NCBI GenBank assembly: GCA_037443025.1
Contig: JBBIPD010000002.1
Coordinates: forward strand, 1 to 37,720
Direction of reading: 5' to 3'
Source: Chloroflexota bacterium
GTDB lineage: Bacteria; Chloroflexota; Anaerolineae; Anaerolineales; UBA4823
Length of the DNA: 37,720 bases
Shown here: one piece after another, positions 1 to 37,720 of the stretch
Numbering within the stretch: the first letter of the stretch is position 1
Layout of the letters: each line of letters begins with the position of its first letter
Notes under the pieces: model-generated
What the model was told of the DNA's origin: nothing
Database searches by the model: none
The model's input: the letters and a program-made list of their open reading frames with translations, nothing else
Made by a program: the position numbers and the translations under genes

Positions 1-22
1 GAAAAAAGACCAAGCCCTGGAT

Positions 23-1006
23 ATGCTGCGCCAAAGATTGCAGGAAATCAGCGAGACGGTCAGTCACGGGCGGTTAGCACTGGCGCGACTCAAGACGAGG
101 GATTGGCGTGAGACTGTCCGCGATATTTTGGGGATGGCGGAGGCTGTCTATTACCTCGGCGGCGATTTCCAGCTCTACCAGGACGCAGCCAATCAAATGC
201 TCAGAACCCACGCCGCCCAGGAACTGGCAGACGCCGATTTGCTCGGGTCGCTGCGGATTGAAGAAGAGGCGATTCTATTCGGGATCGAGGACCTGGAGCA
301 AATGGCGCGCCAACGGACGAACCAGATAGCTACCGAGATGATTGACGCCGCGATTGAGGACTTCGACCCCTGTCAGGCTGACCGGGAGGCGGTCGTTCAG
401 CTTCTGAACACAGCCGCCAAAGCCTACATGCTCGGCGTGGAAGGGTTGGAGCCGGAAGAAGCGCGCTACGAGGCGGTTAAATCTAAAGCCCAACAGGCTC
501 TCGCCCATCAATGGAACGCCTATGTTCGGGAAAGGGGTCTGTCCACCGATCTGCTGGAAGATGTGCCCCCCTGCCGCGTCGCCGGTCGCCTGGATATCCG
601 GATTTTTAGCGTCTGTTCGCAAAGCTGGGTCATGGCGGGTGGGATTGACTTCGAAAGCGTTCCGGACTCCAGTCCGGTAGAGCTGACCGGCAGCGGTCAA
701 ATCAAATTTGCCGAGCAGGCAGTCATCGGAAACGAATTAGACTGCTCGATTGATGTCAACGCCGAGGTTCAACTTTCGGGAAAGCTGACCAATGAGGCAG
801 GCGTCCTCTCATTGGAACTCACGCCGTCTTTCAGCGACGACGGGCATTACGCTGTGATCGGTCGGACGACACCAATTCGCGACGAGGGCGTCTATCCTTT
901 CAACGGCTATGGCACCTTCGTCATGCCCTGGGTGGAGGGCAGCACCCACCCCTCGTTTGGAAACACCATTGTCCAATATGTCTTGCACATTACCGCAGAG
1001 GAGTAG
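23..1006 (+). CDS. hypothetical protein (possibly 5'-truncated at window edge)
   Basis: 327-aa ORF. The frame stays open back to nt 2, so the true start may lie upstream of the window. Helical N-half and beta-rich C-half; no family recognised by eye. Followed by a strong hairpin. Confidence 0.5.
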   Translation: MLRQRLQEISETVSHGRLALARLKTRDWRETVRDILGMAEAVYYLGGDFQLYQDAANQMLRTHAAQELADADLLGSLRIEEEAILFGIEDLEQMARQRTNQIATEMIDAAIEDFDPCQADREAVVQLLNTAAKAYMLGVEGLEPEEARYEAVKSKAQQALAHQWNAYVRERGLSTDLLEDVPPCRVAGRLDIRIFSVCSQSWVMAGGIDFESVPDSSPVELTGSGQIKFAEQAVIGNELDCSIDVNAEVQLSGKLTNEAGVLSLELTPSFSDDGHYAVIGRTTPIRDEGVYPFNGYGTFVMPWVEGSTHPSFGNTIVQYVLHITAEE

Positions 1007-1041
1007 ATAAGAGTCGGGTTGGCTCTGACTCTGGAGATAAA

Positions 1042-1079
1042 ACAGACAGTTTGCGGACCGCGGTCTGCAAACTGTCTGT
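1042..1079. terminator. bidirectional rho-independent terminator between convergent genes
   Basis: ACAGACAGTTTGCGGACC (1042-1059) pairs with GGTCTGCAAACTGTCTGT (1062-1079), about 17 bp with one G-U. The minus-strand reading is followed by TTTTATCTCC and the plus-strand reading by CTTGTGTT. Confidence 0.8.
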
Positions 1080-1104
1080 CTTGTGTTCGAACAAACCAGG
1101 CGGC

Positions 1105-2397
1105 TTACACCCAGCCGCGCAGTTCCATGGCTTTGACCACCCGGTCAATCGCCACCATATACGCCGCGTCGCGCATGAACACCTTCTGGCTCTCCGACAT
1201 CTCCAGCACGCTGTTGAAAGCCTGAGTCATCTTGGTATCCAGGCGCTGCAGCACCTCTTCTTTGGTCCAGTAGTAATTCATATCGTTCTGCACGCTCTCG
1301 AAGTACGAGGTGGTCACCCCGCCGGCGTTGCACAGGAAATCGGGGATGACGAATACGCCGTTGCGCTTAAGCACCTCGTCCGCCTCGGGCGTGGTGGGAC
1401 CATTGGCGCCCTCCGCCACCAGGCGCACCCGGTCGCTGATGCGCTTGACCGTCTCGGCGTTGATCTGCCCTTCCAGCGCGCCAGGGATGAGCACATCCAC
1501 ATCCTTGTTGATCCAGTCTTCGCCAGGCTCTATCTTGTAACCTTCTTTGACCGCCTTATCCTTATCAATTGAGCCGTAGATATCGGTGATGGACTGCAGA
1601 TAGCGCGGATTGACCCCGTCCGCCTTGCTAACCGTGTACGCCGTGCGATCCTCGCGATCCCAATACGAGACGCACACCACCTTGCCACCCAGCAGCTCGA
1701 CAAAACCGATGGCGGCGTATTGCGAGACGTTGCCAAAACCCTGCACCGCCGCCACCGCTTTCTTGGGATCCATCTTGAGGTGCTTCATCGCCTCGCGCAC
1801 GGTATAAATCACGCCAAACCCGGTCGCCTCGGTGCGACCCAACGAGCCGCCGCCGCCCACCGGCTTGCCGGTGATCACGCCTGGGGTGTATTGCCCAACC
1901 AGTTTGGAATATTCATCCATCATCCAACCCATCATTTGCGGGGTGGTGCCGACATCTGGGGCGGGCACATCCTGGCGGGGACCGATGTTGCGCCACATCT
2001 GGTCCACCCAGCCGCGCACCAGTCTCTCTTTTTCGCTCACGGTCAGGGTCGCCGGATCAACCGGGACGCCGCCCTTGCCGCCGCCCAGGGGGATATCGGC
2101 GACGGCGGTCTTCCAGGTCATCCACATTGCCAGGGCGCGCACGGTGTCCAGCGTCTCCGAGGGGTGAAAGCGGATACCGCCCTTGGCAGGTCCGCGGGCA
2201 TCGTTGTGCTGGACGCGATAACCAAAAAAGACGCGCTTGGTGCCGTCATCCATCGTGACCGGAATCATGAACTTGAATTCCCGGCTGGGCCAGCGCAGCA
2301 TCTCGCCAACCTGCGGGTCCAGGTTGAGCAACTTAGCAACGTGATCGAACTGACTCTGCGCCATCTGAAAAGCGTTAATTGTCTCTGCCATAAGCAT
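1105..2397 (-). CDS. gdhA: NAD(P)-dependent glutamate dehydrogenase (Glu/Leu/Phe/Val dehydrogenase family)
   Basis: 430 aa. Catalytic-lysine motif PLGGGKGGV and dinucleotide fold VQGFGNVS. AGGAG lies 4 nt upstream of the ATG. Confidence 0.9.
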   Translation of the reverse strand: MLMAETINAFQMAQSQFDHVAKLLNLDPQVGEMLRWPSREFKFMIPVTMDDGTKRVFFGYRVQHNDARGPAKGGIRFHPSETLDTVRALAMWMTWKTAVADIPLGGGKGGVPVDPATLTVSEKERLVRGWVDQMWRNIGPRQDVPAPDVGTTPQMMGWMMDEYSKLVGQYTPGVITGKPVGGGGSLGRTEATGFGVIYTVREAMKHLKMDPKKAVAAVQGFGNVSQYAAIGFVELLGGKVVCVSYWDREDRTAYTVSKADGVNPRYLQSITDIYGSIDKDKAVKEGYKIEPGEDWINKDVDVLIPGALEGQINAETVKRISDRVRLVAEGANGPTTPEADEVLKRNGVFVIPDFLCNAGGVTTSYFESVQNDMNYYWTKEEVLQRLDTKMTQAFNSVLEMSESQKVFMRDAAYMVAIDRVVKAMELRGWV

Positions 2398-2470
2398 TTT
2401 CTCCTGATTCCAACCTTTTATCGTGATGTTTTGATTTGAAAAAGCTCTTTTGAGTTACACCTTATCCCAG

Positions 2471-2504
2471 AAAAATATAAAACGGGCACACCGGACGTGT
2501 GCCC
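2471..2504 (-). terminator. rho-independent terminator downstream of gatB
   Basis: GGGCACAC (2484-2491) pairs with GTGTGCCC (2497-2504) around a 5-nt loop. On the minus strand it is followed by GTTTTATATTTTT. Confidence 0.75.
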
Positions 2505-2637
2505 GCTCAGTTGCCTGACGATGCAGGGGAGATGTCAGCCAGGGAGCTCATTGTTGCGTCTCGTGCTCCAAATTCAGGGTTATTTAACCATAGCAAATGT
2601 CTGACAATTCGTCAAGTGACAAATGCCATATTCAAGT

Positions 2638-4095
2638 TCATTGATTCTGTCGCTCTTTTAACTGGCGCGTCAGCTCTCTCTGCACGACCTGGGGGTTTGC
2701 CTGCCCTTTGGCAGCGCGCATCACCTGACCAAACAGCCAGCCAGCCACGCTCTCTTTACCACCCAGGTAAGATTGCACCTGGGCGGGATGCTCGTCCAGC
2801 ACCCGACGCACCAGCCCGGCGATGAGGTCTGCATCCGAAACCTGGCGCAAACCGCGCTCCGCGACGATCTCCTGCGCCTTCCTGCCGCTCTGGTACATCT
2901 CCGCCAGCACCGCCTTGGCGGTGGTCTGGTTAATCTCGCCCGCGGCGACCATCTCAAGCAACCCTGTCAGTTCTTTGGGATGGATGCGCGGCGTCTCGAG
3001 ATCGTCGCCAGCCTGGTTGAGCAGGCTGAACAACTCGCCAGTGATCCAGTTGGCTGCCATCTTGGGAGACACCCCCGAGGCGGCAACGACCGCCTCAAAG
3101 TAATCCGCCACAGACCGTTCCGCAACCAGCACTTCGGCGTCGTAGGCGCTCAAGCCATACATCTGGCGGAAGCGGTGATATTTCGCCCCGGGTAGTTCCG
3201 GCAGGGCGGAGTGCACCTGCTCCACCCATTCCTGGCTCACGACCAGCGGCGGCAGGTCTGGCTCCGGGAAATAGCGGTAGTCGTGGGCTTCTTCTTTGGA
3301 GCGTTGGGGCGCAGTCATCTCGCGGGCGTCATCCCAGCCCATCGTCTCCTGCGCCACCGGCAACCCCTGGCGCAATAGCTGGCTCTGGCGTCGAATCTCG
3401 TAGGCGACCGAACGCTCCAGAGAGCGGAAGCTGTTCAGGTTCTTGATTTCGGTCCGGGTGCCGAATTCGTGGCTGCCCAGTGGACGCACCGAGACGTTTG
3501 GTTCGATTCGCATCACACCCTTCTGCATATCCCCAGAATTGACCCCCAGGTAGCGCAAGATGCTGCGCAAAGCGCTGGCATAGGCGCGCACATCCTCGGC
3601 GCTATGCAGGTCTGGCTCAGAGACTATCTCCAGAAGAGGCACGCCCGCCCGGTTTAAATCAATCAACGAGTACGCCTCGCCCCCCTGGCTGACATGGGTG
3701 AGCTTGCCGGTGTCCTCCTCGAGGTGAACCCGGCGGATACGCACCGTGCGCTCCCCTTCGGAGGTCAAGATGCTCAACCGCCCGTGACGCGCCAGGGGCT
3801 GCTCATATTGAGATATCTGATACCCTTTGGGTAAATCCGGATAAAAGTAGTTCTTGCGGGCGAAGACGCTCACCGGATTAATCTCGCATTCCAACGCCAG
3901 CGCCACACGCAGGGCATATTCCACCGCCCGGCGGTTGACCACCGGCAGCGCGCCCGGCATCCCTGCGCACACCGGACAGACGGCGATGTTCGGTTTTGCC
4001 ACGGTCGAATCCACCACCGGGCAGGGACAGAACATCTTGGAGCGGGTCGCCAGCTCGGCGTGGACCTCCAGACCGATGACGGCTTCAAATTCCAT
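2638..4095 (-). CDS. gatB: Asp-tRNA(Asn)/Glu-tRNA(Gln) amidotransferase subunit B
   Basis: 485 aa. Hallmark N-terminus [15 protein letters not shown]...KMFC and a C-terminal GatB/YqeY-like tail. No gatA or gatC adjacent. Confidence 0.93.
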
Positions 4096-4101
4096 ACACG
4101 C

Positions 4102-5265
4102 TCATCCGTAACGGCGCATGAAACGCTCGATACGGCTCAATGCCTCCTCAATCTTCTCGTAGGCGGTGGCATACGAGCAGCGCACGTACCCCTCGCCCCC
4201 CGGACCGAACGCGGTGCCGGGCACCACCGCCACCCGCTCCTCCTGGAGCAGCTTCTGGGCAAATGTCTCCTCATCCATCCCGCTGGCGCGAATATCGGGA
4301 AAGGCGTAAAAGGCGCCATGCGGCTCAAAGGTGGGCAAGCCCAACTGGTTCAAGCCGCCCACAATCAGCCGGCGGCGGCGGTCGTACTCCAGGCGCATCT
4401 CTTTGACATAAGGCGCGCCATTCTTGAGCGCTTCCAATGCCGCCTCCTGGGAGGGCGTTGGCGCGGACATGATGGTGTACTGGTGGACGCGCAGCATGCC
4501 GCGTAATATCTCCTCCGGCGCAGCGGCAAAACCCACCCGCCAGCCGGTCATGGCGTAATTTTTGGAGAAGCCTCCCAGCAAAACGGTGCGCTGCCACATC
4601 CCCGGCAGACTGGCAAAGCAGACATGTTCCACGCCATACACCAGTTGATCGTACAGCTCGTCAGAGATAACCACCAGGTCGTGCTTCTCGGCGATGCGCC
4701 CAATCTCCAGCAAAACCTCCCGCGACGCCACCCCGCCGGTTGGGTTGTTGGGAGAACTGATGAGGATAGCTTTGGTGCGCGGCGTGATCGCCGCTTCCAA
4801 AGCTTCGGGGCGCATCTGAAAGCCATCCTCCACAAAGGTAGGCACCTCCACCGCCACACCGCCTGCCAATATCACCTCCGCCTGATAGGCGACAAAGCAC
4901 GGCGTGGGGACGATCACCTCTTCCCCCGGGTTCAAGAGGGTGGTCATCGCCAGATAGAGCGCCTCCGACACCCCTACCGTAATCAACAACTCGCTCTGTG
5001 GATTGTACGAAACGCCGTACAGGCGCTGCAGATGCTGCGAGAGCGCCTGGCGTAGCTCGAACAAGCCCGCATTGGAGGTGTAGTGCGTCGCGCCTCGCTC
5101 CAGAGAGCGGATGCCAGCCTGCAGGATTGCCGGCGGGGTGGTGAAATCTGGCTCGCCGATGCCCAACGAGATGACCTCCTGCATGGTGGCGACAATATCA
5201 AAAAACTTGCGGATTCCAGAGGGTTTTAAACCCGCCACGCGGGTCGCAACGTATTGCCTGCTCAA
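4102..5265 (-). CDS. pyridoxal-phosphate-dependent aminotransferase, class I/II (aspartate/aromatic type)
   Basis: 387 aa. PLP-lysine motif SFSKNYAMTGWRVGF and SSPNNPTG. TTG start with AAGGAG 6 nt upstream. Only 6 nt from the gatB start, so likely an operon. Confidence 0.88.
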   Translation of the reverse strand: MSRQYVATRVAGLKPSGIRKFFDIVATMQEVISLGIGEPDFTTPPAILQAGIRSLERGATHYTSNAGLFELRQALSQHLQRLYGVSYNPQSELLITVGVSEALYLAMTTLLNPGEEVIVPTPCFVAYQAEVILAGGVAVEVPTFVEDGFQMRPEALEAAITPRTKAILISSPNNPTGGVASREVLLEIGRIAEKHDLVVISDELYDQLVYGVEHVCFASLPGMWQRTVLLGGFSKNYAMTGWRVGFAAAPEEILRGMLRVHQYTIMSAPTPSQEAALEALKNGAPYVKEMRLEYDRRRRLIVGGLNQLGLPTFEPHGAFYAFPDIRASGMDEETFAQKLLQEERVAVVPGTAFGPGGEGYVRCSYATAYEKIEEALSRIERFMRRYG

Positions 5266-5313
5266 TTTTTCTCCTTGATATATCCAGCTTACAGGTTGTC
5301 TGACGACGCCCTG

Positions 5314-5541
5314 CTATTCTGCAACGATTTGCCAGGCGTCTTCGTCCTCGTCGTAAAAAAGCCTGAAAACCCCGCCGTCGCGGGCGCGGACTCGAAAACC
5401 CTTGCCCGCCGGAGAGCGCCAGCGCTGGAGCACCTGCGCCACCTCCCGCCTCTCCCCGCGCCAGGTGAAAGCCAGCGGGCGCTCGGCGTAGGCAGCATCC
5501 GAACGGCACTCGACATCGTTGGCAGGGATAATTTCGCTCAT
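5314..5541 (-). CDS. small hypothetical protein (75 aa)
   Basis: ORF in an operon-like position between the nucleotidyltransferase and the aminotransferase. Charged, with an acidic C-terminus (YDEDEDAWQIV). No family recognised. Confidence 0.5.
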   Translation of the reverse strand: MSEIIPANDVECRSDAAYAERPLAFTWRGERREVAQVLQRWRSPAGKGFRVRARDGGVFRLFYDEDEDAWQIVAE

Positions 5542-5581
5542 CCTGTTATTTTGCCTGAAATAAACCCCGGCAGTGCGCCGT

Positions 5582-6595
5582 TCACAGGGTCACCGTGGTC
5601 TGGTCGCCAGCGTTGATGGTCGCCGCCCTGCGGTGAATCTGAGCGCGCCGCCCGATGAGCGAACCTTCCAGGACCGCGCCCTCGACCCACGCCTCATCTT
5701 CGAGAATCGAATCGTGGATGATGCTGGTCTCCACCAGACACCCCGCCCCCAGGGAGACGTGCGGTCCGACGATGGAATTGCGCACCTGCGCCGTCGGGTG
5801 GATGAACACAGGAGGGATGATCACACTCCCAGGGTAGGGGTTATCTTCGCGGCAATTGCTCCGCCCGTTCTCCAGCAGATAGCGGTTCATCTCCAGCAGT
5901 GCTTCCGGCGTGCCCGCGTCCAGCCACACGTCCACCTTCTCGGCGCGCATCCGTAAGCCCCGCTCCAGCATGATATTGACCGCATCCACCAGGAAGAACT
6001 CTCCCTTAAGCTGCAGGTTGCGGCGCATTTGTTCTTCAATCGCCGCGAGCAGGTCTTGCGAATTTTGGAAATAATAAAAACCGACCACCGCCAGGTTAAT
6101 CTCCATATCCTGGGGTTTTTCAATCATGCGCTTTACCCAGCCATTCTCCCCCACCTGTGCCACGCCAAAACGGCGCGGGTCGGGCACCTGCTTTACCCAT
6201 ACCACCGCTTCCGCCGCCTCGCTCTCCAGAAAAGACAGGTCGGTTTCAATCAGGGTATCGGCGAAAACCATCAGCATCGGTCCGTCCAGGTACTCTCGCG
6301 CCAGGTGGATGGCGTGGGATTGACCGCGGGGGTTTTCCTGCACCACATAACGCGCCTTAATCTCAGGGTGGCGCTCGCCCATATAGGCTTCTATCTGCTC
6401 CCCCAGGTAGCCGACGATATTGATCAACTCGATATTCTGCGGGTCGGGCAGGGTTTTTAGCGTCTCCAGGACATGGTCCAGCACCGCCTTCCCCGCCACG
6501 CTGATCAACTGCTTGGGTTTGCTCCAGGTGTGTGGTCGCAGGCGAGTGCCCAGCCCCGCCATCGGGATGACAACTTTCAACGGTTGGCTCATCAA
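5582..6595 (-). CDS. sugar-1-phosphate nucleotidyltransferase with C-terminal left-handed beta-helix (G1P thymidylyl/uridylyltransferase-like)
   Basis: 337 aa. N-terminal VIPMAGLGTRLRP (GxGTRxxP) signature. Hexapeptide-repeat-like C-terminus. Confidence 0.85.
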   Translation of the reverse strand: MMSQPLKVVIPMAGLGTRLRPHTWSKPKQLISVAGKAVLDHVLETLKTLPDPQNIELINIVGYLGEQIEAYMGERHPEIKARYVVQENPRGQSHAIHLAREYLDGPMLMVFADTLIETDLSFLESEAAEAVVWVKQVPDPRRFGVAQVGENGWVKRMIEKPQDMEINLAVVGFYYFQNSQDLLAAIEEQMRRNLQLKGEFFLVDAVNIMLERGLRMRAEKVDVWLDAGTPEALLEMNRYLLENGRSNCREDNPYPGSVIIPPVFIHPTAQVRNSIVGPHVSLGAGCLVETSIIHDSILEDEAWVEGAVLEGSLIGRRAQIHRRAATINAGDQTTVTL

Positions 6596-6795
6596 ATCTC
6601 AGATTCCCCTAACAGTTAAGTAATATCGGATCAGGGTTTTATCAAGTAAAATTAGCCCATAGCCGGCGCACAACGCCCAAAGGTTATCAGGCATTGCACA
6701 GGTGATATTTATTATAACCGTTTATGCAAGGGGAAAGCCGCCTGCAGCGCCTTTCACCGATGCAAACACCCCCTGCTCTGGGTCAGGAGAAAACC

Positions 6796-9700
6796 ATGCG
6801 AACTCCCACACTCAATCAACATACCCTCCCTTTGTTGCTGGCAGCGGCGCTCTTGCTGTTTGCCCTCCCCTTGCTCAGCGTCTTTGCCACCCAGCCTGCG
6901 GCTGAGTCGCCCCAGATTCGCCTGCAATACGCCAGCTTCGATCCGCTCAAGGCAGAGCCGCGCCTGCCGGATGCCCTGCAAATGCAGTTCGAGGCGGACA
7001 AACCGGCGATGATGCTGGTGCAGTTCAATGGACCGGTGCAGCAGGCATGGAAAGAGGCGGTCGAAGCCACCGGAGCGCGCCTCTATGACTACATCCCGGA
7101 GCATGCTTTTCTCACCCGGATAGATGGGGAAACTGCCCAGGCGCTGCGCTCCCTGCCCTTTGTGCGCTGGGTGGGCGCCTACCACCCGGCGTACCGCCTG
7201 CCCGCCTCGCTGAGCGAAAAGGCAGCCAACATGGTCGAAGCGGGCGGGGAATCCCTGGAGCTTCAGGTGGCTACCCTGCCGGACGCCGACCTGGATAGCC
7301 TGGCGGCGCAGGTGGAGGCTTTGGGCGGCAGCCTGCGATCCCGATCCAGCGGCGACCTGGCGGGCTACCTGCGCCTGAGCCTGCCCGCAAGCCAGGTGTA
7401 CCCGCTGGCGGCGTTGGACGGGGTGGTGTGGGTGCAGACCTACCAGCCGCGCCAGCTCTTGAATGACATCGGCGAGGGGATCATGAACGTCACCCCTGTG
7501 CGCACATCGTTGGGGCTGTATGGGAACAACCAGGTGGTGGCAATCGCCGACAGCGGCTTGGATGTGGGTAAAAATGACTCCACCATGAGCGATGACTTCG
7601 AGGGGCGCATCGTCTCCGGCTCCTCGCTCTGCGAGCCCTTCACCGGGCGCACCGCCTGGAACGACTTCCAGGGGCACGGCACGCACGTCACCGGCAGCGC
7701 TCTGGGCAACGGCGCCCTCTCCGGAGGGCAGTTCGCCGGATCTGCACCCCAGGCAAAGATTGTCTTCCAGGCGATTGACGATCCAGATACGGATTACCTG
7801 GAATGCATCCCCGATACCCTGTACGCCGACCTGTTCCAGCCGGCTTATAACCTGAACGCCCGCATCCACAGCGATTCCTGGGGAGGAGCCAGCGGCGAGC
7901 CACCCAACCCCTACGGCGGTTATGACCTGCAATCACGCGAGGTGGACTGGGCTGCCTGGAACTTGAAAAACCTGCTGATTCTGTACGCGGCGGGCAACAG
8001 CGGCGCCGACCAGGATTACGACGGGCTGGTGGATAGCGACTCCATCCTCTCCCCCGGCACAGCCAAGAACGTGGTGACGGTGGGCGCCACCGAGAACAAC
8101 CGTCCCAATTTCACCCAGTATAACTGGGGAGATAACTTCTCCTTCTTCGCCGAGCCGATCGCCAGCGACTACCTGGCAGACGACATCACCGGCATGGCGG
8201 CTTTCTCCAGCCGCGGACCTGCTGACGACGGCAGGGTCAAGCCGGATATCGTCGCCCCGGGCACCTTTATCCTCTCCGCCCGCTCGCACGACCCGGCGGC
8301 AGGGACAGGCTGGCTATCTTATAACGAGCATTACACCTACAACGGCGGCACCAGCATGGCGACGCCGCTCACCGCCGGCTCGGCGGCGCTGGTGCGCGAG
8401 TGGCTGACCAGGCTGCGCGGCTTCAGCAACCCCAGCGCGGCGTTGATGAAAGCCGCCCTGCTCAACGGCGCGACGGACATCAGCCCCGGGCAGTACACCA
8501 GCCCACAGGAGATTCCCTATACGCGCCCGAACAACGTCTCCGGTTGGGGACGGGTGGACCTGAAAGCCAGCATCAACCCTCCTGCCCCACGCCAGATTTG
8601 GCTGGTGGACAACACCAGCGGGCTGACAGACTCTGGCAAAACCATCACCTACACCCTTAAGGTGGGCGGATCGTCGGCGCAGGCGGAGGTTAATCCGCTC
8701 TCGCTGGAAGGGAGCGCAGCGCAGGAAGACTTGCCCCCGGCAGTGAGCACCCCCCAGCCGTTCGCAACCTCGCCGCGGCGGGTCGAGCTGGCGCTGAGCG
8801 GGATGGGGCAAGAAGGCGGCAGCAGGCAAACCTCCCCGCTTGCGCCCGAGGCGAATGTGACAATGGCGCTGGATGACGGCTCTTACGAAGACGCGATGGG
8901 GCTGGTGGATACCGGAAACGGCGTGTCGTTCCAATTCATCTGGTTCAACCGCTTCACGCCCAATCCCGGCGACATCCCCTTCAACCTGGAGCAAATCCAG
9001 GTGCTGTTCGATGGCTCAGCAGGCGTGCCGTTGGGCGGAGAGATTGACCTGGTGGTGTATCAGGACAACGATACGAACCCGGGGAACGGGGCAACTCTGC
9101 TGCGCGTGATTCACGAGACCGTCAAAGCAGTGGATGGCGCAACCTGGTCGGTGTACAACCTGGCTTCGCCGATAGCCATCACAAACTCCGGCGATGTGCT
9201 GATTGCCGTGATCAACCGCTATGTGGATGACGGAGTCTCGCCCATCAGCTACCCCGCCACAATTGACCAAAACAGCGACCAGCTCCGCTCCTGGGTGGGT
9301 TGGTGGGTGGCTGAACCTCCCGACCCGCCCCAATTGCCCACCGATGACACCCTTGCCCTGATTGGTACGGTTGCCTCCGGCGGCAACTGGATGATCCGCG
9401 GTTTTGGGACCACCACCGCCGCCACGCCAACGCCTTCCCCAACCCCGGGCACACCCGCTCCGACACCTACCGCCACGCCCCCGCCGCCGGTCGCAGGCGG
9501 TCCGCTGCGCCTGACCCTGGTCTGGACGGATTACCCGGGCGCCATTGCGGCGGGCAAGGCATTGGTCAACAACCTCGACCTGGAGGTGGTCGCCCCGGAT
9601 GGGACGCATTACTACGGCAACGCCGGGCTGTACACTTCCGGGCAGTGCCTGCGGCAGCAGTCTACCACAATCAAATGGGACGCCTGCAACAACGTGGAGG

Positions 9701-9861
9701 GCGTCTACATCCCGAATGCAAAATACGGCACCTACACTGTGTATGTTCATGGGTATGAGATTGCCAACGGACCTCAGCCCTTCGCCCTGGTCGCCTCCGG
9801 GGATTACCTCCTGGCGAGCGGCTTGAACAAACGCATCTACCTGCCGATGGTGCGCAAATAA
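6796..9861 (+). CDS. secreted subtilisin-family (S8) serine protease with propeptide, inserted domain, Pro/Thr linker and C-terminal P-domain-like module
   Basis: Catalytic triad motifs VAIADSGLD, HGTHVTG and GGTSMATP. The tracked ORF starts at 6724, but a signal peptide (MRTPTLNQHTLPLLLAAALLLFALPLLSVFA) starts at the ATG at 6796, preceded by AGGAGA. PT linker TPTPSPTPGTPAPTPTATPPPP. Confidence 0.88.
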   Translation: MRTPTLNQHTLPLLLAAALLLFALPLLSVFATQPAAESPQIRLQYASFDPLKAEPRLPDALQMQFEADKPAMMLVQFNGPVQQAWKEAVEATGARLYDYIPEHAFLTRIDGETAQALRSLPFVRWVGAYHPAYRLPASLSEKAANMVEAGGESLELQVATLPDADLDSLAAQVEALGGSLRSRSSGDLAGYLRLSLPASQVYPLAALDGVVWVQTYQPRQLLNDIGEGIMNVTPVRTSLGLYGNNQVVAIADSGLDVGKNDSTMSDDFEGRIVSGSSLCEPFTGRTAWNDFQGHGTHVTGSALGNGALSGGQFAGSAPQAKIVFQAIDDPDTDYLECIPDTLYADLFQPAYNLNARIHSDSWGGASGEPPNPYGGYDLQSREVDWAAWNLKNLLILYAAGNSGADQDYDGLVDSDSILSPGTAKNVVTVGATENNRPNFTQYNWGDNFSFFAEPIASDYLADDITGMAAFSSRGPADDGRVKPDIVAPGTFILSARSHDPAAGTGWLSYNEHYTYNGGTSMATPLTAGSAALVREWLTRLRGFSNPSAALMKAALLNGATDISPGQYTSPQEIPYTRPNNVSGWGRVDLKASINPPAPRQIWLVDNTSGLTDSGKTITYTLKVGGSSAQAEVNPLSLEGSAAQEDLPPAVSTPQPFATSPRRVELALSGMGQEGGSRQTSPLAPEANVTMALDDGSYEDAMGLVDTGNGVSFQFIWFNRFTPNPGDIPFNLEQIQVLFDGSAGVPLGGEIDLVVYQDNDTNPGNGATLLRVIHETVKAVDGATWSVYNLASPIAITNSGDVLIAVINRYVDDGVSPISYPATIDQNSDQLRSWVGWWVAEPPDPPQLPTDDTLALIGTVASGGNWMIRGFGTTTAATPTPSPTPGTPAPTPTATPPPPVAGGPLRLTLVWTDYPGAIAAGKALVNNLDLEVVAPDGTHYYGNAGLYTSGQCLRQQSTTIKWDACNNVEGVYIPNAKYGTYTVYVHGYEIANGPQPFALVASGDYLLASGLNKRIYLPMVRK

Positions 9862-9921
9862 CCCAATCCCGAGGGATGCCCTCAAGAGAGGGGAATCAGA
9901 CGTCAACCCAGGATGAATAAA

Positions 9922-9952
9922 AGCGCCTGTTTTCGGAGAGAAAACAGGCGCT
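9922..9952. terminator. bidirectional terminator between S8 protease and clpC (convergent)
   Basis: Perfect 13-bp stem AGCGCCTGTTTTC / GAAAACAGGCGCT with loop GGAGA. A-rich on the left flank, giving a T-run for minus-strand clpC. Confidence 0.8.
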
Positions 9953-9974
9953 CGATGTATCTATGAGATACAGG

Positions 9975-12476
9975 TCAGGCTGCCGCCAACGCTTCGGTGG
10001 GCGGGGAAGACTGCTCTTCGCCGCGGCGCAGTGTGATGGCGCCGTCCACCACATCCACGATGATAACATCGCCGTCCTCGAACTCTCCGCCCAGCATGGC
10101 GTCGGAGAGCGGGTCTTCGACGGTCTGCTGGATAACCCGGCGCAAGGGGCGGGCGCCCATCTCCGGGTCGTACCCCATGTCTGCCAGCATTTCCAGCGCA
10201 GCAGGGGTGGCGGTCAGGGTGATGGCGTGGTCCTCCAGACGTCGCGCCACCTTATCCAGCTCAATCTGGACGATCTTCTGGATGTCGCTCTTGCTCAAAG
10301 AGCGGAAGACGATGACCGAATCCAGGCGGTTGATAAACTCGGGGCGGAAGACACGCTTGAGCGAGTCGAGCAGTTTCTTGCGCATGTCTTCATACGCCAG
10401 GCGTTCTTCCACCTCTTCGTCCTTCTTCAGGGCAAAACCGATGGATGTCTGGCGCTTGATCATATCTGCGCCCACGTTAGAGGTCATAACGATGATGGCG
10501 TTGCGGAAATCCACCTTGCGCCCGCGGGCATCCGAGAGGTGACCTTCTTCCATAATTTGCAAGAGCATATTGTGCGCTTCCGGGTGGGCTTTCTCAATCT
10601 CGTCAAAGACGACGATAGAGTAAGGGCGGCGGCGCAGCGCCTCGGTGAGCTGCCCGGCTTCTTCATAGCCAACATACCCCGGCGGGGCGCCGACCAGGCG
10701 GCTGACAGTATGGCGTTCCATGAACTCGGACATATCGAGCTGAATCAGGGCGTCTTCGCTGCCAAAGAGGAAGCGCGCCATGGCTTTGGTCAGCTCGGTC
10801 TTGCCGACGCCGGTGGGTCCGAGGAAGATGAAGGAGCCGATAGGGCGGCGGGGGTCTTTGAGACCGGCGCGCGCCCGGCGCACTGCCTTGGAAATCGCCT
10901 GGATGGCTTCTTCCTGACCGATGATATACTTGCGCAGTTCATCCTCCATCTGGAGCAGGCGCTGCGACTCCTCCTGGGCGATTTGCATGACCGGCACACC
11001 GGTCCACATCGAGACCACCTCGGCGATATCTTCAGCCGAGACCACCGGGCTGTTTGCCCTGTCCCAGCCGGTGCGCAGGCGCTCGAGCTGGCGCTCCAAA
11101 GCCTCCTGGCGCTCGAGGAAGTCCTGGGCGTCATCGTAACGGTTATCTTCCAGGGCAAGCTCGTGATTGGCGCGCACCTCGCGCAACTGCCGCATCAACT
11201 CTTTGGCGGTCTTGGCGGCGTCGCTCTTGTACATGCGCACCCGAGACGACGATTCATCAATCAGGTCAATCGCCTTATCGGGCAAGAAGCGTTCGGTGAC
11301 ATAACGGGCGGAGAGGTGCACCGCAGCGTCGAGGGCTTCGTCCGAGATGGTCAGACGGTGGTGCTCCTCATAGGCGCTGCGAATGCCGCGCAGGATCTCG
11401 ATGGCTTCCTCTTCGGTCGGCTCTTCGACCATGATTGGTTGAAAACGGCGTTCCAGGGCGGCGTCGCTTTCGATGTGCTTGCGGTATTCGTCCAGGGTGG
11501 TGGCGCCAATCACCTGCAGCTCGCCCCGCGAGAGGGCGGGCTTGAGGATGTTGGCGGCATCCACCGACGAACCGGCGGCTCCTGCCCCCACCAGCATGTG
11601 GACTTCGTCAATGAAGAGGATGGCGCCAGAGGCTTTGAGTTCATCAATGACCCGCTTAAGGCGTTCCTCGAACTGACCGCGATACATCGTTCCGGCGACC
11701 AGGGAACCCACGTCGAGTTGCAAGACGCGCTTGCCCAACAAAGGCGCGGGGACATCAGCGTCCACAATCCGTTGAGCCAAGCCTTCGACGATGGCGGTCT
11801 TGCCCACGCCTGGTTCGCCAATCAGGGCGGGGTTATTTTTGGTGCGCCGGGCTAATATCTGGATGACCCGCTCGATTTCCATCTGTCGCCCGATCACCGG
11901 GTCGAGCTTACCCTCCTCTGCCAGCGAGGTCAGGTCGGTGGCAAGCTGATCCACCATGGGCGTCTTGGCTTTCTGCTGCTCCTGGCGAGAGGTTTTCTGT
12001 TCAGTCGAGGCGGCGGTGCTGGTGCGCCTGGAAGCGCTGCTCTCCTGCAAAACCCGCCGGGTCTGGCGGCGAATCTGTTCGGGGGTGACCCCCATCTTGC
12101 GCAACACATCTAACGCCACGCCCTCGCCATGGCGAACCAATCCTAACAAAAGGTGTTCCGTACCGATATAATGATGCCCCAATCTGCGGGCTTCTTCAAC
12201 TGCGTATTCCAATACCTGTTGGGTGCCCGGCGAGAGGTCGAGCTTGCCTCCCCGGTATTGTCCCGTCCCGGTCATGCGCTCGACCATTTCCTGGACGCGC
12301 TCAACTTCCAACCCAAGCTCGCGCAACACGCGCCCGGCAACGCCTCCCTCCTCGCGAATCAAGCCGAGGAGCAGGTGTTCCGTGCCGATGTAGTTGTGAC
12401 GCATGCGTTCAGCTTCCTGATGAGCCAGGCTCAGCACCCTGCGCGCCCTCTGCGTAAAACGTTCCATGCCAGCCAA
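9975..12476 (-). CDS. clpC: ATP-dependent Clp protease ATP-binding subunit ClpC (class I AAA+)
   Basis: 833 aa. Duplicated Clp_N repeats ([10 protein letters not shown] twice), two P-loops GEPGVGKT and GPTGVGKT, and a middle coiled-coil. The TTG start at 12476 has AGGAGG 6 nt upstream; an alternative ATG is at 12467 ([12 protein letters not shown]). Confidence 0.93.
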
Positions 12477-12635
12477 GGCATACCTCCTAATTTGAAAAAC
12501 AATAATTCTTTGCTAACTTCTGAGTTTGATTATGAGACATATTGTCCCAATTGGATTCTACCAGAGATTGCCCGATGAAAAAGTGTTTTTAGCAATCAAA
12601 GGAGTAAGGTTAATACAATTCTTATGTATGGCAAA

Positions 12636-12658
12636 AGCGCACCCATAACAGGTGCGCT
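12636..12658 (-). terminator. rho-independent terminator downstream of rpsA
   Basis: AGCGCACC / GGTGCGCT 8-bp stem with a 7-nt loop, followed on the minus strand by TTTTGCC. Confidence 0.7.
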
Positions 12659-12698
12659 GCATATCTCGACTGATTACCCCGAGGGGGTTTGGCGGGGA

Positions 12699-14075
12699 TC
12701 AATCCGCCTGCTCTTCACCTTCTTCGGCAGGAGGAGATACCTGCTCTTCCTGCTCAGGCGCTTCAACTAACGAAGGCGGCTCTGTCTCGATAGTCGCTTC
12801 AACCGCCGGAGGCTCTTCTTTGCTCTCCATCACCTCTTCAACCACCTCTTCAACCTCTTCCGCCAGTTCCATTTTCCAATCCAGGTCGGAATAGGCGGCG
12901 GAGTCCACTTTGCGCAGACTCAAGCCAATCCGCCGGCGCTCAGGGTCAATCTTGATCACCCGCAGGGTGACCTCATCGCCTTCTTTCACAACCTCTTTAG
13001 GATGATTGATACGGTGCTCGCTCAGCTCGGAGATATGAATCAAGCCCTCCAGGTCATCATCCAGGCGGGCAAACGCCCCAAACTTGGTCAGGTGGGTGAC
13101 CTTTGCCTCGATCAATTGCCCTTCTTTTATATGCTCCACCCGCTTCAACCAGGGGTCGGGCTGCAACTGGCGGATGGAGAGCCCGATTCGCTTGCGTTCC
13201 TGGTCAATGCTGATGACTTTGACCTCAACTTCCTGCCCCACCTTGAGCACCTCGTTGGGGTGCTGAATCCGTTCCCAGGAGATTTCAGAGAGATGCACCA
13301 GCCCATCCGCCCCGTCAATATTGACGAAGGCGCCGAAATCCGCCACGCTGGTCACCCGACCCTTGCGCACATCGCCTTCTTTCAACTCTTCCAGGAGGCG
13401 ATCCTTCAATGTCTCACGGGTCTCTTGCAGAGCGGCGCGTTCGGATAAGATCAGGCGGCGTCGCTCGCGGTCCACCTCGATCACCCGCACCTGGATTGCA
13501 TCCCCCACCATCTTTCCCCAGCGCTGGTCGGGGGTATCGCCCGTGAGGCTGGCGCGCCTCAGCAGGCTGATTTGTGAAGCAGGGACAAACCCGCGTAAAC
13601 GCCCCAAAGGAACCAGCAGCCCCCCCTTGTTAAAGCCGATGATCTTGCTTTCGAACACCTTCGAAGATGCAAGAAGATCTTCGGCTTCCTGCCAATCTTT
13701 CTCCTCCCTGGCTCGCAAGTAGGAGAGGACGACATTGCCGTTGGCGTCTTCGGGGGTGAGCACATAAACCGGAATCTCTGCGCCGACAGAGAACGTAGCT
13801 CGCTCCTCGGCAGGGATTTGCTCGAACTCTCTGCCAGAGATGACGCCCTCAGATTTTGTGCCGACGCTGACCAGGATTTCATTCTCACCGATGGTGGCGA
13901 TGGTGCCAATGCGAATCTCGCCCTGCTTGGGAAAATCCAAACCCAAACCCTCTTCACTCAAGAGGGTTTCCATGGAGGCGTTCTCCTGGTTGGCTTTCGG
14001 TTCGGCTTGCTCACGATCTGCCTGGTTGTATTCGCTTTCCTCCCCCTGACCCTTTAGGACATCATTTTGATCCAT
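12699..14075 (-). CDS. rpsA: 30S ribosomal protein S1 (four S1/OB repeats, acidic C-terminal tail)
   Basis: 458 aa. Four repeated S1 motifs (for example G.V..V..FGAFV......GL.H.SE). Glu-rich tail EEVEEVVEEV...PAEEGEEQAD. Confidence 0.9.
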   Translation of the reverse strand: MDQNDVLKGQGEESEYNQADREQAEPKANQENASMETLLSEEGLGLDFPKQGEIRIGTIATIGENEILVSVGTKSEGVISGREFEQIPAEERATFSVGAEIPVYVLTPEDANGNVVLSYLRAREEKDWQEAEDLLASSKVFESKIIGFNKGGLLVPLGRLRGFVPASQISLLRRASLTGDTPDQRWGKMVGDAIQVRVIEVDRERRRLILSERAALQETRETLKDRLLEELKEGDVRKGRVTSVADFGAFVNIDGADGLVHLSEISWERIQHPNEVLKVGQEVEVKVISIDQERKRIGLSIRQLQPDPWLKRVEHIKEGQLIEAKVTHLTKFGAFARLDDDLEGLIHISELSEHRINHPKEVVKEGDEVTLRVIKIDPERRRIGLSLRKVDSAAYSDLDWKMELAEEVEEVVEEVMESKEEPPAVEATIETEPPSLVEAPEQEEQVSPPAEEGEEQAD

Positions 14076-14146
14076 ATAAAAACGAACTCCGAATTCGAAT
14101 AAGATATGGGCAACATTATAAAGCGGATAGACAATCTTTGCAACCT

Positions 14147-14175
14147 TTGTGATAAGATTGAGACTCGATTATAAT
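14147..14175 (+). promoter_or_regulatory. putative sigma70-type promoter for the chlI-like operon
   Basis: TTGTGA (14147-14152), a 17-nt spacer, then TATAAT (14170-14175), 18 nt upstream of the ATG at 14193. Confidence 0.45.
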
Positions 14176-14192
14176 CAAGATTGAGGAGTAAA

Positions 14193-15296
14193 ATGCCGCC
14201 AATTTATCCGTTTACGGCGATTGTTGGTCAGGAACGCATGAAGCGTGCTCTCGTTCTCAATGCGGTGGATCCGCGCATTGGGGGCGTACTGATTCGCGGG
14301 GAACGCGGCACGGCAAAATCAACTGCGGCGCGCGCTCTGGCGGCGTTGTTGCCTCGGGTGGCGGTGGTGAGCGACTGCCGCTTTAGCTGCGATCCAGACC
14401 GCCCCACGACCTGGTGCACCGAATGCCGTGAAAGGGTCGCCAGGGGTGAAAAGCTGCCGGTAGAACTGCGCACCACGCCGTTTGTCAATCTCCCTGTCTC
14501 CGCGACCGAGGATCGGGTGGTTGGTACCTTGGATATCGAGAAGGCGATTCAAAAAGGCGAGCGCCACTTCGAGCCGGGCGTCCTGGCTTCCGCCAACCGG
14601 GGGCTGCTGTATATTGACGAGGTCAACCTGCTGGATGATCACGTGGTGGACCTGCTGCTCGACTCGGCAGCCATGGGAATGAACATCGTCGAACGGGAGG
14701 GGATTTCTTTCTCCCACCCGGCGCGCTTTATCCTGGTAGGCACCATGAACCCTGAAGAGGGCGACCTGCGCCCCCAACTGCTCGACCGCTTTGCCCTCTC
14801 GGTGGAAATCCACGGCATTCGAGACGCCCGGGAGCGGGTCTTGATTATCGAACGCAACCTGGCATACGAAGCCGATCCCGACGCTTTTCGCGAACAATGG
14901 CTCCCCCAAGAAAACGAACTCTCGCGCCAGATTGAGCAAGCGCGCAATCTGATTGACCAGGTCAGATATTCTCGCCGCGATCTGCTTTCCATCGCTGCCC
15001 TGAGCGCCTCTCTCAATGTGGATGGACATCGCGCCGATTTGGTCATCTTAAAAACCGCCCGCGCCCACGCCGCATTTGAAGGACGAGATGCGATTACCGA
15101 TAGGGATATTGCCCTGGCGGCAGAACTGGCTCTGCCGCACCGTATCAAGCGTGGTCCTTTCTACCAGGCTGAAATCTCGATGGAAGATCTGCAGGAACGC
15201 ATCGAGCAATTGCAGGGCGCCACCTCAGCCGCAGGCGAACCGGAGATGGTTCCTGACGAGAGGCAAACCGAGAGTCGCGAAAAAAAAAAGAGGTGA
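14193..15296 (+). CDS. ChlI/BchI-type AAA+ ATPase (Mg-/Co-chelatase I-subunit family)
   Basis: Strong ChlI-like blocks: Walker A GERGTAKST, TEDRVVGTLDIEKAI, EPGVLASANRGLLYIDEVNLLDDHVVDLLLD, REGISFSHPARFILVGTMNPEEGDLRPQLLDRF, LNVDGHRADL. The ATG at 14193 follows GAGGAG; the tracked TTG at 14181 is probably not the start. Confidence 0.9.
   Translation: MPPIYPFTAIVGQERMKRALVLNAVDPRIGGVLIRGERGTAKSTAARALAALLPRVAVVSDCRFSCDPDRPTTWCTECRERVARGEKLPVELRTTPFVNLPVSATEDRVVGTLDIEKAIQKGERHFEPGVLASANRGLLYIDEVNLLDDHVVDLLLDSAAMGMNIVEREGISFSHPARFILVGTMNPEEGDLRPQLLDRFALSVEIHGIRDARERVLIIERNLAYEADPDAFREQWLPQENELSRQIEQARNLIDQVRYSRRDLLSIAALSASLNVDGHRADLVILKTARAHAAFEGRDAITDRDIALAAELALPHRIKRGPFYQAEISMEDLQERIEQLQGATSAAGEPEMVPDERQTESREKKKR
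15280..15290 (+). other. A10 homopolymer containing an in-frame A_AAA_AAG slippery heptamer, 4 nt upstream of the chlI-like stop
   Basis: Zero frame reads GAA AAA AAA AAG AGG TGA. The heptamer A AAA AAG occupies 15284-15290. The -1 frame is open from 15257 and is the vWA ORF frame. Confidence 0.9.
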
Positions 15297-16240
15297 GCCC
15301 AGAGATACGGGAAGAGGTCTCTGAGAAACTGCCCTCCGAGCCATCCGCCCAGAAAGTCTTCGACAGCGGGACAGCCAACTGGTGGGAAGGCGGCGAGAAG
15401 GTCAAAATTGGGCAGCCATTTGTCCCCCGCAAAATTGAAAACCCCTTAGATCGCATCACCCGCCGCCAGGGTGGGCGACGCTCGCACAGCCGCACCGATC
15501 GCAAGCGAGGGCGTTACATCCAGGCGCGCCCCTCTCCCGGCAAGGCTGACGACCTGGCTTTCGATGCCACCCTGCGGGCGGCGGCGCCTTTCCAAAAACA
15601 ACGCAGCGAACAACGCAAGCGAGTGGCATTTGCCATCCGCTCCGACGACTACCAAAAAAAGGTGCGGGTGAAGAAAACCGCCAATCTGGTGCTTTTTGTG
15701 GTTGACGCATCCTGGTCTATGGCGGTTGCGGAACGAATGACAGCCACCAAAGGGGCTATCCTGTCTTTGCTTACCGACGCCTATCAACGCCGAGACCGGG
15801 TAGGCTTGGTGGTATTCCAGAAAGACCGCGCCACATTGGTGCTGACCCCCACCAACTCAATTCAATTAGCGCAGCGCGCCCTGGCAGATATCCCCGTGGG
15901 CGGCAAGACTCCGCTCTCAGCCGGCTTATACCTGGCGCACCAGATCATCCAGAAAGAGCGCATCGTCCACCCGGATGTGATGCCCTTGATTATCCTCCTC
16001 ACCGATGGGGCGGGCAACGTCTCGATGACCAATCTGCCTCCCCAGGAGGAGGCTCACCGGATTGCAGAAAGCATCGCCGAAGATGATATCCGCTGTGTGG
16101 TGATCAACATGGAACACGCTGCTTTCGATCAGGGTCTGGCGCAAAGCCTGGCAGATCATCTGAAGGCGCCGTGTTATACCTTGAGCGAACTGAAAGCCGA
16201 GGCGCTCTATCAACGCGTCCGCCAAGAAATGGCTTCATGA
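15293..16240 (+). CDS. vWA-domain protein equal to the C-terminal half of ChlD/BchD (linker plus MIDAS vWA), lacking its own AAA+ domain
   Basis: ChlD-like blocks GRR...RGRY, DLAFDATLRAAAPFQ, MIDAS VVDASWSM, GGKTPL and LTDGAGN. Only a GTG start overlapping the upstream stop (GTGA), with no spaced SD. No internal Met before the vWA core. Confidence 0.85.
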   Translation: MSPEIREEVSEKLPSEPSAQKVFDSGTANWWEGGEKVKIGQPFVPRKIENPLDRITRRQGGRRSHSRTDRKRGRYIQARPSPGKADDLAFDATLRAAAPFQKQRSEQRKRVAFAIRSDDYQKKVRVKKTANLVLFVVDASWSMAVAERMTATKGAILSLLTDAYQRRDRVGLVVFQKDRATLVLTPTNSIQLAQRALADIPVGGKTPLSAGLYLAHQIIQKERIVHPDVMPLIILLTDGAGNVSMTNLPPQEEAHRIAESIAEDDIRCVVINMEHAAFDQGLAQSLADHLKAPCYTLSELKAEALYQRVRQEMAS

Positions 16241-16241
16241 A

Positions 16242-17405
16242 ATGCCCTCTCCAGCTATCCGCCTGAAAAGCTTTACCGAATCGGTTATCAACCAGATGAA
16301 CCTCCTTGCCGAAGAGCATGGGGCGATCAACCTGGCTTCCGGTTACCCGGATTTTGACCCGCCCGAGGAGCTGCTGAAAGCAGCGGAACAGGCGTTGCGC
16401 TCCGGTTTCAACCAATACGCCATCCCCTGGGGATCACCGCGCCTGCGCCAGGCGCTGGCAAGTAAGCTGGAACGGTTCATGGGGTTAGAGATAGACTCTG
16501 AAGCGCATCTGACGGTGACCTGCGGCGGCACCGAAGCGATGATTGCGGCGATCCTGGCGGTTTGCGACCCCGGCGACCGGGTGATCGTCTTTTCGCCTCG
16601 TTACGAGACCTATGGTCCGGATATGGAACTGGCAGGCGCTCAGCCGATATTTGTCCCCCTTCACCCTCCAGAGTTCAATTTCGACCCAACTGAACTGCGA
16701 CAGGCGTTCCAAAAAGGGGTGAAAGCCCTGGTGTTATGCAACCCATCCAATCCTTGTGGCAAAGTCTTCTCTCTTGATGAACTGAGACTGATTGGCGATC
16801 TTGCCCGAGAATACGACGCCTACCTGATCACCGATGAGGTCTATGAGCACATTGTCTATGAGCCTTATCATCATACTTATCTCGCCAGCCTGCCAGGTCT
16901 GTTTGAACGGGTCATTTCATGCAGCTCGCTCTCCAAGACCTACGCCATCACCGGCTGGCGGCTGGGTTATATCCTCGCCTCGGAGGAGATCACCCGGGCG
17001 GTGCGCAAGATACACGATTATCTGACCCTGGGAGCTGCCGCTCCTCTTCAGGAAGCTGCCGTCACAGCCCTGGGCTTCCCCGATTCTTATTATCATCAAT
17101 TGCAGGTCGAGTACACCCAGCGCCGCGATTTGTTTTTCAGCCTCCTGGATGAAGCGGGGCTGGAATATCTTCGACCACAGGGGGCGTATTTTACTCTGGT
17201 GGATATCTCTCGACTGCCATTCAAGGATGACACTTCCTTCTGCTATTGGCTGGCGGAACAGGTTGGGGTCGCCGGTGTGCCCGGTTCATATTTTTTCAAT
17301 GAGCCTATTCAACACTATGTGCGCCTGAACTTTGCCAAGAGCCTCCCCACGCTGACCGAGGCGGGGCTGCGCCTGGGTAAACTTCATCAAAAACTTCCGC
17401 GTTAG
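16242..17405 (+). CDS. class-I PLP aminotransferase (YbdL/kynurenine-methionine aminotransferase-like)
   Basis: 387 aa. N-terminus INLASGYPDF, then NPSNPCGK, and PLP-lysine motif SLSKTYAITGWRLGY. Starts 1 nt after the vWA stop. Confidence 0.88.
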   Translation: MPSPAIRLKSFTESVINQMNLLAEEHGAINLASGYPDFDPPEELLKAAEQALRSGFNQYAIPWGSPRLRQALASKLERFMGLEIDSEAHLTVTCGGTEAMIAAILAVCDPGDRVIVFSPRYETYGPDMELAGAQPIFVPLHPPEFNFDPTELRQAFQKGVKALVLCNPSNPCGKVFSLDELRLIGDLAREYDAYLITDEVYEHIVYEPYHHTYLASLPGLFERVISCSSLSKTYAITGWRLGYILASEEITRAVRKIHDYLTLGAAAPLQEAAVTALGFPDSYYHQLQVEYTQRRDLFFSLLDEAGLEYLRPQGAYFTLVDISRLPFKDDTSFCYWLAEQVGVAGVPGSYFFNEPIQHYVRLNFAKSLPTLTEAGLRLGKLHQKLPR

Positions 17406-17413
17406 ACCCAACA

Positions 17414-18943
17414 ATGCCTCGCTTGCTCGTCATCCCCCTGATTTTCTGCCTGATGACGACAGGGCTGGTTTCCTGCGCCACAGGCTGGGGTGAAACCCAG
17501 ATAGCAAATCAAGAAAACCCGAGCAAGACGCAACCCATCCTGGCAACTCCGTCTCCCGCGCCGACATTGACTCAACCAACACAGCCGAAGACTCCCCCGC
17601 CGGCGTTGGATGCTACCCCTCCCCCAACCGAGAACGAGAGCCTGCCCATCCCGCTCTACCAGCTCACAGCAGCGTTGAATTATAACCAGCACTACCTCGC
17701 AGTTGACGAAAAGATCCGCTACACCAACCGTCAAGCCGAGCCGTTGACCGACCTGCGCCTGATGGTTGACCCCCTGTATTATCCGGGCGTATTCAACCTC
17801 AAGAGCATGTATTGGGGAGACAACCAGCCCGTGGCTGATTATCAAATCGAACCCGGGCAAATCTCGATTAACTTGCCTCAACCATTGCCGCCAGGGGAAT
17901 ATCTCGAACTTTCTCTCAATTACGAATTATTCATGCCCTCTCCCCAACCCTCAGTCGAAGTGCGCCCCATTCCCTTTGGATACACGGCGCGTCAGATAAA
18001 CTTTGTGGACTGGTATCCCTTTATTCCGCCCTATATTCCCGGCACAGGCTGGCTGGCGCACCGGGCGGGTTTCTTTGGCGAACATCTGGTTTATGAAATC
18101 GCCGACTTTGAGGTCAATATCCACCTGAGCGAAGCCACGCCAGAGGTCATTCTGGCAGCCAGCGCTCCCGCCCTTCGAGATGGAGAGTGGTATCGCTACC
18201 AACACAAAGCGGCGCGCAATTTTGCCTGGTCTGCCAGCCCCGATTACCAGGTGTACACCGCCAAAGTAGGGGAGACAACAATCCAAAGCTACACCTTTCC
18301 CTATCACGCAGCCGCCGGACAGGCAGCTTTGGAGACAACCGCCGAAGCGCTAACCCTCTTCAGTGATTTGTATGGCGCTTATCCCAGATCGCTTCTCTCG
18401 GTCGTGGAAGCCGATTTTCTCGACGGTATGGAATATGATGGTCTGTATTTTTTAAGCAACGGTTTTTACAACCTTTACCAGGGCACTCCAGGAGAATACC
18501 TGGCGGCTATCGCCGCCCATGAGACAGCTCACCAATGGTTCTACGCCCTTGTGGCTAACGATCAGGCGCTTGAGCCCTGGTTGGATGAGGCGCTTTGCAC
18601 TTATCATGAGCACATCTACTACGAAAAACTCCATCCCGAAGCGTTAGATTGGTGGTGGACATATCGCGTTAATTATTACCAGCCTCGCGGCTGGGTGGAT
18701 GGAAGCATCTACAACCCCGAGGGATATCGCGCTTATCGGGATGCGGTCTATCTGAACGGAGCCAGATTTCTGGAAGAACTGCGCTCTGAGATTGGGGATA
18801 ATACTTTCTTTGCCTTCCTATCCGATTATGTCAACCAGACCAAAGGACAAATTGCGACGGCTGAGATATTTTTTGATATTCTCAACCAACACACCACGGT
18901 AGATTTATCTGAATTGGTAGGAACGTATTTTGAGTCCCGTTGA
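17414..18943 (+). CDS. lipoprotein M1-family (gluzincin) metallopeptidase
   Basis: HETAH-X18-E zinc motif (HETAHQWFYALVANDQALEPWLDE). Lipobox LVSC in the signal peptide MPRLLVIPLIFCLMTTGLVSC, followed by a Pro/Thr-rich tether. Starts 8 nt after the aminotransferase stop. Confidence 0.8.
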   Translation: MPRLLVIPLIFCLMTTGLVSCATGWGETQIANQENPSKTQPILATPSPAPTLTQPTQPKTPPPALDATPPPTENESLPIPLYQLTAALNYNQHYLAVDEKIRYTNRQAEPLTDLRLMVDPLYYPGVFNLKSMYWGDNQPVADYQIEPGQISINLPQPLPPGEYLELSLNYELFMPSPQPSVEVRPIPFGYTARQINFVDWYPFIPPYIPGTGWLAHRAGFFGEHLVYEIADFEVNIHLSEATPEVILAASAPALRDGEWYRYQHKAARNFAWSASPDYQVYTAKVGETTIQSYTFPYHAAAGQAALETTAEALTLFSDLYGAYPRSLLSVVEADFLDGMEYDGLYFLSNGFYNLYQGTPGEYLAAIAAHETAHQWFYALVANDQALEPWLDEALCTYHEHIYYEKLHPEALDWWWTYRVNYYQPRGWVDGSIYNPEGYRAYRDAVYLNGARFLEELRSEIGDNTFFAFLSDYVNQTKGQIATAEIFFDILNQHTTVDLSELVGTYFESR

Positions 18944-19108
18944 GGTCTGGATTTGTTGATGGGATAATAGATGTCAGGACTCTTATAAGTTAATTATCGT
19001 CGTCGTAGTAGAGGCTGTGGATATGTGGAGAACCCCAAGATGGGGAGAAATGAACCTGAGATATGGGGTATCCATCGGCTCGATTACCCAGATAAGGGGG
19101 GATTTTTA

Positions 19109-19147
19109 ATAAAAAGTATCCCTGTCGCTGTGGGGATAAAAAGTATC
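19109..19147 (+). repeat. AT-rich 12-mer direct repeat ATAAAAAGTATC x2 (possible unwinding-element repeats)
   Basis: Identical copies at 19109-19120 and 19136-19147, flanking the TGGGGATAA box. Embedded in GATTTTTAATAAAAAG. Confidence 0.6.
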
Positions 19148-19282
19148 AAAACAGATATGAAAATAACATCTCATCACCAATCCGGTTATGTGGGAGACCC
19201 ATATCTCTGACCCCCATATATAGGGGGTAGGCAAAAATTAATATCTCGCACAAAAGAGCGAGTTTTCCCCAAAAGGGGAGAG

Positions 19283-19291
19283 TTATCCACA
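19283..19291 (+). promoter_or_regulatory. perfect consensus DnaA box TTATCCACA (within 13-nt repeat GAGTTATCCACAG)
   Basis: Exact 9/9 match to the consensus. The repeat unit GAGTTATCCACAG occupies 19280-19292. Confidence 0.75.
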
Positions 19292-19303
19292 GAAATCCGC
19301 GAG

Positions 19304-19312
19304 TTATCCACA
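19304..19312 (+). promoter_or_regulatory. perfect consensus DnaA box TTATCCACA (second copy, 21 bp from the first)
   Basis: Exact 9/9 match. GAGTTATCCACAG is repeated at 19301-19313, same orientation, two helical turns from the first copy. Confidence 0.75.
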
Positions 19313-19389
19313 GTATTTCGTCTTCACCTCAGATAAATAGATTTTGTTGTGCTTCCATATATTGGGGTACCAGAAACTGAAATTGGTAC

Positions 19390-19417
19390 TTGACAAAACA
19401 GGGAGTTAGACTATAAT
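19390..19417 (+). promoter_or_regulatory. near-consensus sigma70 promoter for small-ORF/arsR/MFS operon
   Basis: TTGACA (19390-19395), a 16-nt spacer, then TATAAT (19412-19417). Confidence 0.65.
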
Positions 19418-19443
19418 CTAATTAGACGAATATCTAATTTAGA
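19417..19443 (+). promoter_or_regulatory. two palindromic operator-like sites TCTAATTAGA and TCTAATTTAGA
   Basis: Perfect palindromes at 19417-19426 (5+5) and 19433-19443 (5-1-5). Both are preceded by A and followed by C. They overlap the -10 and transcription-start region. A third TTAGAC half-site is at 19406-19411. Confidence 0.55.
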
Positions 19444-19457
19444 CCGGTATCTACTGG

Positions 19458-19691
19458 ATGGAGGAAGCAATGAACGATAGGGATTTGTTCTTGGCTCAGC
19501 AATACCAGCGCGAACTGCTGGAAAAAGCCAACCAGGCTCGGTTGATCCGGGCGTCCAGAAATGGTTCCCAGCCAAATCTGTGGGATTATGCCCTGTTGCG
19601 CGCTGGCGATGCTTTGATTTCCCTGGGTGAAAAGATTCGCTCCGCCAGTGATTACCAGAAACTGTCTGACCTGTCAAAGGAATGCGCATGA
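19458..19691 (+). CDS. small hypothetical protein (73-77 aa), helical charged N-terminus and hydrophobic C-half
   Basis: ORF with GGAGGA just upstream of the alternative ATG at 19470 (MNDRDLFLAQQYQRELLEKANQARLIR...). Its stop overlaps the arsR-like start (ATGA at 19688-19691). Confidence 0.55.
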   Translation: MEEAMNDRDLFLAQQYQRELLEKANQARLIRASRNGSQPNLWDYALLRAGDALISLGEKIRSASDYQKLSDLSKECA

Positions 19692-20809
19692 ATAGCGCCG
19701 AACTCGGTCAAGGGTCAAGCGAAGTCGAAACAGGCGAAAGCAAAACGCCGCGCCTGGTCTGGGACATTGGGACTGCCTACGATTTCTTCTTGAGCCTGGA
19801 GGTGCTTCACCATCCTGAAGATTACGGATTGCGGGCGTCCTGGGCGGCGGGCGTGCGCTCGCGCCTGCCGCCTTCCGAGAGGAAGCTGCTCGAGGAGATA
19901 CAGGATTTTTTATGGCTGCCGATGCACTGGATTCACAACCTGCCCGCGCCCAAGGATGCCGCCAGCGTGATATGGGCTTTGCGGCAGATGCCGCCAATAG
20001 AACGACCGGTCAGGTTGGTTAACCCCTACGAGACCGATGAGAAGATTAATGAAACCATGAGCGGGGTGGTCGAGCGGCGCACATGGGATAAACACGATTT
20101 GGATGTGTTCCGGGCTATGCTTAATGAGCATAAGAAGGGGCACCTGGCTAAGAACCTCCCCGCTTTGTTGGATTGGTGGACGCGTCCCGAAGAGATGGGA
20201 GAGCTTTATCTCTCAGCCCTTGAGTCTTATTACAAAAGTTTCTTTGCCGAAGAGGAGAAGCGGATCATGCCGGTGCTGCGCCAGGGTTTAGAACGGGCGC
20301 AGGCGTTGGCGCAACAGATGGCTTTGCCAGACCTGCTGGCAGAGCTCTCGCAAGGGGTGCATTTCGAAAAACCATTGGAGATTGATGAGCTGGTGCTCGT
20401 GCCGGGATATTGGAACACGCCTTTGATCGTCTTTCCGATGATCGGTCCCAAAAGTATGCTGTTCATGTTCGGCGTCCGTCCTCCTGAGATGTCGCTGGTG
20501 CCTGGCGAACCTGTGCCAGACACCCTGTTGCGTGTTTTGAAAGCCATTGCCGATCCTACCCGCTTGCGCATCCTGCATTACCTCAGCCAGGGAAAGCTGA
20601 CCCCAGCCCAACTTTCCCGAAAGCTGCGCTTGCGCGCCCCAACCGTGACCCACCACCTGAGCGCACTGCGTTTGGCAGGGTTGGTGCATGTGAGCCTGGA
20701 AAGCAGCGGCGAGAGATGCTACACCGCTCGCCTGGAGGCTATCCAATCCATGTGCGCCACGTTGCAAAGTTATCTCTCAAGTGATTTGGATAAGGGTGAG
20801 GGGGAGTAA
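19682..20809 (+). CDS. ArsR/SmtB-family winged-HTH regulator with a ~270-aa N-terminal domain of unknown function
   Basis: C-terminal LLRVLKAIADPTRLRILHYLSQGKLTPAQLSRKLRLRAPTVTHHLSALRLAGLV is a canonical ArsR HTH. The N-terminal domain was not recognised, though the architecture recalls DUF5937-HTH fusions (from memory, unverified). Alternative start ATG at 19688. Confidence 0.8.
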   Translation: MRMNSAELGQGSSEVETGESKTPRLVWDIGTAYDFFLSLEVLHHPEDYGLRASWAAGVRSRLPPSERKLLEEIQDFLWLPMHWIHNLPAPKDAASVIWALRQMPPIERPVRLVNPYETDEKINETMSGVVERRTWDKHDLDVFRAMLNEHKKGHLAKNLPALLDWWTRPEEMGELYLSALESYYKSFFAEEEKRIMPVLRQGLERAQALAQQMALPDLLAELSQGVHFEKPLEIDELVLVPGYWNTPLIVFPMIGPKSMLFMFGVRPPEMSLVPGEPVPDTLLRVLKAIADPTRLRILHYLSQGKLTPAQLSRKLRLRAPTVTHHLSALRLAGLVHVSLESSGERCYTARLEAIQSMCATLQSYLSSDLDKGEGE

Positions 20810-20814
20810 CTTCC

Positions 20815-22089
20815 TTGAACATATTCCACTCGACGCGCGCACTCGCAATCGAATATGGAACCCATATCCGGGCTTTTAAGCCGAACGCCCGTCTTTATCT
20901 GCTGAACGTGATCATCAGTGGCGCGGCGATGGGGGTGTACCGGCTGCTCTTCAATTTTTATGTGCTCAGCCTGGGTTTTGATGAAGCCCTGCTGGGCAGC
21001 CTGATTACGGTCAGCAGCCTGACTGCCCTGCTGGCAGCCCTGCCCATGGGTTACCTGGCTGACCTCATCGGTCGCAAGATGGCGTTGGTGATCTCTGGGG
21101 CGCTGGTTAGCTTCTCGATCTTTGCCATGGTGATCTATCCCTACCAGGGCATGTTCTATGCCATGAATATTGTCTCCGGGTTGGCGCAAAGCCTGGCGGC
21201 GGTGACCATGGCGCCGTTCTTGATGGAAAACAGCGGCGAAAAGGAACGAACATACCTGTTCAGCATCAGTTCAGGTTTGCAGATGGCGATGGCTTCGGTG
21301 GGCAATTGGATCGGCGGCTATCTGCCGAGTTGGGTGGCGCAGTCCAGGGGAGTCTCAACCACCAGCAGCACAGCTTATGCTGGGGCTTTGATGGCAATTG
21401 GTGTGATGTTGGCAGTGAGCATTGTTCCCTTATTGTTGCTCCGTGTTCAACGCCTGGCGCTCTCCGAGAGATTGGTATTCGCTCCCCTTGCTTATGCTTA
21501 CAAACATCCAGCTCAGCTCGGCAAGTTAATCCTTCCCATGTTGCTCACTTCGATTGGAGCGGGATTGATTATGCCGTTTATGAATGTGTTTTTTCGGGTG
21601 GTGCACAACCAACCCGACCCGGTGATCGGCTCCCTGTTTGCCTGGGGATCGCTGGCGATGGGGCTCGGCTTGCTGATTGCCCCACCCCTGGCAGATCGGA
21701 TGGGAAAGATTCAACTGGTGGTGGTCACCCAGGGATTATCCATCCCCTTCCTGATATTGTTAGGATATGCCCCCTGGTTTTGGGTTGGCGTTGTTGCCTA
21801 TTACATCCGATTGGCGCTGATGAATATGAGCGGACCGGTCTATCAGACGTTTGTGATGGAAGAGGTGGAGCCAGGAGCGCGGGCGACGGTCGCCAGCCTG
21901 GTGAGCATGTCGTGGAATTTCGGCTGGGCTTTCAGTCCCATGATCAGCGGTTGGTTGCAGGTGAATTACGGTTTTGGTTTGCCATTTTTAGGCACGATTA
22001 TTCTTTATACCGCCTCGGTTTTCCTGTACTGGTATTTCTTCTGGCGCCGAGATGCGCCTCAGGCATTGGCGCCTGTCCTTGGGGATTGA
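20815..22089 (+). CDS. MFS transporter (12 predicted TM segments)
   Basis: 424 aa, very hydrophobic. MFS loop motif GYLADLIGRKM between TM2 and TM3. TTG start with GGGGGAG upstream, 5 nt after the arsR-like stop. Confidence 0.85.
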   Translation: MNIFHSTRALAIEYGTHIRAFKPNARLYLLNVIISGAAMGVYRLLFNFYVLSLGFDEALLGSLITVSSLTALLAALPMGYLADLIGRKMALVISGALVSFSIFAMVIYPYQGMFYAMNIVSGLAQSLAAVTMAPFLMENSGEKERTYLFSISSGLQMAMASVGNWIGGYLPSWVAQSRGVSTTSSTAYAGALMAIGVMLAVSIVPLLLLRVQRLALSERLVFAPLAYAYKHPAQLGKLILPMLLTSIGAGLIMPFMNVFFRVVHNQPDPVIGSLFAWGSLAMGLGLLIAPPLADRMGKIQLVVVTQGLSIPFLILLGYAPWFWVGVVAYYIRLALMNMSGPVYQTFVMEEVEPGARATVASLVSMSWNFGWAFSPMISGWLQVNYGFGLPFLGTIILYTASVFLYWYFFWRRDAPQALAPVLGD

Positions 22090-22108
22090 TCCTCCTTGAA
22101 CCCCATAT

Positions 22109-22157
22109 ATCAAAACTACCCCGATTAGCGTGCTCGCACGCCCGGGGTAGTTTTGAT
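22109..22157 (+). terminator. long hairpin terminator after MFS gene
   Basis: ATCAAAACTACCCCG (22109-22123) pairs with CGGGGTAGTTTTGAT (22143-22157). A nested hairpin GCGTGC-TC-GCACGC sits inside. Followed by TT. Confidence 0.55.
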
Positions 22158-22248
22158 TTACTGCAAGAATGATGTAACCTCTGAGGATATTCTGCATCAA
22201 AGAATCTGTATCCAGCGTGAAAAATTGAGCTATAAGGAGAACTAATCT

Positions 22249-22647
22249 ATGGAGATGATGATTGACTTTCCGGGTGGGTCGCGAGTTGACGCCCATTTTG
22301 GTCCGTTCACCGTTCAAACCGATCAGCCGCCGTCAGCCAGCGCGCCCACGCCGTTTGCCACTTTCCTGGCTTCCATTGGCACCTGCGCCGGGATTTATGT
22401 GCTCGGTTTCTGCCAGCAGCGGGGTCTGCCAACCGAGGGCATCCGCATCATCCAGCGCATGCACAGTAATATGATGACCGGGCTGGTGGGCAAGATTGAC
22501 CTGGAAATCCAGGTGCCGCCGACTTTTCCGGAGAAATATTTGCCTTCTTTGATACGGGCGGCAGAGCTCTGCGCGGTGAAGAAGCATTTTGAGAACCCGC
22601 CGCAATTCAACATCTACACTCAGACAGTCGAAAGCGCCCAAGCTTAG
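22249..22647 (+). CDS. OsmC/Ohr-family protein (peroxiredoxin-like)
   Basis: 132 aa with the OsmC-fold pattern (FLASIGTCAGIYV...AELCAVKKHF, two conserved Cys). AAGGAG RBS. Confidence 0.75.
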   Translation: MEMMIDFPGGSRVDAHFGPFTVQTDQPPSASAPTPFATFLASIGTCAGIYVLGFCQQRGLPTEGIRIIQRMHSNMMTGLVGKIDLEIQVPPTFPEKYLPSLIRAAELCAVKKHFENPPQFNIYTQTVESAQA

Positions 22648-22687
22648 CCTTTAAGCGCAACTTGCTCTGGCAAGGAAGGAAGAAAAC

Positions 22688-22717
22688 GCCGCTGGTTGAG
22701 AATTCAAAACCAGCGGC
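22688..22717. terminator. bidirectional terminator between osmC-like and glgC (convergent)
   Basis: GCCGCTGGTT / AACCAGCGGC 10-bp stem with a 10-nt loop. Flanked by GAAGAAAAC on the left and TTGTTG on the right. Confidence 0.75.
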
Positions 22718-22732
22718 TTGTTGATGTATCCA

Positions 22733-23992
22733 TCAATCTGGACCGATGTAAGTCCCTGCGTGTAAGATTGTGCTTTTGGGAATGACAACAATCCCATCCT
22801 GCACCACCCAGTTGTCTTCGAATATCTCTACCCCGCGCGGGAAGGGTTTAATGACCACCCCTTCGCCAATCCGTACGTTTTTATCAATGATAGCGCCCTC
22901 GATTTCGCTATTCGCTCCTACCCCAATCGGTATGCCGCCAGGGAGCGGCGAGCCGGGAACGTCATAATAATCTGCGCCCATCAAGATGGTGTTTCGGATA
23001 CGAACACCATCGGCAATCTGACTGCGCAAGCCGACAATCGAGTCGTGGATTTCGGCGCGCCCTATCAGGCAGCCATCCGTCAAAAGCACATTGCTCAGGG
23101 TCGCCCCGTCAACCACCGACCCCGGCAGGTAGCGGGGACGGGTGTAGATAGGTCGTACAGGGTCGTAAAAATTGAAGGGAGCGTCGGGGCGGGTCAACTT
23201 CAGGTTTGTCTCGTAAAAGGAGCGGATGGTTCCAATGTCTTCCCAGTAATCGTCGAAGTCGAATCCGAATACCTTATGACTGTGGATGGCGTTGGGGATG
23301 ATCTGCCCCCCGAAGTCTTCGGCAGATGAGTTTTCCAGCAGGTCAATCAACACCTCGGTGTTGAAAAAGTAGATGCCCATTGATCCGAGATAGGGGCGTT
23401 CAGGATCGTCGCGACTGATAAACTGAGCCAGCACATCTGGATCACGCGGCTTTTCGACGAAAGAGACAATACGGTAATCCGGGTTGCGCTTGAGCAGACC
23501 GAAGCGGGAAGCTTCGCTCGCCTTTACCGGTTGGACGGCGACTGTGATTTCGGCGTCATTGTCCCAGTGGAAGCGCGCCAGGGTGGTGTAATCCATGCGG
23601 TAGAGGTGATCACCAGCCAGAATTAAAACATACTCAGCGCGGGTAGCCTTGATTTCGAACAACTGTTTGCGCACTGCGTCCGCAGTGCCTTGATACCAAT
23701 CAAGGCTGCGTGGTGTCTGTTCAGCCGCCAATATCTGCACCCATCCACCGTGGAAGTCATCAAACGTGTAGGTTTGGGTGATATGGCGGTGAAGCGAGAC
23801 GGAATTGAACTGGGTCAGGACGGCGATGTGGTTGATATCCGAATTGATGCAATTACTGATAGGCACGTCAATCAGGCGGTATTTGCCGGCGATAGGCACG
23901 GCGGGTTTGGCGCGTTGTCTGGTCAGGGGGTAGAGGCGTTTACCAACGCCGCCCCCAAGGATGACAGCCAGGACGTTGGATAAGTTGGGCAT
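22733..23992 (-). CDS. glgC: glucose-1-phosphate adenylyltransferase
   Basis: 419 aa. N-terminus AVILGGGVGKRLYPLTRQRAKPAVPIAGKYRLIDVPISNC and WYQGTADAV are classic GlgC blocks. C-terminal beta-helix. GGGAGGA RBS. Confidence 0.93.
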   Translation of the reverse strand: MPNLSNVLAVILGGGVGKRLYPLTRQRAKPAVPIAGKYRLIDVPISNCINSDINHIAVLTQFNSVSLHRHITQTYTFDDFHGGWVQILAAEQTPRSLDWYQGTADAVRKQLFEIKATRAEYVLILAGDHLYRMDYTTLARFHWDNDAEITVAVQPVKASEASRFGLLKRNPDYRIVSFVEKPRDPDVLAQFISRDDPERPYLGSMGIYFFNTEVLIDLLENSSAEDFGGQIIPNAIHSHKVFGFDFDDYWEDIGTIRSFYETNLKLTRPDAPFNFYDPVRPIYTRPRYLPGSVVDGATLSNVLLTDGCLIGRAEIHDSIVGLRSQIADGVRIRNTILMGADYYDVPGSPLPGGIPIGVGANSEIEGAIIDKNVRIGEGVVIKPFPRGVEIFEDNWVVQDGIVVIPKSTILHAGTYIGPD

Positions 23993-24111
23993 GGGTTTTC
24001 CTCCCGCAGGTCTGGATAGGGATTGGCTTATTTGTACCGGATGATGGTTTGAGCCTGTATCTTATTATAGCACCCAGGGATACCATACCCCGGTCGGCGA
24101 AGATAAAACAA

Positions 24112-24140
24112 AACCGCCCTTCCCAGATTGCAGGGCGGTT
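24112..24140 (-). terminator. rho-independent terminator downstream of tRNA-Leu
   Basis: AACCGCCCT (24112-24120) pairs with AGGGCGGTT (24132-24140). On the minus strand it is followed by TTTTGTTTTAT. Confidence 0.8.
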
Positions 24141-24162
24141 AGATCAGCGTGATATAATCGGC

Positions 24163-24248
<86 letters not shown>

Positions 24249-24355
24249 AGATTTTTTCTTTGCGAGTTTAAGTATATCGAAAGAACTCGACACGGTCAAG
24301 ATATGATCAACGTGTATTATGATGTGATGCCGATTAAGTCGGGAGCGATGGCGCA

Positions 24356-25426
24356 GTGCGACTTGGGATAATTGGGTTACCCCAATCGGGCAAAACCACG
24401 GTGTTCAACGCCCTCACCCGTGGTAATAAGCCAACCGCTCTAAGCGGTGGGCGCTTCGATGTCCACACTGCCATTGTGGATGTGCCTGACCAACGCCTGG
24501 AGCGCCTGGCGGCGCTTTTTCGACCCCAAAAGACCACCTACGCAAAGGTGACGTATGCCGATATCGCCGGTTTAGAGGCAGGCGCAGGGAAGAGCGGTTT
24601 CTCCGGACCACTGCTCAACCAACTCTCGCAGATGGATGGTTTTCTGGAGGTCGTGCGTTGTTTTGAAGACCCCGCAGTGCCTCACTCTTTGGGAAGTGTA
24701 GACCCCTGCCGCGATCTATCTGTCGTGGATACCGAACTGCTCCTGCAGGACTTGATTTCGGTAGAACGCAAGCTGGAACGCCTGGCAACCGAGCGAGTGA
24801 AGAGCGGTGGGCGAGAGAAAGCTGCGATAGAACGCGAAACGCTCTTGTTTGAAACACTTCATGCGACGCTTTCGGCGGAGAAACCCCTGCGCGAACTTGA
24901 GCTGACCGCGGAAGAAGAGAAAATCATCTCGGGTTTTGGCTTTCTCACCCGCAAGCCGATTTTGCTGGTGCTGAATGTCTCCGAGGGTCAGACGCCGCCC
25001 GAGGTTGCCTGTCCGTACCGGCGTTGCAGCGTTGCCCTTCTACAAGGGCGCTTGGAAATGGAAATAGTCCAGCTTGCCCAGGAAGACGCCCAAATGTTCA
25101 TGCGGGAATACGGGATTGAAGAGCCGGGTCTGGATAAAGTGATTCGTCTATCGTATGATCTGCTTGGGCTGCAATCTTTTTTTACGGTGGGGGAAGATGA
25201 AGTGCGCGCCTGGACGGTGCGGCGAGGGGCAACCACCTATGAGGCGGCTGGGGTGATCCACAGCGATCTGCAGAAAGGCTTCATCCGGGCGGAGGTGATC
25301 GCTTACCCCGACTTGATCGCTCTGGGCGGACTGGCGGAAGCACGCGCCAGGGGTAAGCTGCGCCTGGAGGGGAAGGATTACGTTCTCCAGGACGGCGATA
25401 TCATGCATGTGCGTTTTAACATATGA
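24356..25426 (+). CDS. ychF: redox-regulated ribosome-binding ATPase YchF (Obg-like GTPase family)
   Basis: 356 aa. P-loop GIIGLPQSGKTT and conserved C-terminus FIRAEVI...GKLRLEGKDYVLQDGDIMHVRFN. GTG start with GGGAGCG upstream. Confidence 0.88.
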   Translation: MRLGIIGLPQSGKTTVFNALTRGNKPTALSGGRFDVHTAIVDVPDQRLERLAALFRPQKTTYAKVTYADIAGLEAGAGKSGFSGPLLNQLSQMDGFLEVVRCFEDPAVPHSLGSVDPCRDLSVVDTELLLQDLISVERKLERLATERVKSGGREKAAIERETLLFETLHATLSAEKPLRELELTAEEEKIISGFGFLTRKPILLVLNVSEGQTPPEVACPYRRCSVALLQGRLEMEIVQLAQEDAQMFMREYGIEEPGLDKVIRLSYDLLGLQSFFTVGEDEVRAWTVRRGATTYEAAGVIHSDLQKGFIRAEVIAYPDLIALGGLAEARARGKLRLEGKDYVLQDGDIMHVRFNI

Positions 25427-25478
25427 CCCAATTTAGAGTTATTTTGTTCGTCAAAACCATACAGAAGGATGACATACC

Positions 25479-27263
25479 ATGACATTACCATATACACAAA
25501 CCCGTTGGAGTCTGGCAGACTTATTCCCTTCCAGCGATGCGCCGGAAATGAAGGCTGCTTTTGATGAGCTGAACGCCATGGTCAGCGATTTCGAAACGCG
25601 CCGCGCTCAACTCACGCCGGATATTTCAACCGATGCGTTTACGCAGATGGTGCGCCAGCTTGAGGCGATCTCCCATCTGGGGAATCGCATTTACGGTTTC
25701 GCTGAACTGAGCTTCTCCGCCGATACCCAGGACCAGTCAGCCCTGGCGTTCCTGGGACAGGTAGAACAAACGATGGCGCAAATTCAAAACCGCACCCTTT
25801 TCTTTAGCCTGTGGTGGAAAGGATTGGATGACGAAGCTGCCTCGCGCTTAATGGCAAGCACCGGCGATTACCGCTACTGGCTGGAGGAGATGCGCCACTT
25901 CAAACCGCACACTTTGAGCGAACCAGAGGAGAAAATTATCAACATCAAAGATGTGACCGGCGTCAGAGCCTTTCACAATCTTTACGATTCGATCACCAAT
26001 CGCTATGTCTTCAAGCTGGAAGTGGAGGGCGAACTTAAGGAATTGACGCGAGGCGAACTGATGGTGTACGCCCGCCACCACGATCCAGATCTGCGCGCTC
26101 GCGCCTATCAGGAATTGTATCGCGTCTACGGCGCCGATGGTCCGATATTGGGACAGATGTACCAGACTCTGGTGCGTGATTGGCGCAATGAACAGGTGGA
26201 CCTGCGTAAATTCAACAGCCCGATTGCAGCCCGCAATCTGGCAAACGATATCCCGGATCAGGTAGTGGATACGCTGTTGGAAGTGTGTCAGCGCAACGCC
26301 ACCGTCTTCCAGCGTTACTTTCGCCTGAAAGCGCGCTGGCTGAACATGAAACGAATTCGCCGCTATGATATCTACGCCCCGGTGGTCAGGTCTGATAAAC
26401 GGTATGCTTTTGACCAGGCGGCTGAAATGGTGCTGAACTCGTTTGAGGCGTTCGACTCGAATGTTGCCAGCCTGGCGCAGCGCGTTTTTGACAAGCAACA
26501 TCTGGATAGCGAGGTGCGCAAGGGCAAGCCCGGCGGCGCTATTTGCTCAACCTTTACCACGGACATCACCCCATGGGTGTTGCTCAACTACCAGGGGCGA
26601 CCCGATGATGTGGCGACCATGGCGCACGAGTTGGGGCATGCAATCCATGCCATGTTGGCGTCACATCACAGCCTGTTCACCTTCCATTCCTCCTTGCCGC
26701 TGGCGGAGACCGCCTCCACTTTCGGGGAAATGCTCTTAATTGACCGCCTGCTTGACGGGGAGGCGGACGAAAATGTGCGCCGCGACTTGCTCTTCCGCCA
26801 GGTGGACGACTCGTATGCCACGATCATGCGCCAGGCATTCTTTGCCCTCTTCGAACGTCAGGCGCATGAGATGATTCAGCAGGGCGCCACGGTGGACGAA
26901 CTGGCAAACGCCTACATGGAGAACCTGAGCCAGCAGTTCGGGGATTCGGTAGAACTGAGCGATGAGTTCCGTTGGGAGTGGGTCTCCATCCCCCATATCT
27001 ATCAGGTGCCGTTCTATGTGTATGCCTATGCCTTCGGGCAGTTGCTTGTGCTTTCGCTCTATCAGCAGTTCAAGGCGGAAGGAGAGGCTTTCAAACCCCG
27101 CTACTTGAAGATTCTGGCAGCAGGCGGCTCAGACGCGCCGGCGCGCATTCTGCTCGAAGCCGGGATTGATATCTACAGCGCCGATTTCTGGCAGGGCGGC
27201 TTCGATGTGATCCTTGCCTTGCTCGATCAACTGGAAGCTATCCCGGTGGAGAGGGTTTCCTGA
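25479..27263 (+). CDS. pepF: M3B-family oligoendopeptidase F
   Basis: 594 aa. Zinc motif HELGHAIH with downstream ETASTFGE. Typical PepF length. Confidence 0.88.
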   Translation: MTLPYTQTRWSLADLFPSSDAPEMKAAFDELNAMVSDFETRRAQLTPDISTDAFTQMVRQLEAISHLGNRIYGFAELSFSADTQDQSALAFLGQVEQTMAQIQNRTLFFSLWWKGLDDEAASRLMASTGDYRYWLEEMRHFKPHTLSEPEEKIINIKDVTGVRAFHNLYDSITNRYVFKLEVEGELKELTRGELMVYARHHDPDLRARAYQELYRVYGADGPILGQMYQTLVRDWRNEQVDLRKFNSPIAARNLANDIPDQVVDTLLEVCQRNATVFQRYFRLKARWLNMKRIRRYDIYAPVVRSDKRYAFDQAAEMVLNSFEAFDSNVASLAQRVFDKQHLDSEVRKGKPGGAICSTFTTDITPWVLLNYQGRPDDVATMAHELGHAIHAMLASHHSLFTFHSSLPLAETASTFGEMLLIDRLLDGEADENVRRDLLFRQVDDSYATIMRQAFFALFERQAHEMIQQGATVDELANAYMENLSQQFGDSVELSDEFRWEWVSIPHIYQVPFYVYAYAFGQLLVLSLYQQFKAEGEAFKPRYLKILAAGGSDAPARILLEAGIDIYSADFWQGGFDVILALLDQLEAIPVERVS

Positions 27264-27286
27264 GGATAAGCCTAACGGCGATTGTC

Positions 27287-27329
27287 CCCCCATCCTGGCG
27301 TCCTCGCCTGGCAGGCATCAGGATGGGGG
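27287..27329 (+). terminator. rho-independent terminator after pepF
   Basis: CCCCCATCCTG (27287-27297) pairs with CAGGATGGGGG (27319-27329), followed by TGTTTTG. Confidence 0.7.
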
Positions 27330-27356
27330 TGTTTTGAAAATATCTCATAGATACAT

Positions 27357-28016
27357 ATGTCCGATTCCAGGTTGAAATTAACCGAGGTTTTCTCTTCCAT
27401 CGCTCAGAAGCTGGCTGAGCAGCGTGAGGCGTTGAACGCGCTGGATGAGATCAACCACAACCACGGCGATCATATGGTCGAAATCTTCCAGGCGGCAACC
27501 AGAGCAGCGGGGGAGCATGAGGGCGCGCCATTGGGGATAGCCATGGAGCATGGCGCGGAGTTGCTCCGCCGGATGACGGAGAACGGTTCTGCCCAGGTCT
27601 ATGGGCGCGGCTTGGGATTGCTGGCAGCGCAACTGCGCCAACGCCAGATTGAGCTGGATGACCTGCTGCCTGTGGTGCAGGGCTATCTACGCCAGGAGAG
27701 ACAGAGCGACCAGGACGGCTCCCCTGGTTCGGGGGAAGTGCTCAAAGGCTTGATGGCAGCCCTGGCGGAGTGGGATCAGCTCGAAGCTGAGCAGGATAGT
27801 GGTGCGGAGAAAAAGCCTTTTTCTGGCGTGGGCATGGGGTATTTGTTCGGTATGGGGATGGCGTACCTGCAGGCGAAAGAAAAGGGCGGCGACCGACTGG
27901 ATGTCCTGAGCGAGACGATTGTCTCAGCCAGCCCGTTGGGCAAGATATCGCACCGCCACGCATCGGGGGTGATCGCTGTGCGGGCGTTGTTGCAGGCTTT
28001 GATCTCGCAGGCTTAG
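27357..28016 (+). CDS. hypothetical protein, distantly DAK2/DhaL-like all-helical domain
   Basis: 219 aa. LNALDEINHNHGDHMVEIF resembles the DhaL L..LD..iGDgDHG motif. The assignment is tentative. Confidence 0.45.
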   Translation: MSDSRLKLTEVFSSIAQKLAEQREALNALDEINHNHGDHMVEIFQAATRAAGEHEGAPLGIAMEHGAELLRRMTENGSAQVYGRGLGLLAAQLRQRQIELDDLLPVVQGYLRQERQSDQDGSPGSGEVLKGLMAALAEWDQLEAEQDSGAEKKPFSGVGMGYLFGMGMAYLQAKEKGGDRLDVLSETIVSASPLGKISHRHASGVIAVRALLQALISQA

Positions 28017-28298
28017 TTTTTAACCCTAAGGGCAGTCAACCCCTACCTATGACTGCAATAAACCTATCATAGGCATAGCTCCAAATAATATTTGGCATAA
28101 AAATTGCAACCCTCCATCTATCGCCAGGGTGTTCCTGGTCTTATTAACCTCCCGTATCTGGCAGGATTGACGCATCGGAGGGGTTACAGGTGGTTTTTGG
28201 ATTGAAAAGTGGAGAATCTGTCAAAATCGTTAGATTCATAGCGGCTGATTTCAGGTAAAATATGTATATAGTAGCCTGAATATTAGGAGGGAGAGGCT

Positions 28299-28448
28299 AT
28301 GATGGGGATTATTGTAATTCTGGTGCTTGCTCTTCTGTACCTGGCTTATATCAACCGGGAAAACAAGTTCAAAGAGATTGAACGCCAGCAAGCGCTGCGC
28401 CGCGCCGTGCTCAAGCTGAACGAGAAGAATCAGCGCTTCAGCCATTAA
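28299..28448 (+). CDS. small membrane protein (49 aa), below the ORF-track length cutoff
   Basis: ATG at 28299 is preceded by AGGAGGGAG (28286-28294). Translation MMGIIVILVLALLYLAYINRENKFKEIERQQALRRAVLKLNEKNQRFSH has one TM helix and a basic amphipathic tail. The tracked antisense ORF 28251-28445 is probably spurious. Confidence 0.55.
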   Translation: MMGIIVILVLALLYLAYINRENKFKEIERQQALRRAVLKLNEKNQRFSH

Positions 28449-28712
28449 CCCGGCTTCAATTCAGAGAAATCTGGCTTAACCTGAGCCACGGTTGCCGGAA
28501 GGTGACCGTCGGCAATGGTTTGGTCTCTTTATGGCGTATTGCAAGGGGTAAACGCTTATTTCAGGCTGGGAGAAATGCGCGGAAAATGAACCATCCCCGA
28601 ACGTGGAAATATCCAGTTCGCTGTTGCGCCTTGCGCCAATCGCTGGTATGCTTAAGATGGATAAGACAAATCGGTTTGATTAGAATATCATCCTGCAACG
28701 GGCTGACCCATC

Positions 28713-29378
28713 ATGTATATTGCCATCGAAGGCGTTATTGGCGTTGGAAAAACCACCCTGGCGCGCCTGCTGCAACCGGCGTTTCAGGCTGAATTGTTGT
28801 TGGAGGTCTTTGAGGAGAATCCCTTCCTTTCAGACTTCTACGCTGATCGGGAGCGCTACGCGTTTCAGACGCAGATATTCTTCTTGCTCAGTCGCTATTA
28901 TCAACAGCGTCGGGCTGTGCCAAAAATACTGGAGGCGGGCGCTAACCTGCTGGCAGATTATACCTTTGAGAAAGACGCGTTGTTCGCCGGGATTAACCTG
29001 CGGGGTGATGAGTTGGAGATGTATCGCCGCGTCCATGAGGCGTTGGCGGAGAAAATCCCCTCGCCAGATCTGGTGGTCTACCTGCGGGCGGATACAGATG
29101 TGCTGATGCAACGCATCGCCTTGCGCGACCGACCATATGAGCGCAATATGGAGAGGGCATACATTGACGAACTCAACAAGGCGTATGATGAATTCTTCAT
29201 CGATCGCCGCCAGACAGACAAAGAGGGCAAGCCGCCAGTGTTGGTGATTGACACCAATCGCTTGGATTACGTGCGCGATGCGGAGAGCTTAAAGTGGGTG
29301 GAGAACCGCATCCGTCAGGCGTTGCGCCTGTCGCCATTTCAGGCGGAACTGCCTCTCGAGACGCAAGGGAGAGATTGA
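28713..29378 (+). CDS. deoxynucleoside kinase (dAK/dGK/dCK family)
   Basis: 221 aa. P-loop IAIEGVIGVGKTTLARLL, ERYAFQTQIFFL and a DR-type motif (IALRDRPYER). Confidence 0.85.
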   Translation: MYIAIEGVIGVGKTTLARLLQPAFQAELLLEVFEENPFLSDFYADRERYAFQTQIFFLLSRYYQQRRAVPKILEAGANLLADYTFEKDALFAGINLRGDELEMYRRVHEALAEKIPSPDLVVYLRADTDVLMQRIALRDRPYERNMERAYIDELNKAYDEFFIDRRQTDKEGKPPVLVIDTNRLDYVRDAESLKWVENRIRQALRLSPFQAELPLETQGRD

Positions 29379-29428
29379 TAGCAGAGGGAGAGCAGGCTCG
29401 GCGTCTGGCGAAGGAAGGTTGTTAATCT

Positions 29429-30433
29429 ATGCGCATTAATCGTCAGATATTGTTAAAAATTGCTCAAGACACTGTCGCCCAGCGCGCCCGCAAAGAGCGG
29501 GATATCGTCTCGGCATATCTGGTTGGATCGGTGTTAAGCGAAGATTATATTTTGGGCGGCACGGCGGACATTGACCTAGTCTTTGTTCACGCCGATTCCA
29601 CCCCAGAAGAGCGGGAAATTGTACGCCTGACCGACGAAGTCCACCTGGATATCGCCCATTATCCCCAGAAACATTATCGTCAGACGCGCCTCCTGCGAAG
29701 GCACCCCTGGCACGGACCGTCCATTTTTGGCTGCAAAGTGCTGTATGACCCGCAGCATTTCATGGATTTCACCCAAGCCAGCGTCCGGGGACAGTTTGAT
29801 CAGCCGGATAATGTGATAGATCGGGCGCGCCAGCAAGCCGAATCCGCCCGACAGACCTGGTTATCCTTTTATTCCGATGCGCCCAAACGGATTGGACCGA
29901 GAGATATCTATCAGTTTATCAAAGCCATCGCTCAGGCGGGCAACGCCGTCGCCAGTCTGTACGGCGCGCCGCTCACAGAACGTCGCTTTCTGCTTGCCTT
30001 CCGCCAGCGGGCTGAAGCCGCCGACAAGCTCAGTCTGTACCCCAAGGCGTTGGAGCTGTTAGGCGCTCCAAACGTGGAAAAAGAGGCTTTGCAGGTCTGG
30101 CTATCCGCCTGGCGGGTCTGCATCGAGAGCCTGCCGCCGGAAAGCGCCCCAGCCCGGCTCCATCCCGCTCGGATTCCTTATTACCTGCGGGCTTTTGAAC
30201 ATATCCTTGACGGCGATCAACCGATGGCGGTGTTGTACCCCCTGTTAAGCACCTGGACTCTGGCAGCCTGTCAGCTCCCTGAAGAGGCGGATGGGCTGGC
30301 TGCCTGGCAGAAGGCGTGTGCTTACCTGGGGTTTCTTGAGGCTGGCTTCAGCGAGCGCCTGGAGGCGTTGGACGCCTTTCTGGATGGAGTGGAAGAATCG
30401 CTGGACGAGTGGGCGCAGGCGAATGGAATCTGA
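29429..30433 (+). CDS. hypothetical protein with N-terminal Pol-beta-type nucleotidyltransferase motif and helical C-terminal domain
   Basis: 334 aa. GS-X12-DIDL (LVGSVLSEDYILGGTADIDLVFV) matches the minimal NTase signature. C-terminal ~200 aa helical and not recognised. Confidence 0.6.
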   Translation: MRINRQILLKIAQDTVAQRARKERDIVSAYLVGSVLSEDYILGGTADIDLVFVHADSTPEEREIVRLTDEVHLDIAHYPQKHYRQTRLLRRHPWHGPSIFGCKVLYDPQHFMDFTQASVRGQFDQPDNVIDRARQQAESARQTWLSFYSDAPKRIGPRDIYQFIKAIAQAGNAVASLYGAPLTERRFLLAFRQRAEAADKLSLYPKALELLGAPNVEKEALQVWLSAWRVCIESLPPESAPARLHPARIPYYLRAFEHILDGDQPMAVLYPLLSTWTLAACQLPEEADGLAAWQKACAYLGFLEAGFSERLEALDAFLDGVEESLDEWAQANGI

Positions 30434-30444
30434 AATAAATTAGT

Positions 30445-30478
30445 CGGCTGCCGCATGGGTTTGATCCAGCGGCAGCCG
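30445..30478 (+). terminator. rho-independent terminator after NTase-domain gene
   Basis: CGGCTGCCGC (30445-30454) pairs with GCGGCAGCCG (30469-30478), followed by GTTATTGTTT. Confidence 0.7.
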
Positions 30479-30483
30479 GTTAT

Positions 30484-30499
30484 TGTTTCACGTGAAACA
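30484..30499. other. parS centromere-like site (perfect 16-bp palindrome TGTTTCACGTGAAACA)
   Basis: Exact match to the chromosomal ParB/Spo0J parS consensus tGTTNCACGTGAAACa. Lies between convergent gene ends. Confidence 0.8.
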
Positions 30500-30529
30500 T
30501 GACATCGGCGACGCCTGATTTAACCGCTA

Positions 30530-30545
30530 TGTTTCACGTGAAACC
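30530..30545. other. second parS site (TGTTTCACGTGAAACC, 15/16)
   Basis: The 14-bp palindromic core GTTTCACGTGAAAC is identical to the first site. Centre-to-centre spacing is 46 bp. Confidence 0.7.
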
Positions 30546-30547
30546 GT

Positions 30548-30775
30548 TTAACCGCTTTCCCAGGAGCGCCTGCGACGGGCGGCTTGGCTCAGGGGGCGTT
30601 TGGCAACCACGGTAATTTTCTCGCTGCCACCGCCGGAGCTTTTGAAAACACTGATTACTTCCCAACCTTCTACACCCCATTCATCCAGGGTGCTCTCTAA
30701 CGCCTCGTCTTTTGGAGATCTAAAGAAGCTGCCAAAGGTCTCCACACGGTATTCCCATTGGACGGATTCAAGCAT
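30548..30775 (-). CDS. DUF4177-like small protein
   Basis: 75 aa. WEYRVETFG...LDEWGVEGWEVISV pattern is typical of DUF4177. GGAGG RBS inside the SPFH gene end. Confidence 0.65.
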   Translation of the reverse strand: MLESVQWEYRVETFGSFFRSPKDEALESTLDEWGVEGWEVISVFKSSGGGSEKITVVAKRPLSQAARRRRSWESG

Positions 30776-30778
30776 AGC

Positions 30779-31708
30779 TTATGCCTCCGGCGGTTTTGTC
30801 TGGGCGAGCGCGACCAGACCACTCAATCCGCCCAGGTTCATTGTATCCACAGCGCTGCTGGGGACGATGACCAGGGCGCCTTTTTCTTTCAGCCCCTCAA
30901 AGAGCATGTTCATGGCGCGCAGATGGAGGGCTGTTGGGTTGTTGATATAGGCTTGAGAGGCATCGGCGAAACTCTGGGCGATTTGCATCTCAGATTCGCC
31001 GAGGATGACCCGCGCCTGGCGCTCGCGTTCCGCCTGCGCCTGTCGGCTCATGGCGTCCTCCAGGTCCTGGGGGATAACAATATCCCGAATCTCCACAGAT
31101 TGGACGGTAATTCCCCAGGGTGTGGTGCGCTCATCAATGATGGTCTGCAAATCGGCGTCCATGCGAGCTCTTCCGACCAGGATATCCGCCAGGCTCATCT
31201 GCCCGATGATCTCCCGCAATGCAGTTTGAGCTGCCCAGGCTATGGCGGCATGGTAATTTTCCACTTCAAGAGCGGCTTTTTCTGCATCCCAAACCATCCA
31301 AAATAGAACGGCATCCACATCAACAGGAACTGTGTCCTTTGTTAGAGTCTTCTCGGCGTTGAATGGGGTCACCATAACCCGGTGGTCAATCCAGTTGGCG
31401 ATGGTGTCCACGATGGGGATGATCCAGAAAACGCCGGGTCCCGCCAGGCTGTGGAATTTCCCGAAGCGGAGGACGATCGCTTTTTCCCATTGCGAGGCGA
31501 TCTTCAACCCCAAAAGAAAATAAGTGCCAACCAGGAACAACCCAACGCTCACCCCCAGGATGACCCTTGCCGCAATACCCGCTTGAGCCATCCAAATCGA
31601 GACGAGTAAGGTAACCAGATAGATGATGATGGCAATGGTCAGCGCTACCCCATTAATCCGGACAGTAGTTGGGGTTGTTTCGATGGGTGTTTGACTCTTT
31701 TTGCTCAT
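30779..31708 (-). CDS. SPFH/band-7 (stomatin/slipin-like) membrane protein
   Basis: 309 aa. N-terminal TM helices, then the SPFH core (KAIVLRFGKF...TKDTVPVDVDAVLFW...ALREIIG) and a coiled-coil QAQAERERQARVI. Confidence 0.88.
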   Translation of the reverse strand: MSKKSQTPIETTPTTVRINGVALTIAIIIYLVTLLVSIWMAQAGIAARVILGVSVGLFLVGTYFLLGLKIASQWEKAIVLRFGKFHSLAGPGVFWIIPIVDTIANWIDHRVMVTPFNAEKTLTKDTVPVDVDAVLFWMVWDAEKAALEVENYHAAIAWAAQTALREIIGQMSLADILVGRARMDADLQTIIDERTTPWGITVQSVEIRDIVIPQDLEDAMSRQAQAERERQARVILGESEMQIAQSFADASQAYINNPTALHLRAMNMLFEGLKEKGALVIVPSSAVDTMNLGGLSGLVALAQTKPPEA

Positions 31709-31735
31709 GTTTACCTCGCTTTATGTTTGATGGAT

Positions 31736-32155
31736 TTAAGGTGCAGGGTTCGCTCCCTGTTCTCTCCATTGTTGAAGGCTGGTCAAAACAATGGACTCGA
31801 TTTCTTGGGGTGAAAACCCCATTCGAATCGCTTCAGCCAGGTATTGGCGGGTCAGATTTTCCAGGCTTTGCTGCCGCAAGGTCTGCAATGTGTCCTGGTT
31901 TGGTTTTTCCCAGATAAAGGTGCCGCGACCTTTTTGGGTGGAGATCAAACCGCTCTCATCCAGCAGGCGGTATGCCCGCGCCACGGTGTTGAAGTTGACC
32001 CGAAGCTCAGTAGCCAGTTGGCGCACGGTGGGGAGTTGCTCGCCTTGCTTTAGCTCGCCCGCAGCCACCATCTCCCGAATCTGCTCCATTATCTGGAGGT
32101 AGATGGGTTGGCTAGAGCGAAAGTCAATCTTTATCTGCATCCGAGGCGTTTTCAT
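31736..32155 (-). CDS. GntR-family (YtrA-subfamily-like, short) transcriptional regulator
   Basis: 139 aa. PIYLQIMEQIREMVAAGELKQGEQLPTVRQLATELRVNFNTVARAYRLL is a canonical GntR wHTH. Short C-terminal domain. Confidence 0.88.
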   Translation of the reverse strand: MKTPRMQIKIDFRSSQPIYLQIMEQIREMVAAGELKQGEQLPTVRQLATELRVNFNTVARAYRLLDESGLISTQKGRGTFIWEKPNQDTLQTLRQQSLENLTRQYLAEAIRMGFSPQEIESIVLTSLQQWREQGANPAP

Positions 32156-32160
32156 TGCTG

Positions 32161-32209
32161 ATTGTATAATTGTATGTTTGTACTAATTGTATTATTGTAC
32201 TAATTGTAT
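32161..32209. repeat. array of six (A/T)TTGTA(T/C) heptads at 8-9 bp spacing, including a 15-bp direct repeat TTGTACTAATTGTAT x2
   Basis: Heptads start at 32161, 32169, 32177, 32186, 32194 and 32203. The 15-mers are at 32178-32192 and 32195-32209. Located between the gntR start (32155) and its putative -35. Confidence 0.8.
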
Positions 32210-32230
32210 ATCAATTTTCCCTTTTGTCAA
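32203..32230 (-). promoter_or_regulatory. putative sigma70 promoter of the gntR-SPFH-DUF4177 operon
   Basis: On the minus strand: TTGACA (32230-32225), a 16-nt spacer, then TACAAT (32208-32203). The -10 and leader are covered by the TTGTA heptad array. Confidence 0.55.
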
Positions 32231-32383
32231 GAGGCTGCGCACTGATGAGTGGTTTCAGAAATCCGCATTTATCAGCCTGATCGTCGCAAACATTTTGTCT
32301 GTGGGCGCTATCTCCCGTGGTATGATTGGCGCGAGTGTGCCCTGGATGGCGCGACCCATTTTATCGAACTGAAGTGATCGCAG

Positions 32384-33157
32384 GTGAACGAGAATAATCT
32401 CCGAAAAATACTCGACGCTGTTCGTGCAGGGCAAATGCAGGTTGATGAGGCTGTCGAAACGTTGCGCATGCTGCCTTATGTGGAAATGGACTTTGCCAAG
32501 GTGGACCTGCATCGTTCCCTGGTCAAGGGTTTTCCTGAGGTGGTCTATTGCGAGGGCAAACAGGTAGATCATATTCTGGGCATTATGCGCACATTGACCG
32601 CCGGGGCAGGTCCGGTGCTGGCGACCCGCGCCAGCCCTGAGGTATTCGAAGCGGTTAAGGCGGTCATCCCGGGCGTGCGCTACCATGACCTGGCGCGAAT
32701 TATCGTTTATGAGCCGGAACCCTTGCCGAAGCGCTCGGGGACGATCCTCGTCGTCTCTGCGGGGACGGCTGATTTGCCCGTGGCGGAGGAGGCGGCTGTG
32801 ACGGCGGAGGTGATGGGCAACCCGGTTGACCGCGTGTACGATGTGGGCGTCTCTGGGTTGCACCGCCTTCTGGCGCACATTGAGCGAATTGCTCAAGCCA
32901 GCGTGCTCATCGTAGTGGCAGGCATGGAAGGCGCCCTGCCCAGCGTGGTCGGGGGGTTGACGCGCCGACCGGTGATTGCAGTCCCCACCAGCGTAGGGTA
33001 TGGCGCCAGTTTTGGCGGGTTGGCGGCGTTGCTCGCCATGCTCAACAGTTGCGCTTCCGGCGTGACTGTGGTCAATATTGACAACGGCTTCGGCGCGGCT
33101 TATGCTGCCAGCCTGATTAACGCGTTGAGGGACGAACGGGGCGGTTCTTCGGGATGA
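32384..33157 (+). CDS. larB: nickel-pincer cofactor biosynthesis protein LarB (PurE-like carboxylase/hydrolase)
   Basis: 257 aa. The N-terminal LRKILDAV..G....DEAVE.L pattern, D..R....G.PEVVYC.GK and the PurE-like VSAGTADLPVAEEA and VAGMEGALPSVV blocks are typical of LarB. Confidence 0.85.
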   Translation: MNENNLRKILDAVRAGQMQVDEAVETLRMLPYVEMDFAKVDLHRSLVKGFPEVVYCEGKQVDHILGIMRTLTAGAGPVLATRASPEVFEAVKAVIPGVRYHDLARIIVYEPEPLPKRSGTILVVSAGTADLPVAEEAAVTAEVMGNPVDRVYDVGVSGLHRLLAHIERIAQASVLIVVAGMEGALPSVVGGLTRRPVIAVPTSVGYGASFGGLAALLAMLNSCASGVTVVNIDNGFGAAYAASLINALRDERGGSSG

Positions 33158-34518
33158 AAACGCTTTATTTGGATTGCTTTGCCGGCATCAGCGGCGATAT
33201 GTTCCTGGGCGCGCTGATTGATGTGGGTCTGAGTCCCGAGGTGTTGATCGGAGAGCTGCGCAAACTTCCCCTGGAGGGATACCAGGTACACGTTTCCAGG
33301 ACGAGTAAACAGGGCATTCAGGCTGTCCAGTTTCGAGTGTTGCTGAGAGAAGAAGCTGGCGAACGGGTGGCGGACTCGGAATATGTGGAGCTTGACCAAC
33401 CCGGCGTTTTCCCTGACGAATCGAAAGGTGTCATCCACCAGAATCAGGAGCGCAGGCATACCGATTTGCCCCAAATTCTGGCGATCATTCATTCCAGCGC
33501 CCTGTACGAAAGGGTTAAGGACCTGTCGAGCCGGATTTTCACCCGCCTGGCGGAAGCCGAGGGGTTGGTTCATGGGTTGCCCATAGATGAGGTGTATTTT
33601 CATGAGGTGGGCGGGATAGATGCGATTGTGGATATTGTCGGCGCGGCGATTGGGATTGAGCAGCTTGGGATTGAGAGGGTGTATTCGTCATCGGTGCCGC
33701 TTGGTTCGGGTTTTATTCACAGCGAACACGGCACTTACCCCGTCCCCGCGCCGGCAACCGCTTATTTACTGCGCGGCGCCCCGACTTATACCAACCCGGT
33801 GAAAGGGGAGCTGGTGACGCCCACCGGGGCTGCCATCTTGACCACAATCGTCCAGGGTTATGGACCGATGCCCGAGATGCTGCTCCAGCAGGTGGGCTAT
33901 GGGGCTGGAACCCGCGAGCGCGATTACCCCAATGTGCTCAGGGTTTTTTTGGGCGAAAGCGAGTGGTCGCCGCGGCGTTCTGGGACCGAGGCGCGCCTCC
34001 CGCGCGCTCCCTTCCCTGAGCAACATCAGGCGCCTGTGGGCGAGGCGAGATACCACGAGGCGATGGCTGTGGTGATTGAAGCCAACATTGACGACATGAA
34101 CCCCCAGTTGTTTGAGAACTTGATGGACAGGCTGCTCGAGGCGGGGGCGTTGGATGTGCTGCTCATCCCGGCGCAGATGAAGAAAGGCAGACCCGGGGTA
34201 TTGCTCCATGTTTTGGCGTCACCGGCTTCTGTTGATGAGCTTCTGGCGATTATCTATGCCGAGTCCACCTCGATTGGAGCGCGCACATACCCTGTGACCA
34301 AACACATGCTCCAGCGCGAGACATTGGTGGTGGAGACACCCTACGGGATGGTGCGGGTGAAGGTCGCCCGGTTGGGTGAGAGGGTGGTCAATCTGGCTGC
34401 GGAGTACGAGGATATCCGGGAGGCGGCGCGGCGCTCGGGGGCAGCGTTGAAGGAGGTCATGGCGGAGGCGGTCGCGGTTGCCCGGCGGAGGTTGCAGGAT
34501 AGCCCACCACCAGACTGA
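33154..34518 (+). CDS. larC: nickel insertion protein LarC (DUF111 family), single unsplit ORF
   Basis: 454 aa. N-terminus MKTLYLDCFAGISGDMFLGALIDVG and HEVGGIDAIVDIVG are DUF111/LarC hallmarks. ATGA start/stop overlap with larB. Confidence 0.87.
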   Translation: MKTLYLDCFAGISGDMFLGALIDVGLSPEVLIGELRKLPLEGYQVHVSRTSKQGIQAVQFRVLLREEAGERVADSEYVELDQPGVFPDESKGVIHQNQERRHTDLPQILAIIHSSALYERVKDLSSRIFTRLAEAEGLVHGLPIDEVYFHEVGGIDAIVDIVGAAIGIEQLGIERVYSSSVPLGSGFIHSEHGTYPVPAPATAYLLRGAPTYTNPVKGELVTPTGAAILTTIVQGYGPMPEMLLQQVGYGAGTRERDYPNVLRVFLGESEWSPRRSGTEARLPRAPFPEQHQAPVGEARYHEAMAVVIEANIDDMNPQLFENLMDRLLEAGALDVLLIPAQMKKGRPGVLLHVLASPASVDELLAIIYAESTSIGARTYPVTKHMLQRETLVVETPYGMVRVKVARLGERVVNLAAEYEDIREAARRSGAALKEVMAEAVAVARRRLQDSPPPD

Positions 34519-34548
34519 ATATGATTCAGTGGAGCATTTTAGCCTACG

Positions 34549-35364
34549 ATGAAACGAATTGATGGATTCATCTTCGATTTAGATGGGACAATCTATCTGG
34601 GCGAAAAGGCGTTGCCCGGCGCGGTGGAATGCGTGGCGGAGCTGCGCCGCCGCGGCAAGCGGGTCCTGTTCATCAGCAACAAGCCCCTCCAACCCGGAAA
34701 GGTGTATGCCGATAAGCTCACCCGATTGGGCATTCCGGCTGAGGAGAGCGATATCATCACCTCGGCTTATGTGCTGGGTTATCATCTCAGCCGTACTGCG
34801 CCAGACCTGCGCCTGTATGTGATTGGCGAGACCAGCCTGGTGGAAGAGTTGCGTGGGCATGGCTTGACCGTCTGCGATGAGTTCGTTGAGCAAGACCCCA
34901 AGAGTGTGATTGATCCAGATGGGGTGGATGCCGTGGTGGTGGCGTTTGATCGCACCCTGGACTACCGCAAGTTGAACACGGCTTATCAGGCGCTCGTGCG
35001 CGGGGCGCGCTTTTTTTCGACGAACGCGGATAAAATCTGCCCCATGCCGGGCGGGGGCATCCCAGACGCCGGGGCGACCATTGCTGCTCTGGAACATATC
35101 ACCGGTCGCAAAGTTGAACTGGTGGCGGGCAAACCCTCTATGCTGGTGATGCAGGTGGCGGCGCAGCGTTTGGGTTTGGAGCCGGCGCAGATTATGATGG
35201 TGGGTGACCGCCTGGAGACGGATATTGTCATGGGGCAGCGAGCCGGAATGGTCACCGGGGTGGTGCTTACCGGAGTCACCCGTCGCGAAGATATCCCCAG
35301 TCTGGAGAACCCGCCGGATTACGTTCTGGAAAACCTGGGCGAGCTGCCGCGTTTGATCTTGTGA
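34549..35364 (+). CDS. HAD-IIA family sugar-phosphate phosphatase (NagD/AraL-like)
   Basis: 271 aa. Motif I FIFDLDGTIY, then ISNKP, GKP and MVGDRLETDI. 30 nt after larC with no intervening hairpin. Confidence 0.85.
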   Translation: MKRIDGFIFDLDGTIYLGEKALPGAVECVAELRRRGKRVLFISNKPLQPGKVYADKLTRLGIPAEESDIITSAYVLGYHLSRTAPDLRLYVIGETSLVEELRGHGLTVCDEFVEQDPKSVIDPDGVDAVVVAFDRTLDYRKLNTAYQALVRGARFFSTNADKICPMPGGGIPDAGATIAALEHITGRKVELVAGKPSMLVMQVAAQRLGLEPAQIMMVGDRLETDIVMGQRAGMVTGVVLTGVTRREDIPSLENPPDYVLENLGELPRLIL

Positions 35365-35391
35365 AGCAAAGTTTTTATAACGGAGGTTATC

Positions 35392-36636
35392 ATGGATAAG
35401 CGTTTGCCCGTTTTCATCGGCAATCAGGCGGTGGGTGAATTCTTGCGCTACTGCCAGGGGCAAAACCTGAAAGAGTTTTTGCTTGTTGCGGATGAGAACA
35501 CCTACCAAGTCCTTGGAGAGCATGTGGATAAGAGCTTGCGCGCTCAGGGATACGACGTGGTCACAGTGGTGCTTAAGGGGGAAGAGGTGCTTGCAAATGA
35601 ACACTACCTGATACGGGTCCTGCTAAATTACGACCGAAAGGAGCGGACTTTTTTGGCGGTGGGGTCAGGCACCATCACCGACATCACCCGCTTCACCAGC
35701 CATCGGGCGGGGAGAGGGTTTATTTCTCTGCCCACCGCGCCCTCGGTTGACGGCTTCACCTCAATTGGCGCTCCCCTGGTGGTGGGCGGCTTGAAGCAGA
35801 CGGTCATCTGTCAGCCGCCGCTGGCGGTGTTTGCCGATCTGCCCACCCTGGCGGCTGCGCCGCGGCGGATGATCGCCGCCGGCTTTGGCGACCTGGTGGG
35901 GAAATACATCTCGATTGCAGATTGGAAGTTGGGGCGGTTGCTCTGGGGCGAACGCTATGATGAGGACATCGCCGGGCGCATGCTGGGCGCGGCGCGGGAC
36001 ATCGCCGCGCATGTTGAGGATATCGCCAGCGGTTCGGTAGAGAGCATTCGTACCCTGATGGATGGGTTGATAGAGTCCGGTTTTGGCATGCTGGAGTTTG
36101 GAAATACCTCGCCTGCGGGCGGGGCGGAGCACCATATAGCGCATCATTGGGAGATGATGATGCTCAGCGATCACCGTCACGCAGCCCTGCACGGCGCCAA
36201 GGTGGGCATCGCCTCCATCATCGCTGCGAGCTGGTATGCTGAAGTGCGAGAGATGACCAGGGACGAGGCTTATCGCCGTCTGGAAAAGGCTCGCTTACCC
36301 GAACCCAAAGATGAAGAGCAGAAGATCAGAGCGATTTTTGGACCGATTACAGATGAGATATTGCCCACTCAAAAGGGTTTCATCGAGATGAGCGGGGCGC
36401 AGTTTGAAGCGTTAAAAACGCGCATCCTGAATCATTGGGGGGAGGTGCAGGAAATTACCGCGAGCGTGCCGCCGGCGCAGGATTTCAGCCGCTGGTTGGG
36501 TATGCTGGGCGGACCGACGGATCCGGCTGAGATTAATCTTAGCGAGGCGGAGGTGCGCCTGGCAAAGGATTACAGTCACTACATGCGCCAGAGGTTCACC
36601 ATCAACAAACTGCGCCTCTTATTGGGGTTACCCTGA
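35392..36636 (+). CDS. sn-glycerol-1-phosphate dehydrogenase-like enzyme (AraM/EgsA family, DHQS-like/Fe-ADH superfamily)
   Basis: 414 aa. GSGTITDITRF, LPTAPSVDGFTS, AGFGDLVGK, and a His cluster AEHHIAHHWEM. GGAGG RBS, 27 nt after the HAD gene. Confidence 0.75.
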   Translation: MDKRLPVFIGNQAVGEFLRYCQGQNLKEFLLVADENTYQVLGEHVDKSLRAQGYDVVTVVLKGEEVLANEHYLIRVLLNYDRKERTFLAVGSGTITDITRFTSHRAGRGFISLPTAPSVDGFTSIGAPLVVGGLKQTVICQPPLAVFADLPTLAAAPRRMIAAGFGDLVGKYISIADWKLGRLLWGERYDEDIAGRMLGAARDIAAHVEDIASGSVESIRTLMDGLIESGFGMLEFGNTSPAGGAEHHIAHHWEMMMLSDHRHAALHGAKVGIASIIAASWYAEVREMTRDEAYRRLEKARLPEPKDEEQKIRAIFGPITDEILPTQKGFIEMSGAQFEALKTRILNHWGEVQEITASVPPAQDFSRWLGMLGGPTDPAEINLSEAEVRLAKDYSHYMRQRFTINKLRLLLGLP

Positions 36637-36750
36637 CACCAGATGAGTCGTTAAGCCCATGTCCGGCTACCGGTTGTAAGGGTTTTGCTGGGATTGAAAC
36701 GCCCCGGCAAGCGCAGTCAGTCATCATCGGCTACCGGGGCGAGTGAATTA

Positions 36751-36770
36751 CGGCGGCTTTATTTCCGCCG
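36751..36770 (-). terminator. weak hairpin immediately after dps stop
   Basis: CGGCGG / CCGCCG 6-bp stem with an 8-nt loop. On the minus strand it is followed by TAATTCAC, which is a poor T-run. Confidence 0.3.
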
Positions 36771-36771
36771 A

Positions 36772-37266
36772 TTACTGCAGGTGCGCTTCCAGGAACCACA
36801 GCCATTTATCTAAATCGCGCACAATCTCAATGAACAGATCATTGGTCGCCATGTCGCCCAGTTCTTCCGCCTGGTCAGCAGCAGAACGGGTCGAGGCGGC
36901 AATCTGCGCCATCTGGTCAGCCAGGAATTGCACGGTCGCCATGTCCTGTAAGAGGTCTGACGGATAGGCGTCGAGGCGCGAGGCTGTCGCAGCCATGCGC
37001 ACAGTACCCATGGCAATACCGCCCAAAGCGGTGACGCGCTCTGCCAGCATGTCCACATATCCCAGCAGACCATCAGCCAGCTCGTCGAAGAGCTTGTGCA
37101 AGGCGATAAACTGCGAACCCTTGATATTCCAGTGCGCTTGTTTGATCAGGCTGAACATATCGAAAGTGTCCGCCAGTTGAGCGTTAAGAATTTTGATCAT
37201 CTGTTGACGGGTGTTCTCATCAATATCAATCCGGGTTTTAACGGGTGCGTTTATTCGGTTGTTCAT
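36772..37266 (-). CDS. dps: Dps (DNA-binding ferritin-like protein, starvation/oxidative stress)
   Basis: 164 aa from the ATG at 37266, preceded by GGAGGAAAAA. Blocks LNAQLADTFDMFSLIKQAHWNIKG..F..LH..FDE and the ferroxidase-type D...E motif. The tracked 230-aa ORF (to 37464) runs through the promoter. Confidence 0.9.
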   Translation of the reverse strand: MNNRINAPVKTRIDIDENTRQQMIKILNAQLADTFDMFSLIKQAHWNIKGSQFIALHKLFDELADGLLGYVDMLAERVTALGGIAMGTVRMAATASRLDAYPSDLLQDMATVQFLADQMAQIAASTRSAADQAEELGDMATNDLFIEIVRDLDKWLWFLEAHLQ

Positions 37267-37306
37267 TTTTTCCTCCAAAATCATAACATCACAAGATTGT
37301 ATAGAT

Positions 37307-37335
37307 ATTATACAGTAATTGCGCTTTATTGTCAA
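37307..37335 (-). promoter_or_regulatory. perfect-consensus sigma70 promoter of dps
   Basis: On the minus strand: TTGACA (37335-37330), a 17-nt spacer, then TATAAT (37312-37307). About 40-nt leader to the ATG at 37266. Confidence 0.7.
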
Positions 37336-37513
37336 TATATTGTATGGTATAATTGTACATAAGCTGCTCGACTGTTTTGGGTGATACAGCTTGTTACCTG
37401 CGGCGAATTGCTTAAGGGATTGGCTGTGTAAATCAGATTTTCGTGTAAAGGTTCTTTCAGCCAATCACACAGAGGAAAAGAATACAATAAAATTAGACAT
37501 ATCAGGAGCAAGA

Positions 37514-37720
37514 ATGAACAGAAACGCTTTGATTTGGGGTGCAGATGGCGGGATTGGACGGGCGCTTGCCAGTCATTTGCTTGACCAGGGTTGGACGGTG
37601 GTACTGACCGGCAGAAACCTTGAGCGGATGCAAAATTTGGCAGGGGTTATGGTTGAGGCGGATGTGAGCGACCCCTTCTCGGTGCAGAGTGCGGTCTCCG
37701 CAATCAGCCAGGAGGTGGAT
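37514..37720 (+). CDS. short-chain dehydrogenase/reductase (SDR), 3'-truncated at window edge
   Basis: MNRNALIWGADGGIGRALASHLLDQGWTVVLTGRN carries the SDR-like glycine-rich dinucleotide-binding motif GADGGIG (compare classical TGxxxGIG). AGGAG lies 5 nt upstream. The ORF is open to the end of the window. Confidence 0.75.
   Translation, partial: MNRNALIWGADGGIGRALASHLLDQGWTVVLTGRNLERMQNLAGVMVEADVSDPFSVQSAVSAISQEVD

Follow-up and report, generated by a model that had tools for sequence, protein, structure and literature searches.

A conserved poly-A run at the ChlI/ChlD junction of an Anaerolineales chelatase locus, very probably a member of the fs-chlD family

The dnaX gene of Escherichia coli undergoes −1 PRF at the heptamer A_AAA_AAG, and that of Thermus thermophilus is subject to transcriptional slippage at an A9 run. 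In dnaX gamma/tau, as is proposed for the locus described here, a single gene with an A-rich slippery site gives two products in a fixed ratio, one of them truncated, that share an AAA+ N-terminal module. Lineages of the dnaX family vary, as do those with the chelatase locus, as to whether the long or the short product lies in the zero frame; apart from the AAA+ fold, the dnaX proteins are unrelated to the chelatase products.

The three-gene magnesium chelatase (ChlI/ChlD/ChlH) and the CobN/ChlID cobaltochelatase have the domain content of the present locus (ChlI plus ChlD), but their I and D subunits are encoded by separate paralogous genes, whereas here one AAA+ coding sequence is shared. 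A cluster of −1 frameshifts in Mg chelatase genes was described by Antonov et al. in 2013 (PMC3711429), and in E. coli reporters homologous poly-A sites from other genera gave shifted yields of 63% (A11), 40% (A9) and 10% (A7) (PMC3711429). The review by Atkins in 2016 devotes a section to the chelatase A_AAA_AAR site and reports a strong stem-loop in Pseudomonas (PMC5009743). Kuznetsov et al. (2022) found fs-chlD in Anaerolinea, Longilinea, Levilinea, Ornatilinea and Brevefilum, reported Anaerolineaceae with fs-chlD that are without cobN/chlH, and called a downstream stimulatory RNA structure usual for fs-chlD (PMC9227772). The 2020 paper by Antonov (MBE, doi 10.1093/molbev/msaa081) on the magnesium-chelatase programmed frameshift is cited through the accounts given in PMC9227772 and PMC10732093. 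Chelatase AAA+/vWA recoding has therefore been described since 2013, this bacterial group included, and the novelty that an earlier note on this DNA had seen in it is forestalled by the reporter tests of 2013 (PMC3711429), the review of 2016 (PMC5009743) and the Anaerolineaceae survey of 2022 (PMC9227772). Genes of the fs-chlD family consist of a ChlI-like ORF overlapped by an ORF for the C-terminal half of ChlD, mostly in the −1 frame (+1 is also reported), with an A-rich slippery site (A_AAA_AAR or poly-A) under purifying selection in the overlap; they are publicly annotated as two adjacent genes, and fused homologues are known. The present locus resembles them in each of these respects.

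The locus lies in a stretch of 37,720 nt (the window). A ChlI/BchI-like AAA+ ORF, the short product of standard decoding, occupies positions 14181–15296 of the forward strand; translation from its first start (TTG 14181) gives 371 aa and from the start in the public gene call (ATG 14193) 367 aa. Its 3′ end reads GAA (15279) AAA AAA AAG AGG TGA, and the short product terminates in SREKKKR. The A10 run, which is the proposed recoding site, spans 15280–15289 on the same strand and provides two heptamers that are in phase, A_AAA_AAA and A_AAA_AAG, the latter at 15284–15290 in X_XXY_YYZ phase; the zero-frame TGA (15294–15296, forward strand) that ends the short product follows 4 nt past the run. 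The −1 frame opens at 15257, and its ORF (15257–16240, forward strand) encodes an acidic, proline-containing linker, an AAPxQ block and a vWA/MIDAS domain, which together correspond to the C-terminal half of ChlD. It overlaps the ChlI-like ORF by 40 nt. The vWA ORF has a GTG start at 15293, which overlaps the TGA as GTGA, and its earliest ATG falls within the MIDAS block DASWSM. After a −1 shift, the read-through would be ...SREKKKEVSPEIREEV... The tract, the phasing of A_AAA_AAG, the overlapping vWA ORF with its coordinates and the lack of a Met ahead of the vWA core were all as the earlier note had described them. The A10 run is the only homopolymer of 8 nt or more on either strand of the window (iid expectation 0.005), and the codon pair AAA-AAA is used once in its 23 ORFs.

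The ChlI-like ORF matched Pfam Mg_chelatase and AAA_lid_2, NCBIfam TIGR02030 BchI-ChlI (438 bits) and, in the PDB, ChlI (8osf) and BchI (1g8p) with E of ∼1e-100; a Walker A motif (GERGTAKST) and a Walker B motif (LLYIDE) were read from its translation. The −1 frame ORF matched Pfam VWA_2/VWA and the vWA domain of BchD (PDB 2x31_A). The locus also matches BchD-ChlD, and at the level of sequence its family assignment is unambiguous. Both halves were further compared with TIGR02442, the single-chain chelatase family (cut-off 779.45 bits). The ChlI-like half covered profile positions 1–347 and the vWA half positions 351–640, with separate scores of 516 and 271 bits that are both under the cut-off, whereas the −1 fusion scored 794.5 bits in a single stretch over positions 1–640 and passed it. 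More than 120 single-ORF homologues of 680–690 aa (66–84% identity) cover 97–100% of the fusion, and the fused polypeptide is thus a natural product.

Orthologous loci with both halves were collected from the Anaerolineales. The sample of 153 comprised 79 GTDB species and 74 metagenome loci, with MAGs of Anaerolinea, Longilinea and Levilinea among them (L042, L048, L059 and L076). An uninterrupted run of A7–A12 was present at the homologous junction in all 153, while the positions flanking it were unconserved (<0.7 bit of information per position). The run was A9 or A10 in 150 of the 153, which differs from the A7 sites found elsewhere in fs-chlD. When the window is added, giving 154 sequences, the vWA half is in the −1 frame relative to the ChlI-like half in 133, in the +1 frame in 20 and in frame in one. 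The GTDB species loci with the −1 relation carried A10 (33, the window counted in), A9 (35) or A8 (1), and the remaining ones were A9/+1 (4), A10/+1 (6) and A11/in-frame (1); the metagenome loci were A10/−1 (53), A9/−1 (9) and A10/+1 (9), with odd lengths in three. The A10/+1 loci include a reproducible clade of ∼15. In the genome set, 60 of the 69 −1 loci have their zero-frame stop 1–7 nt past the end of the run, and in four loci (L037, L053, L056 and L078) the −1 frame opens just 13 nt ahead of the stop, within the run itself. The run was also retained in eight of nine in-frame fused genes sampled at the DNA level, and at least KK was kept in 113 of 114 at the protein level; in these in-frame relatives the frame is regained through a base adjoining the run, A9–A10 being kept. 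The feature at the chelatase junction is real and strongly conserved: the orthologue comparison bore out the recurrence of the A-run and of the out-of-frame relation, and found fused relatives as well. The weight that had been placed on a dnaX-type heptamer is not supported, however, since the conserved trait is the length of the run (A9–A10, in any codon phase), which is shared by the +1 and in-frame relatives. A9 runs were found in codon phases 1, 2 and 3, and the last base of the heptamer varies among orthologues.

Stimulatory elements were sought on both sides of the run. The arms of the hairpin proposed earlier (CAGAGA 15300–15305 and TCTCTG 15318–15323, forward strand) are present, but a role for it (15300–15323) as a stimulator is unsupported: the window sequence folds at −11.1 kcal/mol, compared with −10.5 ± 2.4 kcal/mol for shuffled sequences (z = −0.25), and 67 of 200 shuffles were at least as stable. 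Over the 50 nt past the run in 80 loci the mean z was −0.25, compared with 0.00 in internal control windows, which gives no structure signal, and RNAalifold found zero consensus pairs downstream of the run in 20 orthologues. A downstream stimulatory hairpin was rejected on these three grounds. Profiled position by position, the 30 nt 5′ of the run contained no conserved motif that could act as an SD-like stimulator; in the window the closest upstream GAGG ends 20 nt ahead of the heptamer. The locus thus has the in-phase A_AAA_AAG of dnaX-type −1 PRF, without the SD 10–14 nt upstream or the stem-loop 5–8 nt downstream. E. coli dnaX requires both of these elements, neither of which is present or conserved here, and its shift leads to the short product; T. 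thermophilus dnaX, with a long run and no stimulators, is the nearer mechanistic analogue. The lineage also differs from Pseudomonas, with its strong stem-loop (PMC5009743), in having no detectable downstream structure. Such a structure is an accessory and not a defining feature of fs-chlD, since at the validated poly-A sites the yield rose with the length of the run. The domain order, the full-length fusion, the conserved A-rich site and the conserved frame relation are all found here. The locus is very probably an ordinary member of the described fs-chlD family of chelatase-type AAA+/vWA genes, recoded at the A-run.

Standard decoding would then give a ChlI-like AAA+ ATPase of ∼40 kDa, halting 4 nt past the A10 run, while in some rounds of decoding the frame would slip to −1 within the run and yield a ChlD-like protein of ∼686 aa with the same AAA+ module followed by the acidic linker and the vWA/MIDAS domain. 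RNA polymerase may insert one extra A, tRNA-Lys may slip by −1 on A_AAA_AAA/G, or both may occur; the transcriptional and ribosomal routes would produce identical proteins. Slippage is expected to scale with the length of the A-run and to need no auxiliary signals. That the shift takes place in this organism is suggested by analogy with homologous poly-A sites, for which reporter tests in E. coli have been published. The comparison of sequences supports the idea that one locus may supply both a free I-type ATPase and an I–D fusion by slippage: the run recurs in 153 loci, as does the out-of-frame relation, the vWA half has neither a start nor an SD that is conserved among them, and only the fusion reaches the single-chain chelatase cut-off.

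Were the locus two ordinary genes, the vWA protein would be made by termination–reinitiation at the GTGA and the A-run would be a mere C-terminal lysine tail. The GTG at 15293 overlapping the TGA speaks for this, as do a GTG at +3 from the run end in L002 and L013 and at +4 to +6 in L008, L014, L019 and L022, and in this organism the GTGA may permit a degree of coupled re-initiation. Yet from the run to a conserved WW motif ∼90 nt downstream, the vWA frame of 40 of 77 loci contains no ATG, GTG or TTG, and a start with an SD-like sequence was found in only five of the 77. On this survey an independent start for the vWA half, being unconserved, was rejected. The vWA frame is free of stops over the 15 codons past the run in 80 of 80 loci, while the other two frames contain stops in 79 and 71. 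A lysine tail should mix AAA with AAG (148:179 among the Lys codons of the window), yet the run is unbroken in every orthologue; the lone vWA half, moreover, fails the TIGR02442 cut-off that the fusion passes, and many relatives have one fused ORF. Two ordinary genes are therefore very unlikely, and simple GTGA re-initiation, which the earlier note had listed as an alternative, is disfavoured by the roughly half of the orthologues that have no possible vWA start codon.

Two further explanations place the change in the DNA or in its reading. Homopolymers are error-prone, unusual lengths, A12 and A11 for instance, are occasionally seen, and the four A9/+1 loci all come from MAGs of one project (MFD) and could be under-called A10, all of which would suit a plain fused chlD with a true A11 that has been misread or inactivated by mutation to A10. 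An exact-protein look-up with the TTG-start ChlI-like protein and with the 315-aa vWA ORF gave no match for either, but the 367-aa ATG-start protein led to an independent Logan assembly, 99.2% identical with 40 SNPs over 5104 nt, in which the A10 is unchanged; the A10 is hence not a sequencing error, contrary to the homopolymer error that had been offered as an alternative. The A10/−1 arrangement is shared with 86 other loci from many projects, both halves are intact and conserved among orthologues (70–90% amino-acid identity), and 152 of 153 loci are out of frame, which makes this the normal state. The probability of an artefact or pseudogene is practically negligible. Slipped-strand mispairing in replication might instead switch subpopulations between split and fused states, with no recoding of a single template. 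Near relatives do differ in run length or through a single-nucleotide indel there, as this would produce: L090 has A12 and L091 A10, L134 has A11 within the A10/+1 clade, and L017 and L082 are in frame while L021 is split. Such a switch should, however, often be sampled in its ON state, whereas among consensus assemblies of close relatives the in-frame length was met once in 153; in-frame relatives fix the frame beside the run instead of by its length; and homologous poly-A cassettes on a clonal E. coli template gave 10–63% shifted protein (PMC3711429). Phase variation at the DNA level is accordingly highly improbable, and recoding at the A-run is retained as the explanation of the locus.

To this is added here that the constant element, an A-run of at least nine, would point to slippage that depends on run length and is probably transcriptional, in preference to a dnaX-type heptamer, because the run is kept both in the +1 clade and in the in-frame fused genes. 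For the A10/+1 clade a plain −1 slip of the ribosome would not work, and the sequence trait expected of transcriptional realignment sites (an A/T homopolymer of ∼8–9 or more, with its length rather than its phase conserved) is present. It is tentatively proposed, as a possibility that falls short of our preferred family assignment, that the Anaerolineales element is a stimulator-free A-run of at least nine that acts as a two-way slippage device, probably at RNA polymerase, and not a −1 heptamer.

Neither a CobN/ChlH large subunit or tetrapyrrole gene nor a cobalamin riboswitch was found in the 37.7-kb window, in which the sole ORF of more than 1000 aa encodes a subtilisin-like peptidase. Across 80 loci, the only commonly syntenic neighbours are the upstream housekeeping genes S1 and ClpC, and the rest vary. 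A conserved operon partner was rejected: of the 80 loci, just eight have the downstream aminotransferase and 21 the M1-peptidase-like gene.

Loci of this kind are routinely called as two genes, a `magnesium chelatase ATPase' and a `VWA domain protein', and should be merged into a single recoded chlD; only the fused form of the protein receives a name from NCBIfam. The site is predicted to set the stoichiometry of two ring-forming AAA+/vWA motor subunits from one mRNA, a principle that is already established. If the two-way reading of the run is true, the −1 (∼87% of loci), +1 and in-frame states would each still yield I-type and D-type products, lineages would toggle among the frame states through 1-nt changes adjoining the run, and the slippage device would serve a chelatase-like I/D motor that seemingly works without a large-subunit partner.

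The ChlI-like AAA+ ORF (ORF1, 14181–15296, + strand, TTG start) ends GAA AAA AAA AAG AGG TGA when read directly from the sequence. This ending holds an A10 run (15280–15289, +) and the heptamer A_AAA_AAG (15284–15290, +) in X_XXY_YYZ phase, with the ORF1 stop 4 nt later. The vWA ORF (ORF2, the ChlD C-terminal half) was listed from GTG 15293 to 16240 (+) in the −1 frame, which is open from 15257 and overlaps ORF1 by 40 nt. The ORF1 ending, the phase of the heptamer and the open −1 frame had been described in the earlier note and were all confirmed by the sequence and the ORF list. A −1 shift at the junction gives ...SREKKKEVSPEIREEV.... An exact look-up with the protein starting at TTG 14181 returned no public match; the alternative start at ATG 14193 (+, 367 aa) corresponds to an exactly matching public gene call. 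The A10 run is not a chance feature of the window. It is the sole homopolymer of at least 8 nt on either strand of these 37.7 kb (57% GC), where 0.005 runs of A10 or longer are expected under an iid model. The codon pair AAA-AAA occurs once across the 23 ORFs of the window, and lysine is encoded by 148 AAA and 179 AAG codons.

ORF1 matched the Pfam families Mg_chelatase and AAA_lid_2, and ORF2 matched VWA_2 and VWA. The halves and the fusion were compared with TIGR02442 (NCBIfam, 'putative cobaltochelatase'), a single-chain model of 641 positions with a cut-off of 779.45. ORF1 covered positions 1–347 (516 bits) and ORF2 positions 351–640 (271 bits), both under the cut-off; the 686-residue −1 fusion aligned unbroken over positions 1–640 with 794.5 bits, over the cut-off, and could also be aligned end to end with the BchD-ChlD model TIGR02031. 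Among solved structures the N-terminal half matched ChlI/BchI (8osf, 6l8d and 1g8p; E about 1e-100) and the C-terminal half the BchD vWA chain of 2x31.

Orthologous loci were collected by using the vWA half to scan a single genome of each GTDB species, which yielded 80 loci, all from Anaerolineales/Chloroflexota MAGs at 70–89% identity; both halves were located by tblastn and were present in 79, every one of which (79/79) carries an A-run at the junction. The run length and frame relation were A10/−1 in 33 loci (the window included), A9/−1 in 35, A8/−1 in one, A9/+1 in four, A10/+1 in six and A11/in frame in one. Another 74 contigs with both halves, sampled independently from metagenomes, gave the same picture (A10/−1, 53; A9/−1, nine; A10/+1, nine; A11/−1, A12/+1 and A7/−1, one each), and over both sets the run is A9 or A10 in 150 of 153 loci. 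The zero-frame stop begins 1–7 nt past the run in 60 of the 69 −1 loci of the genome set. In L037, L053, L056 and L078, GAT AAA makes a TAA in the −1 frame, which therefore opens no earlier than 13 nt ahead of the stop; any shift in these four loci would have to fall inside the run. Over the 15 codons past the run the vWA frame is free of stops in 80/80 loci, and the other two frames contain stops in 79 and 71. The four A9/+1 loci (L003, L019, L035 and L040) all belong to a single project's MAGs (isolate names MFD...) and resemble the common A10/−1 state less one A; they may be homopolymer under-calls and not a biological state.

The earlier note had offered two alternatives to recoding, namely that the vWA half is initiated independently or by coupling, and that the A10 run is a sequencing error. 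A GTG at the same offset as in the window is found in two other loci (L002 and L013), and in a few more a GTG lies some nucleotides further on. However, in a survey of the vWA frame from the run to a WW motif conserved some 90 nt downstream, 40 of 77 loci contain no ATG, GTG or TTG, and a start with an SD-like sequence was found in only five. A miscalled homopolymer is contradicted by the Logan assembly of SRR24079446, which encodes an exactly identical 367-aa short protein and aligns with the window over 5104 nt without gaps and with 40 substitutions, the A10 being identical; moreover, in loci drawn from many projects the out-of-frame state is the rule (152 of 153).

Recoding of this kind was considered new in the earlier note; it had in fact been published in 2013, 2016 and 2022. 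Antonov et al. (2013; PMC3711429) described a −1 frameshift in one cluster of 23 magnesium-chelatase genes, drawn from Pseudomonas, Burkholderia, Delftia, Herpetosiphon, Methanocaldococcus and Methanococcus; these are annotated as two neighbouring genes of ∼1 kb and have fused homologues elsewhere. The same study obtained 63, 40 and 10% of shifted product from A11, A9 and A7 reporter cassettes in E. coli. A 2016 review of recoding (PMC5009743) devotes a section to the question 'Magnesium chelatase: also regulatory?', reporting purifying selection on A_AAA_AAR and, for Pseudomonas, a strong stem-loop downstream. As summarized by Kuznetsov, Milenkin and Antonov (2022; PMC9227772), Antonov (2020; MBE 37:2268) assigned the short product as small subunit and the shifted one as medium subunit. 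The 2022 paper lists frameshifted chlD (fs-chlD) genes bearing the signals typical of frameshifting in Brevefilum fermentans, Anaerolinea thermophila, Ornatilinea, Longilinea and Levilinea, and reports that these Chloroflexi have neither cobN/chlH nor the chlorophyll and B12 pathways (PMC9227772). Our orthologous loci include some from MAGs with the labels Anaerolinea, Longilinea, Levilinea and Leptolinea (L048, L042, L076, L059 and L079), and the window therefore falls in an already described orthologue group.

The fusion could arise by a −1 ribosomal shift on A_AAA_AAA/G, or from an altered mRNA if RNA polymerase inserted one A in the run; both routes would give the identical protein and so are inseparable by sequence alone. 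The earlier note had emphasized a dnaX-type heptamer with a downstream hairpin. The emphasis on the heptamer is not supported; what is conserved is the run length (A9/A10), with A9 runs of the genome set in all three codon phases. The hairpin did not hold up as a functional element: segment 15291–15335 folds at −11.1 kcal mol−1, shuffled versions give −10.5 ± 2.4 (z = −0.25), and 67 of the 200 shuffles fold equally well or better. For the 50 nt past the run the mean z was −0.25 in the 80 loci and 0.00 in 240 control windows, RNAalifold predicted no pairs in 20 loci, and the genome-set flanks (30 nt upstream, 60 nt downstream) carry less than 0.7 bit per position, excepting the base right after the run. 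No conserved stimulator was thus found on either side by flank profile, folding or RNAalifold.

Some loci form a reproducible +1 clade with A10 (GAT AAA AAA AAA AGA CCT AAA CCT CAC...), to which L020, L024–26, L029 and L032 belong, together with most of the nine metagenome loci of the A10/+1 type; the loci listed for it include L128, L129, L138, L139, L141, L147, L148 and L158. One sequence of this clade (L134) has A11 and hence the −1 relation. The short product of the clade has a C-terminal extension of about 16–20 aa. The long product here requires the loss of one A, the gain of two or a +1/−2 shift, which a plain −1 ribosomal shift cannot supply.

A search with the fusion returned more than 120 single-ORF homologues (680–690 aa, 66–84% identity), and 113 of the 114 with a locatable junction have at least KK there. 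An uninterrupted A9–A11 is present in eight of the nine in-frame genes whose DNA was examined (A10 in L082/83; A9 in L084–87, L088/89, L170, L171–173, L174/175 and L177; A11 in L017); the only broken run (GAA AGA AAA ACG, L176) is in a gene picked for this check since its protein lacks KK. Compared with split relatives such as L021, L017 and L082 have one additional base beside the run, and their frame was repaired at the DNA level with the run nonetheless kept. The run is conserved even where the long protein requires no frameshift. Most in-frame genes have a +1-frame stop 1–7 codons past the run, and a transcript lacking one base would yield a ChlI-like short product. The zero-frame product differs among lineages in the dnaX family, and in-frame and split chlD genes are similar in this respect; it is possible, if somewhat doubtful, that the retained run reflects dnaX-like lineage variation.

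A heptamer would be enough for ribosomal frameshifting. Length-dependent slippage on the run is favoured over a dnaX-type site because runs of A9/A10 nevertheless occur in 150/153 loci, because a stimulator is conserved on neither side, because the reproducible clade combines A10 with a +1 relation and because the run persists in genes already in frame.

Among the ten large ORFs scanned in the window, neither a CobN/ChlH-like large subunit nor a tetrapyrrole-pathway gene was recognized; the sole ORF exceeding 1000 aa encodes a subtilisin-like peptidase. No cobalamin riboswitch was found in the window, the only Rfam match being a tRNA-Leu. A class I/II aminotransferase (16242–17405) starts 2 nt past the vWA stop and is followed by a 509-aa HExxH protein (17414–18943), the homologous gene of which in L082 is a Peptidase_M1. 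Of the 80 orthologous loci, only 8 have the aminotransferase next to the chelatase-like gene and 21 have the M1-like gene, so neither is a conserved partner. The S1 (12699–14075, −), ClpC-like (9975–12476, −) and GatB (2638–4095, −) genes are housekeeping neighbours, and synteny with the upstream S1 and ClpC genes is common in orthologous loci.

The recoding interpretation is well supported at this locus by comparative genomics, the run being present in all loci with two halves, and by experiments that others have published on homologous sites. It belongs as an ordinary case to a recoded gene family that is already known, and its remaining value lies in the question of how the slippage occurs and in the fact that in-frame relatives keep the run.

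Follow-up and report, generated by a model that had tools for sequence, protein, structure and literature searches.

The interval from 18958 to ~19312, perhaps reaching 19366, of the 37,720-nucleotide stretch of DNA analysed here (the window) is very probably, on the strength of its sequence, the DnaA-dependent chromosomal origin of replication (oriC) of an Anaerolineales (Chloroflexota) bacterium. The observations behind this comprise the sequence elements themselves, their conservation, the identity of their core with that of canonical origins, a local switch in GC skew, and nearby parS sites. The interval lies in a 514-bp AT-rich island between a gene for a secreted M1-family peptidase (17414–18943, plus strand) on the left, and a small ORF, an ArsR-type regulator and an MFS transporter (from 19458/19471, plus strand) on the right. 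The assignment to the Anaerolineales is in keeping with the named relatives of this peptidase. For the small ORF, the likelier start is ATG 19471, preceded by GGAGG, which agrees with the 73-aa homologue called in a relative (L002).

The first-pass annotation of this DNA had favoured, for the whole island, an oriC unlinked to dnaA and dnaN. This choice is supported by the unwinding core, the local sign change in skew and the conserved architecture, and holds from the left edge of the island through the distal DnaA boxes; the right-hand ~70 bp do not belong to the origin, being the promoter/operator of the ArsR operon. The island had also been called the largest AT-rich gap: AT-rich it is, but the gap at 28017–28712 is longer, although that one contains a small ORF. 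The absence of dnaA and dnaN was borne out by Pfam, with no Bac_DnaA or DNA_pol3_beta domain in the 29 main ORFs of the 37.7-kb window. Both genes are absent from the 18 kb to the left and to the right of the predicted origin, which falls outside the class of canonical origins with dnaA and/or dnaN as immediate neighbours. Scanning the window with Rfam models and for tRNAs gave a tRNA-Leu (24163–24247) alone and nothing in the island, so an RNA element there was dropped from consideration.

At the left edge of the island, the minus strand read from 19032 to 18958 carries two co-oriented DnaA boxes, a 4-bp GC spacer, the triplets CTA CTA CGA CGA CGA, and an AT-rich stretch; on the plus strand, 18997–19032 reads TCG TCG TCG TAG TAG - AGGC - TGTGGATA - TGTGGAGAA. 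The proximal boxes P1 (ATATCCACA, 19016–19024, minus strand) and P2 (TTCTCCACA, 19024–19032, minus strand) each match at 8/9 positions, and overlap by one base to form a tandem pair. P1 was fixed by the search pattern in the loci scanned below, and is independently invariant in L001–L005, which were obtained through the peptidase gene and not through the core-pattern scan. P2 lies 12 bp away from the nearest triplet, and many relatives have a perfect TTATCCACA in its place. The spacer between trios and first box is the GC-rich AGGC (19012–19015), with a mostly-G/C 4-bp spacer present in every locus compared. The putative DnaA-trio array TCG TCG TCG TAG TAG (18997–19011, plus strand; 3'-GAT GAT GCT GCT GCT-5' away from the boxes) is in frame and placed like the TAG/TAA trios of 59 dnaA/dnaN-flanked origins, and its plus strand is the one predicted to be bound, in single-stranded form. 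Beyond it, starting 15 bp past the M1-peptidase stop codon, 18958–18996 forms the predicted AT-rich DNA unwinding element. The whole core block is near-invariant in relatives, although the flanking peptidase is 59–87% identical. The triplet repeat beside the tandem boxes (TCGTCGTCGTAGTAG, 18997–19011) had not figured in the first-pass annotation.

The unwinding region of Bacillus subtilis oriC (incC), in which DnaA-box#6/#7, DnaA-trios and an AT-rich region reportedly form a 'basal unwinding system' (BUS), is said to have been worked out by Richardson in 2016 and 2019 and by Pelliciari in 2021 and 2023. By definition, a BUS combines a box mismatched at no more than 2 positions with a spacer no longer than 16 bp (peaking at 10–13 bp from the better box), a GC cluster, triplets of the form 3'-[G/A]A[T/A]-5' and AT-rich DNA (PMC8287927; PMC7561715; PMC6669920), the trio region being 'preceded by a GC-cluster' (PMC7561715). 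Judged by its letters, the left-edge module has this Bacillus-type layout, the NAN triplet rule excepted. Where the definition asks for such a box, ideally a co-oriented tandem pair, adjoining the triplets, 5'-TTATCCACA-3' followed by 5'-CTA-3' repeats, the window has TTCTCCACA and ATATCCACA, with one mismatch each, then GCCT and CTA CTA. The spacer, allowed to span 0–16 bp and to be GC-rich beside the trios (PMC8287927), measures 4 bp (AGGC) from P1 and 12 bp from P2, the better conserved of the two boxes, the latter distance falling inside the 10–13 bp peak of the same study. A further cluster of at least three boxes within about 100 bp of each other is also expected of a BUS, and the window has at least seven boxes in 300 bp.

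The exception concerns the triplets themselves. The strict rule of at least three consecutive middle-adenine triplets on the bound strand, (NAN)≥3, is broken because a middle adenine occurs in two of the five triplets: TAG TAG is canonical, and is then followed by three TCG. The array still has five triplets in a 3-nt register, and the missing middle A lowers strict BUS membership, not the origin call. Deviant trios without a middle A were anticipated by the authors of the rule (PMC8287927), and TCG or TCT stands beside TAG TAG in 21 of 49 Chloroflexota loci among the matches listed. Common to B. subtilis incC and the window are two boxes in tandem and of equal orientation (TGTGGATA-TGTGGAnAA), a GC spacer of 4 bp, triplets in frame from TAG TAG onward, and AT-rich DNA, as well as a division into proximal and distal box subregions (PMC6669920 for B. 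subtilis). A Bacillus close to B. subtilis (L123) reads TAG TAG AAG TAC TAG TAG GGCT TGTGGATA TGTGGATAA, and boxes and triplets are oriented in the Clostridioides difficile and Bacillus examples as they are here. Unlike incC, the locus in the window is not between dnaA and dnaN, has three of five triplets (TCG) lacking the middle A in the strand that is bound, carries its distal cluster in opposed orientation at a fixed ~260–280 bp, and includes an extra, lineage-specific palindrome.

Beyond the triplets the DNA is AT-rich and predicted to melt easily. The 40-mer at 18958–18997 has a duplex dG of −44.0 kcal/mol, against a window mean of −58.3 (sd 4.6), making it ~3 sd less stable than average and the sixth least stable site in the window. 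Counting against an origin, the AT-rich stretch is short and moderately unstable, and other promoters in the window are less stable. Across 41 Chloroflexota loci among the matches listed, AT content reaches its maximum, a fraction of 0.75, within 40 bp past TAG TAG, as against 0.5–0.6 elsewhere.

The generality of this core was examined by scanning one genome per species (GTDB representatives) with TAGTAG-N4-TGTGGATATGTGGA, a pattern of 20 fixed bases for which ~1 match is expected by chance (our arithmetic, for 596 Gb on both strands). Matches were found in at least 120 species. Gene context was assigned by tblastn with B. subtilis DnaA and DnaN probes, representative matches being confirmed with Pfam. 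Among the matches listed, 59 of 70 loci outside the Chloroflexota are flanked by dnaA at the box end, by dnaN at the trio end, or by both, 47 of these 59 having both; they include Bacillus, Sporosarcina, Clostridia, Thermus, Poribacteria, Acidobacteriota, Bdellovibrionota and others, and the remaining 11 are mostly Bacteroidota/Rhodothermota or very short contigs. From this placement, among the matches listed, it follows that the motif in the window is the core of canonical chromosomal origins, with the canonical order dnaA, boxes, trios, dnaN. By comparison, dnaA is adjacent in two of 50 Chloroflexota loci (L055 and L062), and dnaN in none of the 50, again among the matches listed. The dnaA-dnaN origins of Thermus (L025, L049, L102) have CCG/TCG triplets interleaved with TAG beside the same tandem boxes, and T/C-C-G triplets thus occur in canonically placed origins; these differ from the window in keeping at least three consecutive TAG triplets and the dnaA-dnaN position.

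Escherichia coli oriC is situated between mnmG/gidA and mioC, ~42 kb from dnaA. Its unwinding element leads into a TGTGGATAA-oriented box, and a strong box of opposed orientation closes the far end, in which it resembles the locus in the window. It has likewise been split from dnaA by rearrangement (PMC8287927; PMC10225481). The two differ in that the window locus is without GATC clusters or 13-mers, and in that the Bacillus-type trio core is much clearer in the window, the BUS score of E. coli being described as weak (PMC8287927).

To the right of the core, further boxes follow in a fixed arrangement. In the window, 21 boxes with ≤1 mismatch were counted, compared with 4.95 ± 2.3 in shuffled sequence (0/100 shuffles reached 21), and seven of the 21 fall within 18550–19312. 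An alignment of 18 Anaerolineales origins and the box search define two middle boxes: M1 (19116–19124, plus strand; ~+110), degenerate here as GTATCCCTG and reading TTATCCCCA or TTATCCAC in relatives, and M2 (TTATCCCCA, 8/9, 19131–19139, minus strand). Two perfect TTATCCACA boxes, recognisable in both the box search and the alignment, make up most of the distal cluster: D1 at 19283–19291 and D2 at 19304–19312, both on the plus strand and opposed in orientation to P1/P2. Here the first-pass annotation proved accurate, both in the 21-bp spacing of this pair inside a 13-nt repeat, GAGTTATCCACAG, and in the minus-strand 8/9 boxes at 19016, 19024 and 19131, as well as in the AT-rich 12-mer ATAAAAAGTATC at 19109 and 19136. 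A third distal box not included in that annotation, D0 (TTTTCCCCA, 7/9, 19263–19271, plus strand), is weak, is conserved as AGTTTTCCCCA, and lies 20 bp upstream of the perfect pair. A second unwinding core beside the distal boxes was considered and rejected: after D2 there is no triplet register, and the sequence is not conserved in L001.

Measured from the pattern's first TAG, at 19006 in the window, about 45 Chloroflexota loci, L055 and L126–L129 included, share one box layout whatever genes flank them: proximal boxes at +10/+18, middle boxes at ~+110/+125, and two or three opposed boxes near +256, +277 and +298. Of 50 adjacent perfect-box pairs between +150 and +400 among the matches listed, 33 have the 21-bp spacing.

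Local GC skew changes from negative to positive at the island within the 37-kb window, independently of gene strand. Left of the origin it is −0.039 in plus-strand and −0.078 in minus-strand genes (GC3: −0.096 and −0.023), and right of it +0.092 and +0.029, respectively (GC3: +0.117 and +0.135). The cumulative minimum, calculated over the window only, falls at 18637, ~320 bp from the predicted unwinding site; in L001 it is at the equivalent gap, and in L002 ~550 bp left of the gap, inside the peptidase gene. Among the matches listed, skew increases going from trios to boxes in 26/30 Chloroflexota loci (binomial p = 6e-5), in 8/8 loci with an alternative right flank, and in 36/37 loci of other phyla. 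All of this evidence is local, covering 37 kb here and 8–21 kb in relatives. One relative, L005, counts against an origin: an inversion of its right flank leaves it without a skew switch.

Gene orientation, which had been read as diverging around the island, does not do so: the switch is at 14.1 kb, 5 kb away, and four plus-strand genes (14181–18943) point towards the island. Gene orientation was set aside as origin evidence for this reason. The negative skew of these four genes places them left of the origin, and it is skew, not gene orientation, that marks the switch; that they would be head-on to the leftward fork counts against an oriC. Two parS sites had been noted ~11 kb away, and both were recovered, 11.5 kb from the predicted origin: a perfect, origin-proximal TGTTTCACGTGAAACA at 30484–30499, and a second with one mismatch at 30530–30545 found in the same search, which gave four strand-matches against 0.05 expected. 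No parS with ≤2 mismatches was found in the related 8-kb loci, so the proximity of parS holds for the window only.

High-affinity boxes away from dnaA might instead be taken as a DnaA-titrating or -recharging cluster, since E. coli datA/DARS and the B. subtilis DnaA-box clusters likewise lie at a distance from dnaA, and a titration or regulatory locus had been the fallback of the first-pass annotation. We consider it extremely improbable that the locus is such a cluster and not an origin, as the box–spacer–triplet–AT-rich module is present, with a core pattern equal to that of canonical dnaA-dnaN origins, and the skew switch and the proximity of parS point to an origin. We know of no titration or reactivation locus described with such an unwinding module or with a skew switch. 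A box cluster lacking that module and lying off the skew switch is not what the window contains, and the fallback is left unsupported.

The Anaerolineae loci occur in at least three gene contexts. The order seen in the window, ClpC-RpsA-MoxR-VWA-aminotransferase-M1 peptidase, origin, ArsR-MFS-OsmC-GlgC-YchF, is common to 19 loci among the matches listed (context A). In 13 others (context B), also among the matches listed, the origin is joined to two genes that are found at 28.7–30.4 kb in the window, and the left flanks vary. At the right end of the island, a 12/12 match to the sigma-70 consensus (TTGACA-16-TATAAT, 19390–19417, plus strand) is overlapped by TTAGAC..TCTAA repeats, the whole element (19390–19437) serving the small-ORF/ArsR/MFS operon and not the origin. 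DnaA is also a transcription factor, and this perfect promoter, 78 bp right of D2, could suggest that the boxes belong to a DnaA-regulated promoter region of the ArsR/MFS operon or of the M1 peptidase. The promoter is conserved in L001 and L002, its retention being confined to loci with the ArsR operon next to the origin, and is missing with another right flank, in L005 and in context B; the rearrangement breakpoint in L005 lies between D2 and the promoter. The box cassette, however, is intact where the promoter is lost, in L005, in the 13 context B species and in a dnaA-linked clade. As the cassette is kept where the operon is absent or replaced, the boxes are not tied to the ArsR operon, and a regulated promoter, already largely refuted by these changes of context, has next to no likelihood.

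The dnaA-linked clade is a sister clade within the Anaerolineae (L126, L128 and L129, like L055), found by a DnaA homology search, in which the cassette lies 600–700 bp downstream of dnaA, without dnaN. This indicates that the locus in the window is homologous to a dnaA-linked origin and was separated from dnaA by rearrangement. The origins of this clade (L055, L126, L128, L129) match the core pattern with 0–1 mismatch, and have three distal boxes spaced 20–21 bp, ~280–320 bp from the core; they differ from the window in the proximity of dnaA and in extra box clusters upstream of or flanking it. Contigs of closed relatives were absent from the best 120 matches of this search.

The same clade bears on whether the locus could be a secondary or relic origin, derived from oriC with the active origin elsewhere (for example beside dnaA), or one of two origins. 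The dnaA of the genome lies outside the window, leaving room for another box cluster beside it, much as the sister clade has its cassette beside dnaA and further box clusters upstream; dual origins have reportedly been predicted in other bacteria. Against this stand the local change in skew sign at the locus, in the window and in most relatives, and the strong purifying selection on core, spacings and AT peak across many species. No genome, moreover, is represented twice among the at least 120 matches listed. A secondary or relic origin is accordingly judged very unlikely.

The Anaerolineales loci also carry a palindrome, CCCCCATATATAGGGGG in the window (19211–19227; family consensus CCCCATATATGGGG), which is origin-specific. 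The CCCATAT/ATATGGGG words of the first-pass annotation are genuine, and are copies of this palindrome; the inverted repeat GAGATATGGG / CCCATATCTC was likewise found where reported, at 19058–19067 and 19198–19207. A weaker copy (CCTGAGATATGGGG) occupies 19055–19068, with a good copy at about +49 in some relatives, and the repeat and palindrome scan gave half-sites at 19086–19099 and 19198–19207. A third, weak copy (TTCCATATATTGGG) lies right of the distal boxes at 19353–19366, where relatives have copies at +347 to +359. Among the matches listed, the palindrome occurs near +206 (range +175 to +218) in 22/34 loci of the two main contexts (A/B), has a density of 2.5 per kb inside origins versus 0.005 per kb outside (~500-fold), and appears in 2/71 loci outside the Chloroflexota; none was found in L055 and L062. 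Its distance to the last distal box is 91–92 bp in 15 of 23 loci among the matches listed and 81, 101–102 or 113 bp in the others, and these distances differ by steps of one helical turn. A hairpin or cruciform was rejected, as variants such as CCCCAGATATGGGG are no longer symmetrical but retain the C and G runs unchanged, a pattern suggestive of protein binding; the copy at 19211–19227 is probably the site of an accessory factor. More tentatively, and at somewhat less than an even chance, Anaerolineales origins may constitute a distinct architectural variant, in which the core is combined with an opposed trio of distal boxes at a fixed distance; in which the 14–16 bp palindrome CCCCATATATGGGG, essentially confined to origins and helically phased with the distal boxes, would be bound by a lineage-specific initiation regulator or architectural protein; and in which DnaA would accept 3'-GCT-5' for 3'-GAT-5'.

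From this arrangement we infer DnaA binding, unwinding, looping, and the use of the locus as the sole active origin. DnaA would fill the strong distal boxes at 19283 and 19304 together with the weak one at 19263, and also the middle boxes and the tandem boxes of the proximal pair (19016–19032). ATP-DnaA would then oligomerise from the proximal pair onto the adjacent triplet array (18997–19011, plus strand), and the oligomer would open the AT-rich 18958–18996, where the helicase would be loaded and from which forks would depart in both directions. The distal cluster, opposed and at a fixed ~260–280 bp, may feed or brace the proximal complex via a loop, a role like the one suggested for the distal boxes in incC of B. 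subtilis, and the palindrome at 19211–19227 probably positions an accessory factor. A rearrangement would have split this origin from dnaA and dnaN.

Origins remote from dnaA are a well-known arrangement (PMC10225481; PMC8287927), and an unlinked Anaerolineales oriC is a further example of it, leaving the general picture of bacterial initiation unchanged. Among the papers searched, none was found to describe an oriC from the Anaerolineae or Chloroflexi. The locus places an origin for the Anaerolineales, a large and mostly uncultured order in which a dnaA-based search would miss it, which is of use for orienting genomes, for estimating growth rates by metagenome coverage, and for analyses of strand bias. 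The 24-nt Bacillus-type core pattern is common to many phyla, and can serve directly as a probe for origins where assemblies are fragmented. The TCG triplets offer a natural test case for the published middle-adenine requirement of the DnaA-trio, and acceptance of 3'-GCT-5', if true, would bear on how DnaA reads single-stranded DNA. Finally, the origin-specific palindrome points to a factor that would bind these origins.

In 13 Anaerolineae species (loci L010, L021, L035, L053, L061, L064, L075, L084, L086, L087, L095, L096 and L114), the box side of the origin cassette joins homologues of the 334-aa ORF and deoxynucleoside kinase of the window, both of which are inverted. The window carries these two genes at 28713–30433, adjoining the parS pair, and the left flanks of the cassette vary among the 13 species, with LepA or a lamin-tail-domain protein found there. 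The inner layout of the cassette is therefore constant across at least three gene contexts.

The conserved 334-aa protein (29429–30433, plus strand) has a GS...D.D nucleotidyltransferase-like motif at its N-terminus and found no match in Pfam or NCBIfam; within the class Anaerolineae its gene recurs adjoining either the origin or parS. The longest gap in the window (28017–28712; 696 bp, ~46% GC) contains a 49-aa hydrophobic ORF (28300–28449), with a GGAGG ribosome-binding site.

Rearrangement is also seen in L005, a relative at 77% identity, where the Fe-ADH/HAD/LarC/LarB block lies to the right of the distal DnaA boxes. This block (L005:11900–16587) is the counterpart of window 32384–36636 in inverted order, and has retained its old GC skew, the sign of which is now negative. 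Inverted order with the old skew preserved points to a recent rearrangement on one side only, either an inversion or a translocation, with a breakpoint no more than ~100 bp from the second of the two perfect distal DnaA boxes (D2; window 19304–19312). In L067 (OY760067.1, ‘chromosome: 2’), the DNA to the left and to the right of the unwinding-core motif has a GC skew of ~+0.33, a value far beyond the range of all other loci.

Beside the origin, a perfect TTGACA-16-TATAAT promoter (within 19390–19437) is overlapped by TTAGAC-N7-TCTAA direct repeats, and is followed by a conserved 73–77-aa ORF and the gene for a 375-aa protein (together 19458–20809), the 3′ end of the former overlapping the start of the latter. 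The 375-aa protein carries an ArsR HTH at its C-terminus and matches DUF5937 weakly; together with the small ORF and an MFS transporter, it probably forms an autoregulated operon. One-mismatch DnaA boxes are enriched outside the origin (14 observed, against ~5 expected for the whole window), and a third perfect TTATCCACA is located within the Fe-ADH gene (35523–35531, minus strand).

In three Ktedonobacteraceae loci (L032, L039 and L056), perfect DnaA boxes that alternate in orientation form very large arrays after the same unwinding core as in the window, with up to ~40 boxes of at most one mismatch within 800 bp in L039; neither dnaA nor dnaN was detected within the 6–8 kb blocks of these loci. 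In the dnaA-linked sister clade of Anaerolineae, a separate cluster of 4–5 co-oriented DnaA boxes is found ~500 bp upstream of dnaA (L126:9458–9512; L128:9503–9558; L129:9445–9499), and another lies directly past the dnaA stop codon. This arrangement suggests that the clade either autoregulates its dnaA or has a bipartite origin.
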